A DNA stretch of 63,183 nucleotides, counting the filler, from Chiloscyllium plagiosum (lineage: Eukaryota): the NCBI RefSeq assembly GCF_004010195.1. It is 6 parts of 6 records of this genome, joined end to end, with 100 filler letters (N's around TTAATTAATTAA, not from the genome) between each part and the next. Parts side by side here need not be neighbours in the genome. Positions count along the whole stretch, not along the records: positions 52,613 to 57,317 come from NW_025196216.1; 5 more parts are not named here. One strand, given 5' to 3'. Position 1 is the stretch's first letter. Every line of letters begins with the position of its first letter. Shown one piece after another: positions 1 to 63,183 of this stretch. The notes under the pieces are model-generated. The model did no database searches. It saw only the letters and a program-made list of their open reading frames with translations, and was not told where the DNA came from. The position numbers and the translations under genes are program-made.

Positions 1-888
1 GACCTTGAGGAGGGGGGGGTGATGCCCTCTGTGGGCGAATAGCTGGCCGGCTAGTCAACATGGGGAAGCAACATCAGGAATGGCAATTTGGATACAGCGG
101 ACGGGTTCAGAGGTCAAGGGGCGGGAAAGGGGAGGCTGGGTCAGTTGCTGAAGGGCTGGAAGCCTTGACAAGCCCGTTCCTGAAAAGGCCAGGCACTGAC
201 AGAAACCTCCTCTTCTCTTTCAGAATGAAGGCATTGTCCCTCAGCCTCTGGGTGGTAGGCCTCAGCACCGTATCAGGTTAGCTCTTCATAATGTTTCTCT
301 CTCTTTCCAAAGGTCAGCAAGCGACGGAGTGAGCTCAGGTCGAGGAGACTCCCTGTGGAGGGGCTGGGACTGTTCCCTCAGGGCCAGGAAGGTTCGGGGG
401 GGGAGACTGAATCAGGGCGTTCAGAGTCCCCAGGGTCTAGATCAAGTCGGTGGGGGAGAGGCTGTTCCCAGGAGCAGGAGGGTGCGTCCACAGAGGAAGA
501 CGGATTGGAGAGAATAGGGAAAAGGAGCAGAAGTTTTGAGGGGGGGGGGGGTGGTTGGGAGAGGGAGAGAGAGACGAGGCGTATTTGTGTTTTTCTTTGA
601 CCCAGCGAGTCTTGGGTGCACTGCCCGAAAGGGAGAAAGGTCAACAGGAATGTTCGAGAGGTGAATCCTGAAAGGTGACCCGATGGGGGAACGGGGCAGG
701 AGGGGGAGCCAAGGGGGGAGATATTTCAAAGAAGCAGAGCTGATCTGATGGGCCGAATGTCCTACTTCTGCTGCGTGTAACTCTGAAGATCCAAAACTTC
801 TAAAAGGCCCATCACCATTCTTAGTGTTCAAAGGCAAAAGATCAGGTGACCAGTTTCCAAATCGGTTCTCCAGAAACATAACATCTCC

Positions 889-3800
889 TGGACAATCAGA
901 GACTAATTGCAGTGGGACCCAGTCTGTGGACAGTCAGAGACTAATTGCAGTGGGACCCAGTCTGTGGACAGTCAGAGACTAATTGCAGTGGGACCCAGTC
1001 TGTGGACAGTCAGAGACTAATTGCAGTGGGACCCAGTCTGTGGACAGTCAGAGACTAATTGCAGTGGGACCCAGTCTGTGGACAGTCAGAGACTAATTGC
1101 AGTGGGACCCAGTCTGTGGACAGTCAGAGACTAATTGCAGTGGGACCCAGTCTGTGGACAGTCAGAGACTAATTGCAGTGGGACCCAGTCTGTGGACAGT
1201 CAGAGACTAATTGCAGTGGGACCCAGTCTGTGGACAGTCAGAGACTAATTGCAGTGGGACCCAGTCTGTGGACAGTCAGAGACTAATTGCAGTGGGACCC
1301 AGTCTGTGGACAGTCAGAGACTAATTGCAGTGGGACCCAGTCTGTGGACAGTCAGAGACTAATTGCAGTGGGACCCAGTCTGTGGACAGTCAGAGACTAA
1401 TTGCAGTGGGACCCAGTCTGTGGACAGTCAGAGACTAATTGCAGTGGGACCCAGTCTGTGGACAGTCAGAGACTAATTGAAGGGGGACCCAGTCTGTGGA
1501 CAGTCAGAGACTAATTGAAGGGGGACCCAGTCTGTGGACAGTCAGAGACTAATTGAAGGGGGACCCAGTCTGTGGACAGTCAGAGACTAATTGAAGGGGG
1601 ACCCAGTCTGTGGACAGTCAGAGACTAATTGAAGGGGGACCCAGTCTGTGGACAGTCAGAGACTAATTGAAGGGGGACCCAGTCTGTGGACAGTCAGAGA
1701 CTAATTGAAGGGGGACCCAGTCTGTGGACAGTCAGAGACTAATTGAAGGGGGACCCAGTCTGTGGACAGTCAGAGACTAATTGAAGGGGGACCCAGTCTG
1801 TGGACAGTCAGAGACTAATTGAAGGGGGACCCAGTCTGTGGACAGTCAGAGACTAATTGAAGGGGGACCCAGTCTGTGGACAGTCAGAGACTAATTGAAG
1901 GGGGACCCAGTCTGTGGACAGTCAGAGACTAATTGAAGGGGGACCCAGTCTGTGGACAGTCAGAGACTAATTGAAGGGGGACCCAGTCTGTGGACAGTCA
2001 GAGACTAATTGAAGGGGGACCCAGTCTGTGGACAGTCAGAGACTAATTGAAGGGGGACCCAGTCTGTGGACAGTCAGAGACTAATTGCAGTGGGACCCAG
2101 TCTGTGGACAGTCAGAGACTAATTGAAGGGGGACCCAGTCTGTGGACAGTCAGAGACTAATTGAAGGGGGACCCAGTCTGTGGACAGTCAGAGACTAATT
2201 GAAGGGGGACCCAGTCTGTGGACAGTCAGAGACTAATTGAAGGGGGACCCAGTCTGTGGACAGTCAGAGACTAATTGAAGGGGGACCCAGTCTGTGGACA
2301 GTCAGAGACTAATTGAAGGGGGACCCAGTCTGTGGACAGTCAGAGACTAATTGAAGGGGGACCCAGTCTGTGGACAGTCAGAGACTAATTGAAGGGGGAC
2401 CCAGTCTGTGGACAGTCAGAGACTAATTGAAGGGGGACCCAGTCTGTGGACAGTCAGAGACTAATTGAAGGGGGACCCAGTCTGTGGACAGTCAGAGACT
2501 AATTGAAGGGGGACCCAGTCTGTGGACAGTCAGAGACTAATTGAAGGGGGACCCAGTCTGTGGACAGTCAGAGACTAATTGAAGGGGGACCCAGTCTGTG
2601 GACAGTCAGAGACTAATTGAAGGGGGACCCAGTCTGTGGACAGTCAGAGACTAATTGAAGGGGGACCCAGTCTGTGGACAGTCAGAGACTAATTGAAGGG
2701 GGACCCAGTCTGTGGACAGTCAGAGACTAATTGCAGTGGGACCCAGTCTGTGGACAGTCAGAGACTAATTGAAGGGGGACCCAGTCTGTGGACAGTCAGA
2801 GACTAATTGAAGGGGGACCCAGTCTGTGGACAGTCAGAGACTAATTGAAGGGGGACCCAGTCTGTGGACAGTCAGAGACTAATTGAAGGGGGACCCAGTC
2901 TGTGGACAGTCAGAGACTAATTGAAGGGGGACCCAGTCTGTGGACAGTCAGAGACTAATTGAAGGGGGACCCAGTCTGTGGACAGTCAGAGACTAATTGA
3001 AGGGGGACCCAGTCTGTGGACAGTCAGAGACTAATTGAAGGGGGACCCAGTCTGTGGACAGTCAGAGACTAATTGAAGGGGGACCCAGTCTGTGGACAGT
3101 CAGAGACTAATTGAAGGGGGACCCAGTCTGTGGACAGTCAGAGACTAATTGAAGGGGGACCCAGTCTGTGGACAGTCAGAGACTAATTGAAGGGGGACCC
3201 AGTCTGTGGACAGTCAGAGACTAATTGAAGGGGGACCCAGTCTGTGGACAGTCAGAGACTAATTGAAGGGGGACCCAGTCTGTGGACAGTCAGAGACTAA
3301 TTGAAGGGGGACCCAGTCTGTGGACAGTCAGAGACTAATTGAAGGGGGACCCAGTCTGTGGACAGTCAGAGACTAATTGCAGTGGGACCCAGTCTGTGGA
3401 CAGTCAGAGACTAATTGAAGGGGGACCCAGTCTGTGGACAGTCAGAGACTAATTGAAGGGGGACCCAGTCTGTGGACAGTCAGAGACTAATTGAAGGGGG
3501 ACCCAGTCTGTGGACAGTCAGAGACTAATTGAAGGGGGACCCAGTCTGTGGACAGTCAGAGACTAATTGAAGGGGGACCCAGTCTGTGGACAGTCAGAGA
3601 CTAATTGAAGGGGGACCCAGTCTGTGGACAGTCAGAGACTAATTGAAGGGGGACCCAGTCTGTGGACAGTCAGAGACTAATTGAAGGGGGACCCAGTCTG
3701 TGGACAGTCAGAGACTAATTGAAGGGGGACCCAGTCTGTGGACAGTCAGAGACTAATTGAAGGGGGACCCAGTCTGTGGACAGTCAGAGACTAATTGAAG

Positions 3801-5047
3801 GGGGACCCAGTCTGTGGACAGTCAGAGACTAATTGAAGGGGGACCCAGTCTGTGGACAGTCAGAGACTAATTGAAGGGGGACCCAGTCTGTGGACAGTCA
3901 GAGACTAATTGAAGGGGGACCCAGTCTGTGGACAGTCAGAGACTAATTGAAGGGGGACCCAGTCTGTGGACAGTCAGAGACTAATTGAAGGGGGACCCAG
4001 TCTGTGGACAGTCAGAGACTAATTGCAGTGGGACCCAGTCTGTGGACAGTCAGAGACTAATTGAAGGGGGACCCAGTCTGTGGACAGTCAGAGACTAATT
4101 GAAGGGGGACCCAGTCTGTGGACAGTCAGAGACTAATTGAAGGGGGACCCAGTCTGTGGACAGTCAGAGACTAATTGAAGGGGGACCCAGTCTGTGGACA
4201 GTCAGAGACTAATTGAAGGGGGACCCAGTCTGTGGACAGTCAGAGACTAATTGAAGGGGGACCCAGTCTGTGGACAGTCAGAGACTAATTGAAGGGGGAC
4301 CCAGTCTGTGGACAGTCAGAGACTAATTGAAGGGGGACCCAGTCTGTGGACAGTCAGAGACTAATTGAAGGGGGACCCAGTCTGTGGACAGTCAGAGACT
4401 AATTGAAGGGGGACCCAGTCTGTGGACAGTCAGAGACTAATTGAAGGGGGACCCAGTCTGTGGACAGTCAGAGACTAATTGAAGGGGGACCCAGTCTGTG
4501 GACAGTCAGAGACTAATTGAAGGGGGACCCAGTCTGTGGACAGTCAGAGACTAATTGAAGGGGGACCCAGTCTGTGGACAGTCAGAGACTAATTGAAGGG
4601 GGACCCAGTCTGTGGACAGTCAGAGACTAATTGAAGGGGGACCCAGTCTGTGGACAGTCAGAGACTAATTGCAGTGGGACCCAGTCTGTGGACAGTCAGA
4701 GACTAATTGAAGGGGGACCCAGTCTGTGGACAGTCAGAGACTAATTGAAGGGGGACCCAGTCTGTGGACAGTCAGAGACTAATTGAAGGGGGACCCAGTC
4801 TGTGGACAGTCAGAGACTAATTGAAGGGGGACCCAGTCTGTGGACAGTCAGAGACTAATTGAAGGGGGACCCAGTCTGTGGACAGTCAGAGACTAATTGA
4901 AGGGGGACCCAGTCTGTGGACAGTCAGAGACTAATTGAAGGGGGACCCAGTCTGTGGACAGTCAGAGACTAATTGAAGGGGGACCCAGTCTGTGGACAGT
5001 CAGAGACTAATTGAAGGGGGACCCAGTCTGTGGACAGTCAGAGACTA
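889..5047. repeat. 38-bp tandem minisatellite, ~109 copies (GACTAATTG[CAGT/AAGG]GGGACCCAGTCTGTGGACAGTCAGA)
   Basis: Unit recurs every 38 bp (901 and 2041 are in register, 30 units apart). Two variants, GCAGTG and GAAGGG. No unique spacers. Confidence 0.98.
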
Positions 5048-5965
5048 GGGATATCTGGTTGGCATGGACGGGTTGGACCGAAAGGTCTGCTTCCATGCTG
5101 TACATCTCTATGCTATGACAGGAGGCAGAGTGGAAAAGGAGTGGGTGTTTACGGTGGAGCCCAGAGAGAGAGAGTTAGGAAGACAGAGGAGCCGGGAATG
5201 AGAAGCCCTGCTAATGTGGGAATGGGTCAGTTGGAATCCTACAGGAATCTGAAGGCAGAGAAATTGGCTCTGGAACCCCCTGGTGAAGAGGCAAGCAACC
5301 GGAAGCTTAATGACTCAATCTCCATCTCACTCCTTTTGTCTGCCTTGGGATAAATCCCGCCATTTTCCGGGCTACTGTCCATCCTGAGGAAGGCTCACGG
5401 GACCTGAAACATCTCTCTCTCTGCCAATGTTGCTGAGTTTCTCCAGCAATTTCAATCTCTGGTTCGGATCTTCACCAGTCTCTGTCTCAATTGGGGTGAG
5501 ATCAGGATTGGGACAAGCTGCGATACCTCAGCATCTCGTAAACATTCTGTGCTTTGCTCTCCTGTTTACATTCACTGTTGACATATTGACCGGGGAACAG
5601 GATGACTCTCATGAGCTTTGGAACTCAGCCCCGAGTTAATTGTTGCTTGAGAATATTTTGGTTGGGAACACCACGAGTTCTGAAGAATATTTTGTACAGT
5701 CCTGGGGAGTACTCAGAAGTTGGGTCCAGAAAAAGTTGACTTCTATTGGTAGAAAGCAGGAAGTCGGTTTTGGTTCAGAAATAACGCTGAGTTGCCAATG
5801 CACAGCTGAGGATTTCCACCATGCGCCAATCAGGACAGATTGCAAGAAATCAAAACTTCAAACAATCGAAGCAATAGGTTGGTGGCCATCTTAGCGCAGT
5901 AGGCAGCGAGTCAGTCTCATACTCTGAAGGTCCTGAGCTCAATCCTCAGAGAAGGCAGGTTTCTG

Positions 5966-6370
5966 GGGTGGCATGGTGGCTCAGTGGTTAACACTGCTGC
6001 CTCACAGCACCAGGGTCCCAGGTTCGATCCCAGCCTCGGGCGACTGACTGTGTGGAGTTTGCACATTCTCCCCGTGCCTGCTTGGGTTTCCTCCGGGTGC
6101 TCCGGTTTCCTCCCACAGTCCAAAGATCAAGGTCAAGGTAGATTGGCCAGGGGAAATTGTCCCATAGTGCCCAGGGATGTGCAGGTTAGGGTGGATTGGC
6201 CATGCTAAATTGTCCCATAGTGCCCAGGGATGTGCAGGTTAGGGTGGATTAGTCAGGTGATAAATGTAGAGTAATAGAGTAGGGGAATGGGTCTGGATGG
6301 GATACTGTTCGGAGGGTCAATATGGAATTGTTGGGCCAAAGGGCCTGTTTCCACACTGTAGGAGTCTATG
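5966..6370 (+). mobile_element. HE1-like tRNA-derived V-SINE with internal 53-bp duplication
   Basis: tRNA-like head GGTGGCTCAGTGGTTAACACTGCTGCCTCACAGC, V-domain GTGTGGAGTTTGCACATTCTCCCCGTG, CR1-like 3' end GGGCCTGTTTCCACACTGTA. Confidence 0.9.
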
Positions 6371-6729
6371 AACGCGGCTCAACTTGGCACCCAATCAGGA
6401 GAGTAACAACCCCTTCATGCAAGTTGTCATGAAATTTGGCACTCTTGCAAGTGTCCTGATGGAGACCAGATGTCTGTCTCTTCCCAATCGCATGATACGA
6501 CGCCAAGCTTTCTGTAACAAAGACTTGGCGCTGCAGATCAGCAGAGCTGCCATAAAAATGACCATGTTGAGGGATTGCGGAAGGAGGAGGGGGAGGTTAC
6601 ACTGAGCGATGGCTGTCAGTGACTAACTCCAGGCTGGCCGAATGACCCCATCTCTGGGAGGGGGTGGGGGATGGAGGAACACCTCAGGCTAATCCTGCCA
6701 ATAGGAACAAAGAACATTCTAGACCACTT

Positions 6730-7042
6730 GGGTGGCACAGTGGCACAGTGGTTAGCACTGCTGCCTCACAGCGCCAGAGACCCGGGTTCGATTCCCACCT
6801 CAGGCGACTGACTGTGTGGAGTTTGCACATTCTCCCTGTGTCTGCGTGGGTTTCCTCTGGATGCTCCGGTTTCTCCCCACAGTCCAAAAATGTGCAGGTC
6901 AGGGTGGATTGGCCATGCCAAATTGCCCGTAGTGTTAGGTGAAGGGGTAAGTTTAGGGGAATGGGTCTGGGTGGGTTGCTCTTCGGAGGGTCGGTGTGTT
7001 GGGCCGAAGGGCCTGTTTCCACACTGTAAATAATCTAATCTA
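6730..7042 (+). mobile_element. HE1-like V-SINE, full length
   Basis: Same head and V-domain, with (AATCT)n tail. Confidence 0.92.
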
Positions 7043-7044
7043 GA

Positions 7045-9085
7045 CCAGGAACAGGCCCCTCCAACCCTGTGCTGATCCAGATCCTCTATCTAGACCTGCT
7101 GTCTATTTTCTAAGGATCTGTCTCCCTCTGTTCCCTGCCCATTCATGTATCTGTCTGGATACATCTTAGATGATGCTATTGTGTCCATTTCTACCACTTC
7201 CCCTGGCATCGCGTTCCAGGCACCCACCCCCCTCTGTATGAACAACTTCCCACACACATCTGCCTTAAACCTTTCCCCTCTCACCTTGAACTCGTGACCC
7301 CTAGTAACTGAGCTCCCCCACTCTGGGGAAAAGCTTCTTGCTACCCACCCTGTCTATCCCTCTCATGATTTTGCAGGCCTCAGTCAGGTCCCTCCCCTCA
7401 ACCTCCATCTTTCTAACGAAAATAATCCGAATGTCCTCAACCTCTCCCCATAGCCAGCACCCTCCATCCCAGGCAACATCCTGGTGAACCTCCTCTGCAC
7501 CCTCTCCAAAGCATCCACATCCTTTTGGTAATGTGGCGACCAGAACTGTACGTAGTATTCCAAATGTGGCCCAACCAAAGTCCGATACACCTGTAAACAT
7601 GACCCGCCAACTCTACTGTACTCAATACCCCGTCCGATGAAGGAAAGCGTGCCGTATGCCTTCTTGACCACTCTACCTACCCACGATGCCACCTTCGGGG
7701 AACAATGGACCTGAACACCCAGGTCTCGCTGTACGTCAATTTTCCCTGGGACTTTTCCATGTAAAGTATAGTTCGCTCAGGAATTGCACCTTCCAAAATG
7801 CATCACCTCGCATTTGCCCGGATTGAACTCCATCTACCATTTCTCTGCCCAACTTTCCAGTCTATCTATATTCTGCTGTATTCTCTGGCAGTCCCCTTCA
7901 CTGTCTGCTACTCCACCAATCTTAGTGTCAACTGCAAACTTGCTAATGAGGCAACAGACACCTTCCTCCAAGCCATGTATGTATATTACAAACAACAGTG
8001 GTCCCAGCACGGATCCCTGTGGAACATCACTAGTCACAGGTCTCTATTTTGAGAAGCTCTCTTCCAATACTACTCTGTCTCCTGTTACCCAGCCAGTTCT
8101 CTATCCACCTAGTTAGTACACCCTGGACCCCATGCGACTTCGCCTTCTCCATCAGCCTACCATGGGGAACCTTATCAAACATCTTACCAAAGCCCATGTA
8201 TATGACATCTACAGCCCTCCCCTCATCAATCAACATTGTCACCACTTCAAAGAATTCCATTCGGTTTGTAAGACATGACCGTCCCTGTGCAAAGCCATGT
8301 TTCCTATTACTGATAAGCCCATTTTCTTCCAAATGAGTATATATCCTATCCCTTAGTATCTTCTCTACCACCTACATCATGCTCACCGGTCGGTAATTAC
8401 CTGGATTATCCCTGCTCCCCTGCTGAAACAAGGGGACAGCATTAGCAATTCTCCAGTCCATCAGGACCTCCCCCTTGCTGCAAAGATATCTGTTAAAGCC
8501 CCAGCTATTTCCTCTCCCTCCTCCCTCAGCAACCTGGGGTAGATCCCATCTGAACCTGGGGACTTGCCCAACTTAATGCCTCTCAGAATACCCAACACTT
8601 CTTCCCTCCTTATGGTGAATTGACCGAGAGTAATCAAAGATCTAATCCTAACCTCAACGTCCGTCATGTCCCGGTCCTCAGTGAATAACGATGCAAGGTA
8701 CTCATTAGGAATCTCTCCCATTTTCTCTGACTTCACGCATAATTTCCTCCTTTGTCCTTGAGAGGACCAATCCTTTCCCTCATTACTATCTCGCTCCTTA
8801 TATACAAAATAAAAAGCTTTGGGATTTTCCTCAGCCCTGCTTGCTAAGGATGTCTCGTGACCCCTCTTAACCCTCTTAGTTCCTCGTTTCAGATTGGTCC
8901 TACATTCCCGATACTCTTCCAAAGATTTGTCTGTCTGCAATCACCTAGACCTTATGTACGCATCCTTTTTCATCTTAGCTAGTCTCACCTGTCATCCATG
9001 GTTCCCTAATCTTGCCACTTCTCTCCCTCATTTTCACAGGACCATATCTCTCCTGAGCTCTAATCAACCTCTCTAGAAAAGCCTC
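7045..9085 (-). mobile_element. CR1-clade LINE, 5'-truncated, decayed RT ORF2
   Basis: Minus-strand ORF remnants with CR1 RT motifs: HGF..GRSCLTN, FDKVPH, VPQGSVLGPLLF, FAVDTK, LEY.VQFWSP, LERVQRRFTRM. Confidence 0.93.
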
Positions 9086-9348
9086 CCGCGTATCGAATGT
9101 GGATTTCCCTACAAACAGGAAGGGGATGTAAATCCACTTCTCTGGAATTACGGGAAACTGGGAGGGCAAGCACAAGGTTACCAAAGTGTTCAGGAGAAAT
9201 CCCTCCCAACCTGCCTCATCAGTCTCTGTCCGGAAGGGAAATCTGCTGTGCTTACTCGTGACTCCAGGTCACCCGAGTGACGTCAATTCTTAGACTGGTG
9301 ACAGTGTGGAGGGAGTTTTCCCAGCCTGCTGCAGTGCAATGGCTGAAA

Positions 9349-9604
9349 CTTTACTCTATATCTAACCCCGTGCTGTCCCTGTCCTGGGAGGGTTTGATGG
9401 GGGACAGTGTAGAGGAAGCTTTACTCTGTATCTAACCCCGTGCTGTCCCTGTCCTGGGAGGGTTTGATGGGGGGGACAGTGTAGAAGGAACTTTACTCTG
9501 TATCTAACCCCGTGCTGTCCCTGTCCTGGGAGGGTTTGATGGGGGGGACAGTGTAGAAGGAGCTTTACTCTGTATCTAACCCCGTGCTGTCCCAGTCCTG
9601 GGAG
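9349..9604. repeat. ~70-bp tandem repeat (CTTTACTCTGTATCTAACCCCGTGCTGTCCCTGTCCTGGGAGGGTTTGATGGGGGACAGTGTAGAGGAAG), ~3.6 copies
   Basis: Direct repeats read from the sequence. Confidence 0.9.
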
Positions 9605-10090
9605 TCATAGAGACGTACAGCACGGAAACAGACCCTTCAGTCCAACCCGTCCATGCCGACCAGATGTCCCACCTGCCAGCACCCGGCCCATATCCCTCCA
9701 AACCCTTCCTATTCGTATACCCATCCAGATGCCTTTTAAATGCTGTCATTGTACCAGCCTCCACCACATCCTCTGGCAGCTCATTTCACGTACCACCCTC
9801 TGTGTGAAAAAGCTGTCCCTTAGGTCTCTTTTATATCTTTCCCCCCTCACCCTAAACCTATATCCTCTAGTTCTGGACTCCCCCACCCCAGGGAAAAGAC
9901 TTTGCCTATTTACCTTATCCATGCCTGTCATGATTTTATAAACCTCTATAAGGTCACCCCTCAGCCTCCGACGCTCCAGGGAAAACAGCCCCAGCCTGTT
10001 CAGCCTCCCCCTGTAGCTCAGATCCTCCAACCCTGGCAACATCCTTGTAAATCGTTTCTGAACCCTTTCAGGTTTCACAACATCCATTTG
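9604..10090 (-). mobile_element. CR1 LINE 3' fragment
   Basis: ERVQKRFTRMLPGLEDLSY..LGLFSLERRRLRGDLIEVYKIM and FKRHLD motifs. Confidence 0.92.
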
Positions 10091-10566
10091 ATCCCAGAGC
10101 ATTCACATGATTTTATAAACCTCCAACCTACCATCATTAGCAACAAATGAACTGAGGACATCCTGAAGGCACTAGGATCAGTCTCAAGTCAGTGGTGGGT
10201 AGGGTAGGGTGGGGTGGGGGGGGGTGAAGATTCATCAAAGCGATAGGTACAAGATCAGTGAAGAAATTGGCAGATTGCCTGTAACATGGGCACAGGAGGA
10301 GGCCATTCAATCCGTCGAGCCCGTTCCATCCTTCAGTAAGAACACCCATGGCCTAATTCCACACCCCTGGGCCCATATCCCTTCAGATCATGGGTTAACA
10401 AAAGAAATACACCTCTCGGATTCCAGCTGAACACCTGATCCACTGCCATGTGTCGAAGGGCTTCCACACTCCTCTTCTGAAAGCTCTGGCCATCATTCTC
10501 AGACTCAAACCCAACTGGGTTTTATTACCTACCCAGGAAGCATTGAGAGGCAGTGAGCATAAAATA

Positions 10567-11175
10567 CCCAGGGATGTACAGGTTAGGGTGGATTGGCCAT
10601 GCTAAATTGTCCCATAGTGCCCAGGGATGTGTAGGTTAGGGTGGATTGGCCATGGGAAATTGTCCCATAGTGCCCAGGGATGTGTAGGTTAGGGTGGATT
10701 GGCCATGCTAAATTGTCCCATAGTGCCCAGGGATGTGCAGGTTAGGGTGGATTGGCCATGCTAAATTGTCCCATAGAGCCTGGGGATCCACCCTAACCTG
10801 CACATCCCTGGACACTGTGGGACAATTTAGCATGGCCAATCCATCCTAACCTACACATCCTGAACACTATGGGACAATTTAGCATGCCCTATCCACCCCA
10901 ACCTACACACCCCTGGACACTATGGGACAATTTAGCATGGCCAATCCACCCTAACCTGCACATCCCTGGGCACTATGGGACAATTTAGCATGGCCAATCC
11001 ACCCTAACCTGCACATCCCTGGGCCTATGCGACAATTTAGCATGGCCAATCCACCCTAACCTACACACCCCTGGGCACTATGGGACAATTTAGCATGGCC
11101 AATCCACCCTAACCTGCACATCCCTGGGCACTATGGGACAACGTAGCATGGCCAATCCACCCTGACCTACACATT
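10567..11175. repeat. 53-bp SINE-derived tandem arrays in inverted orientation (inversion point ~10786)
   Basis: Unit CCCAGGGATGTGCAGGTTAGGGTGGATTGGCCATGCTAAATTGTCCCATAGTG on + to ~10786, then its reverse complement. Confidence 0.93.
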
Positions 11176-11176
11176 G

Positions 11177-11760
11177 AGTCATAGTGACGTACAGCACTGA
11201 AACAGACCCTTCGGTCCAACCCGTCCATGCCGACCCAGATATCCCAACCCAACCTAGTCCCACCTGCCAGCACCCGGCCCATATCCCTCCAAACCCTTCC
11301 TATTCATATACCCATCCAAATGCCTCTTAAATGTTGCAATTGTACCAGCCTCCACCACATCCTCTGGCAGCTCATTCCATACACGTACCACCCTCTGTGT
11401 GAAAAAGTTGCCCCTTAGGTCTCTTTTATATCTTTCCCCTCTCACCCTAAACCTATGCCTCTAGTTCTGGACTCCCCGACCCCAGGGAAAAGACTTTGTC
11501 TATTTACACTATCCGTGCCCCTCATAATTTTAACCACTATTAGATCACCCCTCAGCCTCCGACGCTCCGGGGAAAACAGCCCCAGCCTGTTCAGCCTCTC
11601 CCTGTAGCTCAAATCTTCCAACCCTAGCAATATCCTTGTAAATCTCTTCTGAACCCTTTCAAGTTTCACAACATCTTTCCGATAGGAAGACCAGAAGTGC
11701 ACGCAATATTCCAATAGTGGCCTAACCAATGTCCTGTACAGCTGCAACATGACCTCCCAC
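11177..11760 (-). mobile_element. CR1 LINE 3' fragment inserted in the 53-bp array
   Basis: LYRTLVRPLLEYCVHFW, ERVQKRFTR and FFTQRVVRVWNELP motifs; the array resumes on both sides. Confidence 0.92.
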
Positions 11761-12650
11761 ATCCCTGGGCACTATGGGGTAATTTAGCATGGCGAATCCA
11801 CCCTAACCTGCACATCCCTGGGCACGATGGGACAACTTAGCATGGCCAATCCACCCTAACCTACACACCCCTGGGCACTATGGGAGAATTTAGCATGCCC
11901 TATCCACCCTAACCTACACACCCCTGGGCACTATGGGACAATTTAGCATGGCCAATCCACCCTAATCTGCACATCCCAGGACAACATGGGACAATTTAGC
12001 ATGCCCTATCCACCCTAACCTACACACCCCTGGGCACTATGGGACAATTTAGCATTCCCTATCCACCCTAACCTACACACCCCTGGGCACTATGGGACAA
12101 TTTAGCATGGTCAATCCACCCTAACCTGCACATCCCTGGACACTATGGGACAATTTAGCATGGTCAATCCACCCTAACCTGCACATCCCTGGACACTATG
12201 GTACAATTTAGCGTGGTCAATCCACCCTAACCTGCACATCCCTGGGCACTATGGTACAATTTAGCATGGACAATCCACCCTAACCTGCACATCCCTGGGC
12301 ACTATGGGACAATTTAGCATGGCCAATCCACCCTAACCTGCACATCCCTGGGCACTGTGGGACAATTTAGCATGGCCAATCCACCTTAACCTGCACATCC
12401 CTGGGCACTATGGTACAATTTAGCGTGGTCAATCCACCCTAACCTGCACATCCCTGGGCACTATGGGACAATTTAGCATGGCCAATCCACCCTAACCTGC
12501 TCATCTTTGGGCTGAGAGAGGGAGCAGGAGCAAACCCATACAGACACGGGGGAGAATGTGCAAACTTTCCACAGACAGTCGCCTGATGCTGGAATCGAAC
12601 CTGGGACCCTGGCGCCAGGAGGCAGCAGTGCTAACCACTGAGCTACCCCA
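11758..12650 (-). repeat. HE1-like SINE whose 53-bp internal segment is expanded into a tandem array
   Basis: About 14 copies of the 53-bp unit (11758-12500) run directly into the SINE V-domain and head (12500-12650). Confidence 0.9.
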
Positions 12651-12715
12651 GCTTTTCTACTGAAAGAAAGTACATCCAACTATCAGAAAGTGCCATAGAC
12701 CTAGCCCCAGAAGAT

Positions 12716-13515
12716 TTGTCAGGAGTTCAGAAGAGATTTCCCAGGATGATGCCGGGTACGGAGGGTTTGAGTTATAAGGAGAGGCTGGGACCTGTTTCAC
12801 TGGAGCGTAGGAGGTTGAGAGGTGACCTGATGGAGGAGGTTAATGAAATCATGAGGGTTATGGATAGAGTTGATAGTAGGAATCTTTTCCCGAGGGTGGG
12901 GGCAGTTCAAGAGTAGGCTGCATATTAGTGGGCGGCACGGTGGCACAGTGGTTAGCACTGCTGCCTCACAGCGCCAGAGACCCGGGTTCAATTCCCACCT
13001 CAGGCGACTGACTGTGTGGAGTTTGCGCATTCTCCCCGTGTCTGCGTGGGTTTCCTCCGGGTGCTCCGGTTTCCTCCCACAGTCCAAAGATGTGCAGGTC
13101 AGGTGAATTGGCCATGCTAAATTGCCCGTAGTGTTAGGTAAGGGGTAAATGTAGGGGTATGGGTGGGTTGCGCTTCGGCGGGTCGGTGTGGATTTTTTGG
13201 GCCGAAGGGCCTGTTTCCACACTGTAATCAAATCTAATCTAATCTAATCTAATTTATAAGGTGAAAGGAGAGAGATTTCAAAAAGACGTGAGTGGCAAGT
13301 TTTTTTTCCCCAGTGTGTGGTTCGTGTGAGGAATGAGCTTCCTGAGGAAGTGGGGGGTGTGGGGACAGTGACAACATTTAAAAGACATTTGGATAAGGAC
13401 ATGAGCAGGAAAGGGTTGGAAGGGGGATGGGCCAGGAGCAGGCAGGTGGGACTGGCTTAGTTCAGGGATTATGGACTGGTTGGGCCGAAGGGCCTGTTGT
13501 CGTGTTGTGGGACCA
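12716..13515 (+). mobile_element. CR1 LINE 3' fragment interrupted by a SINE
   Basis: VQKRFPRMMPG..LSYKERL..LERRRLRGDL; resumes after 13252 with the CR1 3' end. Confidence 0.85.
12930..13252 (+). mobile_element. HE1-like V-SINE, young, nested in CR1
   Basis: Nearly identical to other full-length copies; (AATCT)n tail. Confidence 0.93.
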
Positions 13516-14166
13516 ACCCAGTGAGAATATTACTGCCTCCACCATTTTGACCCCGCTGCCCATTGGGGTTAAGAGGAAGGAGAGGTGATCTGATTGAAGC
13601 TTAGAAGATCCTGAGGGATCATTTGGAGGATAATCTCAAAGCAAAGGGGGAGGAGACAGTTTCAGAATAAAGGGCTTCCCTTCAAGAATAATGGAAGTGA
13701 ACAGGCATCTCTTCTCCCAGGGTTGTGAGCAGAGGGCTAGTCTCATGAGGGTTAGGGTGGAATGACGGGAAAGGGGAGGTGAGGAACGTCGGATCAGTCA
13801 CGATCCTGTGGAATGGGTGGGGTCAGGCTCGTTGGGCCAACGACCTGTTTCATATGAAGTTTTGGGATCCACCACCCCCCCCCTCCCCCAAAGAGCTGGA
13901 GGGAGTCTGGGCCATTGGAGAGAGCACTGAGAATTGGAAATATTCCCACGGAATGAAGGTTTGGGGGGAGTTGGTTGGCGTCCGAGAGTGTTAGCTTACC
14001 CAGAAGGAAGTGGGATCCTTAATCCCAGAGGGTAGGATAGGGTAGGGGGTGGAGAGAAAACAGGAGCGCCCAGATGGAGGGCAAGGGGGAGGGATGAGGG
14101 CGGAGTAGAGATTGGCGCACACCGCGCACGGGTAGTGACGGGCCGAATGGCCAGATTGTCCCACCG

Positions 14167-15320
14167 TTGCTGCAGCTGTACAGGACTCTGGTGCGGCCGC
14201 ACTTGGTGTATTGTGTACAGTTCTGGTCACCGCGTTATAGGAAGGATGTGGAAGATTTGGAAAGGGTGCAGAGGAGATTTACCAGGCCGTTGCCTGGTAT
14301 GGAGGGGAGGTCTTACGAGGAAAGGCTGAGGGACTTGAGGCTGTTTTCATTAGAGAGAAGATGGTTGAGAGGTGACTTAATAGAGACATATAAGATAATC
14401 AGAGGGTTGGATAGGGTGGACAGGGAGAGCCTTTTTCCTCGGGATGGTGATGGCGAGCATGAGGGGGCATAGCTTTAAACTGAGGGGGTGATAGATACAG
14501 GACAGAAAGGACAGAAGAAATTGGAGAGGAAGTAAGGCCATTCAGCCCATTCAGCCCATTCAATCACAGCTGATGGGCATTTCAACACCACTTACCGCAC
14601 TCTCCCCATAGCCCTTAATTCCCTGTGAGATATAAGAGACGTCAGAGGTAGTTTCTTTATTCAGAGAGTAGTAGGGACATTGAAGCGCTGCCTGCAACAG
14701 TAGTAGACTCGCCAACTTTAAGGGCATTTAAATGGTCATTGGATAGTCATATAACGTCATACAGCACGGAAACAGACCTTTCGGTCCAACCCGTCCGTGC
14801 CGACCAGATATCCCAACCCAATCTAGTCCCACCTGCCAGCACCCGGCCCATATCCCTCCAAACCCTTCCTATTCATATACCCATCCAAATGCCTCTTAAA
14901 TGTTGTAATTGTACCAGCCTCCACCACTTCCTCTGGCAGCTCATTCCATACACGTGCCACCCTCTGCGTGAAATGTTTGCCCCTTAGGTCTCTTTTATAT
15001 CTTTCCCTTCTCACCCTAAACCTATGCCCTCTAGTTCTGGACTCCCTTGAACCCTTTCAAGTTTCACAACATCTTTCCGATAGGAAGGAGACCAGAATTG
15101 CACGCAATATTCCAACAGTGGCCTAACCAATGCCCTGTACAGCCGCAACATGACCTCCCAACCCCTGTACTCAATACTCTGACCAATAAAGGAAAGCATA
15201 CCTAACGCCTTCTATGGATGAGAATGGAATAGTACAGGTTAGATGGGCTTCAGACTGGCTCCACAGGTCGGTGCTACATTGAGGGCCGAAGGGCCTGTGC
15301 CGCGCTGGAATGTTCTATGT
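14167..15320 (+). mobile_element. CR1 LINE 3' fragment with a nested opposite-strand CR1 piece (~14745-15212)
   Basis: LQLYRTLVRPHLVYCVQFWSP..LERVQRRFTR on +; LEYCVQFWSP and FTQRVARVWNELP on -. Confidence 0.88.
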
Positions 15321-15359
15321 TCTACTTCATTCCCCCCCCCTCCTCTGTGTTCCCAACAG

Positions 15360-15692
15360 CTTCTGCTTGCGATGGGGTTAAGGAACAGAACGTGACGGGC
15401 CAGTTCGGGGGTCAGGTGATCCTGCCGTGTTACCAGAATGGCGCCGAACGGGTGTACTGGCAGACGGAGGTCGACGGCGAGCTGGAAGTGGTGAACACAT
15501 TCTGCGCTGGAGCGCCGTCGGCGTGCGGCAAAATCAGCGCCCGCTACGTCAACCGCTCGCGTTTCCTTGGCGACCCCCGGAAGGGGAACTTCACCCTCCG
15601 CCTCTGGGCTCTCAGTCCCCGCGATGAGCTGACCTACCAGTGCGTCACACAAGATCCGATCTTGTGTCACAGCTTCCAAATAACTATCGAAG
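15360..15692 (+). CDS. ICOSLG: B7-family (ICOS-ligand-like) IgV exon
   Basis: Polypyrimidine tract + CAG acceptor (15358-59), G|GTACGT donor, 333 bp, phase 1-1. Peptide G..VILPC..VYWQ..RYVNRS..GNFTLRL..P.DE.TYQC fits a B7 IgV domain. ICOSL versus CD80/86 orthology is not proven. Confidence 0.75.
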
Positions 15693-16206
15693 GTACGTGG
15701 GCAGCTCGGAGTCGAGGGGGTGGCGAGGCGAGGGGGGAGGGGGGGGGGAGCAATTTGGTTTCGAAAAGGCGCGGAGAGAGAGGGCCATTCGGCCCGGCCC
15801 TGTCCAGTCTGGCCGATCCGTTTCCCAAACCCTCGCCCGCTGTGGGGCTCCCACCCAAACACTTTCAGGACGGAGGACGGTGACAAGAGCAGGAACAGGC
15901 CCTTCGGCCCATCGGGACTGCGCCGACGCAAGGCGCCTTCAAATCCGTCCTCTCCTGCCCGCCCTGCCCTCTTCATAAGGCCGTGGGTTCCAAACACTCC
16001 CCAACCTTCGCTCAAAGCCCCTTGAAAGCTCCTGCTCTTTGCTTTAAATCGATGCCCCCCACCCCACCTCCGTTATTGACCATGTTGCTAAAGGGTAAAT
16101 GTTCCTCCCTATCTGCTCGATCCACGTCCCTCAGAACTTGGTACACGCCAGGCATATTCCAGCTCAACCTTCACCTACAATTTCTCAAATACAGCCTCAA
16201 CTACAA

Positions 16207-17575
16207 CCCATAGTGCCCAGGGATGTGAAGGTTAGGGTGGATTGGCCATACTAAATTGTCCCATAGTGCCCAGGGATGTGCAGGTTAGGGTGGATTGACC
16301 ATGCTANNNNNNNNNNNNNNNNNNNNNNNNNNNNNNNNNNNGTTAGGGTGGATTGGCCAAGCTAAATTGCCCCATAGTGTTCAGGAATGTGTAGGTTAGG
16401 GTGGATTGGCCATGCTAAATTGCCCCATAGTGTTCAGGGATGTGTAGGTTAGAGTGGATTGGCCATGCTAAATTACCCATAGTGCTCAGGGATGTGTAGG
16501 TTAGGGTGGATTGGCCATGCCAAATTGCCCCATAGTGTTCAGGGATGTGTAAGTTAGGGTGGATTGGACATGCTAAATTACCCCATAGTGTTCAGGGATG
16601 TGTAGGTTATGGTGGATTGGCCATGCTAAATTACCCCATAGTGTTCAGAGATGTGTAGGTTATGGTGGATTGGCCATGCTAAATTACCCCATAGTGTTCA
16701 GGGATGTGTAGGTTAGGGTGGATTGGCCATTCTAAATTGCCCCACAGTGTTCAGGGATGTATAGGTAGGGTGGATTGGTCATGCTAAATTACCCATAGTG
16801 TCCAGGGATGTATAGGTTAGGGTGGATTGGCCATGCTAAATTGCCCCATAGTGTTCAGGGATGTGGAGGTTAGGGTAGATTGGCCAAGCTAAATTACCAT
16901 AGTGTTCAGAGATGTGTAGGTTAGGGTGGATTGGCCATTCTAAATTGCCCCATAGTTTCCAGGGATGTATCGGTTAGGGTGGATTGGTCATGCTAAATTA
17001 CCCATAGTGTCCAGGGATGTATAGGTTAGGGTGGATTGGCCATGCTAAATTGTCCCATAGTGTTCAGGGATGTGTTGGTTAGGGTGGATTGGCCATGCTA
17101 AATTGCCCCATAGTCTTCAGAGACGTGTAGGTTAGGGCGGATTGGCCATGCTAAATTACCCCATAGTGTTCAGGGATGTGTAGGTTAGGATGGATTGGCT
17201 GTGCGAAAATGTCCCATAGACTTCAGGGATGTGTAGGTTAGGGTGAATTGGCCATGATAAATTGCCCCATAGTGTTCAGGGATGTGGAGGTTAGGGTAGA
17301 TTGGCCAAGCTAAATTACCATAGTGTTCAGAGATGTGTAGGTTAGGGTGGATTGGACATTCAAAATTGCCCCATAGTGTCCAGGGATGTTTAGGTTAGGG
17401 TGGATTGGTCATGCTAAATTACCCATAGTGTCCAGGGATGTATAGGTTAGGGTGGATTGGCCATGCTAAATTGTCCCATAGTACCCAGGGATGTGTAGGT
17501 TAGGATGGATTAGCCATGTTAAATTGTCCCATAGTGCCCAGGGATGTGCAGGTCAGGGTGGATTGGCCATAGGAA
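16207..17575 (+). repeat. 53-bp SINE-derived tandem array in the IgV-IgC intron (~25 copies, includes N gap 16307-16341)
   Basis: Same unit as the 10567-12500 arrays. Confidence 0.93.
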
Positions 17576-17780
17576 ATACAGGGGAAGGGGTGGATTGCAG
17601 ATGTGTCTGAATGGGCCGAATGGCCTGCTTCCATTTAGAAGTGGAGGGGACGGGCTCTAATCAAGGAGTTTGTGACAATTAAAATCCAGGACAACGCTCT
17701 AATCCTTCACATCCTCAGGGGGATCCATCCTCCGAATTTCCCAATACTGATGAATCCTGTCTGTCTCTTGAACTCTCCAG

Positions 17781-18080
17781 CCCAGCGAAGTCTGCCAAGG
17801 ATTAGTATCCCAGAGAAGCGTGGTCGGACACTGGGAGAAGAGGTGATGCTGATCTGTACAGTCACAGGTGTATACCCGAAGCCACAGCTGGAATGGGTGA
17901 ACACCAGTAATAACACAATCCTCCCACAGAGCCAAGTGCATACGAGAGCAGATCAGGGGGCAGACGGACTGTACAATGTGATGAGCACGCTGAGATTACA
18001 GCCGAACAACACCGGTCACATCATCTGTCAAACCGTCAATACCAAGACCGGACAGGTCACTCAGTCAGACATATTCACAG
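17781..18080 (+). CDS. ICOSLG: B7-family (ICOS-ligand-like) IgC exon
   Basis: TCTCCAG acceptor, G|GTACAG donor, 300 bp, phase 1-1, in frame with the IgV exon. LICTVTGVYPKPQLEWVNTSNNTIL..GLYNVMSTLR..IICQTVN resembles the ICOSL C domain (C...GYPRP..W.N..N.LL; GLY.V.S.LR). Confidence 0.78.
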
Positions 18081-18154
18081 GTACAGGGCTGATGGGGTAC
18101 TGCTGGGTCATGGACATATTGACAGCGGAGGGTCAGTGCTGAGGGAGTGCCGCA

Positions 18155-18254
18155 NNNNNNNNNNNNNNNNNNNNNNNNNNNNNNNNNNNNNNNNNNNNTT
18201 AATTAATTAANNNNNNNNNNNNNNNNNNNNNNNNNNNNNNNNNNNNNNNNNNNN
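18155..18254. other. Artificial 100-bp join (44N-TTAATTAATTAA-44N)
   Basis: Six-frame-stop linker centred in Ns; identical at five sites. Confidence 0.97.
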
Positions 18255-19311
18255 TTGAGTTACCAGTTCAATACAAAAGTTTGATGCATCTCAAGAGTTA
18301 TCCTGTTTCACTGCATTTCGCTCAGAACTAATTTCAGACACCTTGTGTCATTCACCTTAATAGAAATCCACCATGATCACGGCAACCATCCAAAATCCAT
18401 TTGATGTTTGAATGCACGACATTGTTCAAGTGACTCTGTGTTATGCAGAATCTACCACCAATTTATCCTTCTTGCCGTATGTCCTCTGCAGCCAAACATA
18501 AAGTTAAGAATTCAGTGTAACTATAACAGGATGACCCGCTCAATGTGTCCCACACATAGCCTTGAATTAGGAATCTGTAATCTATTAATAAAAAACAAAC
18601 AAATACAGAAGTTCTGAAGAAAGTTCACTGCACCTGCAGCATTAAATCTGGTTTCACTGTACATGCTGCCGGAGGTTTTCCATCAATTTCAAAATTTGTT
18701 TTTGATTTCGAGTATCCACAGATATTTAGCTTTTTCATTAATGAAAATGCTTTGGCTGAGAAAAGAAATCCTGCATGACAATTGGTTGCTTCGCAAGTAG
18801 GTGAAAGCCTCATTACACGGGGCACCCAATTGAAATGGAGAAGAAGATTCATAGATTTTGTTTTGAGATTTTCAAGGAATAGTCAAGGGCCTTATTATAA
18901 TTTTATGTTTAATCTCTTGTGCTTAAATAACACACACAGACATATGGTCCCGTCAGTTCATTTTTCCAACTTTGCTAGAACATTGAATACTGTTTCTCCT
19001 GGAATTTCCCACTCTAACTTTAGAAACTTGATTCTCGGCAGATTGTCGATATATGCTGCAGAGTGCACTTTTACATTTTGTCCTCAACTGGCCTCTGAAA
19101 CACGTAATTGCCCCAGCATTACTGCACCGGCGGTCACTTTGTCAACTGCAAGCACGGTTTTCAGTGAGGCCATTCCAAGTTGCAGGCAGGATGATGGCAT
19201 CGAGTGAAAATTAATTCAATTAATTTATTAACAGGAACTCAGAATTTGCTGATGTTTTGTAATCAAATTTGAACCGTCTTCGCCAACTGTAAACAACCTT
19301 TGCCAAAAGAG

Positions 19312-20080
19312 AGAAAATGCTGGAAAATCTCAGCAAATTTGGCAGCATCTGTGAGAAGAGAAAAGAGCTGACGTTTCGGGTCTAAATGACCCTTTGTCAA
19401 AGCTAAAAAAGGGGAGAAATAGGGAGGTATTTATACTAGGCTGAGAGAAGCAAAGGTAGCAATAAAGAGGCGATAATGACAGTGCATAGAGAGATTATAG
19501 GGAGATTAGGAGCTGTGAATGGGGGAGCGAGAGCAAGAGAGACAATCAAGAAATAAGAGGTACATAACAGTGAAAAAATAGAAAAAAAGATAAATAAAAT
19601 AAATGAAATGAAATTATGGAGCAGAATGAAAACAGAGGGGTCGAGAAGGGACAATCATCTGATGGTGTTGAATTCAATGTTGAGACCGGCAGGCTGTAAC
19701 GGGCCTAGTCGGAAGGTGAACTGCTGTTCCTCCAGTTTGTGTTGAGCTTCACTGGAACATTGCAGCAGGCCAAGGACAGACATGTGGGCATGGGAGCAGG
19801 ATTGTGTGTTGAAGTGGCAAGCTACGGGCAGGTCCGGGACCTGATTGCGCACAGATATGGCTCCAGAAGCAAAGGTAGCAACAAAGAGGTGATAATGATA
19901 GTGTAAATAGTATAAATACCTCTCTTATTCTCCCTTTTTTTAAGCTTTGAGAAAGGGTCAGTTAGACTCGAAACGACAGCTTTCTTCTCTCCTTACAGAT
20001 GCTGCCAGACTTGCTGGGATTTTCCAGCATTTTCTCTTTTTTTTGGTTTCAGATTCCAGCATCCGCAGTAATTTGCTTTT
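19312..20080 (-). mobile_element. Penelope-like element 3' fragment flanked by inverted terminal-repeat copies
   Basis: Minus ORF DLPVACHFN..HMSVLGLLQC..KLEEQ..FRLG.LQPAGLNIEF (C-terminus of the GIY-YIG region); 19312-19438 is inverted relative to 19908-20035. Confidence 0.8.
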
Positions 20081-22589
20081 TTCTTACATTTGCCCACACG
20101 GGCCGTGATCTAACTTTATTTCCTTGTACTCGTTTGATTTGCTAAATTGCCAGAGAATTTCTCTGCGCAGTATTTGCTATGCTACTGAACTTAATCTCCT
20201 CTACAAAACATGAATCTATGCTTCATTTATTTTTCTTCCAAGTCCACATTTCTCTTTGTCCGTTGCATACTTGAAGAAACGTCTAACAGAGTTGAGGTTA
20301 CCTGGGCATGGAGTTTTGTCAATCCTTTCCAGATCACAAAACATACCATTCGATTTCACAATGATAGTCTGCGTTTTGCCTTTTGTGTATGCTTCAGAAT
20401 ATTAAACGTTTTTATAGATTTTCTTCTCGTAATTATTGGACTTTTGCTCTCTGCAGGTGAACTGACCATCACTGCTGAAAACAATTACTTCTGATTTCAT
20501 TGAAAGCTTGTGTACGAAGCTCCATCAGATGCTGATTAGAAATGGCATTGAATTGATTTTTGCTCTCAATCATATCGGCCCTTCCACGGTATCACTTCAA
20601 CGTGTATTCTTATGTGATCTCAACTCAGGAATGAGAACTACTTGCATATTCTTGGTCATTAACGTTTGCCTTCACGCTTTCTTTTTTAAGTGTTGGTGTT
20701 AAAGAAACTGCTACAAGCTGAGGAAATCACTTTTCCCCATTTGAATAAGCTGAAGACGAATCTTTGAAAGTTGCCAATTTTCGGCAACATTTTGAAAAAA
20801 ATGAAGTGCATCCTATGTTACTCACCTGCTAGAGATGTGTTCAATACATCTTTGAGAAAAGTAACCAGAGAAACCTTCCAAACAGGCACGCGATCAAGTA
20901 TAGAATTCTCACCCAAGAGCATTAGATAGATAAAAAGCCTATTAATTTGACAGAATGTCGAGTCATTACTATAGAAGAAATAGAAAATGCATTTTCCAAG
21001 TCTTGGAAACAAATCTACCAGTATCAATGTTTTTTCCCCACTGTTGTCATTAATTATCTGACAGTGACAGCCGACATTTCCTCTGATCAGCATTTCTATT
21101 TGCGAAGTGATAAGGCTATCAGTGCTGAGTTTGAGCAATCGCTTCGTTTGCTAGAACCAGCAGAGGGAACGATTGAGAATATCTTCAGGATATTTCGAGA
21201 TACAGAGCCCAGAGAACACTTAATCAAAATTCTTGAGTGTAGCATACAATTTGATTCCACCTTAAAAAAGTCACAGGATTTCACATTCTCATAGAAATTC
21301 AATGGACGCTGTACGCTGCCATTACTACCCGTAATACCACATATGTGGAAATGTGTTCAAATATAATTGCTTATTTCAAACAATGGTTACGAATTCCCAG
21401 AAACATTGTTGTTATGAGACAATAGGCGCACTAAAGCAATCTCATGAAGGGCTATTTTCAAACAGAGTTCAAATAATTCATTGTCTCTCTCTACTAACAA
21501 AAACAAAGGAAGTCTAATTGGTACCAGATACTGTGTAACATCACAGTTAATAATTAAATGACTGATTTCTGTGCTGTTTATTTTGCTGCAAACCTTCCAA
21601 GTTGCAATGAAAGTGATTACATGTAAGAGAATACATTCTGTTTTGAGTTGATCAGAAATTCATTCTTGAAATTAATGAGCCATTCAAACCCTTGTAAGCT
21701 CTTTTGCTTGCACAGTACCTTCACTCTATTCCCACATGTGTTTTCAAGTCTTTGAGTTAATTTTATTGACAAGACAGCAATTCTTATGATTTTCAAAATA
21801 AAGAAAGTGTCAGAAACAGTTGAAACTGTTCTACATTTGTGCAAACTGTAGAAATGAAATGCTGCCAAGAATAGATGTCACTGTTGTAATATAATTTAGC
21901 TATTGCCTTCATATTCTGTTAAGGCATTGGTGTGAAATATCTACTCCATATTGCCAATCATTTATATGTTGTTGAAATCCTGACCTTCAATCTAACATGT
22001 TTTCAAAATGTAATGTTATTCAGTCCGTTCCACTGATTACGTCAGTATTCACATATGTTCGCCTCATAAATGATTTTCCTTTTGCAAATAAAATCAGTTT
22101 TTAATTAAGCAACCGATGTGCAGAGCTTTATTCCTTTACTTTCAAAGTTTGCTGGCCGTAACAATCGTCAGATTGAATTGAAACTCAATCCTGTAAAGTG
22201 GGAAGCATTGACACTATCAAACCTTATTGCCCATCTATAAACCGTCCTTGCGAGATCATACGTTTTTATCTGCTACAATCTCTGTTAAATAGGGGACTGC
22301 AAAAGTATGTCAGGATGTTAACTGAATTGAAGGGGTATTGGCAAGCACTGTTTGATCCCTTGCAATGTATGTCCTTGCATTTATGCAGAGTAGAGCAACG
22401 AGGCTTGATAATTATCATGCAACAAAGATGAGGGATAAAACGTCATTGAATTACTGCCACAGATATTAATCATCAACGGAATCTAGTCTTCAGTTCTAAA
22501 GTCTTCATGAAAGACAGTAAGAATTACATCTATCTGTAATGAATCAGAAACGCTATTCAGTAATGAATGAATCAATTATTGAAGACTAA

Positions 22590-24260
22590 TCAGCAGATCT
22601 TGATACCTTGGCACTGGAAATTACTACCCAAGGTCCATAAACTTGACTACCCTTGCTGCCCGATCATCTCAGTCTGCTCCTGTCCAACTGAACTAATCTC
22701 CACATACCTACTGACTGTCCTATTCTTCTGGTCTAGGAACTCCCCACATACATTTGGACACCATCCACGCCTTCCAACTCCTCCAAGACTTTCGCTTCCC
22801 TGGTCCCCGAAGCCTCATTTTCACCATGGTCGTCCATAGGGACAATAGAACTCCATCTGCCATGACGAAGGCCTCCAAGCCCTCCATTTCTGCCTCTACA
22901 GATATCTCCACTAGTCGCCTTCCACGAACACTCCCATTCATTTGGCTGAACTGACCCTCACCGTGAATAATTTCTTTTTTGAATCCTCCCACTTTCTCCA
23001 GACAAAGGGGTAGCCATGGGCACCCGCATGGGCCACAGCAATGTCTGTCTCTTCGTCGGTTATGTTCTACAGTTTCACTGGTTCCATTTGCCACCTTTTC
23101 CTCCGCCACATTGATGAGTGTATCAGAACCACCTCGAGCTCCCACGACGAGGTTGAACAGTTTGTCAACTTCACTGACACATTTCGCCCTGACCTGAATT
23201 TCACCTGGACCATCTCAGATGCCCAACCTCCCCCCCCCCGCCCTTGCAGGACATCTGCACCTCCATTAACGGTGACTGACTCAAGACTGACATCACCTAC
23301 AAACCTATCAACTCCCACTGCTCCCTGGACTAAATCACCTCCCAATTTGCCTGCTGTAAAATCCCTAACACTTATTCCCACTTGTTCCGCCTCTGCTGCA
23401 TCTGCTCCCAGGAGAACCAGTTCCACCACAGAACAAACCAGATGGCCTCTGTTTTTGAAGTCAACAACTTTCCATTCCATGTGATTGAGGATGCTCTCCA
23501 ACGCATCTCATCCATTTCTCGGACCTCTCGATCACCCCACCCCTCCAACTGCAACAAAGACAGATATCCCCCCGGTCCTCACGTTCAACCCCACCAACCT
23601 CTGTACACATTTCATCATTCTCCTGCATTTCCATCACGAACAAATGAACCCCACTAACAGAGATAAATATCCCTCCCCACCCCATCCACTTTCCAGAAAG
23701 ACCGTTCCCTCTGCAACTCCCTTGCCAATTCCACCCCCCTCCAACTCACCTTCCTCTCCCGGCACCTTCCCGTGTCAACGCAGGAATTGCAAAACTTGCA
23801 CCCACACCTACCCTCTCACCTCCGACCAACGCTCCAAAGGAGCCTTCCACATTCATCAGAGTTTTACCTGCGTTTCTACACATGTTGTTTACTCTGTCCG
23901 TTGCTCCCGAGTTTGTCTCCTCGACATTGGAATGACAGGAGGCCTACTTGCAGAGCACTTCAGATAACATCTCCAGGACACCGAAAGCAACCAACACCAC
24001 TGCCCCACGGCCGAACACATCAACACCTCTCCCATTCCACCAAGGGCATTCAGGTCCTGGGCCTTGTCCATCGCCACTCCTTAACCACCCGACGCATGGA
24101 GGAAGAACGCCACATCTTCTGTCTTGGGACCCTACAACCACACGGCATCAATGTGGATTTTACCAGTTTCCTCTTTTCCGCTCCCCCACCTTATCCCTGT
24201 TGCAAACATCCAAATCAGCAGTACGGTCATAACTGGTCTGATCTGTCTGCCCTCCTCTCT
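22590..24260 (+). mobile_element. Penelope-like retroelement (decayed RT + GIY-YIG endonuclease)
   Basis: PKVHKLDYP..PIIS.CSCPTELISTYL; FLRHIDE (YIDD-like); GTFPC.RRNCKTC..FTC.S..VVY.VRCSR; FCLGTLQPHGINVDF. Confidence 0.88.
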
Positions 24261-26749
24261 GAGCTATCACCATTACCCCTATGTTCGTCTATGCATCACA
24301 CTGTCAGCTACAGTTCACCCAGCCAACCTCCCTCCCATCTATCCCTCCACCCCATCGGCTCATTGCCCAAATACTGTTGAAGAGCGTTTGCCCGAAACTT
24401 TGAGCCTCCTGCTCCTCAGCTGCTGCCTGACTTACAGTAATTTTCCAACACCACACGTTCGACTGGATATTACGTATTGTGTTTAATTTATTAATTTACG
24501 TTGTATGAGTGCAATTGTGTTTATCAATGGGAGAACACAGAGATTTTATATTCTGCAGTGGGAAATTCCTGCCTTCCCAAAGCTGAAGGTTCTGATCAAT
24601 AAATTTGGCCTGACTGAGATAGCAATGGTCCCGAGACGATATTTAAAAGTGTTTTTACAATGTCTTGTGAACAATTGTATGAGATTTCACTCCACAGTGT
24701 TACTGCAATTAGCCACATTGTCAGTCTTCAGTAGCCTTAGACAAATCGTGAATTTTCGGTGGCATATCTTGCCATGATAAGAAAGCTGAGAGTCCAAAGA
24801 TTTCGTGACATTATTAAGTAGTTCATTCTTAATGAAATTCCTTACTGCCTTAAGTCTAGTTTCAAGGCAGGCCTCATGTCAGCTGTTTCCAACATAATAA
24901 CGTTTGCAACAATATCTTCATTTCATGCATTTCCTGAGCATGGTAAATGGTTCAACAGCTCTTGTATCGAAACATTAAGAGATTCAAGTGGTATCAGCCT
25001 ACGAAATCAAATTTGAGTCAGTGATTTTCGATAGTTATTGGCGATGCATTCATTCAAGTATCATCAACGTTATTGGAATAGGTCAAAGTGATCGTCCATT
25101 ATATTTCATGCAAAATCGTCAACGTTACACATGCCTACCATTTTTTAGCGGAAAATGGGCATAAGTGACATAACATTGGGCTTCAGAGAAGTGATGTTAA
25201 CATCTTACAGAGCCCAGTAACACACGTGCAAAACAACCGAATGGGTAACATTAATTTCAATAGCCTTAAAACGATGGGAATACATTCCAGAAACAATGAC
25301 GTTGAATCTTCCATACTATGTCCCTGATTGGTATGATGGTCAGATTATGAGAGTCTTTGTCCAGTTTCACCAAACTGCATTTTTCTAATTATAGATGACA
25401 AACGAAAACCTGTCAGCAAATTTGCCATGTACGATTTCTTCCCTCACTTACCACAGTCAAACTGGCGATTTCAATTGAGTAATAAAACAGCGCAACTCAA
25501 TTGAAATTGTTCAGTTTTTTTAATCTCAGGTGATAACTTAAAGCCACGACCTTTCCTTACTTCGAAACTAAGCCGTATTTAATGGAATTTCGACAGAAAG
25601 TTACACTGTGCAACATGATCAGAAACCAGTTTATACTTTGTTATCGTGGTGCACTTCTGTAAAGGAGAATGGGTTTATGTCACTGCATTTTACTCCACTT
25701 AGAGACTAACGCTAGCTATTGCATGTCTGAGGAACAGGAGGAGACATCTCAGATTGCATAGACAGTAATTCTGTTCATTTAGATCGCAAATAACGTCTGG
25801 CAGAAAAGTTCAAAAACCTTAATTCTATATACCCTGTCACCGTTGTTAACACATATCCACCTATCTCATTGGAAAAGCTTAACTTGCCAGTAACCATTAG
25901 CTTTCGAGAGTTAATAGCACAGTGTGTGTCATAATTGTTTCCAAGTTCACTCCAGAATGGCCTATGTATAGTTAAAACTACTGCTAGCTTATTCTTGTAC
26001 GATCCAACAAGAAGATAGGTTAGTTAATTATGCCGACACAATAAATATATTTTATGTAGTGTCTGATCCCAACATCCATACATTGCCCATGTATAGGTGT
26101 GAAAAGTGTGCTGGTTGCTTAGCAATTCAACTGTGATTGGCCGATACATTGCCATTCAGAAAACAATGCACAGCTAAACTCTTGTCGTGTTCCTGCGCAA
26201 TCACCAAAGACGTTAGTATAATGGAAAAATCAATTGGCAATACTTACTATATTTATTATTCTGTTAAGTTTGCTATTGTTCTGTTATAAAGCAATTCTGT
26301 CTTTATTTTGTTGCATTTCAACGACAGTGAATGAATAAAGTTTGTGTTGTATTTTAATTTCGGAAGGTCTACCTACCGAATTGTCTCTGGAATGCAACGC
26401 GTTATATTTACCTTTAAAATAATAAAATAGTTAGTGCTGAGACTAGACAAACACCAAACTGCACAAATCCCTTTGAACTGCACTTGTTGCACAGCCTTCT
26501 GTGCCCTGGAATGATTCTTAAGTGTTATGAGACTGCCTCCACCACCCTCTCAGGCCAATATTACATATTCCTACACCCTCTGGGTAGAAGAAATTGATCT
26601 CAGAACAACTTCAAGCCGCTTACTCGTCATTTTGCATTTATGCCATATGGTGTTAAGTACGCGGACCATAGAGAAAATAAAATCTCATAATTTCACATGT
26701 TGGGGCGGCACGGTGGCTCAGTGATTAGCACTTCTGCCTCACAGCGTCA

Positions 26750-27400
26750 TCAAATTGCTCTCCCGCAGACAAGCCCTGCCTGTTCAGTCTCTCCTCATGA
26801 CTTTCATGCCAACTAACATCCTGGCGAATCTCGGTATACCTCCTGTCAACTGTTTTGAGATCCTTTTTGCAGTGTGACAACCAGAACTGAACACAATATT
26901 CTATCTCTGATCTAAGTAATTTCTCTTCTAAAGCTGTAGCAATACTTAGGTTCTCCTATTGTTCTACGCCTTGGTCTTTGAGGGCAAGCGTCCCATATTC
27001 CTTGTTTACCACTGCAAATGTCCATGCAACTTCAGTGATCTATAGACGTATATACCAAGCTCCCTGTGTTCCTCAGTGTTACCTCGGGTTGCATGATTCG
27101 TGATACATGTCTTTCCATTTTGCAATCTCCCGAAATGCATCAAGTCCCATTACTTAGAATTAAATTTCATCTGTCACTGTTCCACCCGATTTCCCAGATT
27201 ATCAATATTAGACTCTGCTCCGAGACAGTTCTGCTCACTACCAACGACATCAACAATTGTCGAGTCATCCAAAAACAATCTAATTAGTGCTTCTATGTTC
27301 ATATTCAATCATTAACGCATACGATCAGTAAAGATCCCAGCATGGATATAGGATCCCTAAACAGACTGTCATAAATAAAAAGGCCATTGACAACGCTCAA
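26750..27400 (-). mobile_element. Old, highly diverged CR1 fragment
   Basis: CCAGAACTGAACACAATATTC and related blocks resemble the younger CR1 copies in the window. Confidence 0.6.
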
Positions 27401-27622
27401 GGCCGGTCAATGAGCACTGCAGCCCGCAGAATCATCACAAACAGTACCATTCCCAACCGAAAGTGCTCTTTGAGACAACTGAACAGTTTTTATTCCCCAC
27501 AAGCAATCCTGCTTTGCATTGTTTTATCTGCTTAGTTTCAGAGATGATATTACACACCTCTGGAGCAGACAGAGCTGAACTCAGGCCTCAACATCCCAGA
27601 GATAGGGACACTATCACTGTAC

Positions 27623-27836
27623 CGAAAAATGTGTTGCTAGAAAAGTGCAACAGGTCAGGCAGCATCCAAGGAGCAGGAGAATCAACGTTTCGGGCATAAG
27701 CCCTTCTTCAGGAATTCTGGGGTTATTTCCGAAACGTCGATTCTCCTGCTCCTTGGATGCTGCCTGACCTGCTGCGCTTTTCCAGCAACACATTTTTCGG
27801 CACTTATCTCCAGCATCTGCAGTCCTTACTTTCTCT
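27623..27836. mobile_element. Short hairpin (fold-back) insertion with 14-bp target-site duplication, probably Penelope terminal-repeat derived
   Basis: Inverted arms span ~27622-27800; CACTATCACTGTAC is duplicated at 27609-27622 and 27837-27850. Confidence 0.8.
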
Positions 27837-30800
27837 CACTATCACTGTACTGCAAGGCTCTAAATATATTTTGTCTATGTTTTCGAATCAACCTGTTCAG
27901 TTATGCTATTGCCCACATTCAAAAGAATTATTTTTTGCACCCGAGCCTTCTGGTTCAGAGGTACCTATTTGAATACGTTAATTTAAATCTACAGAGATAT
28001 GATTAAACACCAGCAGGTGGAATTTGAAACGAGGAATTGAATCGATTTGAACCCACAGCTTTTGTGCGACAAGAGCGTGATACTTTACACATTCATTTCA
28101 ACTTATTCAATCAAGCTATTCAAAGATGCTAATCTGCACCTCTGGAGCAGGTGGGACTTCAACTAGGACCTGCTGGTTTCGAGATATCTCTTCACATTGT
28201 TGTAGGAATTTCCTCATTAAACTGTTCACAGGTATTATGACAAACCCCTTGAGCAAATTGGACTTGGCCTCTGAGCTTCCTGATTCAAAGGCATGAACAC
28301 TGGCACTTCACAACAAGAGCGCTCATTCTTTACAATTGTTTGGACAATGGTGGGGCGGGGAGGGGGAGAGGATCCTGAATATTCCGGAGGAGGCCTGTAA
28401 GCTCTTTTGCATTGAATGTGTTTCTTCCAAATTAAAAGAAGTGGTGAGCTGGTGTGCGTGTATAATCATGTACTAGCTGAAAAAAACATTCTATTCACGC
28501 GCACTTCCCGCTGCCACATTGCAATACATACCACGCATAGATATTTGGACGGAACGTACTGTCAGCTCTAAGAAAGTTGCTTGTTTAATGCAGAAAGGGC
28601 ATGAAGGAGAAAGCGACAGACTTGAGAGATAGAGCGAGAGGAGATTGATCGTAGATGGGTACTGAGAGGGTGGGTGAAAACTCGAGGTATGGTTTAAAGG
28701 ATGGCAAGCAATGAGAAAAAGGTGGAGAGAGTCAGAGGGAAACAGTGAAAACTGGAGGTCGAAAGGAAAAACTGTGCTGGTGTGCAAAAGAGACAGTGTG
28801 AGCGAGAAGGAGAGAGAGAGAGAGAGAGACAGTTAGTGAGAAAGAAAGCATGGAAAGAGTAGGAACCATATACTTCTGAGTCTTACTTTTGTAAGTTAAA
28901 ACAAATTTGCGCCATTCTTTCCTCCATGGTAATTGCTTGGTTTTGGATGCAGCCAACAATGTAGTGTCTCCTCGATAATCTATTTTAACAACACAGAATC
29001 TGCTTCTGAACTCTCAAGTAACTTTTCTTTGCCCAGTTCAAGAACAGTTTATTTTATTTATAAATTAAGAATTTCCATTTTGTTCCATTCATTATGTTTC
29101 ACTCACCCACTTATAATTGCAAGTAATGTCTTTAAATCCTTCAGGCCTATTTGGAAATAAGATCACAGTCTCGCAGATAATATTAATTCGAGGGTGAAGC
29201 CAAAACGTATTTTCAGACACATCTGTCACCAGTTCTAAGATATCAAAGATGCAATAGTCTGAAATCCAAGGAATGCAGATTTGGGATTTTCGGAAGAGGT
29301 TGGCGAAATTTCCATAGAAAAATAATAATGGGGCAGCATTGAAGGTGATTAAGCACCATCAATAACATTTCAAAGTTGAAGTTAATCTCGACAAGAATCG
29401 CGTAGTCAATGAAGGAAATACGCAACAAATGACGTGGGATACAACAGGGAGTGTACGGGCATTCAAATGTGGTTTACAAATCGGAGACTATTGGAAGAAT
29501 CTGGTGAAATATTTTTAAACACGGTATGAAGCGTTCACACTACAGGAGCCGAGGACAGGGAGAAGAGAAGACAGAGGTTGAAATTCAATTTGTAATGAAT
29601 CTTGTGATGACAGGTATTTGGAATTGATAGACGTTTCGATCAGTAATGGAATGGAAAAAGGCAAGAAAATGGAGTTGAGAATCAACAGTGGCTACATTGA
29701 ATAACCGGAGCAGACTGGAAGAGCTAATAATCTACCTCTGTTGCTGCATCTGATCTTCTTGGCGTTAATATTAGCACTCTGAACATCCATCGTATTTGGA
29801 TAAAGTTTGTGTACCTAATATTAAATATTTCCTCGTGATTCTCACTTTAAAACATATTGGGGATGCATTTTAATTGTTTCGACAGCCTTTTTTCTCCTGA
29901 GAACCAAGTAACAGAATAGTTAATACGGTACATTTCCAAACATGTCTCACTGTTGTAAAGTGACAAGAAACATGTGCCGAAGGATGCACGAAATCTACAG
30001 ATGTGATGCTTTGTATCCACTTTTTTGGATTGGCTGGTTAAGACAGCTTCATTTCGGCACTGGAATGGGTGAGACTGTCAGTCAATTTTAAGAATTCACA
30101 CTTGATCTAGCTCACATAGGCCATAAAGCCAAAAACTGAACAATTACAGTTAGTTTAATCAATGAACATTTGCAACATCAGCATGGAAACTGTCACTTCA
30201 CATTTTATTCCAGAAACTCCAAATTGGCGGAAAGATCACCAAATATATTGCTGAAAATGTTACACCACTTCATTCAAGATAGGGAGAATTACATAACCAG
30301 ATATAACGACAGAAAACTCGCAATAATATCCATAACGTTTTTACACATCTTGGAACTGTTGTAATACATATCTATTCCTGATTATTTTTCGGTGTTTGCC
30401 ATGAGACGGACATTTCTGTCAACACAATGAACAATTTCATTAAAAGGAGTTGGCCAAAACAGACAGCAACCATTGTGTGTGAAATCATCTGCAGCGACTT
30501 AGAAGACATTACTACATTCTTCCAAGTAGATAGGAGTAAGAGAACGGAAGAGTAAGAGTAAGTGGCAACTAGAAATCCTCAGTGGAATGGAAGCAAATTC
30601 ATCACTGTGAGCAAGCATCAAGTAATGGTAGCGGATTGGGAAAAACTATGAAATACCAATATCAGCCAAAAATTTCTCTTGGGCCAGAGCACTGGAGGAA
30701 AGTCACGCAGACATACTACGACGCGGAAACTCCACACAGTTTGTCACCCAATCTGGAATCAAAACAAGTTCCCTGGTGCTCTGAGTTAGCATTGCTAACC

Positions 30801-33239
30801 ATTGATCCCATTGAGTCTGCACGAACCTGGAGAACATTCCATCCAAATCCACCCACACCTTGTCACCAAACAGTATTTTTCTTTTAAATATTGCTAACCA
30901 ATCTAACCTGCACACGACACGAAAATTTTCTGCATGGCAAATCTACTTAACATGCAGATATTTAGATAGCATAGAAATGCTCATAGACACCGGGAGGCTT
31001 ACAAACTCCAAACAGACGCTTGTCTAAGCCAGGAATCCAACTCGGGTCCCCGGTGCAGTGTGGCATCAAATATTTCACCCGACACTCTTGGCACGGGGAC
31101 TCAGTAGTTCAGTGGTGAGCACCGTTGCCTCACAGTATCAGGAAATTAGTTCCTATTCCTCGGGCGAGTATCTATGTGAAATTTGCGCGTTCTCCACATG
31201 TCGACGTAGATTTCCTCGCACAGTCCAGAGATTTGCAGATTGGGTGAATTAGCCATGTCATTTGCCCATAGCGTCAAAGAATGTGCAGCTTAGTTGGGGT
31301 TCAGTGGCAAGTAAAATGAGCTACTGTTATAACAAATCATTCACTCTCCACATAATTTGCCCATATAAATAGGAATATGCAACATTATAATTTTGACCTT
31401 GTTCATTCTGTAAATATTAATCTGAATATGCTACAAATGATTGCATCCCGTCAGTTACTGTCATTTTCTTTAAAGCTGATCGACTCTACCTTCTGGTAAT
31501 TGAACATGAGAAGGAGGTAAAGCTACCAAAATTAAGCATGAGTTTCATCGATGAACAATTGGAGTTATGTGTAAGTCTTTGACGTAGAAGACAATTCTAC
31601 ACCTCCATACGTATACTATGAGAAACAACAACAATTGTGAAATCTGCACAAACAACGGACTCAGCAAAGTATTGTTCTTTTGACAGTTGATGAAATGCGT
31701 CCTCATGAATTTTACATTCTGATCTCATCCACAGCCGAGATTAACGCAGAGAAGACGGCTGTCCTGCTCTTATCCTGCAGAAATTTACGTCGGCTGGACG
31801 ACTAACTACGCACTTTCAGATCCAGGGTACTACAGCCCAGTGGACCGCAGGAGAGAAAATGTTCTAGTTCCAATACTAGTAGACTAAGACTCACTGCAGC
31901 AGCGCGATACAGGGGAACCAGCTACTCCTCTTTCGCCCGACACGGCCTTCAGCTGCAAATTAATTAAAATTCAAAATAATTCCGATGGCAAAACCAACGT
32001 TAGTTAATGTTTGACATGTTCTAATTTACAGCTTTAAGTCCTGTTCATTATCTGAGCTGTCTACAGAATAGTTTCCTGGAGATGTATTTAACCTTTTACG
32101 CCAAAATCTGAGCAACTGTGTCTGATGTGCATATTCTGAAAATCTCATGAATGGTTCACTGGCATTACTAGAGCAAGACAGAATTGTTGAAGTGGCTTTG
32201 ATAATTGCAAATCATGCAGAAACAAAATCTGAAGACTTCCATACCGGTATTTTGCAAAGATTATTTTACACTTGATTCAATTATGCATACTATCCAGTGT
32301 GATATGTGAGCAGTGCAATACGACTGGTGCCCAACGTTTTACGTCCTTTACTGTTGTTTTAATCATTTACTCCTAGATGATCTACAAATCAAGATTTCAC
32401 ACGTGTGTTGATGGCACCTGGCTCTGCCTGAACAGCTTTTATTTTGAATCGGCGGCTTCTCTCTGAATAATGCTTGTATGATACTATGAGTGGACGAGCA
32501 GGAGCTCCAACAATGAAACAGTACAGAGACCACCAAAACCAATGTTTTCTGTTCCTGCCAAAACATTAGTTTCAGAATTCCCTAATCCACTCTTCTCTTT
32601 GGCCATTGTCCGATGCAAAACCAGGATTCAGAGTATCAGTATCCCAATGGAAACCGAGCTTTCTCCAAGCATTATTGACTCCACTACAACGACTGGTTTC
32701 TTGCCACTTTGAAATTTCAGTCGACTCTCTCTGCTCACAAGTTGCTGAAAATGTTATTATTTCCTTTGTTACATGTCAATGTGACGACTGAATCTGTCTC
32801 CTTGAATAACTCCGATCATCTTGCACGTTCAAAATATTTCTTCAATTTTCGTCCTTCGACATCATTCGTAGGACTTCCATATTTACAGCCATCAAAATGT
32901 ACACTGAAGTGGCAGAATGAGAACGTGATTAGACTATTAATCCAGATATCCAGGTTGGTGAACTCAGTTGATATCGCACCACAGTTGCTGCTGGAATTGA
33001 AAGTTCATTAACAAATCTGGAATTGCTCTTAGCAATAGCGACCATGGGACCATATCTTAAAAAAAACACTGGTTCATTAAGATCCCACTTCATTAAACAA
33101 AATCTCCTCGGCCTTATACAAACTGCGCAGGCATTTTCTAAAGTTGTTCTCGAATTGCCACATGAGCCATCCAAATAGTGGGCAATTAGAGTTTGGCGAA
33201 AAGTGCTGATGTCTCCATTTTGTGAACAAAACAGAATTG

Positions 33240-33549
33240 GATGGCACGGTGATTCCGTGGTTAGCACTGCTGCCTTACAGCACCAGGGACCTGGGTTTGA
33301 TTCCCCCCTCGGTCAACTGTCTGTGTGGAGTTTGCACATTCTCCCTGTGTCTGCGTGGCTTTCCTTCGCGTGCTCTGGTTTCCTCCCACAATCCAAAGAT
33401 GTGCAGGTCAGGTGAATTGGCCATGCTACATTGCCCACAGTGTTAGGTGCATTAGTTAGGGTTAAATGTAGGGGAGTGAGTTTGGGTGGGTTACTGTTCA
33501 GAGGGGCGGTGAGGGCATGTTGGGCCCTCCGCACAGAATTTAATCTAAC
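33240..33549 (+). mobile_element. HE1-like V-SINE
   Basis: Head, V-domain and tail; moderately diverged. Confidence 0.88.
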
Positions 33550-33818
33550 TTGGAAGACGTTCTTGTTGTCCTGTAATACTGGTGTCTTCTGTATCCCACT
33601 TTTCTACTGTCTGATTGATGGCAGTCAATGGCAGTTACGTCAACAACAATAAAAGATTATACGCGTTTCCATGTTTTTAATATGCCTGCTGATCCAATTG
33701 TTGTCACAATCGTTGAGTTTCATGCTCATCTCATGGGGGACACAAGATTTTTGATTAATCTCTACTGCTAATACTTCGTATGCACGATGTCAAGATGAAA
33801 GAATGTCCTGGAGAATGT

Positions 33819-33969
33819 GGGCGGCACTGCTGCCTCACAGCGCCTGAGACCCGGGTTCAATTCCCGCCTCAGGCGACTGACTGTGTGGAGTTTGCAAATT
33901 CTCTCCGTGTCTGCGNNNNNNNNNTAATCTAATCTAATCTAATCTAATCTAATCTAAATCTAATCTAAT
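33819..33969 (+). mobile_element. HE1-like V-SINE, partial (N gap)
   Basis: Head and V-domain start, gap, then (TAATC)n tail. Confidence 0.85.
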
Positions 33970-34876
33970 CGAAAGCTCTGGCACAGGTTAATGGATTGAT
34001 TGGCAAGCTGCAGTCCAGGTGGATCGTTCAGAAAGCTCAGCGTTGTGAGTGGAGAGGATAACAAATCTTTGCATAATAAGTCACAGCGACAATCCGTTAT
34101 TGCAAGTGTCAGATTTTGCATGGGATTTTGTTGGTTAAAAGTCTCCAATACAAGGTTTGATTTATAGAATGCAAAAAAGGAATGCAAAGAGTTAGCTTAT
34201 TACAGATGAGATAATCTGTTAACTCAGGGAAGTGCACACCTGTAATTATGTAAGAGAATACACCCTCACTAACCAAATTTGCGCAATACATGCCTGACCT
34301 GCCCACAGTCACGCAAAGGTGTCTGAGAATTATTGTGGCAGCAATTCACACTCTGTCCAATGGAACGTAAAAACGTTTATGCTCATGGTAACACGATGAT
34401 TTTGGCGAACATTTCTTTCTGAGATGTATTATCTGTCCATCCCGGATGGTGTCTTAATAAGTAGACAAGAGTCGGCTTGATGAAATGTTGTACCTGCTAA
34501 TGCTGGAGCATCCCTCTGTGATTGGGGGAAAAGCTGCTGTTGAATAAGTGTGCATATATCTTTCCTGGTGGCTGGTTTAGAAAGGGAGAGATTTGGAAAC
34601 ATAGGATGTGTCACCTATGTACACAGACAATATTTCTCTGAGTGGGAGAACCGCAGAACATACATAAAATTTCTGCTCTACGTTACACGATCCGAACCCT
34701 ACCGTTCTAACACCATAAGGATACATTTTTTACACTATTATGGACATCGTGTCAATCAGTATCAGGATGACAAAATTAACAGCTGTGTTTTCAAGAATGG
34801 TAAGTTGAAATTTTGCACCACCAAACCTGTGATCGCCAGTTTCATTTCGTCACTCCTATGTCGTATTCTGCTTTCT

Positions 34877-35197
34877 AGATTAGATTAGATTAGATTACTT
34901 ACAGTGTAGAAACAGGCCCTTCGGCCCAACAAGTCCACACCGCCCCGCCGAAGCGCAACCCACCCATATCCCTACATTTACCCCTTACCTAACTCTGCGG
35001 GCAATTTAGCATGTCCAATTCACCTGACCTGCACATCTTTGGACTGTGGGAGGAAACCGGAGCACCCGGAGGAAACCCACGCAGACACGGGGAGAACGTG
35101 CAAACTCCACACAGTCAGTCGCCTGAGGCGGGTATTGAACCCTGGTCTCTGGCGCTGTGAGGCAGCAGTGCTAACCACTGTGCCACCGTGCCGCCCA
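34877..35197 (-). mobile_element. HE1-like V-SINE
   Basis: Reverse complement of the full-length unit with (AGATT)n tail. Confidence 0.93.
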
Positions 35198-35254
35198 CTA
35201 CATGAAAAAAATTACAGCAACAACTACCAATTCCTTCTCGAAATCTTGAGGACG

Positions 35255-37300
35255 TCCTTTAAGTATATTAAAGGAAAAATAACACCTAGAGAGAATAGAA
35301 CCCTTCATGGACCAAAGTGGACATGTATGTGCAGAATTGCAGGAATGAGCGAGGTTTTCAATGAATATTTCTCCTCTGTGATCACCATGGAGGAAGACGT
35401 GAAGAAATTAGAAACTTAGAGAGGATGGCGTGATGGCTTGGGGACAGTCTCTATCGCATGAAGATAAATCTCCTGGTCCTGACCAGATATATCCAAAAAT
35501 ATTGCAAGGAGCTAGAGAAGAAATTTCAGTGAACCCGACTGATATTTCTGCGCCATTGGTAGCCACGGGTGAAGACTGGAGTGTAGCGAATTTGGGCCCA
35601 TTATTGCAGATGAGCTGCAAAGAGATGGGTAAAAATAAGCTCAACATCTGAGTTGGGTAAGTTACTTGAGAAGATTCGGAGAGATAAGATGCACATGCCG
35701 TGGGAAACACAGGATTTGAATAGCTGTCAGCATGGTTTTGCGCGTGAGAGATCATGCTTCACAAATATGCTAGAGTTCTTTGATGAAGTGAACAGGAAGG
35801 TTGACAAAGGCAATGCGGTTTACGATGGCACATGATGGGCGGCACGGTGGCACATGGGTTAGCACTGCTGCCTCACAGCGCCAGAGACCCGGGTTCAATT
35901 CCCGACTCAGGCGACTGACTGTGTGGAGTTTGCACATTCTCCCCGTGTCTGCCCGGGTTTCCTCCGGGTGCTCCGGTTACCTCCCATAGTCCAAAGATGT
36001 GCAGGTCAGGTGAATTGGCCATGCTAAATTGCCTGTAGTGTTAGGTAAAGGGGTAAATGTAGGGGAATGGGTGGGTAGTGCTTCGGCAGGTCGGTGTGGA
36101 CTTGTTGACCGAAGGGCCTGTTTCCATACTGTAAGTAATCTAAATCTACATGGATTTCAATATCGCATTTGATACGTTTCCATATGTTAGGCTACTCTGG
36201 TAGATTAGATGGAATTCGCATGGAATTCAGGGTAAGTTGGAAAATATCGACACAAACTTGGCTTAATGGTAGGAAGCAGAGGGTAATAGTGTCAGGATGC
36301 TTGTCGGAGTGGAAGCCTGTGAGTAGTGGAATACCTCAAGGCTCGGTACCGGGCCCATTGCTATGCCTTATCTATATCCATGATTTGGATGAGAATGTAC
36401 AAGACATGAGTGATACATTTGCTGATTGCACTGAAATAGGTGTGGACAGGAGTGCATCGAAAATTGCAGCAAGACCTTGATCAGCTGGGAAGGTCGGACG
36501 TGAAATGGAGTTTAACCTTGATAATTGTGATCGTGTATTTCAGAAAGTCAAAAGAGGGAAGGAGCTTCATGGTGAATGATAGGGCCTTAAGGAGTGAAGT
36601 GGAACAGAGGGATCTTGGAGTTCAGGTTCACAGTTCTGTGAAAATGGAGTCACAGATAGACCGGACGTGAAAAAGGCTTTTGGCACACTGACATTCGTCA
36701 ATCAAGGCATTGAGTATAGAAGTCATGAGGTTATGTTGCAGATATGCAGGTCGTTGGTGAGGCCACACTTGGAGTATTGTGTTCAATTTTTAAAAACTTT
36801 TTGTAGGAAGGAAAAAGGTCAGAAGTCATTTACAAGGATGTTTCAAGGACTCAAGAGTCTGAACGAAAGGAAGGGTTGGACAAGCTAGGCTTTTTCTTCT
36901 TTCCAGCGAAGGAGACCCAGGAGGGATGTTATAGAGTTGCATATAATCATGCGAGGCATAGATAGGGTGAATGCACGCAGTCATTTCCTCGGGATTGGGG
37001 AATGGAGGACTAGAGAGTATCAGTTTAAGATTGGGGGGAAAGTATGAAAAGGAACCAGAGGGAGAACTTTTTCTTTAACGCACAGAGTGGATGTTTATGG
37101 AATGAGATGCCAATGGAAGTGATGGAGGCGGGTACGTTATGAATATTTGAAATGTGTATGTTTAAATACATGGTTAGGAAAGGATTCGAAAGATGTGGGC
37201 CAAGTGCAGAGAAATGGGGTATTTGTGGATGGAACCTTTGCTCGGCATAGGACATTTTGGACCAAAGGGCCTGTTTACGTGCTGTAGGACTCTATGACTC
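35255..37300 (+). mobile_element. CR1 LINE, decayed ORF2 3' half, interrupted by a SINE
   Basis: KSPGPDQIYP, QHGF..RSC.TNMLEFF, SGIPQGSV.GPLL, LVRPHLEYCVQF motifs. Confidence 0.9.
35836..36148 (+). mobile_element. HE1-like V-SINE nested in CR1
   Basis: Full head, V-domain and tail. Confidence 0.9.
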
Positions 37301-39532
37301 TCAGTACAGGATGACCCAGAAATCTACGAGTTAGAAGAAGATATATTGGCAAGTGTTAATGAGCATTCATTTCTCGTCTCTGGTTGCTCTTTAGAATGTG
37401 GTGGTGAACATCTTCTTTGAATTGTTGCAGTGCCTTTGGTGAAGATACACCACAATATCTTTCAGGAGCACGTTCCAGAATTTTCCCTCAGTGACGTCAG
37501 AGGAATTGTAATTGATTTGTCAGTGTCGATGGTGACTGCTGTGGAAGGGAACTTGCAGTTGGTGATGTGCAAGTGCAACTGAAGCCATTGTCATTCTCCA
37601 TGGAAGTCGAACCAGATAGGAAGTTACTGTTTAAAGTTACTGTTAAAATTTGCACCTTGTTGAATTTCTGTCGTGCGGTTTGCACATTGTTCTTATGGAG
37701 TACCATGAAAGAAATGGCAAATGGTGGTGTATTTGCTGCCAATCAAACGACCTGTTTTCTCTGGATGGTGTTAAACCCTCGCGAGTTGTCAGAGTTGACT
37801 GACCCAGGCAAATCAAGAATCATCTGAAGGCCGTCGAGATTGGCCATGCACGAGGCACTTCATATAATAACAGAATTCTGACAGATCAAAAAAGGCCATT
37901 CGGCCCATCATGTCTGCACACACTGCACACAGTTCCACTGTCTACCACATCGTTGCAATACAGCAGTGGAGCTTTTGCCAAAACCAACCCTCCTAGCATG
38001 CAGTTCAGTGGACACTGTTGGACATCGTGATATTGGCAACGTAATGAGCCTGCACATCTTTGGACTGTTGGGGGAATCTACAGCCACAAGGATAACGTAC
38101 AATCTCGACACAGACAGTCGCCGAAATCGAACCCAGATAGTTATCCCTGAATTGAATTTCATTGAATTGAACTGAATTAGCATTACTATCACATGTTCTC
38201 AACCGAGAACAATTGTTTGCAAGTCGCCACATAATGGAGACATCTTAGGTATAAGTCACCAAGATACAGATACTTAAGTATTTGTTATTAAATAGAAAGA
38301 AAGGTCTGTCGTATGGATAAGTAGGAAAGTAAAATCATTCCTGTGCTGCTCCTCGCCTTTCTTCATGCATATTTCATTGAACCAGTGTCGAACCCCTTCC
38401 ATTGCTGTTGTTGCAAATTGGCTCTGCCGAGCTATGAGGTTGCAAGTTTGTTGGAGAAAAGCTCTCTGCTGATACTTCTATGTGCCACTGCACTGATGCC
38501 CCGTTTTGTTTTTCGAGATCTGTTCCGAGTCCATCTCGTTTCGCATGACAACTGTACACAATACAATGCAGTTATTCTCACAATGACAATGATTTGTGCT
38601 ATGATAACATGCCTGTGCACTGGTCTTTCTTACCGATAATGTCATGGCGAGGTCCATTTGCAGCAGGCAACTTCGTGAGGACGAGGTCAATTATATTTTT
38701 CCTTCTTGCTGGTCACTCCATTGCGTGCCAACCCAGTTCTCCTTTCAATTCGTGCTCAGCATGGAGGAGTACTGATTTAATTGGTTGATGAGGATCCCTT
38801 GCAAAATGTTGACCTGATGCCGTGAGACTTCATGAACGTCAGAGTCAATGTTCTGTACTGTGAGATAAACTCATACCTAACTGATTTCCTGCGTCACAAA
38901 CTCTGCTGGATATGCCCGAAAAATAGGATATAAATAGCTGAGAGAAGGTGATGGAGGTGTTTGAGACATTTGATTACGTGCATACGGCAATGTCAGGCTC
39001 ATTTCTGACTCGCCTGTGAAACAGTTTCTTCAATCTGGATCTAACCGTCAGATACAACGTCATGCAGATTCCACAGGGATGAATTTTCTGTTGTCGTTCT
39101 TATGCCTTATTTGATGCAATGTATCTGTCTGGCATCAGCTGAGAACATACTGAACATTTTGTGAAACCATTTCGAACTGCAGTTAAAAGTCGATCACGTA
39201 TCTCAGGGTAATCAACAAGGGACATTAAATACTATATTTCCTTTGCGCCCACATTTCTTAACATAAAAAGGAAAACATATTGTCTTCCATTCTAATATCC
39301 CTTATTTCGGTTCAATTTGTAGATCGCCAAAGTGCGTCGAGGAGAAAGACAGCTGAAAGTAGTTAAAGTTTGGTCTTTTTGCAAAGTAAAACATAATAAA
39401 GAGCATCGAAAACTATTCGGGTAACTACCAATGAAAAGGGGCAGAAAACCAAGAAATTGCTTTAAATAACTTAAATCTCTCTTAAAGACAAACTAGTTAT
39501 ATTAAATACAAGGATGATCTTTTCTCATATGT

Positions 39533-39853
39533 GGGCGGCACGGTGGCACAGTGGTTAGCACTGCTGCCTCACAGCGCCAGAGACCCGGATTCAATTCCCA
39601 CCTAGGCGACTGACTGTGTGGAGTTTGCACATTCTCCCCGTGTCTGCGTGGGTTTCCTCCGGGTGCTCCGGTTTCCTCCCACAGTCCACAGATGTGCAGG
39701 TCAGGCGAATTGGCCATGCTAAATTGCCCATAGTGTTAGGTAAGGGGTAAAGGTAGGGGTATGGGTGGGTTGCGCTTCGGCGGGGCGGTGTGGACATGTA
39801 GGGCCGAAGGGCCTGTTTCCACACTGTAATGTAAAGTAATCTAACCTAATCTA
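39533..39853 (+). mobile_element. HE1-like V-SINE
   Basis: Full-length copy. Confidence 0.93.
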
Positions 39854-40039
39854 AACATAAGTGTAGATTACATTTGGGTTTAAATAGTTCTGTTCAATGT
39901 TGTTACATGCTGTTTCAGAAAGAACAAGTCTATTCAAGCGTTTCATAAATCTTGGGGACGGATGCATGATACTGAAATCGGATGTTAGTCATCTTGTCAA
40001 AATGCTCCTGTAAAATTCCGTGGATTTGGTCATGATATG

Positions 40040-40348
40040 ATTAGATTATCTACAGTATTGAAACATGCTCTTTGGCCCACCTAGCCCACACTGACTCTTT
40101 GAAGTGTAACCCACCGCAGACTCATTCTCCTACATTTACCCCTAAAGCTCCGGCAAACTAGCATGGCCAATTCATCTGATTTGCACATCGTTGGACTGTG
40201 GGAGGAACCCGGATCACCGGGAAGAAACCCACGTAGACACGTGGAGCACATGCACACTACGCACAGGCAGTCGCCTAAAGCTGGAATTAACCCAGGTACC
40301 TGGCGCTGTGAGATAGTAGTGCTAACCACTGAACCACCATGTTGCCCA
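40040..40348 (-). mobile_element. HE1-like V-SINE, diverged
   Basis: Reverse complement similarity to the other copies. Confidence 0.85.
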
Positions 40349-40716
40349 AACTACTGAGCCAGCGTGCTGCTCATTAATATGTACGCGAGTCAAGAACAGT
40401 TAACCTGAAAACATTTCCCATTTCATGACAAGTTTTCATATTATTAATTTGTGATTTTTGATATTCAGTGAGATCAAGACAGTCTTTCCCTATTTCTGAT
40501 TGGTTTCTCATTCTATATTTCTTACAATAAGTGAACGAGACATCACTCGTCTAAACATTTACTTCCAGCTTGTGTGGGAACGTGCATCATTGAAGCCAAT
40601 AGACCAGTGCCACGACTATCAGCAACTGCACTTTGTAAAGATAAAATCTCAAAAAAGCGATTGGAACTGCTTGCTTAACTTCTTCTCCTAACATGCACAT
40701 TCAATTCTCCTTCTTT

Positions 40717-41037
40717 AGATTAGATTACATTAGATTACATTACAGTGTGGAAACAGGCCCTTGGCCCAACAAGTCCACACCGACCCGCCGAAGCGCAACC
40801 CACCCATTCCCCTACATTTGCCCCTTACCTAACACTACGGGCAATTTAGCAAGGCCAATTCACCTGAATTGCACATCTTTTGGATTGTGGGAGGAAACCG
40901 GAGCACCCGGAGGAAACCCACCCAGACACGGGGAGAACGTGCAAACTCCACACAGTCAGTCGCCTGAGGCGGGAATTGAACCCGGGTCTCTGGCGCTGCG
41001 AGGCAGCAGTGCTAACCACTGTGCCACCGTGCCACCC
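40717..41037 (-). mobile_element. HE1-like V-SINE
   Basis: Full-length reverse copy. Confidence 0.92.
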
Positions 41038-42359
41038 AGTTCTTTAAGTTTACTGTTAAGCAGAATTCCACATAAATGCAAGAAACCAATGAACTGATGA
41101 AATTCCAAAACATAAGTTAACATACACTCAGAACAAATGATTGTCTGTTCATATGATTAGGCCGGATATTACAATAGTGGCAGGGTTTCTGATCCAAGCC
41201 TTTAACATTGATCAAGGCATTTACAAATAAATAAACATGAAAAGCGTTCCTACCACAGCATTTAAATCATAATTAAGAAGCTCAGAATGTCAAACAGCTC
41301 ATTAATCTTGAATTCCTCATCGATACAAGATCCAGACATTCCACGTAGAACAAAAAATAATCGAGTTAAGCCAAATAAATAGATAATAGAAAAGTCCAAA
41401 TCTAAAATTAAAAGACGGAAGTAAACACTCCTTTGCATTTTAGTTCGCAACACCACAGAGTCCCTGTTCAAGGTATTCTGTAGATGGAAGAAATGGTCGA
41501 CGATAAAGGTTGCTGACAAGTACATCAATGACTCAGAACAGGAAATCTTCAATAAAGCTTTCACATATAAGGATACACATTGAGAAGAATGTTAACTTTG
41601 TGTATTTTCCCTTCCAAATGTAATGCCAATCTCAAGACCTTGCCAAATGGGCAAACCCAGAAATAGTTTCAAGATTGTCATATCTGGCCGGGAGAGAAAC
41701 TGCCAAAACTGGATAAATGTTTCAAACCATGTTTTAGCATTATGCGGGGATATATTCCGGGAAGCTATCAGGAACATGAAATTAAACATTCTGAGGCCCT
41801 TGGACAAAAAAATTTTGAAATGAGCCATTGACTTTTACAAGAAACAGGAGGTAACAAAGAACTTACATTGCCACCTGCATAATGCATTTACTTGTAGATA
41901 AAATATGAAATTCTATCCTTCATATCAATTGGACGCAATCTTTGGAAATTGCTATCTACCAGAGTTACAATGTGACTTGATTTATACCGGAATGTTAGAA
42001 GCGATATTGTTTTAAAAGGGGTGAATTCCAGGACAGTGAAAAATCCTTGTGTCACCTCAGCCATGAAAGAAATGAGTGTTTGCTTTGTATCTTAAAACTT
42101 GTACTTTATCTTCTTTACAATATAGCTTCATGAGATTTGCAGATAAGGCTAATATGAGAGTGATATTTACACGAACAATAGCAAACAATCAGAACGTCTG
42201 CCATCTTGCTAAGCCTGTAAAATTCATTTGCATCCAACGATATAATTCATATGCATCTTCACTTTGAACGTTGCTCCTGTTTTATCTTATAAACAAAATT
42301 ATTTGTCGATCAACGCAATGTTAAACTTTGTCAACATAATGCGCTGGACTATAATAAAT

Positions 42360-42843
42360 ATGGCTACAGAAAAGGTTGATAAGGATGTATTCGGTTTTGG
42401 AGGATTTGACTGAATAGGCTGGGGCTGCTTTCCATGGAGCGTCGGAGGCTAAGGTGCATAAAATCATAACAGAGGTTTATAATATCATGGGAGCGTGCAT
42501 AATAATAAGACACAAATATTTCCCCTAGCGTGGGGAATCCAGAACTAGAGGGCATAAGTTTATGGTGAGATGGGAAATCTTTAATAGGGATCTAAGGGGA
42601 ACTTTTTGATGCTTGCTTTGTCAGAGGGTGATGCTTGTATGGAATAATCTGCTAGAGGAAGTGGTGGAGATTGGTACAATTGCAACATTTTAAAGGCACC
42701 TGGATGGATATATGAATAGGAAGGGTTTAGAGGGATATGAGCCAAGTGCTGGCAAGTAAGACTAGATTAGTTCAGGATATCTGTTTGGCATGGACAAGTT
42801 GAACTGAAGGTTTTTTTCCCGTGCTGTACGCCTCCATGACTCC
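42360..42843 (+). mobile_element. CR1 LINE 3' fragment
   Basis: Similar to the CR1 3' ends at 9604-10090 and 11177-11760. Confidence 0.85.
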
Positions 42844-45800
42844 AAATATTATTGAAGTTTTATTTCAGTTTTCTCTGAAGTTCCCGTCGCTTAATCGAAC
42901 AAATACTTTCAGAATATTTTTTCCAGCTTTGTTTCCTTCAATGACTCAGTTTGTAAAATTCATCCTGAGTTGTTGTAACCATTATGCCACAAATGAATAA
43001 AGTGGTAAAATTCAGTCAAGTAAATGGAATCCCTTTCAATTATATACGTTTGATTTTGTTGTTGAATTCGCTCCTGGGGTGTGCGTGATACTAGTATGGT
43101 CAATAGTTATGCACAATTAATTGCCTTTAAGAAATGCTAATGAGCTCAGTATTTGAACTTCTGAAATCTATATCTTGTTGCTGCACATGCTAATGCTTCA
43201 GAAAGGGACTTCAAGTCATTGATTCATTAAAAAGAAGGTATGTGGAAAATAGTATTCCATATCAGTGTGGTCAGAGTCTTGTATGGGACCATTCGCGTTA
43301 GTGTCCCTTGTGTGTTCTTCTGTTTCAGTTCCAGACGACACAGTTCATCGGTTTGGGATAAAGGACCTTAATGTTCAAATCATCGTAAAATGGAGAGCCA
43401 GAGAAAAGCACTGAGTTAGTGTCGTAGAATTTCACGCACAGCAAATCCACCGTTCAGTTCGAAGTAATTAACTACAAACTGAGTACCTAAAGCGATTGAA
43501 TTGAATTGAATTGAATGCTTCATTTCACTGACTCTTGAGTGAACTACGCAAAAGAACTGCTACGTTTCGAGATGAAAACCTGTATGTATAAATCACTCTC
43601 TCAACAATTTGGGATTACGTTTGACCACAGATTTATCTAGCCTCATCACTATAACATAAAGCCAAAAGTTGTAGGTGCTGCAAGTCTGGAAGTCCGAGAA
43701 ACTCAGAACACCCTCTGTGGAGAAGAAAGCCAAGTTAATGTTGCGAGTCCAGAGATCCATATTCAGCCATCAGCTTTTGGCTGAAAGAAGAGGTCAGAGA
43801 TGAAAACTTCTATGATTGATAAGTGAACCCCTTACTTCCAAAAGGCCAAGTAAAGGGGAGAAACTGATGATTCTACAAGTGACGTTATTAACCCAATAAT
43901 GAATTGAGAAAATTGACACAAGTGTCATAGAAAATTATATTAAGTCATTCATGCAATAAAGCTTCGAAAATTTCGCGAGGCACAAATTTGAAATGATTGG
44001 ACGGAGTAATGGTGAAAAGATTATTTGTAATTATTTATTGTTTCACACGTCATATTTTTCCATAATGCTTTAAGGTACTGCCAATTGTCAGCATGCTGCC
44101 ATTTTACAATAAATCGTTCACAGGTTTAATTTATTCCTCCAGAAGTAATGTAAATGCAGCATCATTGTTAAAATAAAAACTGACATCAACAAACAAAATG
44201 GAATTTCAGTGTGTAGTGTCTGGTAATTTCAGTTTAAAGTTTAATGTTTAAAACTTACCGAAAAGGAAACTGATTGATGCTTCTCCCACGTGACAATACT
44301 AACTTCGTTGGGTCCTATTCTGGAAATCGAAATTTCCTTCTTACATGTCTGGAACATTTCAGAGAAAATGTGCTTCAGAGTTATCGTTCTGTGAGCCCTT
44401 TCCTGTTAAAAATTAATATATGCTCATGTTACTAAAGGGGAATCACAAGAACTTTGAGCAGTTTATCATGCTCAGAGCCAATTCAGTTTCTTAAAAACAA
44501 GCAATAATATAAAATTATGATTAAGTATTCTGAAATTAATACAAAGAAGTCAAGAAACAATGGGTCAAATACACTGAAAGTATTATGGATGCAAGAATCA
44601 GAATGCATCACTTTGACGCTATTTCAATGGCGTGCTTTTTATTATTCACATGAACTTGGAAAACTGTCAGAAAATTGCTAATGCATAATACTTCTGCTAG
44701 TTTCGAGGGCTTAATACATGGTTTCAAATAAAATAAATTCAGGTGTACTGCTTTCACTTTTAGCTGAGCATGATCAGAATCTTTCTCTCAGTATTCATTG
44801 AAGGAAAATAAATCGTTATCGAGTAGAAAAAAGAATGATGTGTTGTGGTATCACCAGAGTGCAGTTGGTGTTCTGTGATTAATTGATGCGTTCAGATTTG
44901 ATCTGAGGAACAGTATCTTGTGCCATCAAGTGACTAATGTATGTAAGTTAAGTAATATGAGCGCTTAGGAACTGATGGAAAGATGCTCAAATTCTTTGGT
45001 CCGTTCCTCCATGATTTAAAATCATGTTTAAGTTGAGTCTTGAATAAATTCAACAACTTCGACAGTGTATGGTGTAAAGCTATATCGCAAATATCTAGCG
45101 AACTCAGTTGTTAACAATCCCGTAATCAACTACCTTTTGAGGGAGGTAACTTCAGAGTTTGAATGGTATACGTCGTTATAACACCTTCACTACTGAATGC
45201 CCTCGATATAATTCTAGAATCACGGCCGCAAGATGAGATAGTTACTGCAAAATCTATTTATAAGATATAACCATTTAGACGGGTGAGGTTAAATAGCTCC
45301 TCTTCGTTCTGTACTTTACAGAAGATATGCCTTGTCTCTGGAAACTGTTTGCTGTACTTTAAGTCAAAGCACAGGAATTACTTTTTCCTTAAATTTTTAG
45401 ATAGCACCTCCAAAGACAACGGAAGAACATTGACCAGAAATAATGCAACACTAGCGAAGTTATCTAAAGCAAACAAGTTACTTGCTCTGCATATCAGTCC
45501 ATTTGACTCATTGCTCTCTCCATCTATCATTTATCATACTGTTCCTATCTTGTGGAAACCGAACATTTGGCCAATGGAGCCAACAGCCAATCGTCTGAAA
45601 GTATCCCACCCGACCTACACTCGACTGCATCCCTGAAAATCTGCATTTCTCATGGCTAATCCACATACACTTGCTTTGACAGTGGAAGAACCATAGCTCC
45701 TGCAGAAGACAGAAAAATGCGCAAGCTCCATACAAGCAGTCATCCAAAGTATGAATCGAACCTTCGTCTGTCGTGTCGTTTGGCAGGATTGCCATCCTCT

Positions 45801-46774
45801 GAGTTGCCGACTTATTAATTGAAAAACAAAGTAGCCTTCGTCTCTTTGCACCTTTACTATATCTTCAACGTTTTTACCTATTATCTTTATCTTTCTCTGT
45901 TCCTTCATGTCGCTCAATGCTGAACAACATGCTGTGCCTTCTAACTGGTTCACACATTATTTAATTGCAACAACATTTGTAAAAAGTGTAACGTTCGTTA
46001 TTTCAAGACCAGGAATGTGAGATCATTACAATGTTTTTCGGAAAAAAAATTTACTTGCAGATTCTGCTTTCAAATCTCACGATTTCCATTCTCAAAGTCA
46101 TCAAAGGTATGTGCCTCAGTCAGTATGTTCGCGTTATTCTGCATTTCGTAGCTTCAGACCCTCTCACAAACCATATCCCTATCTCTCTGCTCCTGATACT
46201 TGTTTCTGTGTCTCTTTACGATTTACTTTCTTCATCATTCTTCAGATTCACAACCGCAGAAAACGTTGGATTAAAAAGCTTGAGAAAAGTGAATTAAATT
46301 TCACAAGAAGTTTACACAATCCCTGCCTACTTGCCAACCAAACACAATTTACGAATGTAAATGAATAAATCCATTGTTATATCACGGCACTATCTCGCTC
46401 ACATATCCCCAGGAAAGTGACACGGATGGTTTTAGCGATGAAACGCTTAAAAAAAGGAAAAGATTTACCAATCTGATATTTTTCTCTACCAAAGAAATGT
46501 TTCCCTAGACTCCATACTGTAAGTTGCTCCCTAACAGTCAATACACCATCGTCATATAATTAATGTCTGCAAGTTAACATTTGTTTGCACTTCCATCTGT
46601 TTCCTGACCATGTCCCTTTGTTAATCAGCCAGTCACTAGTCACTAGCTTTCCCTTGACTGTTTCTGTAACTTTATACAAGAACACATAAAACCATAACTG
46701 ATCATACCTCAAGGCAGTCAGCTCAGCCCCTTCTGAATGCATGTAGATTTTTTTGCTTTATTAACTTGACGAAC

Positions 46775-48330
46775 AAAGTTAAAAATCACTGAACACAAGG
46801 TTATAGTCCGACAGGTTTATTTGGAAGCATTAGCCTTCCAAGCGCTCCTTCTTCTTCAGGTGGTTGTCGAGCATTTCCACAAGACACAGAATTTACAGCA
46901 AAATATGTCAGTGCATTGCAGTTGAAATATGTTAAACCGACTTAGATTACGTTTTTCATGCTTTAGAATTGCTAGCTTAGTTTTGTTAATATGTAAATCT
47001 CAGAACCCCTTTTTTAAGCCATATGTTCATGATATGGCTTTTCAGTTGTTCTGAAAAATGTTGTCATCGCAGCTCAGGCAATGAATTAAAGGTGTGAGGC
47101 AAACGTTTTTCTATGTACTAATCTTGAGTCCGACTGGTTCTAATTCTCAAGTGGGATTTACAGAGTCTTACAAGGACTGTCCTTTGGTTTTGCATTTCTT
47201 GAGCAAAATAAAATTCAGTTCTGCAAATAAAAAATCACCTCATAAACTTACGTGTGCGTGCGTGCTGCAGAGCCATTGCGAGTGTGTGCATGTGAGTGTG
47301 TACGTGTGGATGTGAGAACATGTGAGAGAGTGTGTGCTTGCATGTGTAAGCTTGTGAACTATGTGTGTAACTGTGAAGCGGTATGAGCCTGTGAGACGGT
47401 GCGTGTGTGGTTGTGAGTGTGCGGAGTGTGTGTGCGCGCCTGAGAGAGTGCTGGTTTATGAGAGAGAGTCAATCTTAGTGTGCGAGAATGTGGGAGTGTG
47501 TGTGTGTTTGCGTGTGTGCGCGCACTGTGGTGTGTGTGTGTGGTCGAGGGAGAGTGTATAGTGCAGTGGGGTAAAGTGTAGCGTGCCATGAACCCAAGGT
47601 CGCGACAGTGGCCACCCTCATGTGTATCAAAATTGGCTATGAATCTCTGCTCTGCTACTTTGCATTGTTGCATTTCCCGAATCCGACTTGGAGGATGGTC
47701 ACCCTAAGGTCCGAGGCCGAATACCTTGGACCATGGAAGAATTCCCCCACTGAGGGAACACCTTTGCTTGGTGATTATTTTGGGTGTCCATTCACCCGTT
47801 GCTGTAGTGTCTGCTCTATCTCGCCAATGTACCACGTCTGAGGGTATGTTTGCCTGCAGCGTACGAGATAGGCAACGTTGGTCGAGTCATATAAGTACTG
47901 CCACAAACATGTCGCCTTGTGTATGTCGCCTTGTGCATTTGTAGTATGCTTGTTGATACGCTGACACGTCTTGCAGCAGTTGCCATCAGAGGGTTTTATA
48001 GTGATGTGGTCAATGATGTCCCGAAGGCTGGGCAGCTCGCTGTCAACTGTTTAGGGTTTGGTATTTGCTTAAAGGCAAGAAGTGAAGGTGTGGGAAAGGT
48101 CTTGGCTAGGTGCTTAACTTCACGCCTTTAAACAACCATCAAACATTAAACAGATCATTATTCGCAGCAAACTGCATAACCTTCAGGCCAACGTTGGCCA
48201 CAGCACCATACAACCATGTCACGACAGCTGTCTGGGATGTTTAGCCTCGGACGTTCGGGTGACAATCCTCCAATCTGGACTTCTGAACAAGCAACAATTG
48301 AAAGTGACTGAGCAGAGGATGATGGCCAAG
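46775..48330 (-). mobile_element. Penelope-like element fragments with (TG)n-rich tract
   Basis: MQQCKVAEQRFIANFDTHEGG..RDLGFM (Penelope ORF C-terminus) and a terminal-repeat-like start at ~46775. Confidence 0.7.
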
Positions 48331-48544
48331 TTTGTTCCGCATAAGGATGGCCACAACCAGGATCTTGTGTTCATGTGACACTACAGATGCACTACACTCT
48401 CTCTCTTTCACTCACACATACACACACATGCATGCACATGCACACACAAACACACACACAGTCCTGCATACTCACACACTAACACAGACCCTCCATCATA
48501 CACAAGTTCTCTCTCACTTGCACACACAGCCACATACCACACTC

Positions 48545-48809
48545 ACTACCATGTATGCCGCACGCTCTCACAGGCTTACACCCCATCTTCCGCCGCCTTC
48601 GCCTCCGTGCCTTCTTTTTCAATCAAGACCCTCACCCACCCTCTGACGACCCCTTCTCCCACCTCCAACACACCCCGTCCACCTGGACACCCCGTGCTGG
48701 CCTCCTACCTGCCCTCGACCTCTTTATTGCAAACTGCCGCCGCGATATTAACCGCTACCTGAACTCCCACACTCCCCCCACCCACTCCAACCTCTCACCC
48801 TCGGAACGC
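48545..48809 (+). mobile_element. Penelope-like element, N-terminal ORF fragment (cut by the join)
   Basis: FRRLRLRAFFF..PFSHLQHTPSTWTP..LDLFIANCRRDIN..HSNLSPSER. Confidence 0.75.
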
Positions 48810-48909
48810 NNNNNNNNNNNNNNNNNNNNNNNNNNNNNNNNNNNNNNNNNNNNTTAATTAATTAANNNNNNNNNNNNNNNNNNNNNNNNNNNNNNNNNNN
48901 NNNNNNNNN
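48810..48909. other. Artificial 100-bp join
   Basis: 44N-TTAATTAATTAA-44N. Confidence 0.97.
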
Positions 48910-49201
48910 TTGTACAGCTGACAGCCTTCAGCAACTTCAAGACATTTTACTTGGCATCACAAATCAACCCTGTCCCAATCAAAAAGTCCCAGAATAGGTA
49001 CAGCATGAGGTTTGACACAGCGTAAAGCTCTATCTACACTGTCCCAATGAACTGCCTTAACCCCTGAACCTCAGAAGTGTCCCTGAGCCAGTCCTGAGAA
49101 GAAAGAGAGTTGAAATTCAGTGCTGACAATGACCTTTGCCCTGCCAGCTCAGCCCTGTTCTGTTTAAAGTTGTGTCTCCTCTGTGGACTATCTCAAACAC
49201 T

Positions 49202-49530
49202 CTACACACATTCTGATCTCCTGATGCTCTTGCTGAGGGGAGAGGGGAGGGTCACGTGGGTGAGTGCACAGGAGAAGCGAGCGTTGGACTCCCAGTCAGA
49301 CCCAGAGAAGGTCAGCAGGCTGCTGACACCGTAGGTGATGTCCGAAGCTCGCAGGTAGTTGCTGGTCCGAACCCCGTCCGAAATGACTGCACCGTCCTTC
49401 TTCCACTGCACCTCCAGCTCATCGGGATAGAAGTGATTGGCAAGGCACACCAGGGTGGCAGTGCCCTTGGCATTGACCTGCTCCGGGGAGGGGGGCAGCA
49501 GGGTCAGCTTGGGCTGAGTGTTCTCACGGC
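49202..49530 (-). CDS. IGKC: Ig light chain constant exon, kappa-type (shark NS4/type III-like), intact
   Basis: TTGTCTTTCAG acceptor, phase 1. RENTQPKLTLLPPSPEQVNAKGTATLVCLANHFYPDELEVQWKKDG..YGVSSLLTF..W..NARFSCALTH..LSKSIRRSECV*: C1-set motifs with the penultimate interchain Cys. Confidence 0.93.
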
Positions 49531-52512
49531 CTGAAAGACAAGAGAAACAATGTTAATCCCTGCCATTCCAAGGGATTTCAATTCTCAGAATATTCACTGG
49601 TAAAATATTTGAATATTTGTCTCCAATACCTAATAAACCAGACAAAAGAATTTACATTTTTTAAATTGATTCTTGGGATATGAGTGTCACTAGCAGGAGC
49701 AGAATTTATTGCTCATCCCTAATTGCCCCTGAGAAGGTGATTGTGAAAGAGAAGGGACAGTTTTGGACTGTCGTTTGGGGAATGAATGTGGGCAGATGGA
49801 AGAACTAAAAGATGGCGAGCATTTTAGTGAGAGTGATCAGAACTCAGTGAGATTGAACTTAAGGATGGAAATGGAGAATCATGGAATAAGTGTAAAAGTT
49901 TTCATTTTACTAAATGTTTCGGTAATTTAGTAAAAGTGGACTGGAACCAGTGACATGATGGGAAATCAGTGTCAGGGCAGTGGGAGCCCTCAAGTGACAA
50001 GACAGAGATCGTTCAGAATCTGTTCCCACAAAGAGTAAGGGTGGGACTCCCAAATCTAGACTCTCAGCCTGGGATGTCAAAAGGCAGCCAGTGTAGGGAA
50101 GACCAAACAGGGAAGGTGATGTTGGTTATCTGGAGATCAAACCTGCAGAAAGCTGAGAGGAGGATAGAAAATGCAGGATTAAAATTGAACAGGACCTGAG
50201 GAAGGCAAAGAGTTGACAGGATGAAATATGTCCAAATGAATCAGGGAAATCCTACTGAACAAGAGGATTGGGGGTCATGTACTGACATGGATTGGGAACT
50301 GGTTGACAGACAGGGCAGGAAGAACAAATCTTTTTCTGAATGGTAGGTAGTTACCAGTTGGGGTACCACAGGGGCCAGTCCTTGGTACCCAGTTATTCAT
50401 AATATAATAGAGTCATACAGTCAGAGAGACCCAAAAGACCCACCAGCCTCTGGCTGAAAACAATTACTCCACAATTCCCCTCGAACTCTGTGTCCAATTA
50501 ATTTCAATCTCTCCCCATGGTTATTGCCCTCTGTGCTGATGGAAATCAGTCCTTCCTACCCACCCTATCCAGGCCCCTCATCATTTTCAACACCTCGATC
50601 AAATCACCCCTCAGCCTCCTGTGTTCCAAAGAATACAATCCCAGCCAAACCAATTATTCCTCAAAGCTAAAACTCCCCATTTTTGACAAAATCCTCCTCT
50701 GTCCCCATCTCTAGTGGGATCACATCCTTCCTGTAATGTGGTGACCAGAGCCGTAGACAGTTCTCTCACTGTGCTCTAACTGGGCTTTTATAACTGGATT
50801 AATGGGATCAAAGAATGTGGGGAGAAAGCAGCAATAGGGGACTATGTTGGATGATTGACCATGATCATATTGAATGGTGGAGCATGCTTGACGGGCTGAA
50901 TGGCCTCCTATGTTTGATGCTTCTATCTGTTTCTCAGATATTGAAGGAATGTCTCTTGTCAATTTGAACCTGGAAGTCATATGTGTGTGGAGGTGGAAGA
51001 TGTGGCCATGGTGATTAATGAATGCGGGTCAGTAAGGTGGTTAAGAAGACACATGGGATAAACTGTTTTTCTTTTTCCCTTGATGGAATGAGGTCATTGC
51101 TGGATCGGCAGCATTTATTGCCCATCCATAATCGCCCAGAGGGCAGTTTAGAGTCAACCACATTGCTGTGGGTCTGGAGTCACATGGTAACGATGACCGT
51201 TTCCTTCCCTAAAGGTCATTAGTGAATCAGATGGCTTTTTCCTGACAATCAACGATGGTCATCATTAGACTCTTAATTCCAGATTCTTTTATTGAATTCA
51301 CATTCCACCATCAGCTGTGGCAGGATTCTAACCCTGGTTCCCAGAACATTATCTAGGCCTATGAATTAAGAGTTCAGTAATTGTATCATTAGACCATCAC
51401 CTCCCTTTATAATTTTTGGTTGAGAGCGAAAGCAAGGAGTTTGTTTATTCTGGAACTGTATAAAAGCCCAGTTAGAGCACAGTGAGAGAACTGTCTATGG
51501 CTCTGGTCACCACATTACAGGAAGGATGTGATCCCACTAGAGATGGGGGCAGAGGAAGATTTTGTCAAAAATGGGGAGTTATAGCTCCTATTTCTTAAAA
51601 TCGTCTGAAGAGTTTCCCCAAAACCCTGGAACACTGAACCCACTGGACTGTGAGCCCTGCTGTAGCTGTTTGTCATCAGAATGTTGCCAAGAGATAACCA
51701 AGGAGTGGAGAGAATGTGCATCTGTGTGGGAATTTCAGGATACTTTGCAGTTCCTGGAATACCACGAGTGTAGGAAGTATGGTCAGTGACAGCAGTTGGA
51801 GCTCTGGGTTTCGGAGCTTGAGCAGCAGCTGGTGTCAGTATGGAGCGTCCGTGAGGCTGAAAGCTCCATGGAGAGCACGTTTCGAGATGTTAAGAAAGAT
51901 TCTGGGTAATCCAAGGAGGACGGGAAAAATTTCTGCTGTAACAGCTGCTCCTTTTTTGAGGTATTTTAGCTGCTGGAGGTGATTTCCTCGAATTGCGGGA
52001 TCAGCAATTACTGTTTTGTATGCTGTTGCATTGTTTTGAAGCTTTGGAAAAAGAAGTCAAAACAATAGCAGTTGTAAAAGGCAGAAGAACAGACAAAGTA
52101 AGCACATGGTGAGGTCTTTGCAGGAGAGAGAGAGAGAGCCTGCACAGTTATTGCCTTTGCTCTTTGAATTCATGTATCGCTGGACATCGGGGTGCGTCTG
52201 GGAAAATTATCAAACAGTGAAATTCACAACTGATCTTGGGGGATCTGTTGGGAGAAGTTCACAGCACAGAATCAGATAAGTTAATTGTTGTTTTAAGTGT
52301 AGCCTACAGAGAATCTGCAGTAGTGAGTAGAGTTGCTTCTTTCTTGATTATATGTTTCTGGAGATATGTCTCTTGATGTAACTTAAAATATAAGCCATAA
52401 CTATTAATTTAACCTGGGGCAGGGTCTGTAGAGGAATAAGACATTGTTATTTTCTGGGTCTGTAGATTGTGAAGGAGAAAAAAAATGGCCTTTAATAGAG
52501 TGATATGTACTT

Positions 52513-52612
52513 NNNNNNNNNNNNNNNNNNNNNNNNNNNNNNNNNNNNNNNNNNNNTTAATTAATTAANNNNNNNNNNNNNNNNNNNNNNNNNNNNNNNN
52601 NNNNNNNNNNNN
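52513..52612. other. Artificial 100-bp join
   Basis: 44N-TTAATTAATTAA-44N. Confidence 0.97.
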
Positions 52613-53828
52613 GTCAATCTGCTTTCTTGCACTGAAGTAACCTGAAAAGAGATTGTGTTACATACCTCTCTAACAGAGTGTAAGTGAACACAGGCCACCT
52701 GGCACAGAATCAGGGACTCTACTACAACATCACAACAGACCTGAACACAATGAGCTTGACACTATCACGGAGAACACAGCCCAACTGTTTTGACAATACA
52801 TAAACCATGTTAGTTATTATCACCTTCCAACAACCAGGGATTGTTCCAGAATTTTTGTACAATGAAAGTAACATTTCAACATTTATCCAAGAATGCTTTG
52901 ACAGCAGCTCCAAATTGTTCAAACTCTATGGGAACTACAGAGGAATAAAACTCGGAATTGCATTGCCATCAAATCACTGTCACTGGATTTCACCCGAGAA
53001 CTCCCTTCCTCTTTCCCCTGTGAAAGTTGCTGCACCAGACGGTCGACTTAGTTTGGAAAAGATTAAAATGTTTTGAAATGTAATATGACCGTTGCCAGTG
53101 ACATTAAAAGCTGATAATAGGTTTTCAAATAATAAGATACAACAAAATTCTGATTCTACATTGTGCCACGGAACATGTCCTGCATAACTGAGGCACAAAG
53201 AAAATATACAGCATATTTCCCTCTGCTTCGCTCAATCAAATATCTCTTGTTGCCAACAACCAATTTCAAAACTCTTGCTATCTGCCTTTTGTTCCTGAAA
53301 CGTTCGTTCTGATTGGAACAACTTAGTCAGGGCTCTCAATTCTGAAGCACCTACAAACTGCACAACAGACTTAATCCTAGAGGATAGATTGCTCAACTCC
53401 TCACGTCAAATATATTCACTGTAATTGAACATTCATCAGAGGAACTAACCAGAGGATTAATGTGAATGAGAATGTGTTCACAATGAACATAAATAACCAC
53501 TGAGTTAATAAACTTAATAAGTCATTGTATTTAACAAAATTATTGAGGTGGGAAATATCGCCAAATAAAGCACAGATCCGGAGGAAATGGATTATTCTCT
53601 AAATTATTTTTACATATTCTTAAAACGTTCCTTGAACTGTGGAGATTTTGCATGCAGTGCATAAAGTCAATACTGCATTCCAGTGTGGAAAGCATTTCTG
53701 TTGAATGAATTAGGGCAAGGTCATTTTCTTGTTAACTGCTTTTAATAAACGAAAATGTTTAAAAAGGTATGAATTGAAAACATGCTTCTGTCTGGAGTTG
53801 CCCGATTTAGCGGATGTCTAAGTAAATG

Positions 53829-54118
53829 TGGGCACTGCTGCCTCACAGATCCAGGTACCCAGGCTCGGTTCCATCCTCGGGTGACTGCCTGTGTGGAGTT
53901 TACGCAATCTCCCCTGTGTCTGTGTGGGTTTTCTCCCACAATCCAAAGATGTGAATGTCAGGTGAACTGGTCATGCTATATCATCCATCGTGTTAGGTGC
54001 ATTAGTCAGGGGTAAATATCGGGCAGGGGAATGGGTCTGGGTGGATTACTCTTCAGAGGGTCGGTGTGGACTTGTTGGGCCAAATGACCCGATACATACT
54101 GCAGGAAATCTAATCTAA
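53829..54118 (+). mobile_element. HE1-like V-SINE (in the JH-C intron)
   Basis: V-domain and tail. Confidence 0.87.
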
Positions 54119-54369
54119 ATGATTGTCACACTTAACTAATGTGAGCAGATTCCTTCCGATCGCTACATTGCAATAAATCGGTCAAGTATATTTATTAAAA
54201 TAAATATGACTCTATTTTAAGTTTCTGAATAAACAATGTGCTCTGTTATCCTCTAGTTCATGTATTCTGCAAATTTGTGAACTCTGCATCCATCTGAACA
54301 CATCGATGTAAAATGGATTCTCTGCGTTTGCAGCAAGCACTCCCATGGTTTGAAAATTAGGGTTCCTAC

Positions 54370-54711
54370 AATATAGAAACAGGCCATTTGGCCCAACAAT
54401 TCCACACTGACCCTCTGAACAGTAAGTAGCACACCCAGACCCATTCCCCCTAATTTATATTTACCCCTGACTAATGCACCCTAACCTACACATCCCTGAA
54501 CACTATGTGCAATTTAGCGCAGCCAATCACCTGACCTGCACATCTTTTGGACTGTGGTAGGAAAACAGAGCGCCCGAAGGAAACCCACGCAGACTCCACA
54601 CAGGCAGAGAATGTGCAAACTCCACACAGGCAGTCACCCGAGGATGGAACCGAGCCTGGGTACCTGGATCTGTGAGGCAGCAGTGCCAACCACTGAGACA
54701 CCATGCTGCCC
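54370..54711 (-). mobile_element. HE1-like V-SINE (in the JH-C intron)
   Basis: Reverse copy, tail-to-tail with the previous one. Confidence 0.87.
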
Positions 54712-56004
54712 TGCGAGTTCATGAGTGGATTATTTTAATNNNNNNNNNNNNNNNNNNNNNNNNNNNNNNNNNNNNNNNNNNNNNNNNNNNNNNNNNNNNN
54801 NNNNNNNNNNNNNNNNNNNNNNNNNNNNNNNNNNNNNNNNNNNNNNNNNNNNNNNNNNNNNNNNNNNNNNNNNNNNNNNNNNNNNNNNNNNNNNNNNNNN
54901 NNNNNNNNNNNNNNNNNNNNNNNNNNNNNNNNNNNNNNNNNNNNNNNNNNNNNNNNNNNNNNNNNNNNNNNNNNNNNNNNNNNNNNNNNNNNNNNNNNNN
55001 NNNNNNNNNNNNNNNNNNNNNNNNNNNNNNNNNNNNNNNNNNNNNNNNNNNNNNNNNNNNNNNNNNNNNNNNNNNNNNNNNNNNNNNNNNNNNNNNNNNN
55101 NNNNNNNNNNNNNNNNNNNNNNNNNNNNNNNNNNNNNNNNNNNNNNNNNNNNNNNNNNNNNNNNNNNNNNNNNNNNNNNNNNNNNNNNNNNNNNNNNNNN
55201 NNNNNNNNNNNNNNNNNNNNNNNNNNNNNNNNNNNNNNNNNNNNNNNNNNNNNNNNNNNNNNNNNNNNNNNNNNNNNNNNNNNNNNNNNNNNNNNNNNNN
55301 NNNNNNNNNNNNNNNNNNNNNNNNNNNNNNNNNNNNNNNNNNNNNNNNNNNNNNNNNNNNNNNNNNNNNNNNNNNNNNNNNNNNNNNNNNNNNNNNNNNN
55401 NNNNNNNNNNNNNNNNNNNNNNNNNNNNNNNNNNNNNNNNNNNNNNNNNNNNNNNNNNNNNNNNNNNNNNNNNNNNNNNNNNNNNNNNNNNNNNNNNNNN
55501 NNNNNNNNNNNNNNNNNNNNNNNNNNNNNNNNNNNNNNNNNNNNNNNNNNNNNNNNNNNNNNNNNNNNNNNNNNNNNNNNNCACATTATAATTTTAAGTT
55601 AGTTTCAATTACATAATCTGATCAATTCTGCAGTTTCAGATTTTAGTCCCAAATTTTATTTTGAATGAGGCTACTCAAAACAAAATTCAGTTAGTTTACA
55701 ATTAGAACTGAGTTTTTTTTTAAAAAGTCAATGCATTAAAAACTCGTTTTTTTCATTTCTCACACTTCCGGGTTTCTGCCTTAAGTTGTTTTTCAGACCG
55801 TTACAAATGGATGTAATGTTTTCAATCAAGCAGAGAAAAATGTGTCATATAAGTTTAACAAATGCAGAAATGATTCATGAAAAACCAAAGAACTTCACAA
55901 ATATTGGTAATGAAAAGTAATCCAGAGAGTTAATCTCCTCACCAGAAAGAAAACACCGATTACAGAAAGCATGAAAACGCTGATCAATTTCACAAACTGA
56001 ATAA

Positions 56005-56295
56005 GATCCAATCAACTCAATTCAACAGAATCAAGGAAAATAAAATCAGAATCCAATCAACTCAGAACAACAGATTTGAATGAAACATAATCAAAATCCA
56101 AACAATTCAATTCAACAGAATCAAATAAAACAATTTCAAAAGCCAATCAACACAATTCAACAAAACCAAGTAAAAACAAAGTCAGAATCCAATAAACACA
56201 GTTCAAACCGAACCAACTAAAACAAAGCCAAAATCCAATCAACTCAATTCAACATAATCAAGTAAAACAAACTCAGAATCTAATCAACAGAATGC
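56005..56295. repeat. Degenerate ~45-46-bp tandem repeat built from pentamers (AATCC/AATCA/ACTCA/ATTCA...)
   Basis: ATCCAATC-like anchors at ~56006, 56051, 56096, 56141, 56187, 56233 and 56278. Confidence 0.8.
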
Positions 56296-56794
56296 AATAT
56301 AGCACCGCAAGAAAAGTTTATGACAGTCTCTAACCTGCTTGTCATCAACTAATTAACGAAATAAATGCGAAAATATAATCAGGGTAAGAACATATATTCA
56401 AGAAATTAATAATGATATTTTAGCATATTTTAATCATGTTTAGTAATGTCTCGAACATCTTTGATTTCTTCGCGTTTGTTGTTGATAATAAAACTCACAG
56501 TCACTGACATTAACCATTATTTATAGCTGACTGATTAAGAGACATTAGGTGTTTTAAGTAACCCAGCCACACAGAATGCCCATCTGATCAAAAAGAGATT
56601 CACCGAGCAACTGACTCCATCATCCCCATTGTAACTATTTGCTGAGCCTTAACTGAAGTCTGTAATCAGTCTGAACAAAAATCAATCCGAACCAAACCAA
56701 ACTCAGCACAGAATCTGAGTTTCATTTAATTCAGAAATTAGTCACATGAATAGAAAGTTTTTAAAAAGTCACTAAGAAAATTCAAGGGTCTTAC

Positions 56795-56850
56795 CTGAAG
56801 TCACTGTCACCATGGTCCCTTGGCCCCAGTAATCAAGATCGTAGTTATAT
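56795..56850 (-). CDS. IGHJ: IgH JH segment, apparently pre-joined to a D2 remnant (DJ)
   Basis: A TAT AAC TAC GAT CTT GAT TAC TGG GGC CAA GGG ACC ATG GTG ACA GTG ACT TCA G|GTAAG = YNYDLDYWGQGTMVTVTS, with WGxG motif and donor. Confidence 0.92.
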
Positions 56851-56878
56851 CACTGTGAGACACGTTCTGTCAAATACT
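56851..56878 (+). other. 12-spacer RSS 5' of the (D)J segment
   Basis: CACTGTG + AGACACGTTCTG (12 bp) + TCAAATACT, directly abutting the coding end. Confidence 0.75.
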
Positions 56879-57179
56879 ATTACAGACTGTAAACTGTAAA
56901 ATGCAGAGAATTTCTTCACTTCCTAGAAAGCAGTGATTCAGACTCCTCTAAAAATGATTCAGTGTGTTATTTCAGCTTTTACGATCCATTGTATTTTGAA
57001 AGCTTGGAATACTTTTCCAGGTTTGGTCTGCATTTAACTTGACAATCAACACTAAGAAGGTAGAACAATTATACATTTGTACAAACTAGCACTACTGGAT
57101 TGCGTTTAAATTGCATCTCACATTATTTCTCGCTCCTGCCATGGTAGAAATCACCAATTTGAGACAAACACTTGTCAGT

Positions 57180-57217
57180 GGTTTTTGTATGAGGATGTTG
57201 CTGTGCACAACACTGTG
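57180..57217 (-). other. 22-spacer RSS 3' of the V(D) segment
   Basis: CACAGTG + TTGTGCACAGCAACATCCTCAT (22 bp) + ACAAAAACC; consensus heptamer and nonamer. Confidence 0.93.
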
Positions 57218-57228
57218 ACCCACTGTAG
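57218..57228 (-). CDS. IGHD: D1-like remnant fused to the VH end
   Basis: CTACAGTGGGT lies between TGT GCA AGA and the heptamer. It matches my recollection of the shark IgM D1 core (TACTACAGTGGGT) and carries the 22-RSS typical of the D1 3' side. Confidence 0.7.
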
Positions 57229-57317
57229 TCTTGCACAGTAATAGATGGCGGTGTCTTCGATCTTCAGGTTCTCCATGTCCAACACGAAAATGTTGTTTGA
57301 AGTGTCTTTGGACGCAG
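57229..57317 (-). CDS. IGHV: IgH VH segment, FR3 end only (IgM-type; 5' part lost at the join)
   Basis: [29 protein letters not shown]. Confidence 0.92.
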
Positions 57318-57417
57318 NNNNNNNNNNNNNNNNNNNNNNNNNNNNNNNNNNNNNNNNNNNNTTAATTAATTAANNNNNNNNNNNNNNNNNNNNNNNNNNN
57401 NNNNNNNNNNNNNNNNN
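57318..57417. other. Artificial 100-bp join
   Basis: 44N-TTAATTAATTAA-44N. Confidence 0.97.
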
Positions 57418-59655
57418 TATTTCAGGTCAGTATTTATTGGGGAGAAAGCTAGGGAATTTGGAAAAATAGTGATGTCGTGAAAAGAGATCACACACAAATG
57501 AGGAGACGCAAAAGATCTTAAAACACATAAAGGTAGGGAAAACTATGGAAGAGATTGCTGGGCCCCTTGCTGAGATATGTGTATCACTGACAACTATGGG
57601 TAAGGTGCTGGAGAACCAGAGAGGTTGGCTAATGTTATGCCATTATTTGAGAAAGACTGTAAGGAAAAGCCAGGGAATTGTAGACCAGTGAGCCTGATGT
57701 CAGTGCTGGGTAAGATGTTGGAGTGGATTCTGTGGGATAGGATTTACATTCTTTGGATAATCAATGTGGTTTTATGCATAGGAATTCATGTCTCCTGAAT
57801 TTGATTGAGGAGGTGACAAAAGAAGATTGATGAAGACAGAACAGTAAACATTGTCTATATGGACTTTAGTAAAGTGTTTGACAAGGTTCCACATGATGGA
57901 CTGGTTAGTAAGGTTAGACCACATGGGATCCGGGGGAGTGAGCCACTGGGGTAAAAAAATTGGATTGAAGATAGGAGACAGACAGTGATGTTTAAAAGGT
58001 TGCTTTTCAGACTGGAGATCTGTGAATAGCTGTGTGCCACAAGCATTGGTGATGGTTTCACTGCTTTTGTCATTTAAAGAAATGATTTGGATGTGAATAT
58101 AAGAGTTACAGTAAGTTTGTAGATGACATCAAAATTGGCAGGACAGTGGATAGTGAAGAAATTCATCTCAGGGTACAGTGGGACCCTGATCAGATGGGGC
58201 AATGGGCAGAGGTGTGGCAAATGGAGTTCAGTTTAGTAAATGTGAGATGTTGCATTTTGGAAAGACAAACCGGGGCAGGACGTATACAGTTAATGGTAGG
58301 GCCCTGTGGAGTGTTGCTGAACAAAGAGATTTAGGGGTGAAGATGCAGGTGCATTATTCCTTGAAAGTGGGGTCACAGGTAGACAGGTTGATGAAGAAGG
58401 TGTTGGGTATGCTTGCCTTTATTGGTCACTGCATCGAGTACAGGAGTTGGGACATCATGTTGCAGCTGTATAGGAGATTGGTGAGGCCACTTTGGGAATA
58501 ATGTGAACAATTCTGATCACGCTGCGATAAGAAGGATGCTGTTAAACTTAAAAAGCTGCAGAAAATATTTACAAAGACATGGCCAGGAATTGGAGGGTTT
58601 GAGCGACAGGGAAAGGCTGAAGAAACTGGGACTATTTTTCCTGCAGCATCTAAGGCCGAGGGGTGACCTTATAAATGTTTATAAAATCATGAGGGGCATA
58701 GACAGGGTGTATATCCAAGGTCTTTTCCTTGGGAAAGGGATTCCAAAACAAGAGGGTATAGGCTTAAGGTGAGAGGGAAAAGATTCAAAAGGGACCTGAG
58801 GGGTAACTTGTCACACAGAGGGTGGTATGTGTATGGATCGAGCTGCCAGAGAAAGTGTTGGAGGCGGATACAATTACAGCATTTAAAACACATTGGGATG
58901 GGTACATAGCTAGGAAGGTTTTCGAGGGATGTAAGTTAAATGCTGGTTAATAGGATGAGGTCAGTTTAGGATATCTGGTTATCATGGACAAGTTGGACTG
59001 AAAGGTATGTTTCCACGTTGTATGACTCCATGACGATGAGGGGCTGGAAAAGCTGAGACTTTTTACTCTGACGCGTAAGAGTCTGAGGAGTGACTTATAA
59101 ACCTTATAGAGGTTTATAAGACCATGAGGGTCATAGATAATGTGAATAATTCAGGAAGGAGGTGACATTTTGTAGAAATGGCAAAAAATATTTCCAAAGA
59201 TTATTCCAGGGATGAGGAACATCAGTTATACAGATTGATTGGAGAATTTGGGACTGTCTTCTTTGGAGAAGGCTGAGAGATTTATTTGAGGAATTAAAAG
59301 CAGGAGGGGCCTGGATACAGTAAATAGGGAGAAAATGTTCCCAATTGAGAAAGGATTGAGACTGAGAGACCACAGATTGAAAGTAATTGGGAAAAGTAAC
59401 AAAGTGAGGTGGGGAACAACATGTTCAGCCAGCGAGTGGTTAAGGTGTGGAATGCACTGCCTGAGAGTGTGGTGGAGGCAGCTTCAATTGAAACATTCCG
59501 AAGGGAATGAGACTATTATTTGAAATGGAACAATGTGCAGGGTGACAGGGAGAAGGCAGGAGAATGACACTCAGTGAATTGCTCATTCAGAGAGCCAGTA
59601 CAGACAGGATGGGTAGAATGGCCTCCGTGTGCGCTGTAACAATTCTGTGATTTTG
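57418..59655 (+). mobile_element. CR1 LINE decayed ORF2 and 3' end, plus further CR1 fragments
   Basis: DFSKVFDKVPH, W...WQMEF, KCEMLHFG, LQLYRRLVRP and RGDLINVYKIM motifs. Confidence 0.88.
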
Positions 59656-60100
59656 TGATTGAGCAGAGTTAAAACTGGGGGAGGTGGGAGCTCGGTGTCT
59701 CACTGTGCTGCTGCTGCTGCTGCTGCTCAGGTCAGTGAGATCAGAGACTGGGACAGGGAGCCAGAGCTCACATCAAACTCTGCCCGTGTCTGTCACACTG
59801 AGACTGGCAGGAGGCTACTCACTGATTTCACTCCATGCTGCAGGAATGGGACCACAGGCTGCAAATGGACAGAGCTCCTCCACACGGTGAGTAAAACTTA
59901 CTGACTTAGATCTTGTTTTTTAAAGGGAGCAATGGAACTAAAGAAATACAGCTGGACACCCTGTTAGACACAGTGCTCCTCAATCAACCATTTCATTCAC
60001 TGCAGCTCCCCACTAACACCTTCAACAATTCAGCATTTGTGTTTTAAAAAGTTGCTTCAGTACTGTAAGGGTTAATAACGGAGGATTGAGGTTTACTTAC

Positions 60101-60135
60101 TCAGTCTGAGCTTGGTTCCTTGACCGAATGTAAGC
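60101..60135 (-). CDS. IGKJ: Ig light chain J segment (kappa-type)
   Basis: G CTT ACA TTC GGT CAA GGA ACC AAG CTC AGA CTG A|GTAAGT = LTFGQGTKLRL; phase 1, compatible with the C exon. Confidence 0.95.
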
Positions 60136-60174
60136 CACAGTGAACGCTCTCAGTGCAGAGGCTGTACAAAAACC
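60136..60174 (+). other. 23-spacer RSS of JL
   Basis: CACAGTG + 23 bp + ACAAAAACC, consensus. Confidence 0.96.
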
Positions 60175-60597
60175 TCTGCTCTCTGCTTCCCCCCATCACT
60201 CTCAATCTCTCCCTGTCTCAGTCTCTCATTCACTCTCACCCTCTTTCTGGCCCTCTCTTTCTCTCCCTCATTCATGTGTCTTTCTGTCTCTGTCTCTCTG
60301 TGTCCAGCTGGGCTTGGGAGTTTTGTGAAATTTATTTTTCGATGTTAAATCTTGCAGCTGCTCTTCAAGCGTGGCCATAAGGGCTAAAAGGGAAACTTGA
60401 AGCCTTCAGTGAGCAGTGGACACCACAGGGACTGGAGTGTGTAGTGGACAGTGACAATCCCAGTATGGAGTAATTTGTTCAGTTTCATTTGCATCTAGCT
60501 GTGGATGTGCCAGTTCAGGTGGTGGGACTGTGTCCATTATCATACATTTATATAACTGGGGATGTGTCAGTACAGGAGGTGATGCTGTGTGTATTGA

Positions 60598-60625
60598 GGT
60601 TTTTGTATGGCTCTGTATCACTGTG
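60598..60625 (-). other. 12-spacer RSS of VL
   Basis: CACAGTG + ATACAGAGCCAT + ACAAAAACC. V12/J23 is the kappa configuration. Confidence 0.96.
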
Positions 60626-60906
60626 TAGAGCAGAGCTGCTATACCAGTTGTTCTGACAGTAATAGTCAGCGACATCCTCATTCTGAACGTTGCTGATTGT
60701 CAGGGTTGCCGGTGAATCGATCGGAGACTCCTGTGAATCGATCTTTTGCTTCATAGATCAGGAGGGTTTCTGACCTTCTCGCTGCTGGTACCATGCAATA
60801 TTATTGCTAATGCTTTGACTGGCCGTACAGGTGATGGTTGCGGTCTGGCCCAGTCCCTCTGACAGCACCGGGGGAGACTGGGTCATGGTGATGTCCCCAC
60901 TGATAC
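60626..60906 (-). pseudogene. IGKV: Kappa-type VL exon, pseudogene (deletions and in-frame stop)
   Basis: [49 protein letters not shown] (TGA at 60760-60758). The [18 protein letters not shown] block is frameshifted, SGSGTxF is missing, and TLTISNVQNEDVADYYCQ resumes in the original frame. Confidence 0.9.
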
Positions 60907-61092
60907 CTGAGGGGTCAGAGAGAAACACAGTGAAGTCAGAACTGTCACAGAAAGAGCCTGTCAAATGAGAGATTGTTGGAGACACTGAGCATTCCTCTGG
61001 TTTCAGCATTTTCCCTTCAATCACAAGTCAGTGGAACTGGAGTGAAATGGAGAGCAGCTAAAGATTCAAGGTGGAAGGAGAGAGTTTTGTAC

Positions 61093-61141
61093 CTGCGACA
61101 CAGAATGCCAGGGGCCAGATCAGCTGGATGTGTGAAATCAT
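61093..61141 (-). pseudogene. IGKV: Leader exon of the kappa VL
   Basis: ATG..MISHIQLIWPLAFCVA G|GTAC, 49 bp, phase 1, followed by a short intron to the CAG acceptor at 60907-8. Confidence 0.88.
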
Positions 61142-61201
61142 GGTATGTGCTCCTGTCCCTGCGCCTGGTTCCTGATAAACTCTCCCTTCACTGGGCTCTG
61201 C

Positions 61202-61281
61202 TTTATAAAGCTGCAGCCTGTGAGAGTCTGACTGGGTGTTCCTCAGTATGTAAATGGCATCAGGCAGAGAGAGCCACGTCA
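61202..61281 (-). promoter_or_regulatory. VL promoter: TATA (61202-61210), variant octamer ATTTACAT (61248-61255), CRE-like TGACGTGG (61274-61281)
   Basis: Motifs lie 60-140 bp upstream of the leader ATG, in the positions expected for Ig light-chain promoters; the octamer has one mismatch to ATTTGCAT. Confidence 0.65.
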
Positions 61282-61924
61282 GCCCCTCACACTTCCTCTT
61301 CTCTCTCTCTTGTCCTTCCTTTTCATACTTCCTTTCTCCCTTTTCCCTTTTTTTCTCTTTCTCACCTTTCTCTTGTATATATTTCTGTTATTCGTTGACT
61401 TTCTCCCTCTTTTTCTATTTCCGTCTCTGACTCTGTCCTCTCCCAATTACATAACCACTTTTATCTTTCCCTTTTTCCATGTATGTTTGACACTCTGTTT
61501 ATCTCCATTTCATTCTGTGTTTGTTGGTTTCTCTCTCTCTTTCTTATCATTCATTCTTCTCCTTCACATATCTTTCTACCTAATTCCTCACTCGTTCTCT
61601 CCTTATACCCTCAATCTCTAATTGCCTCACTCTCTCTTTGTCTGTCTCCCTCCCTCCGGTCACTCTCTAACTGATCTCAATAACAGGCATTATTCCAGGA
61701 CATTGGAACAGTGAGACCTGGGACAGCAATTAAATGCCTCGCCCTCTCTCACTCAATCTCACAATGTACACTCTCTTTCTCTCTCTCTCTCTCTCTCTCT
61801 GTCTTCTGTCTCTCTCTCAACCAGAAGCACAATGACATGAACAGTATTTAACAAGTCTGTACTGGGCATCAATGATCTCACAACACCAATCCCAGCTTGG
61901 CATTGGGGGAGAGGATCAGCCATG

Positions 61925-62024
61925 NNNNNNNNNNNNNNNNNNNNNNNNNNNNNNNNNNNNNNNNNNNNTTAATTAATTAANNNNNNNNNNNNNNNNNNNN
62001 NNNNNNNNNNNNNNNNNNNNNNNN
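61925..62024. other. Artificial 100-bp join
   Basis: 44N-TTAATTAATTAA-44N. Confidence 0.97.
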
Positions 62025-62498
62025 TGTCAGAATTGCGACAGAAGCAACACTCTGTACAGCACATCCCCGCCCCCATCATTTTCTACCTTTCCCTGTCTCG
62101 CCTGAAGTCACTAAATCCTGGAATATTGAATAGCCACTCCTGCCCGGCTCTCAATATGTCTCCGTGATAGCAACGGCATCATATCTTCATTTATGCCAGT
62201 AATTCGTCTGCCTTGTTCATCCGACTCTGTCATTAAAACGAATACCATCCAACGTTGCTATCTCCCTTCTGACGTTACCGGCCTATAGTTTCTCTGCCTC
62301 CTTGACTCCCTTGCTGTGTCCTCTAACTTTAGCCTTTCACATTGTCCTGCTGATCTTTCTGTGTGGATCCCAGCTTCTCCAGCACTCTGCACAATTATGA
62401 TTCCTGTGTCCATTAACCAAAAGAAACCTTGATATATGAGAACGGATTGTATTTGTTATGAAATTCGTCAGATAATATATGTGATGTGTTTCCTAAAG

Positions 62499-62810
62499 GT
62501 CCAGATATTCTCCCACCAACCCTTCTCCTAACTGTGAGCTCCAGTGAAGAAATCGCAAGCAGCAAGTTTGCAACCGTCATCTGTTCAATCATCGAGTTCC
62601 ATCCGAAGTCAATCTCCGTGAGTTGGTTGAAAAATGGCCGACCCTTGGATTCTGGCTTCTTCACGTCTCCCGTGTGTGAGGCAAACGGGAACTTCTCGGT
62701 GACGAGTCGGCTGATGGTCCCTTATGGTGAATGGTATAACAGTGCGGTCTATACCTGCCACGTCACTCATGGAGAGAACACTCAAAGTAAAAACATCACC
62801 GCACTCCAGG
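62499..62810 (+). CDS. IGHM: IgM heavy chain Cmu2-like exon (open frame, defective splice donor)
   Basis: TTTCCTAAAG acceptor, 312 bp. [80 protein letters not shown] matches the shark Cmu2 pattern as I recall it. Ends CAG G|ATAAGA instead of G|GTAAGA. Confidence 0.82.
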
Positions 62811-63183
62811 ATAAGAGACACAGACTGAGAGAGCTACAAATCATTCTGAACTCTGATGTGACTCAAACACACTAATTTATCAGGCATAGTAAACAGCACG
62901 GTACAGCTTCTCATTTCCAAACATGCCACGTATCTCATTTCAGTCTGAGTGATACATTAGCATTGCTCATAATTCAACCTTTTGGCAAGTCAGAAAAGCA
63001 GGTTTCCTCTCTGTTGAAGATAGATATATAGACAGTGAGCTTTGTTAAATAGTTTGTTGCCTGACCATGCTGGGAGAGGCATTCAGAGTGCTGAATGCTT
63101 GCCTGGTAGCTGCTTCAAGGATAAGTTTCGGGTGGAGGGGGGGTACTGGAGAGATATGTGATTGAAACATAGAAAATACTGAG

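Follow-up and report, generated by a model that had tools for sequence, protein, structure and literature searches.

The locus described here raises the question of how an antibody heavy-chain cluster can stand in a genome assembly with its V already joined to D1 and its D2 already joined to J, and of whether such joins were inherited or were made in a lymphocyte. Encoded on the minus strand, the gene is found at one end of a 4705-base piece (NW_025196216.1) of the Chiloscyllium plagiosum assembly GCF_004010195.1. This piece occupies positions 52613-57317 of the window, by which we mean the whole stretch of 63,183 nucleotides, filler included, that was analysed. Judged by its sequence, the piece belongs to an IgM-type minilocus of cartilaginous fish, of which it represents the V(D)J end, with VD1, 22-RSS, 301 bp, 12-RSS and D2J in that order, and only the 3' part of the VH is included. 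The record is 4.7 kb long with an internal N gap and an edge that falls inside V, which is a poor assembly context for a multi-copy family.

To delimit the segments, positions 55582-57317 were compared at 90% likeness with Logan contigs from three runs of organism A (X1, X9 and X16) and one run of organism B (X14). The features, in window coordinates and in the order of transcription, are:

57229..57317, minus strand: 3' end (FR3) of a VH gene segment, identified by translation and truncated at 57317, where the piece ends
57228..57218, minus strand: D1 remnant of 11 nt, CTACAGTGGGT, directly fused to V with zero added letters
57217..57180, minus strand: D1 3' RSS, with heptamer CACAGTG at 57217..57211, a 22-nt spacer and nonamer ACAAAAACC at 57188..57180
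56879..57179, minus strand: D1-D2 intergenic spacer, 301 bp between the nonamers, from two RSS scans; an unrearranged organism B contig, X14 record 14, runs collinear with it
56851..56878, minus strand: D2 5' RSS with a 12-nt spacer, in which the plus strand has heptamer CACTGTG at 56851-56857, spacer at 56858-56869 and nonamer at 56870-56878
56843..56850, minus strand: D2 remnant, of which 5 nt are common to the D2 elements of all relatives and 8 nt are shared with the X9 variant
56840..56842, minus strand: three junction letters templated by neither the D2 nor the J of the relatives
56795..56839, minus strand: JH segment, ...DYWGQGTMVTVTS, with the 5' end trimmed by 3 nt and a splice donor GT at 56794..56793
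52613..56792, minus strand: part of the J-C intron, with an N gap (841 N), a 45-bp tandem array and SINE-like inverted repeats

The V portion on the piece comprises the last 89 nt of the segment, with the final base of the AGA codon at 57229. Reading from 57315 downwards, it translates as 29 codons of a conserved FR3 ending YYCAR, a fragment too short for Pfam or family tests. The letter at 57229 can be assigned to either V or D1, and the D1 remnant is followed at once by an RSS that matches at 7 of 7 heptamer and 9 of 9 nonamer positions (16/16). Among 300 mononucleotide shuffles of 55582-57317, which served as the background, the best score was 13/16, reached 8 times. The earlier note on this DNA, which had a VH end of TGT GCA AGA running into a D1 core and then into a consensus 22-spacer RSS, is therefore confirmed, on the minus strand. 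The 11-mer CTACAGTGGGT occurs once in the available text of a Heterodontus IgH paper (PMC2191167) and also occurs in unrelated papers. A protein search with the 46-residue read-through of V, D1 and the signal returned no candidate, a blank made uninformative by the 25-80-residue length window of that search. Two FR3 positions, 57272 (E versus G) and 57284 (V versus A), set the window apart from all or most contigs of the relatives, with an amino-acid change in each case.

The signal on the other side of the 301-bp spacer matches at 6 of 7 and 6 of 9 positions (12/16), which is a chance-level score, as 98 of the 300 shuffles reach at least 12. It is accepted as the D2 5' RSS because it abuts the coding end and is homologous to the D2 5' signal of the unrearranged relatives; the score itself counts for nothing. 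No further RSS or D element was found between the two signals, either by a scan for heptamers of at least 5/7 including CAC with nonamers of at least 6/9 or by a scan for combined scores of at least 12/16, so the absence of a free D, V-RSS or J-type RSS noticed previously holds for both. The position of the 12-RSS and the fusion of a D2 remnant to JH were likewise correctly described, while the remnant is 5-8 nt long and not 4 nt as had been thought. The D2-J coding block is 56 nt (56850..56795) and reads YNYDLDYWGQGTMVTVTS in the J frame, followed by GT; the J motif WGQG and the splice donor GT are both present in the window.

Past J, the piece holds only 4.2 kb, and the distance from J to Cmu1 in the nurse shark is given as 6.3-6.8 kb in the sections of PMC2435157 used here. 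Inspection of the minus-strand translations of 52613-56792 gave no Ig-like ORF of at least 40 aa that could be a C exon. The intron contains a 45-bp tandem array at 56006-56288 (6.2 copies, 76% matches), about 500-800 bp downstream of J and T/G-rich on the gene strand (T 0.53, G 0.23). The array is common to the family, as the relatives' contigs break at its edges. An RSS-like site inside it, at 56197-56240 on the plus strand (CACAGTT, 12- or 24-nt spacer, 13/16), is probably due to chance in A-rich repeats, 13 being reached by 8 of the 300 shuffles. Beside the 841-N gap, the J-C intron also contains two copies of a SINE-like repeat in inverted orientation, with arms of 84 nt that are 95% complementary (53828-53911 and 54607-54690) and of 44 nt that are 91% complementary (54046-54089 and 54382-54425). 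An Rfam search of 52613-54739 matched no family.

The relatives provide the reference against which both joints can be read. The comparison matched 176 contigs in X1, 151 in X9, 13 in X16 and 21 in X14, and the evidence below rests on the 32 pieces listed, with 344 further pieces unlisted; Logan contigs drop rare variants. On the V side, contigs of X14 and X16 match the window down to 57229 and then continue with GAC and the heptamer CACAGCG, the relatives' V ending 0-3 nt past AGA with a heptamer of its own. Contigs from the D1 side, found in X1, X9, X14 and X16, carry D1, the 22-RSS and the spacer and match up to 57229, behind which come 2-3 more D1 letters, the heptamer CATTGTG, a 12-nt spacer and a weak nonamer. 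On the J side, the match ends at 56839 (X1, X9 and X16) and gives way to ACT and the heptamer CACTGTG. Contigs coming from the spacer match as far as 56846 (X14 and X16) or 56843 (X9), and those of X16 and X9 then run through 7-10 more D2 letters into the heptamer CACTGCA. In the relatives, the 12-RSS stretch thus leads into a complete D2 with a second heptamer behind it, and about 330 bp further on comes a J-type heptamer. The loose ends of these contigs are 30 letters each, which is too short to show the signal spacers of V, D2 3' and J.

The unrearranged state is seen in a single contig of organism B, X14 record 14 (1066 nt), which follows J up to 56839, continues for 407 letters in place of the window's six (56840-56845), and resumes at 56846-57229. 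It differs from the window at 1 of 177 positions and, over 56846-57229, at 8 of 384. Close split genes therefore exist, this record and the contigs of X1, X9 and X16 being about 97-99% like the window. As V, D1, D2 and J each have their own signals in the split relatives, the V-D1 and D2-J fusions of the window are read as RAG-type joins; what the window is without is exactly the V/D1 and D2/J signal pairs and the DNA between the members of each pair. In elasmobranch IgM clusters the signals follow the scheme 12-D1-22, 12-D2-12 and 23-J. From this scheme we see the D1 3' 22-RSS and the D2 5' 12-RSS in the window, and the 12-nt spacer 5' of D1 and the heptamers of D2 3', J and V in the relatives. 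The same minilocus layout, VH-D1-D2-JH, is given for the nurse shark (PMC2435157, in excerpt).

In some short contigs of X1 and X16 (organism A), the D1 5' signal, D1, the 22-RSS and about 57 nt of spacer are followed by a switch at 57122/57123. The letters beyond it, including those of X16 record 23, overlap the J-type signal region seen behind 56839, and the site is not adjacent to a heptamer. These contigs could come from a D2-less cluster in the relative, from a diverged spacer or from a k-mer graph chimera.

The order of the segments can also be read from joined sequences. Depth in X1 is about 100,000 over V, 40,000 over J and 77-700 between them, from which we infer that this run, labelled 'DNA?', behaves as an Ig-rich RNA library. 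Contigs of X1 and X16 leave J at 56795, as a spliced message would, and enter exon-like letters that, judged by the starts of shark Cmu1, may be Cmu1. X1 contains 13 fully joined VDJ contigs, in 10 joint rows, which link 56831-56838 to 57228-57232. Their CDR3 inserts, 11 of which are listed, are 13-36 nt long; five of the 11 have the D1 core and several have D2 pieces. Therefore, CTACAGTGGGT is encoded by D1 and lies between V and D2 in transcripts, and the joined contigs confirm the segment order V-D1-D2-J in that family. The D2|J form of the window is absent from the 11 inserts listed because all of their J-side limits fall at 56831-56838.

The V|D1 joint reflects trimming of 3 nt from V and of 2-3 nt from D1; a single letter is common to both, and there are no additions. 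At the D2|J joint, D2 keeps 5-8 nt, J has lost 3 nt and three letters are untemplated. The coding segments are fused at 57229/57228 (V|D1) and at 56843-56839 (D2|J), with each signal pair excised at its heptamer borders; the breakpoints lie 0-3 nt from the heptamer/coding borders for V, D1 and J and 7-10 nt for the D2 3' end. This comparison shows that both deletions start and end, after trimming of a few nucleotides, at heptamer/coding borders that the split relatives keep, which is the signature of cleavage by RAG followed by end joining. Lee et al. (PMC2193156, in part) argued from such heptamer-border breakpoints that RAG had acted on the germline-joined light-chain genes of sharks, and those genes are described there as having little N region. 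In the window there is no N region at V|D1, and three unexplained letters are present at D2|J; letters 56842..56840 may be N-like additions or may come from an unseen J allele. The earlier claim that the V-D junction needs no N nucleotides holds. Its central proposal, that V-D1 and D2-J are already joined and that one 22/12 pair is left, is upheld by the relatives' contigs, which break at 57229, 56839, 56846 or 56843, and the alignment to unrearranged clusters that it called for, done here on contigs of related organisms, delimits D1, D2, J and the D1-D2 spacer. The frame was also correctly foreseen: the VD1 side leaves 2 nt and the D2J side leads with 1 nt, so that blunt joining preserves the frame, as would be expected for one third of random joins.

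The same evidence bears on two readings in which no RAG join was made at these places. The piece might be an ordinary unrearranged cluster of a D-less family, with CTACAGTGGGT as a regular V end and the 12-RSS as a regular J signal. V(23)/J(12) layouts, which are known in other antigen-receptor loci, speak for the idea. However, the relatives' V stops within 3 nt of AGA at its own heptamer, the 11-mer sits behind a separate 5' signal in contigs from all four runs, and the relatives continue past the 12-RSS into a full D2, its heptamer, about 330 bp and the J-type heptamer, while in the transcript-like joined contigs the D1 core has V on one side and D2 pieces on the other. As CTACAGTGGGT is D1 and the 12-RSS is the D2 5' signal in the relatives, a D-less family, an alternative that the earlier note had itself named, is rejected as hardly credible. 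It is very improbable, too, that deletions without RAG, by replication slippage or unequal exchange between clusters, have mimicked V(D)J joins. Clusters in many copies, about 97-99% alike, would favour unequal exchange, and the organism A contig that leaves the spacer at 57122/57123 does so away from any heptamer. Against this, the distance from breakpoint to border is 0-3 nt for V, D1 and J and 7-10 nt for the D2 3' end, nothing remains of either signal pair, and homology at the joints is at most 1 nt.

Given that the joins are of the RAG type, they could have been made in the germ line or in a lymphocyte. We consider the cluster to be probably a germline-joined VD1-D2J that is inherited. 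Somatic junctions are unique to each clone in the nurse shark (PMC2435157, in excerpt), and the germline reading is favoured because the junction of one clone should stay below assembly depth, yet two junctions are found here on one contig. The lack of additions at V|D1 also speaks for it, and elasmobranch germ lines are described as containing H-chain clusters joined in part or in full (in sections of PMC2193156 and PMC5192425, among others). The window departs from the relatives at sites scattered over 1.7 kb, 14 of those listed lying in 56300-56599 and 2 in the V part; therefore, the piece would represent a separate locus or species and not a hypermutated copy of the contigs seen. Somatic hypermutation as the main source of the private letters was rejected, as the differences are densest in the intron and not over V. 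The other possibility, which we regard as unlikely but of some weight, is a somatic intermediate from T- or B-lineage DNA, or a mis-join among near-identical clusters, lying outside the inherited genome. VD-DJ intermediates occur at most IgH loci in nurse shark thymocytes according to the parts of PMC2435157 consulted, and lymphocyte-rich DNA would therefore include such molecules; VD-DJ is moreover one of the '2R' configurations cloned there from nurse shark lymphoid DNA. Three untemplated letters at D2|J count against the germline reading, being commoner in somatic joining, and the record is short, gapped and ends inside V. When 64 words sampled from the stretch were searched in public runs, 24 runs were returned, 20 of them with part of it, and none of the 20 reached half of the words (best 0.47), so that the locus as such is in no public run. 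The four runs compared show, among the pieces listed, other alleles or paralogues that are only unrearranged or fully joined, and none of the 32 pieces listed bridges either junction of the window. In all four runs, moreover, the contigs covering 57165, 57199 and 57284 differ there from the window letter, which also counts against the germline reading. Nevertheless, a unique junction would be expected far below assembly depth and two are present on this contig, no letters were added at V|D1, a graph mis-join cannot yield a fusion at an overlap of at most 1 nt, and the many differences over 1.7 kb, densest far from V, fit a separate locus or species.

This arrangement has counterparts in other cartilaginous fish; the published work is cited here from excerpts of the papers named. 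A 2016 review lists VD-J and VD-DJ among the germline clusters that are partly joined (PMC5192425), H-chain clusters have been described as 'rearranged, partially rearranged, or nonrearranged' (PMC2193156), and joining, partial or full, is said to affect about half of the loci. In the literature searched, 'VD-DJ' turns up in 6 papers, two of them on cartilaginous fish, and as far as the excerpts go it is applied to germline clusters only in the 2016 review (PMC5192425), the other reviews having VD-J and VDJ only. VD-DJ is thus already known both as a germline class and as a somatic intermediate, and the window adds a further case with well-resolved joints, not a new type of antibody gene. The joined IgH clusters of the horn shark and other elasmobranchs (VD-J, VD-DJ and VDJ) have the same VH-D1-D2-JH minilocus layout, and in elasmobranch joined clusters the segments are likewise fused in the genome, with their signals gone and other signals kept. 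The likeness to the horn shark clusters is drawn from the descriptions in reviews.

The nurse shark '2R' VD-DJ (Malecek et al. 2008, PMC2435157) has the identical configuration, with the D1-D2 spacer and both signals retained. It differs in being unique to each cell, with trimming and N/P additions, and in being absent from erythrocyte DNA (PMC2435157), whereas the cluster described here comes from a genome assembly and shows no additions at V|D1 and three extra letters at D2|J. The nurse shark IgM1gj, a fully germline-joined VDJ of neonates, is also of the IgM type with a CDR3 fixed wholly or partly in the genome, and it is the model for an early-life function of joined genes (PMC5192425, PMC2193156). 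Unlike our cluster, which still needs one join, IgM1gj needs no RAG, and it has three C domains. Among the nurse shark NS4 light-chain genes (Lee et al. 2000, PMC2193156), joined and split members share up to 99% identity, and the fully excised signals, trimmed ends and little N region of the joined ones were the basis for proposing RAG in germ cells. NS4 differs in being a light-chain VJ with one complete join; Southern blots, together with clones obtained from several sharks, established the germline origin of these joined genes. Chicken VH pseudogenes also have V-D fused in the germ line (PMC2193156), but these are gene-conversion donors without signals or J, whereas the VD of the window has a perfect signal.

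Under the germline reading, and by analogy with other shark Ig genes, both joins would have been made in the germ line of an ancestor and the cluster inherited thereafter. The remaining 22/12 pair is the normal D1-to-D2 pair of the family. A single RAG cut in a lymphocyte would then bring D1 and D2 together, with the loss of 367 bp as a signal circle, giving a VDDJ exon, in which CDR3 diversity would be limited to the D1|D2 junction alone. Granted this reading, whether the cluster is used or is a dead relic is a matter on which we lean slightly towards the relic, with use a real possibility. That it was inherited and selected as a single-junction IgM gene with a fixed VD1 and D2J, serving a semi-invariant early-life repertoire and belonging to a series of clusters halted at various stages of joining, seems to us quite improbable.

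If the joins proved to be somatic, the piece would be a warning about lymphocyte-derived contigs in the assemblies of animals with many Ig miniloci. If the cluster is inherited, it would offer a clean, natural view of two joins that RAG made in germ cells. With split relatives 97-99% alike, both of its joints can be read nucleotide by nucleotide, a reading for which the H-chain junctions of the horn shark were too varied according to Lee et al. (PMC2193156, in excerpt). A series of such clusters, if true, would imply repeated RAG activity in the germ line with no set order of joining, as in shark lymphocytes. It could also serve as a census of that activity and of the sequence in which the segments are joined, and an inherited cluster would be a candidate for a restricted-CDR3 antibody gene of embryos and pups.
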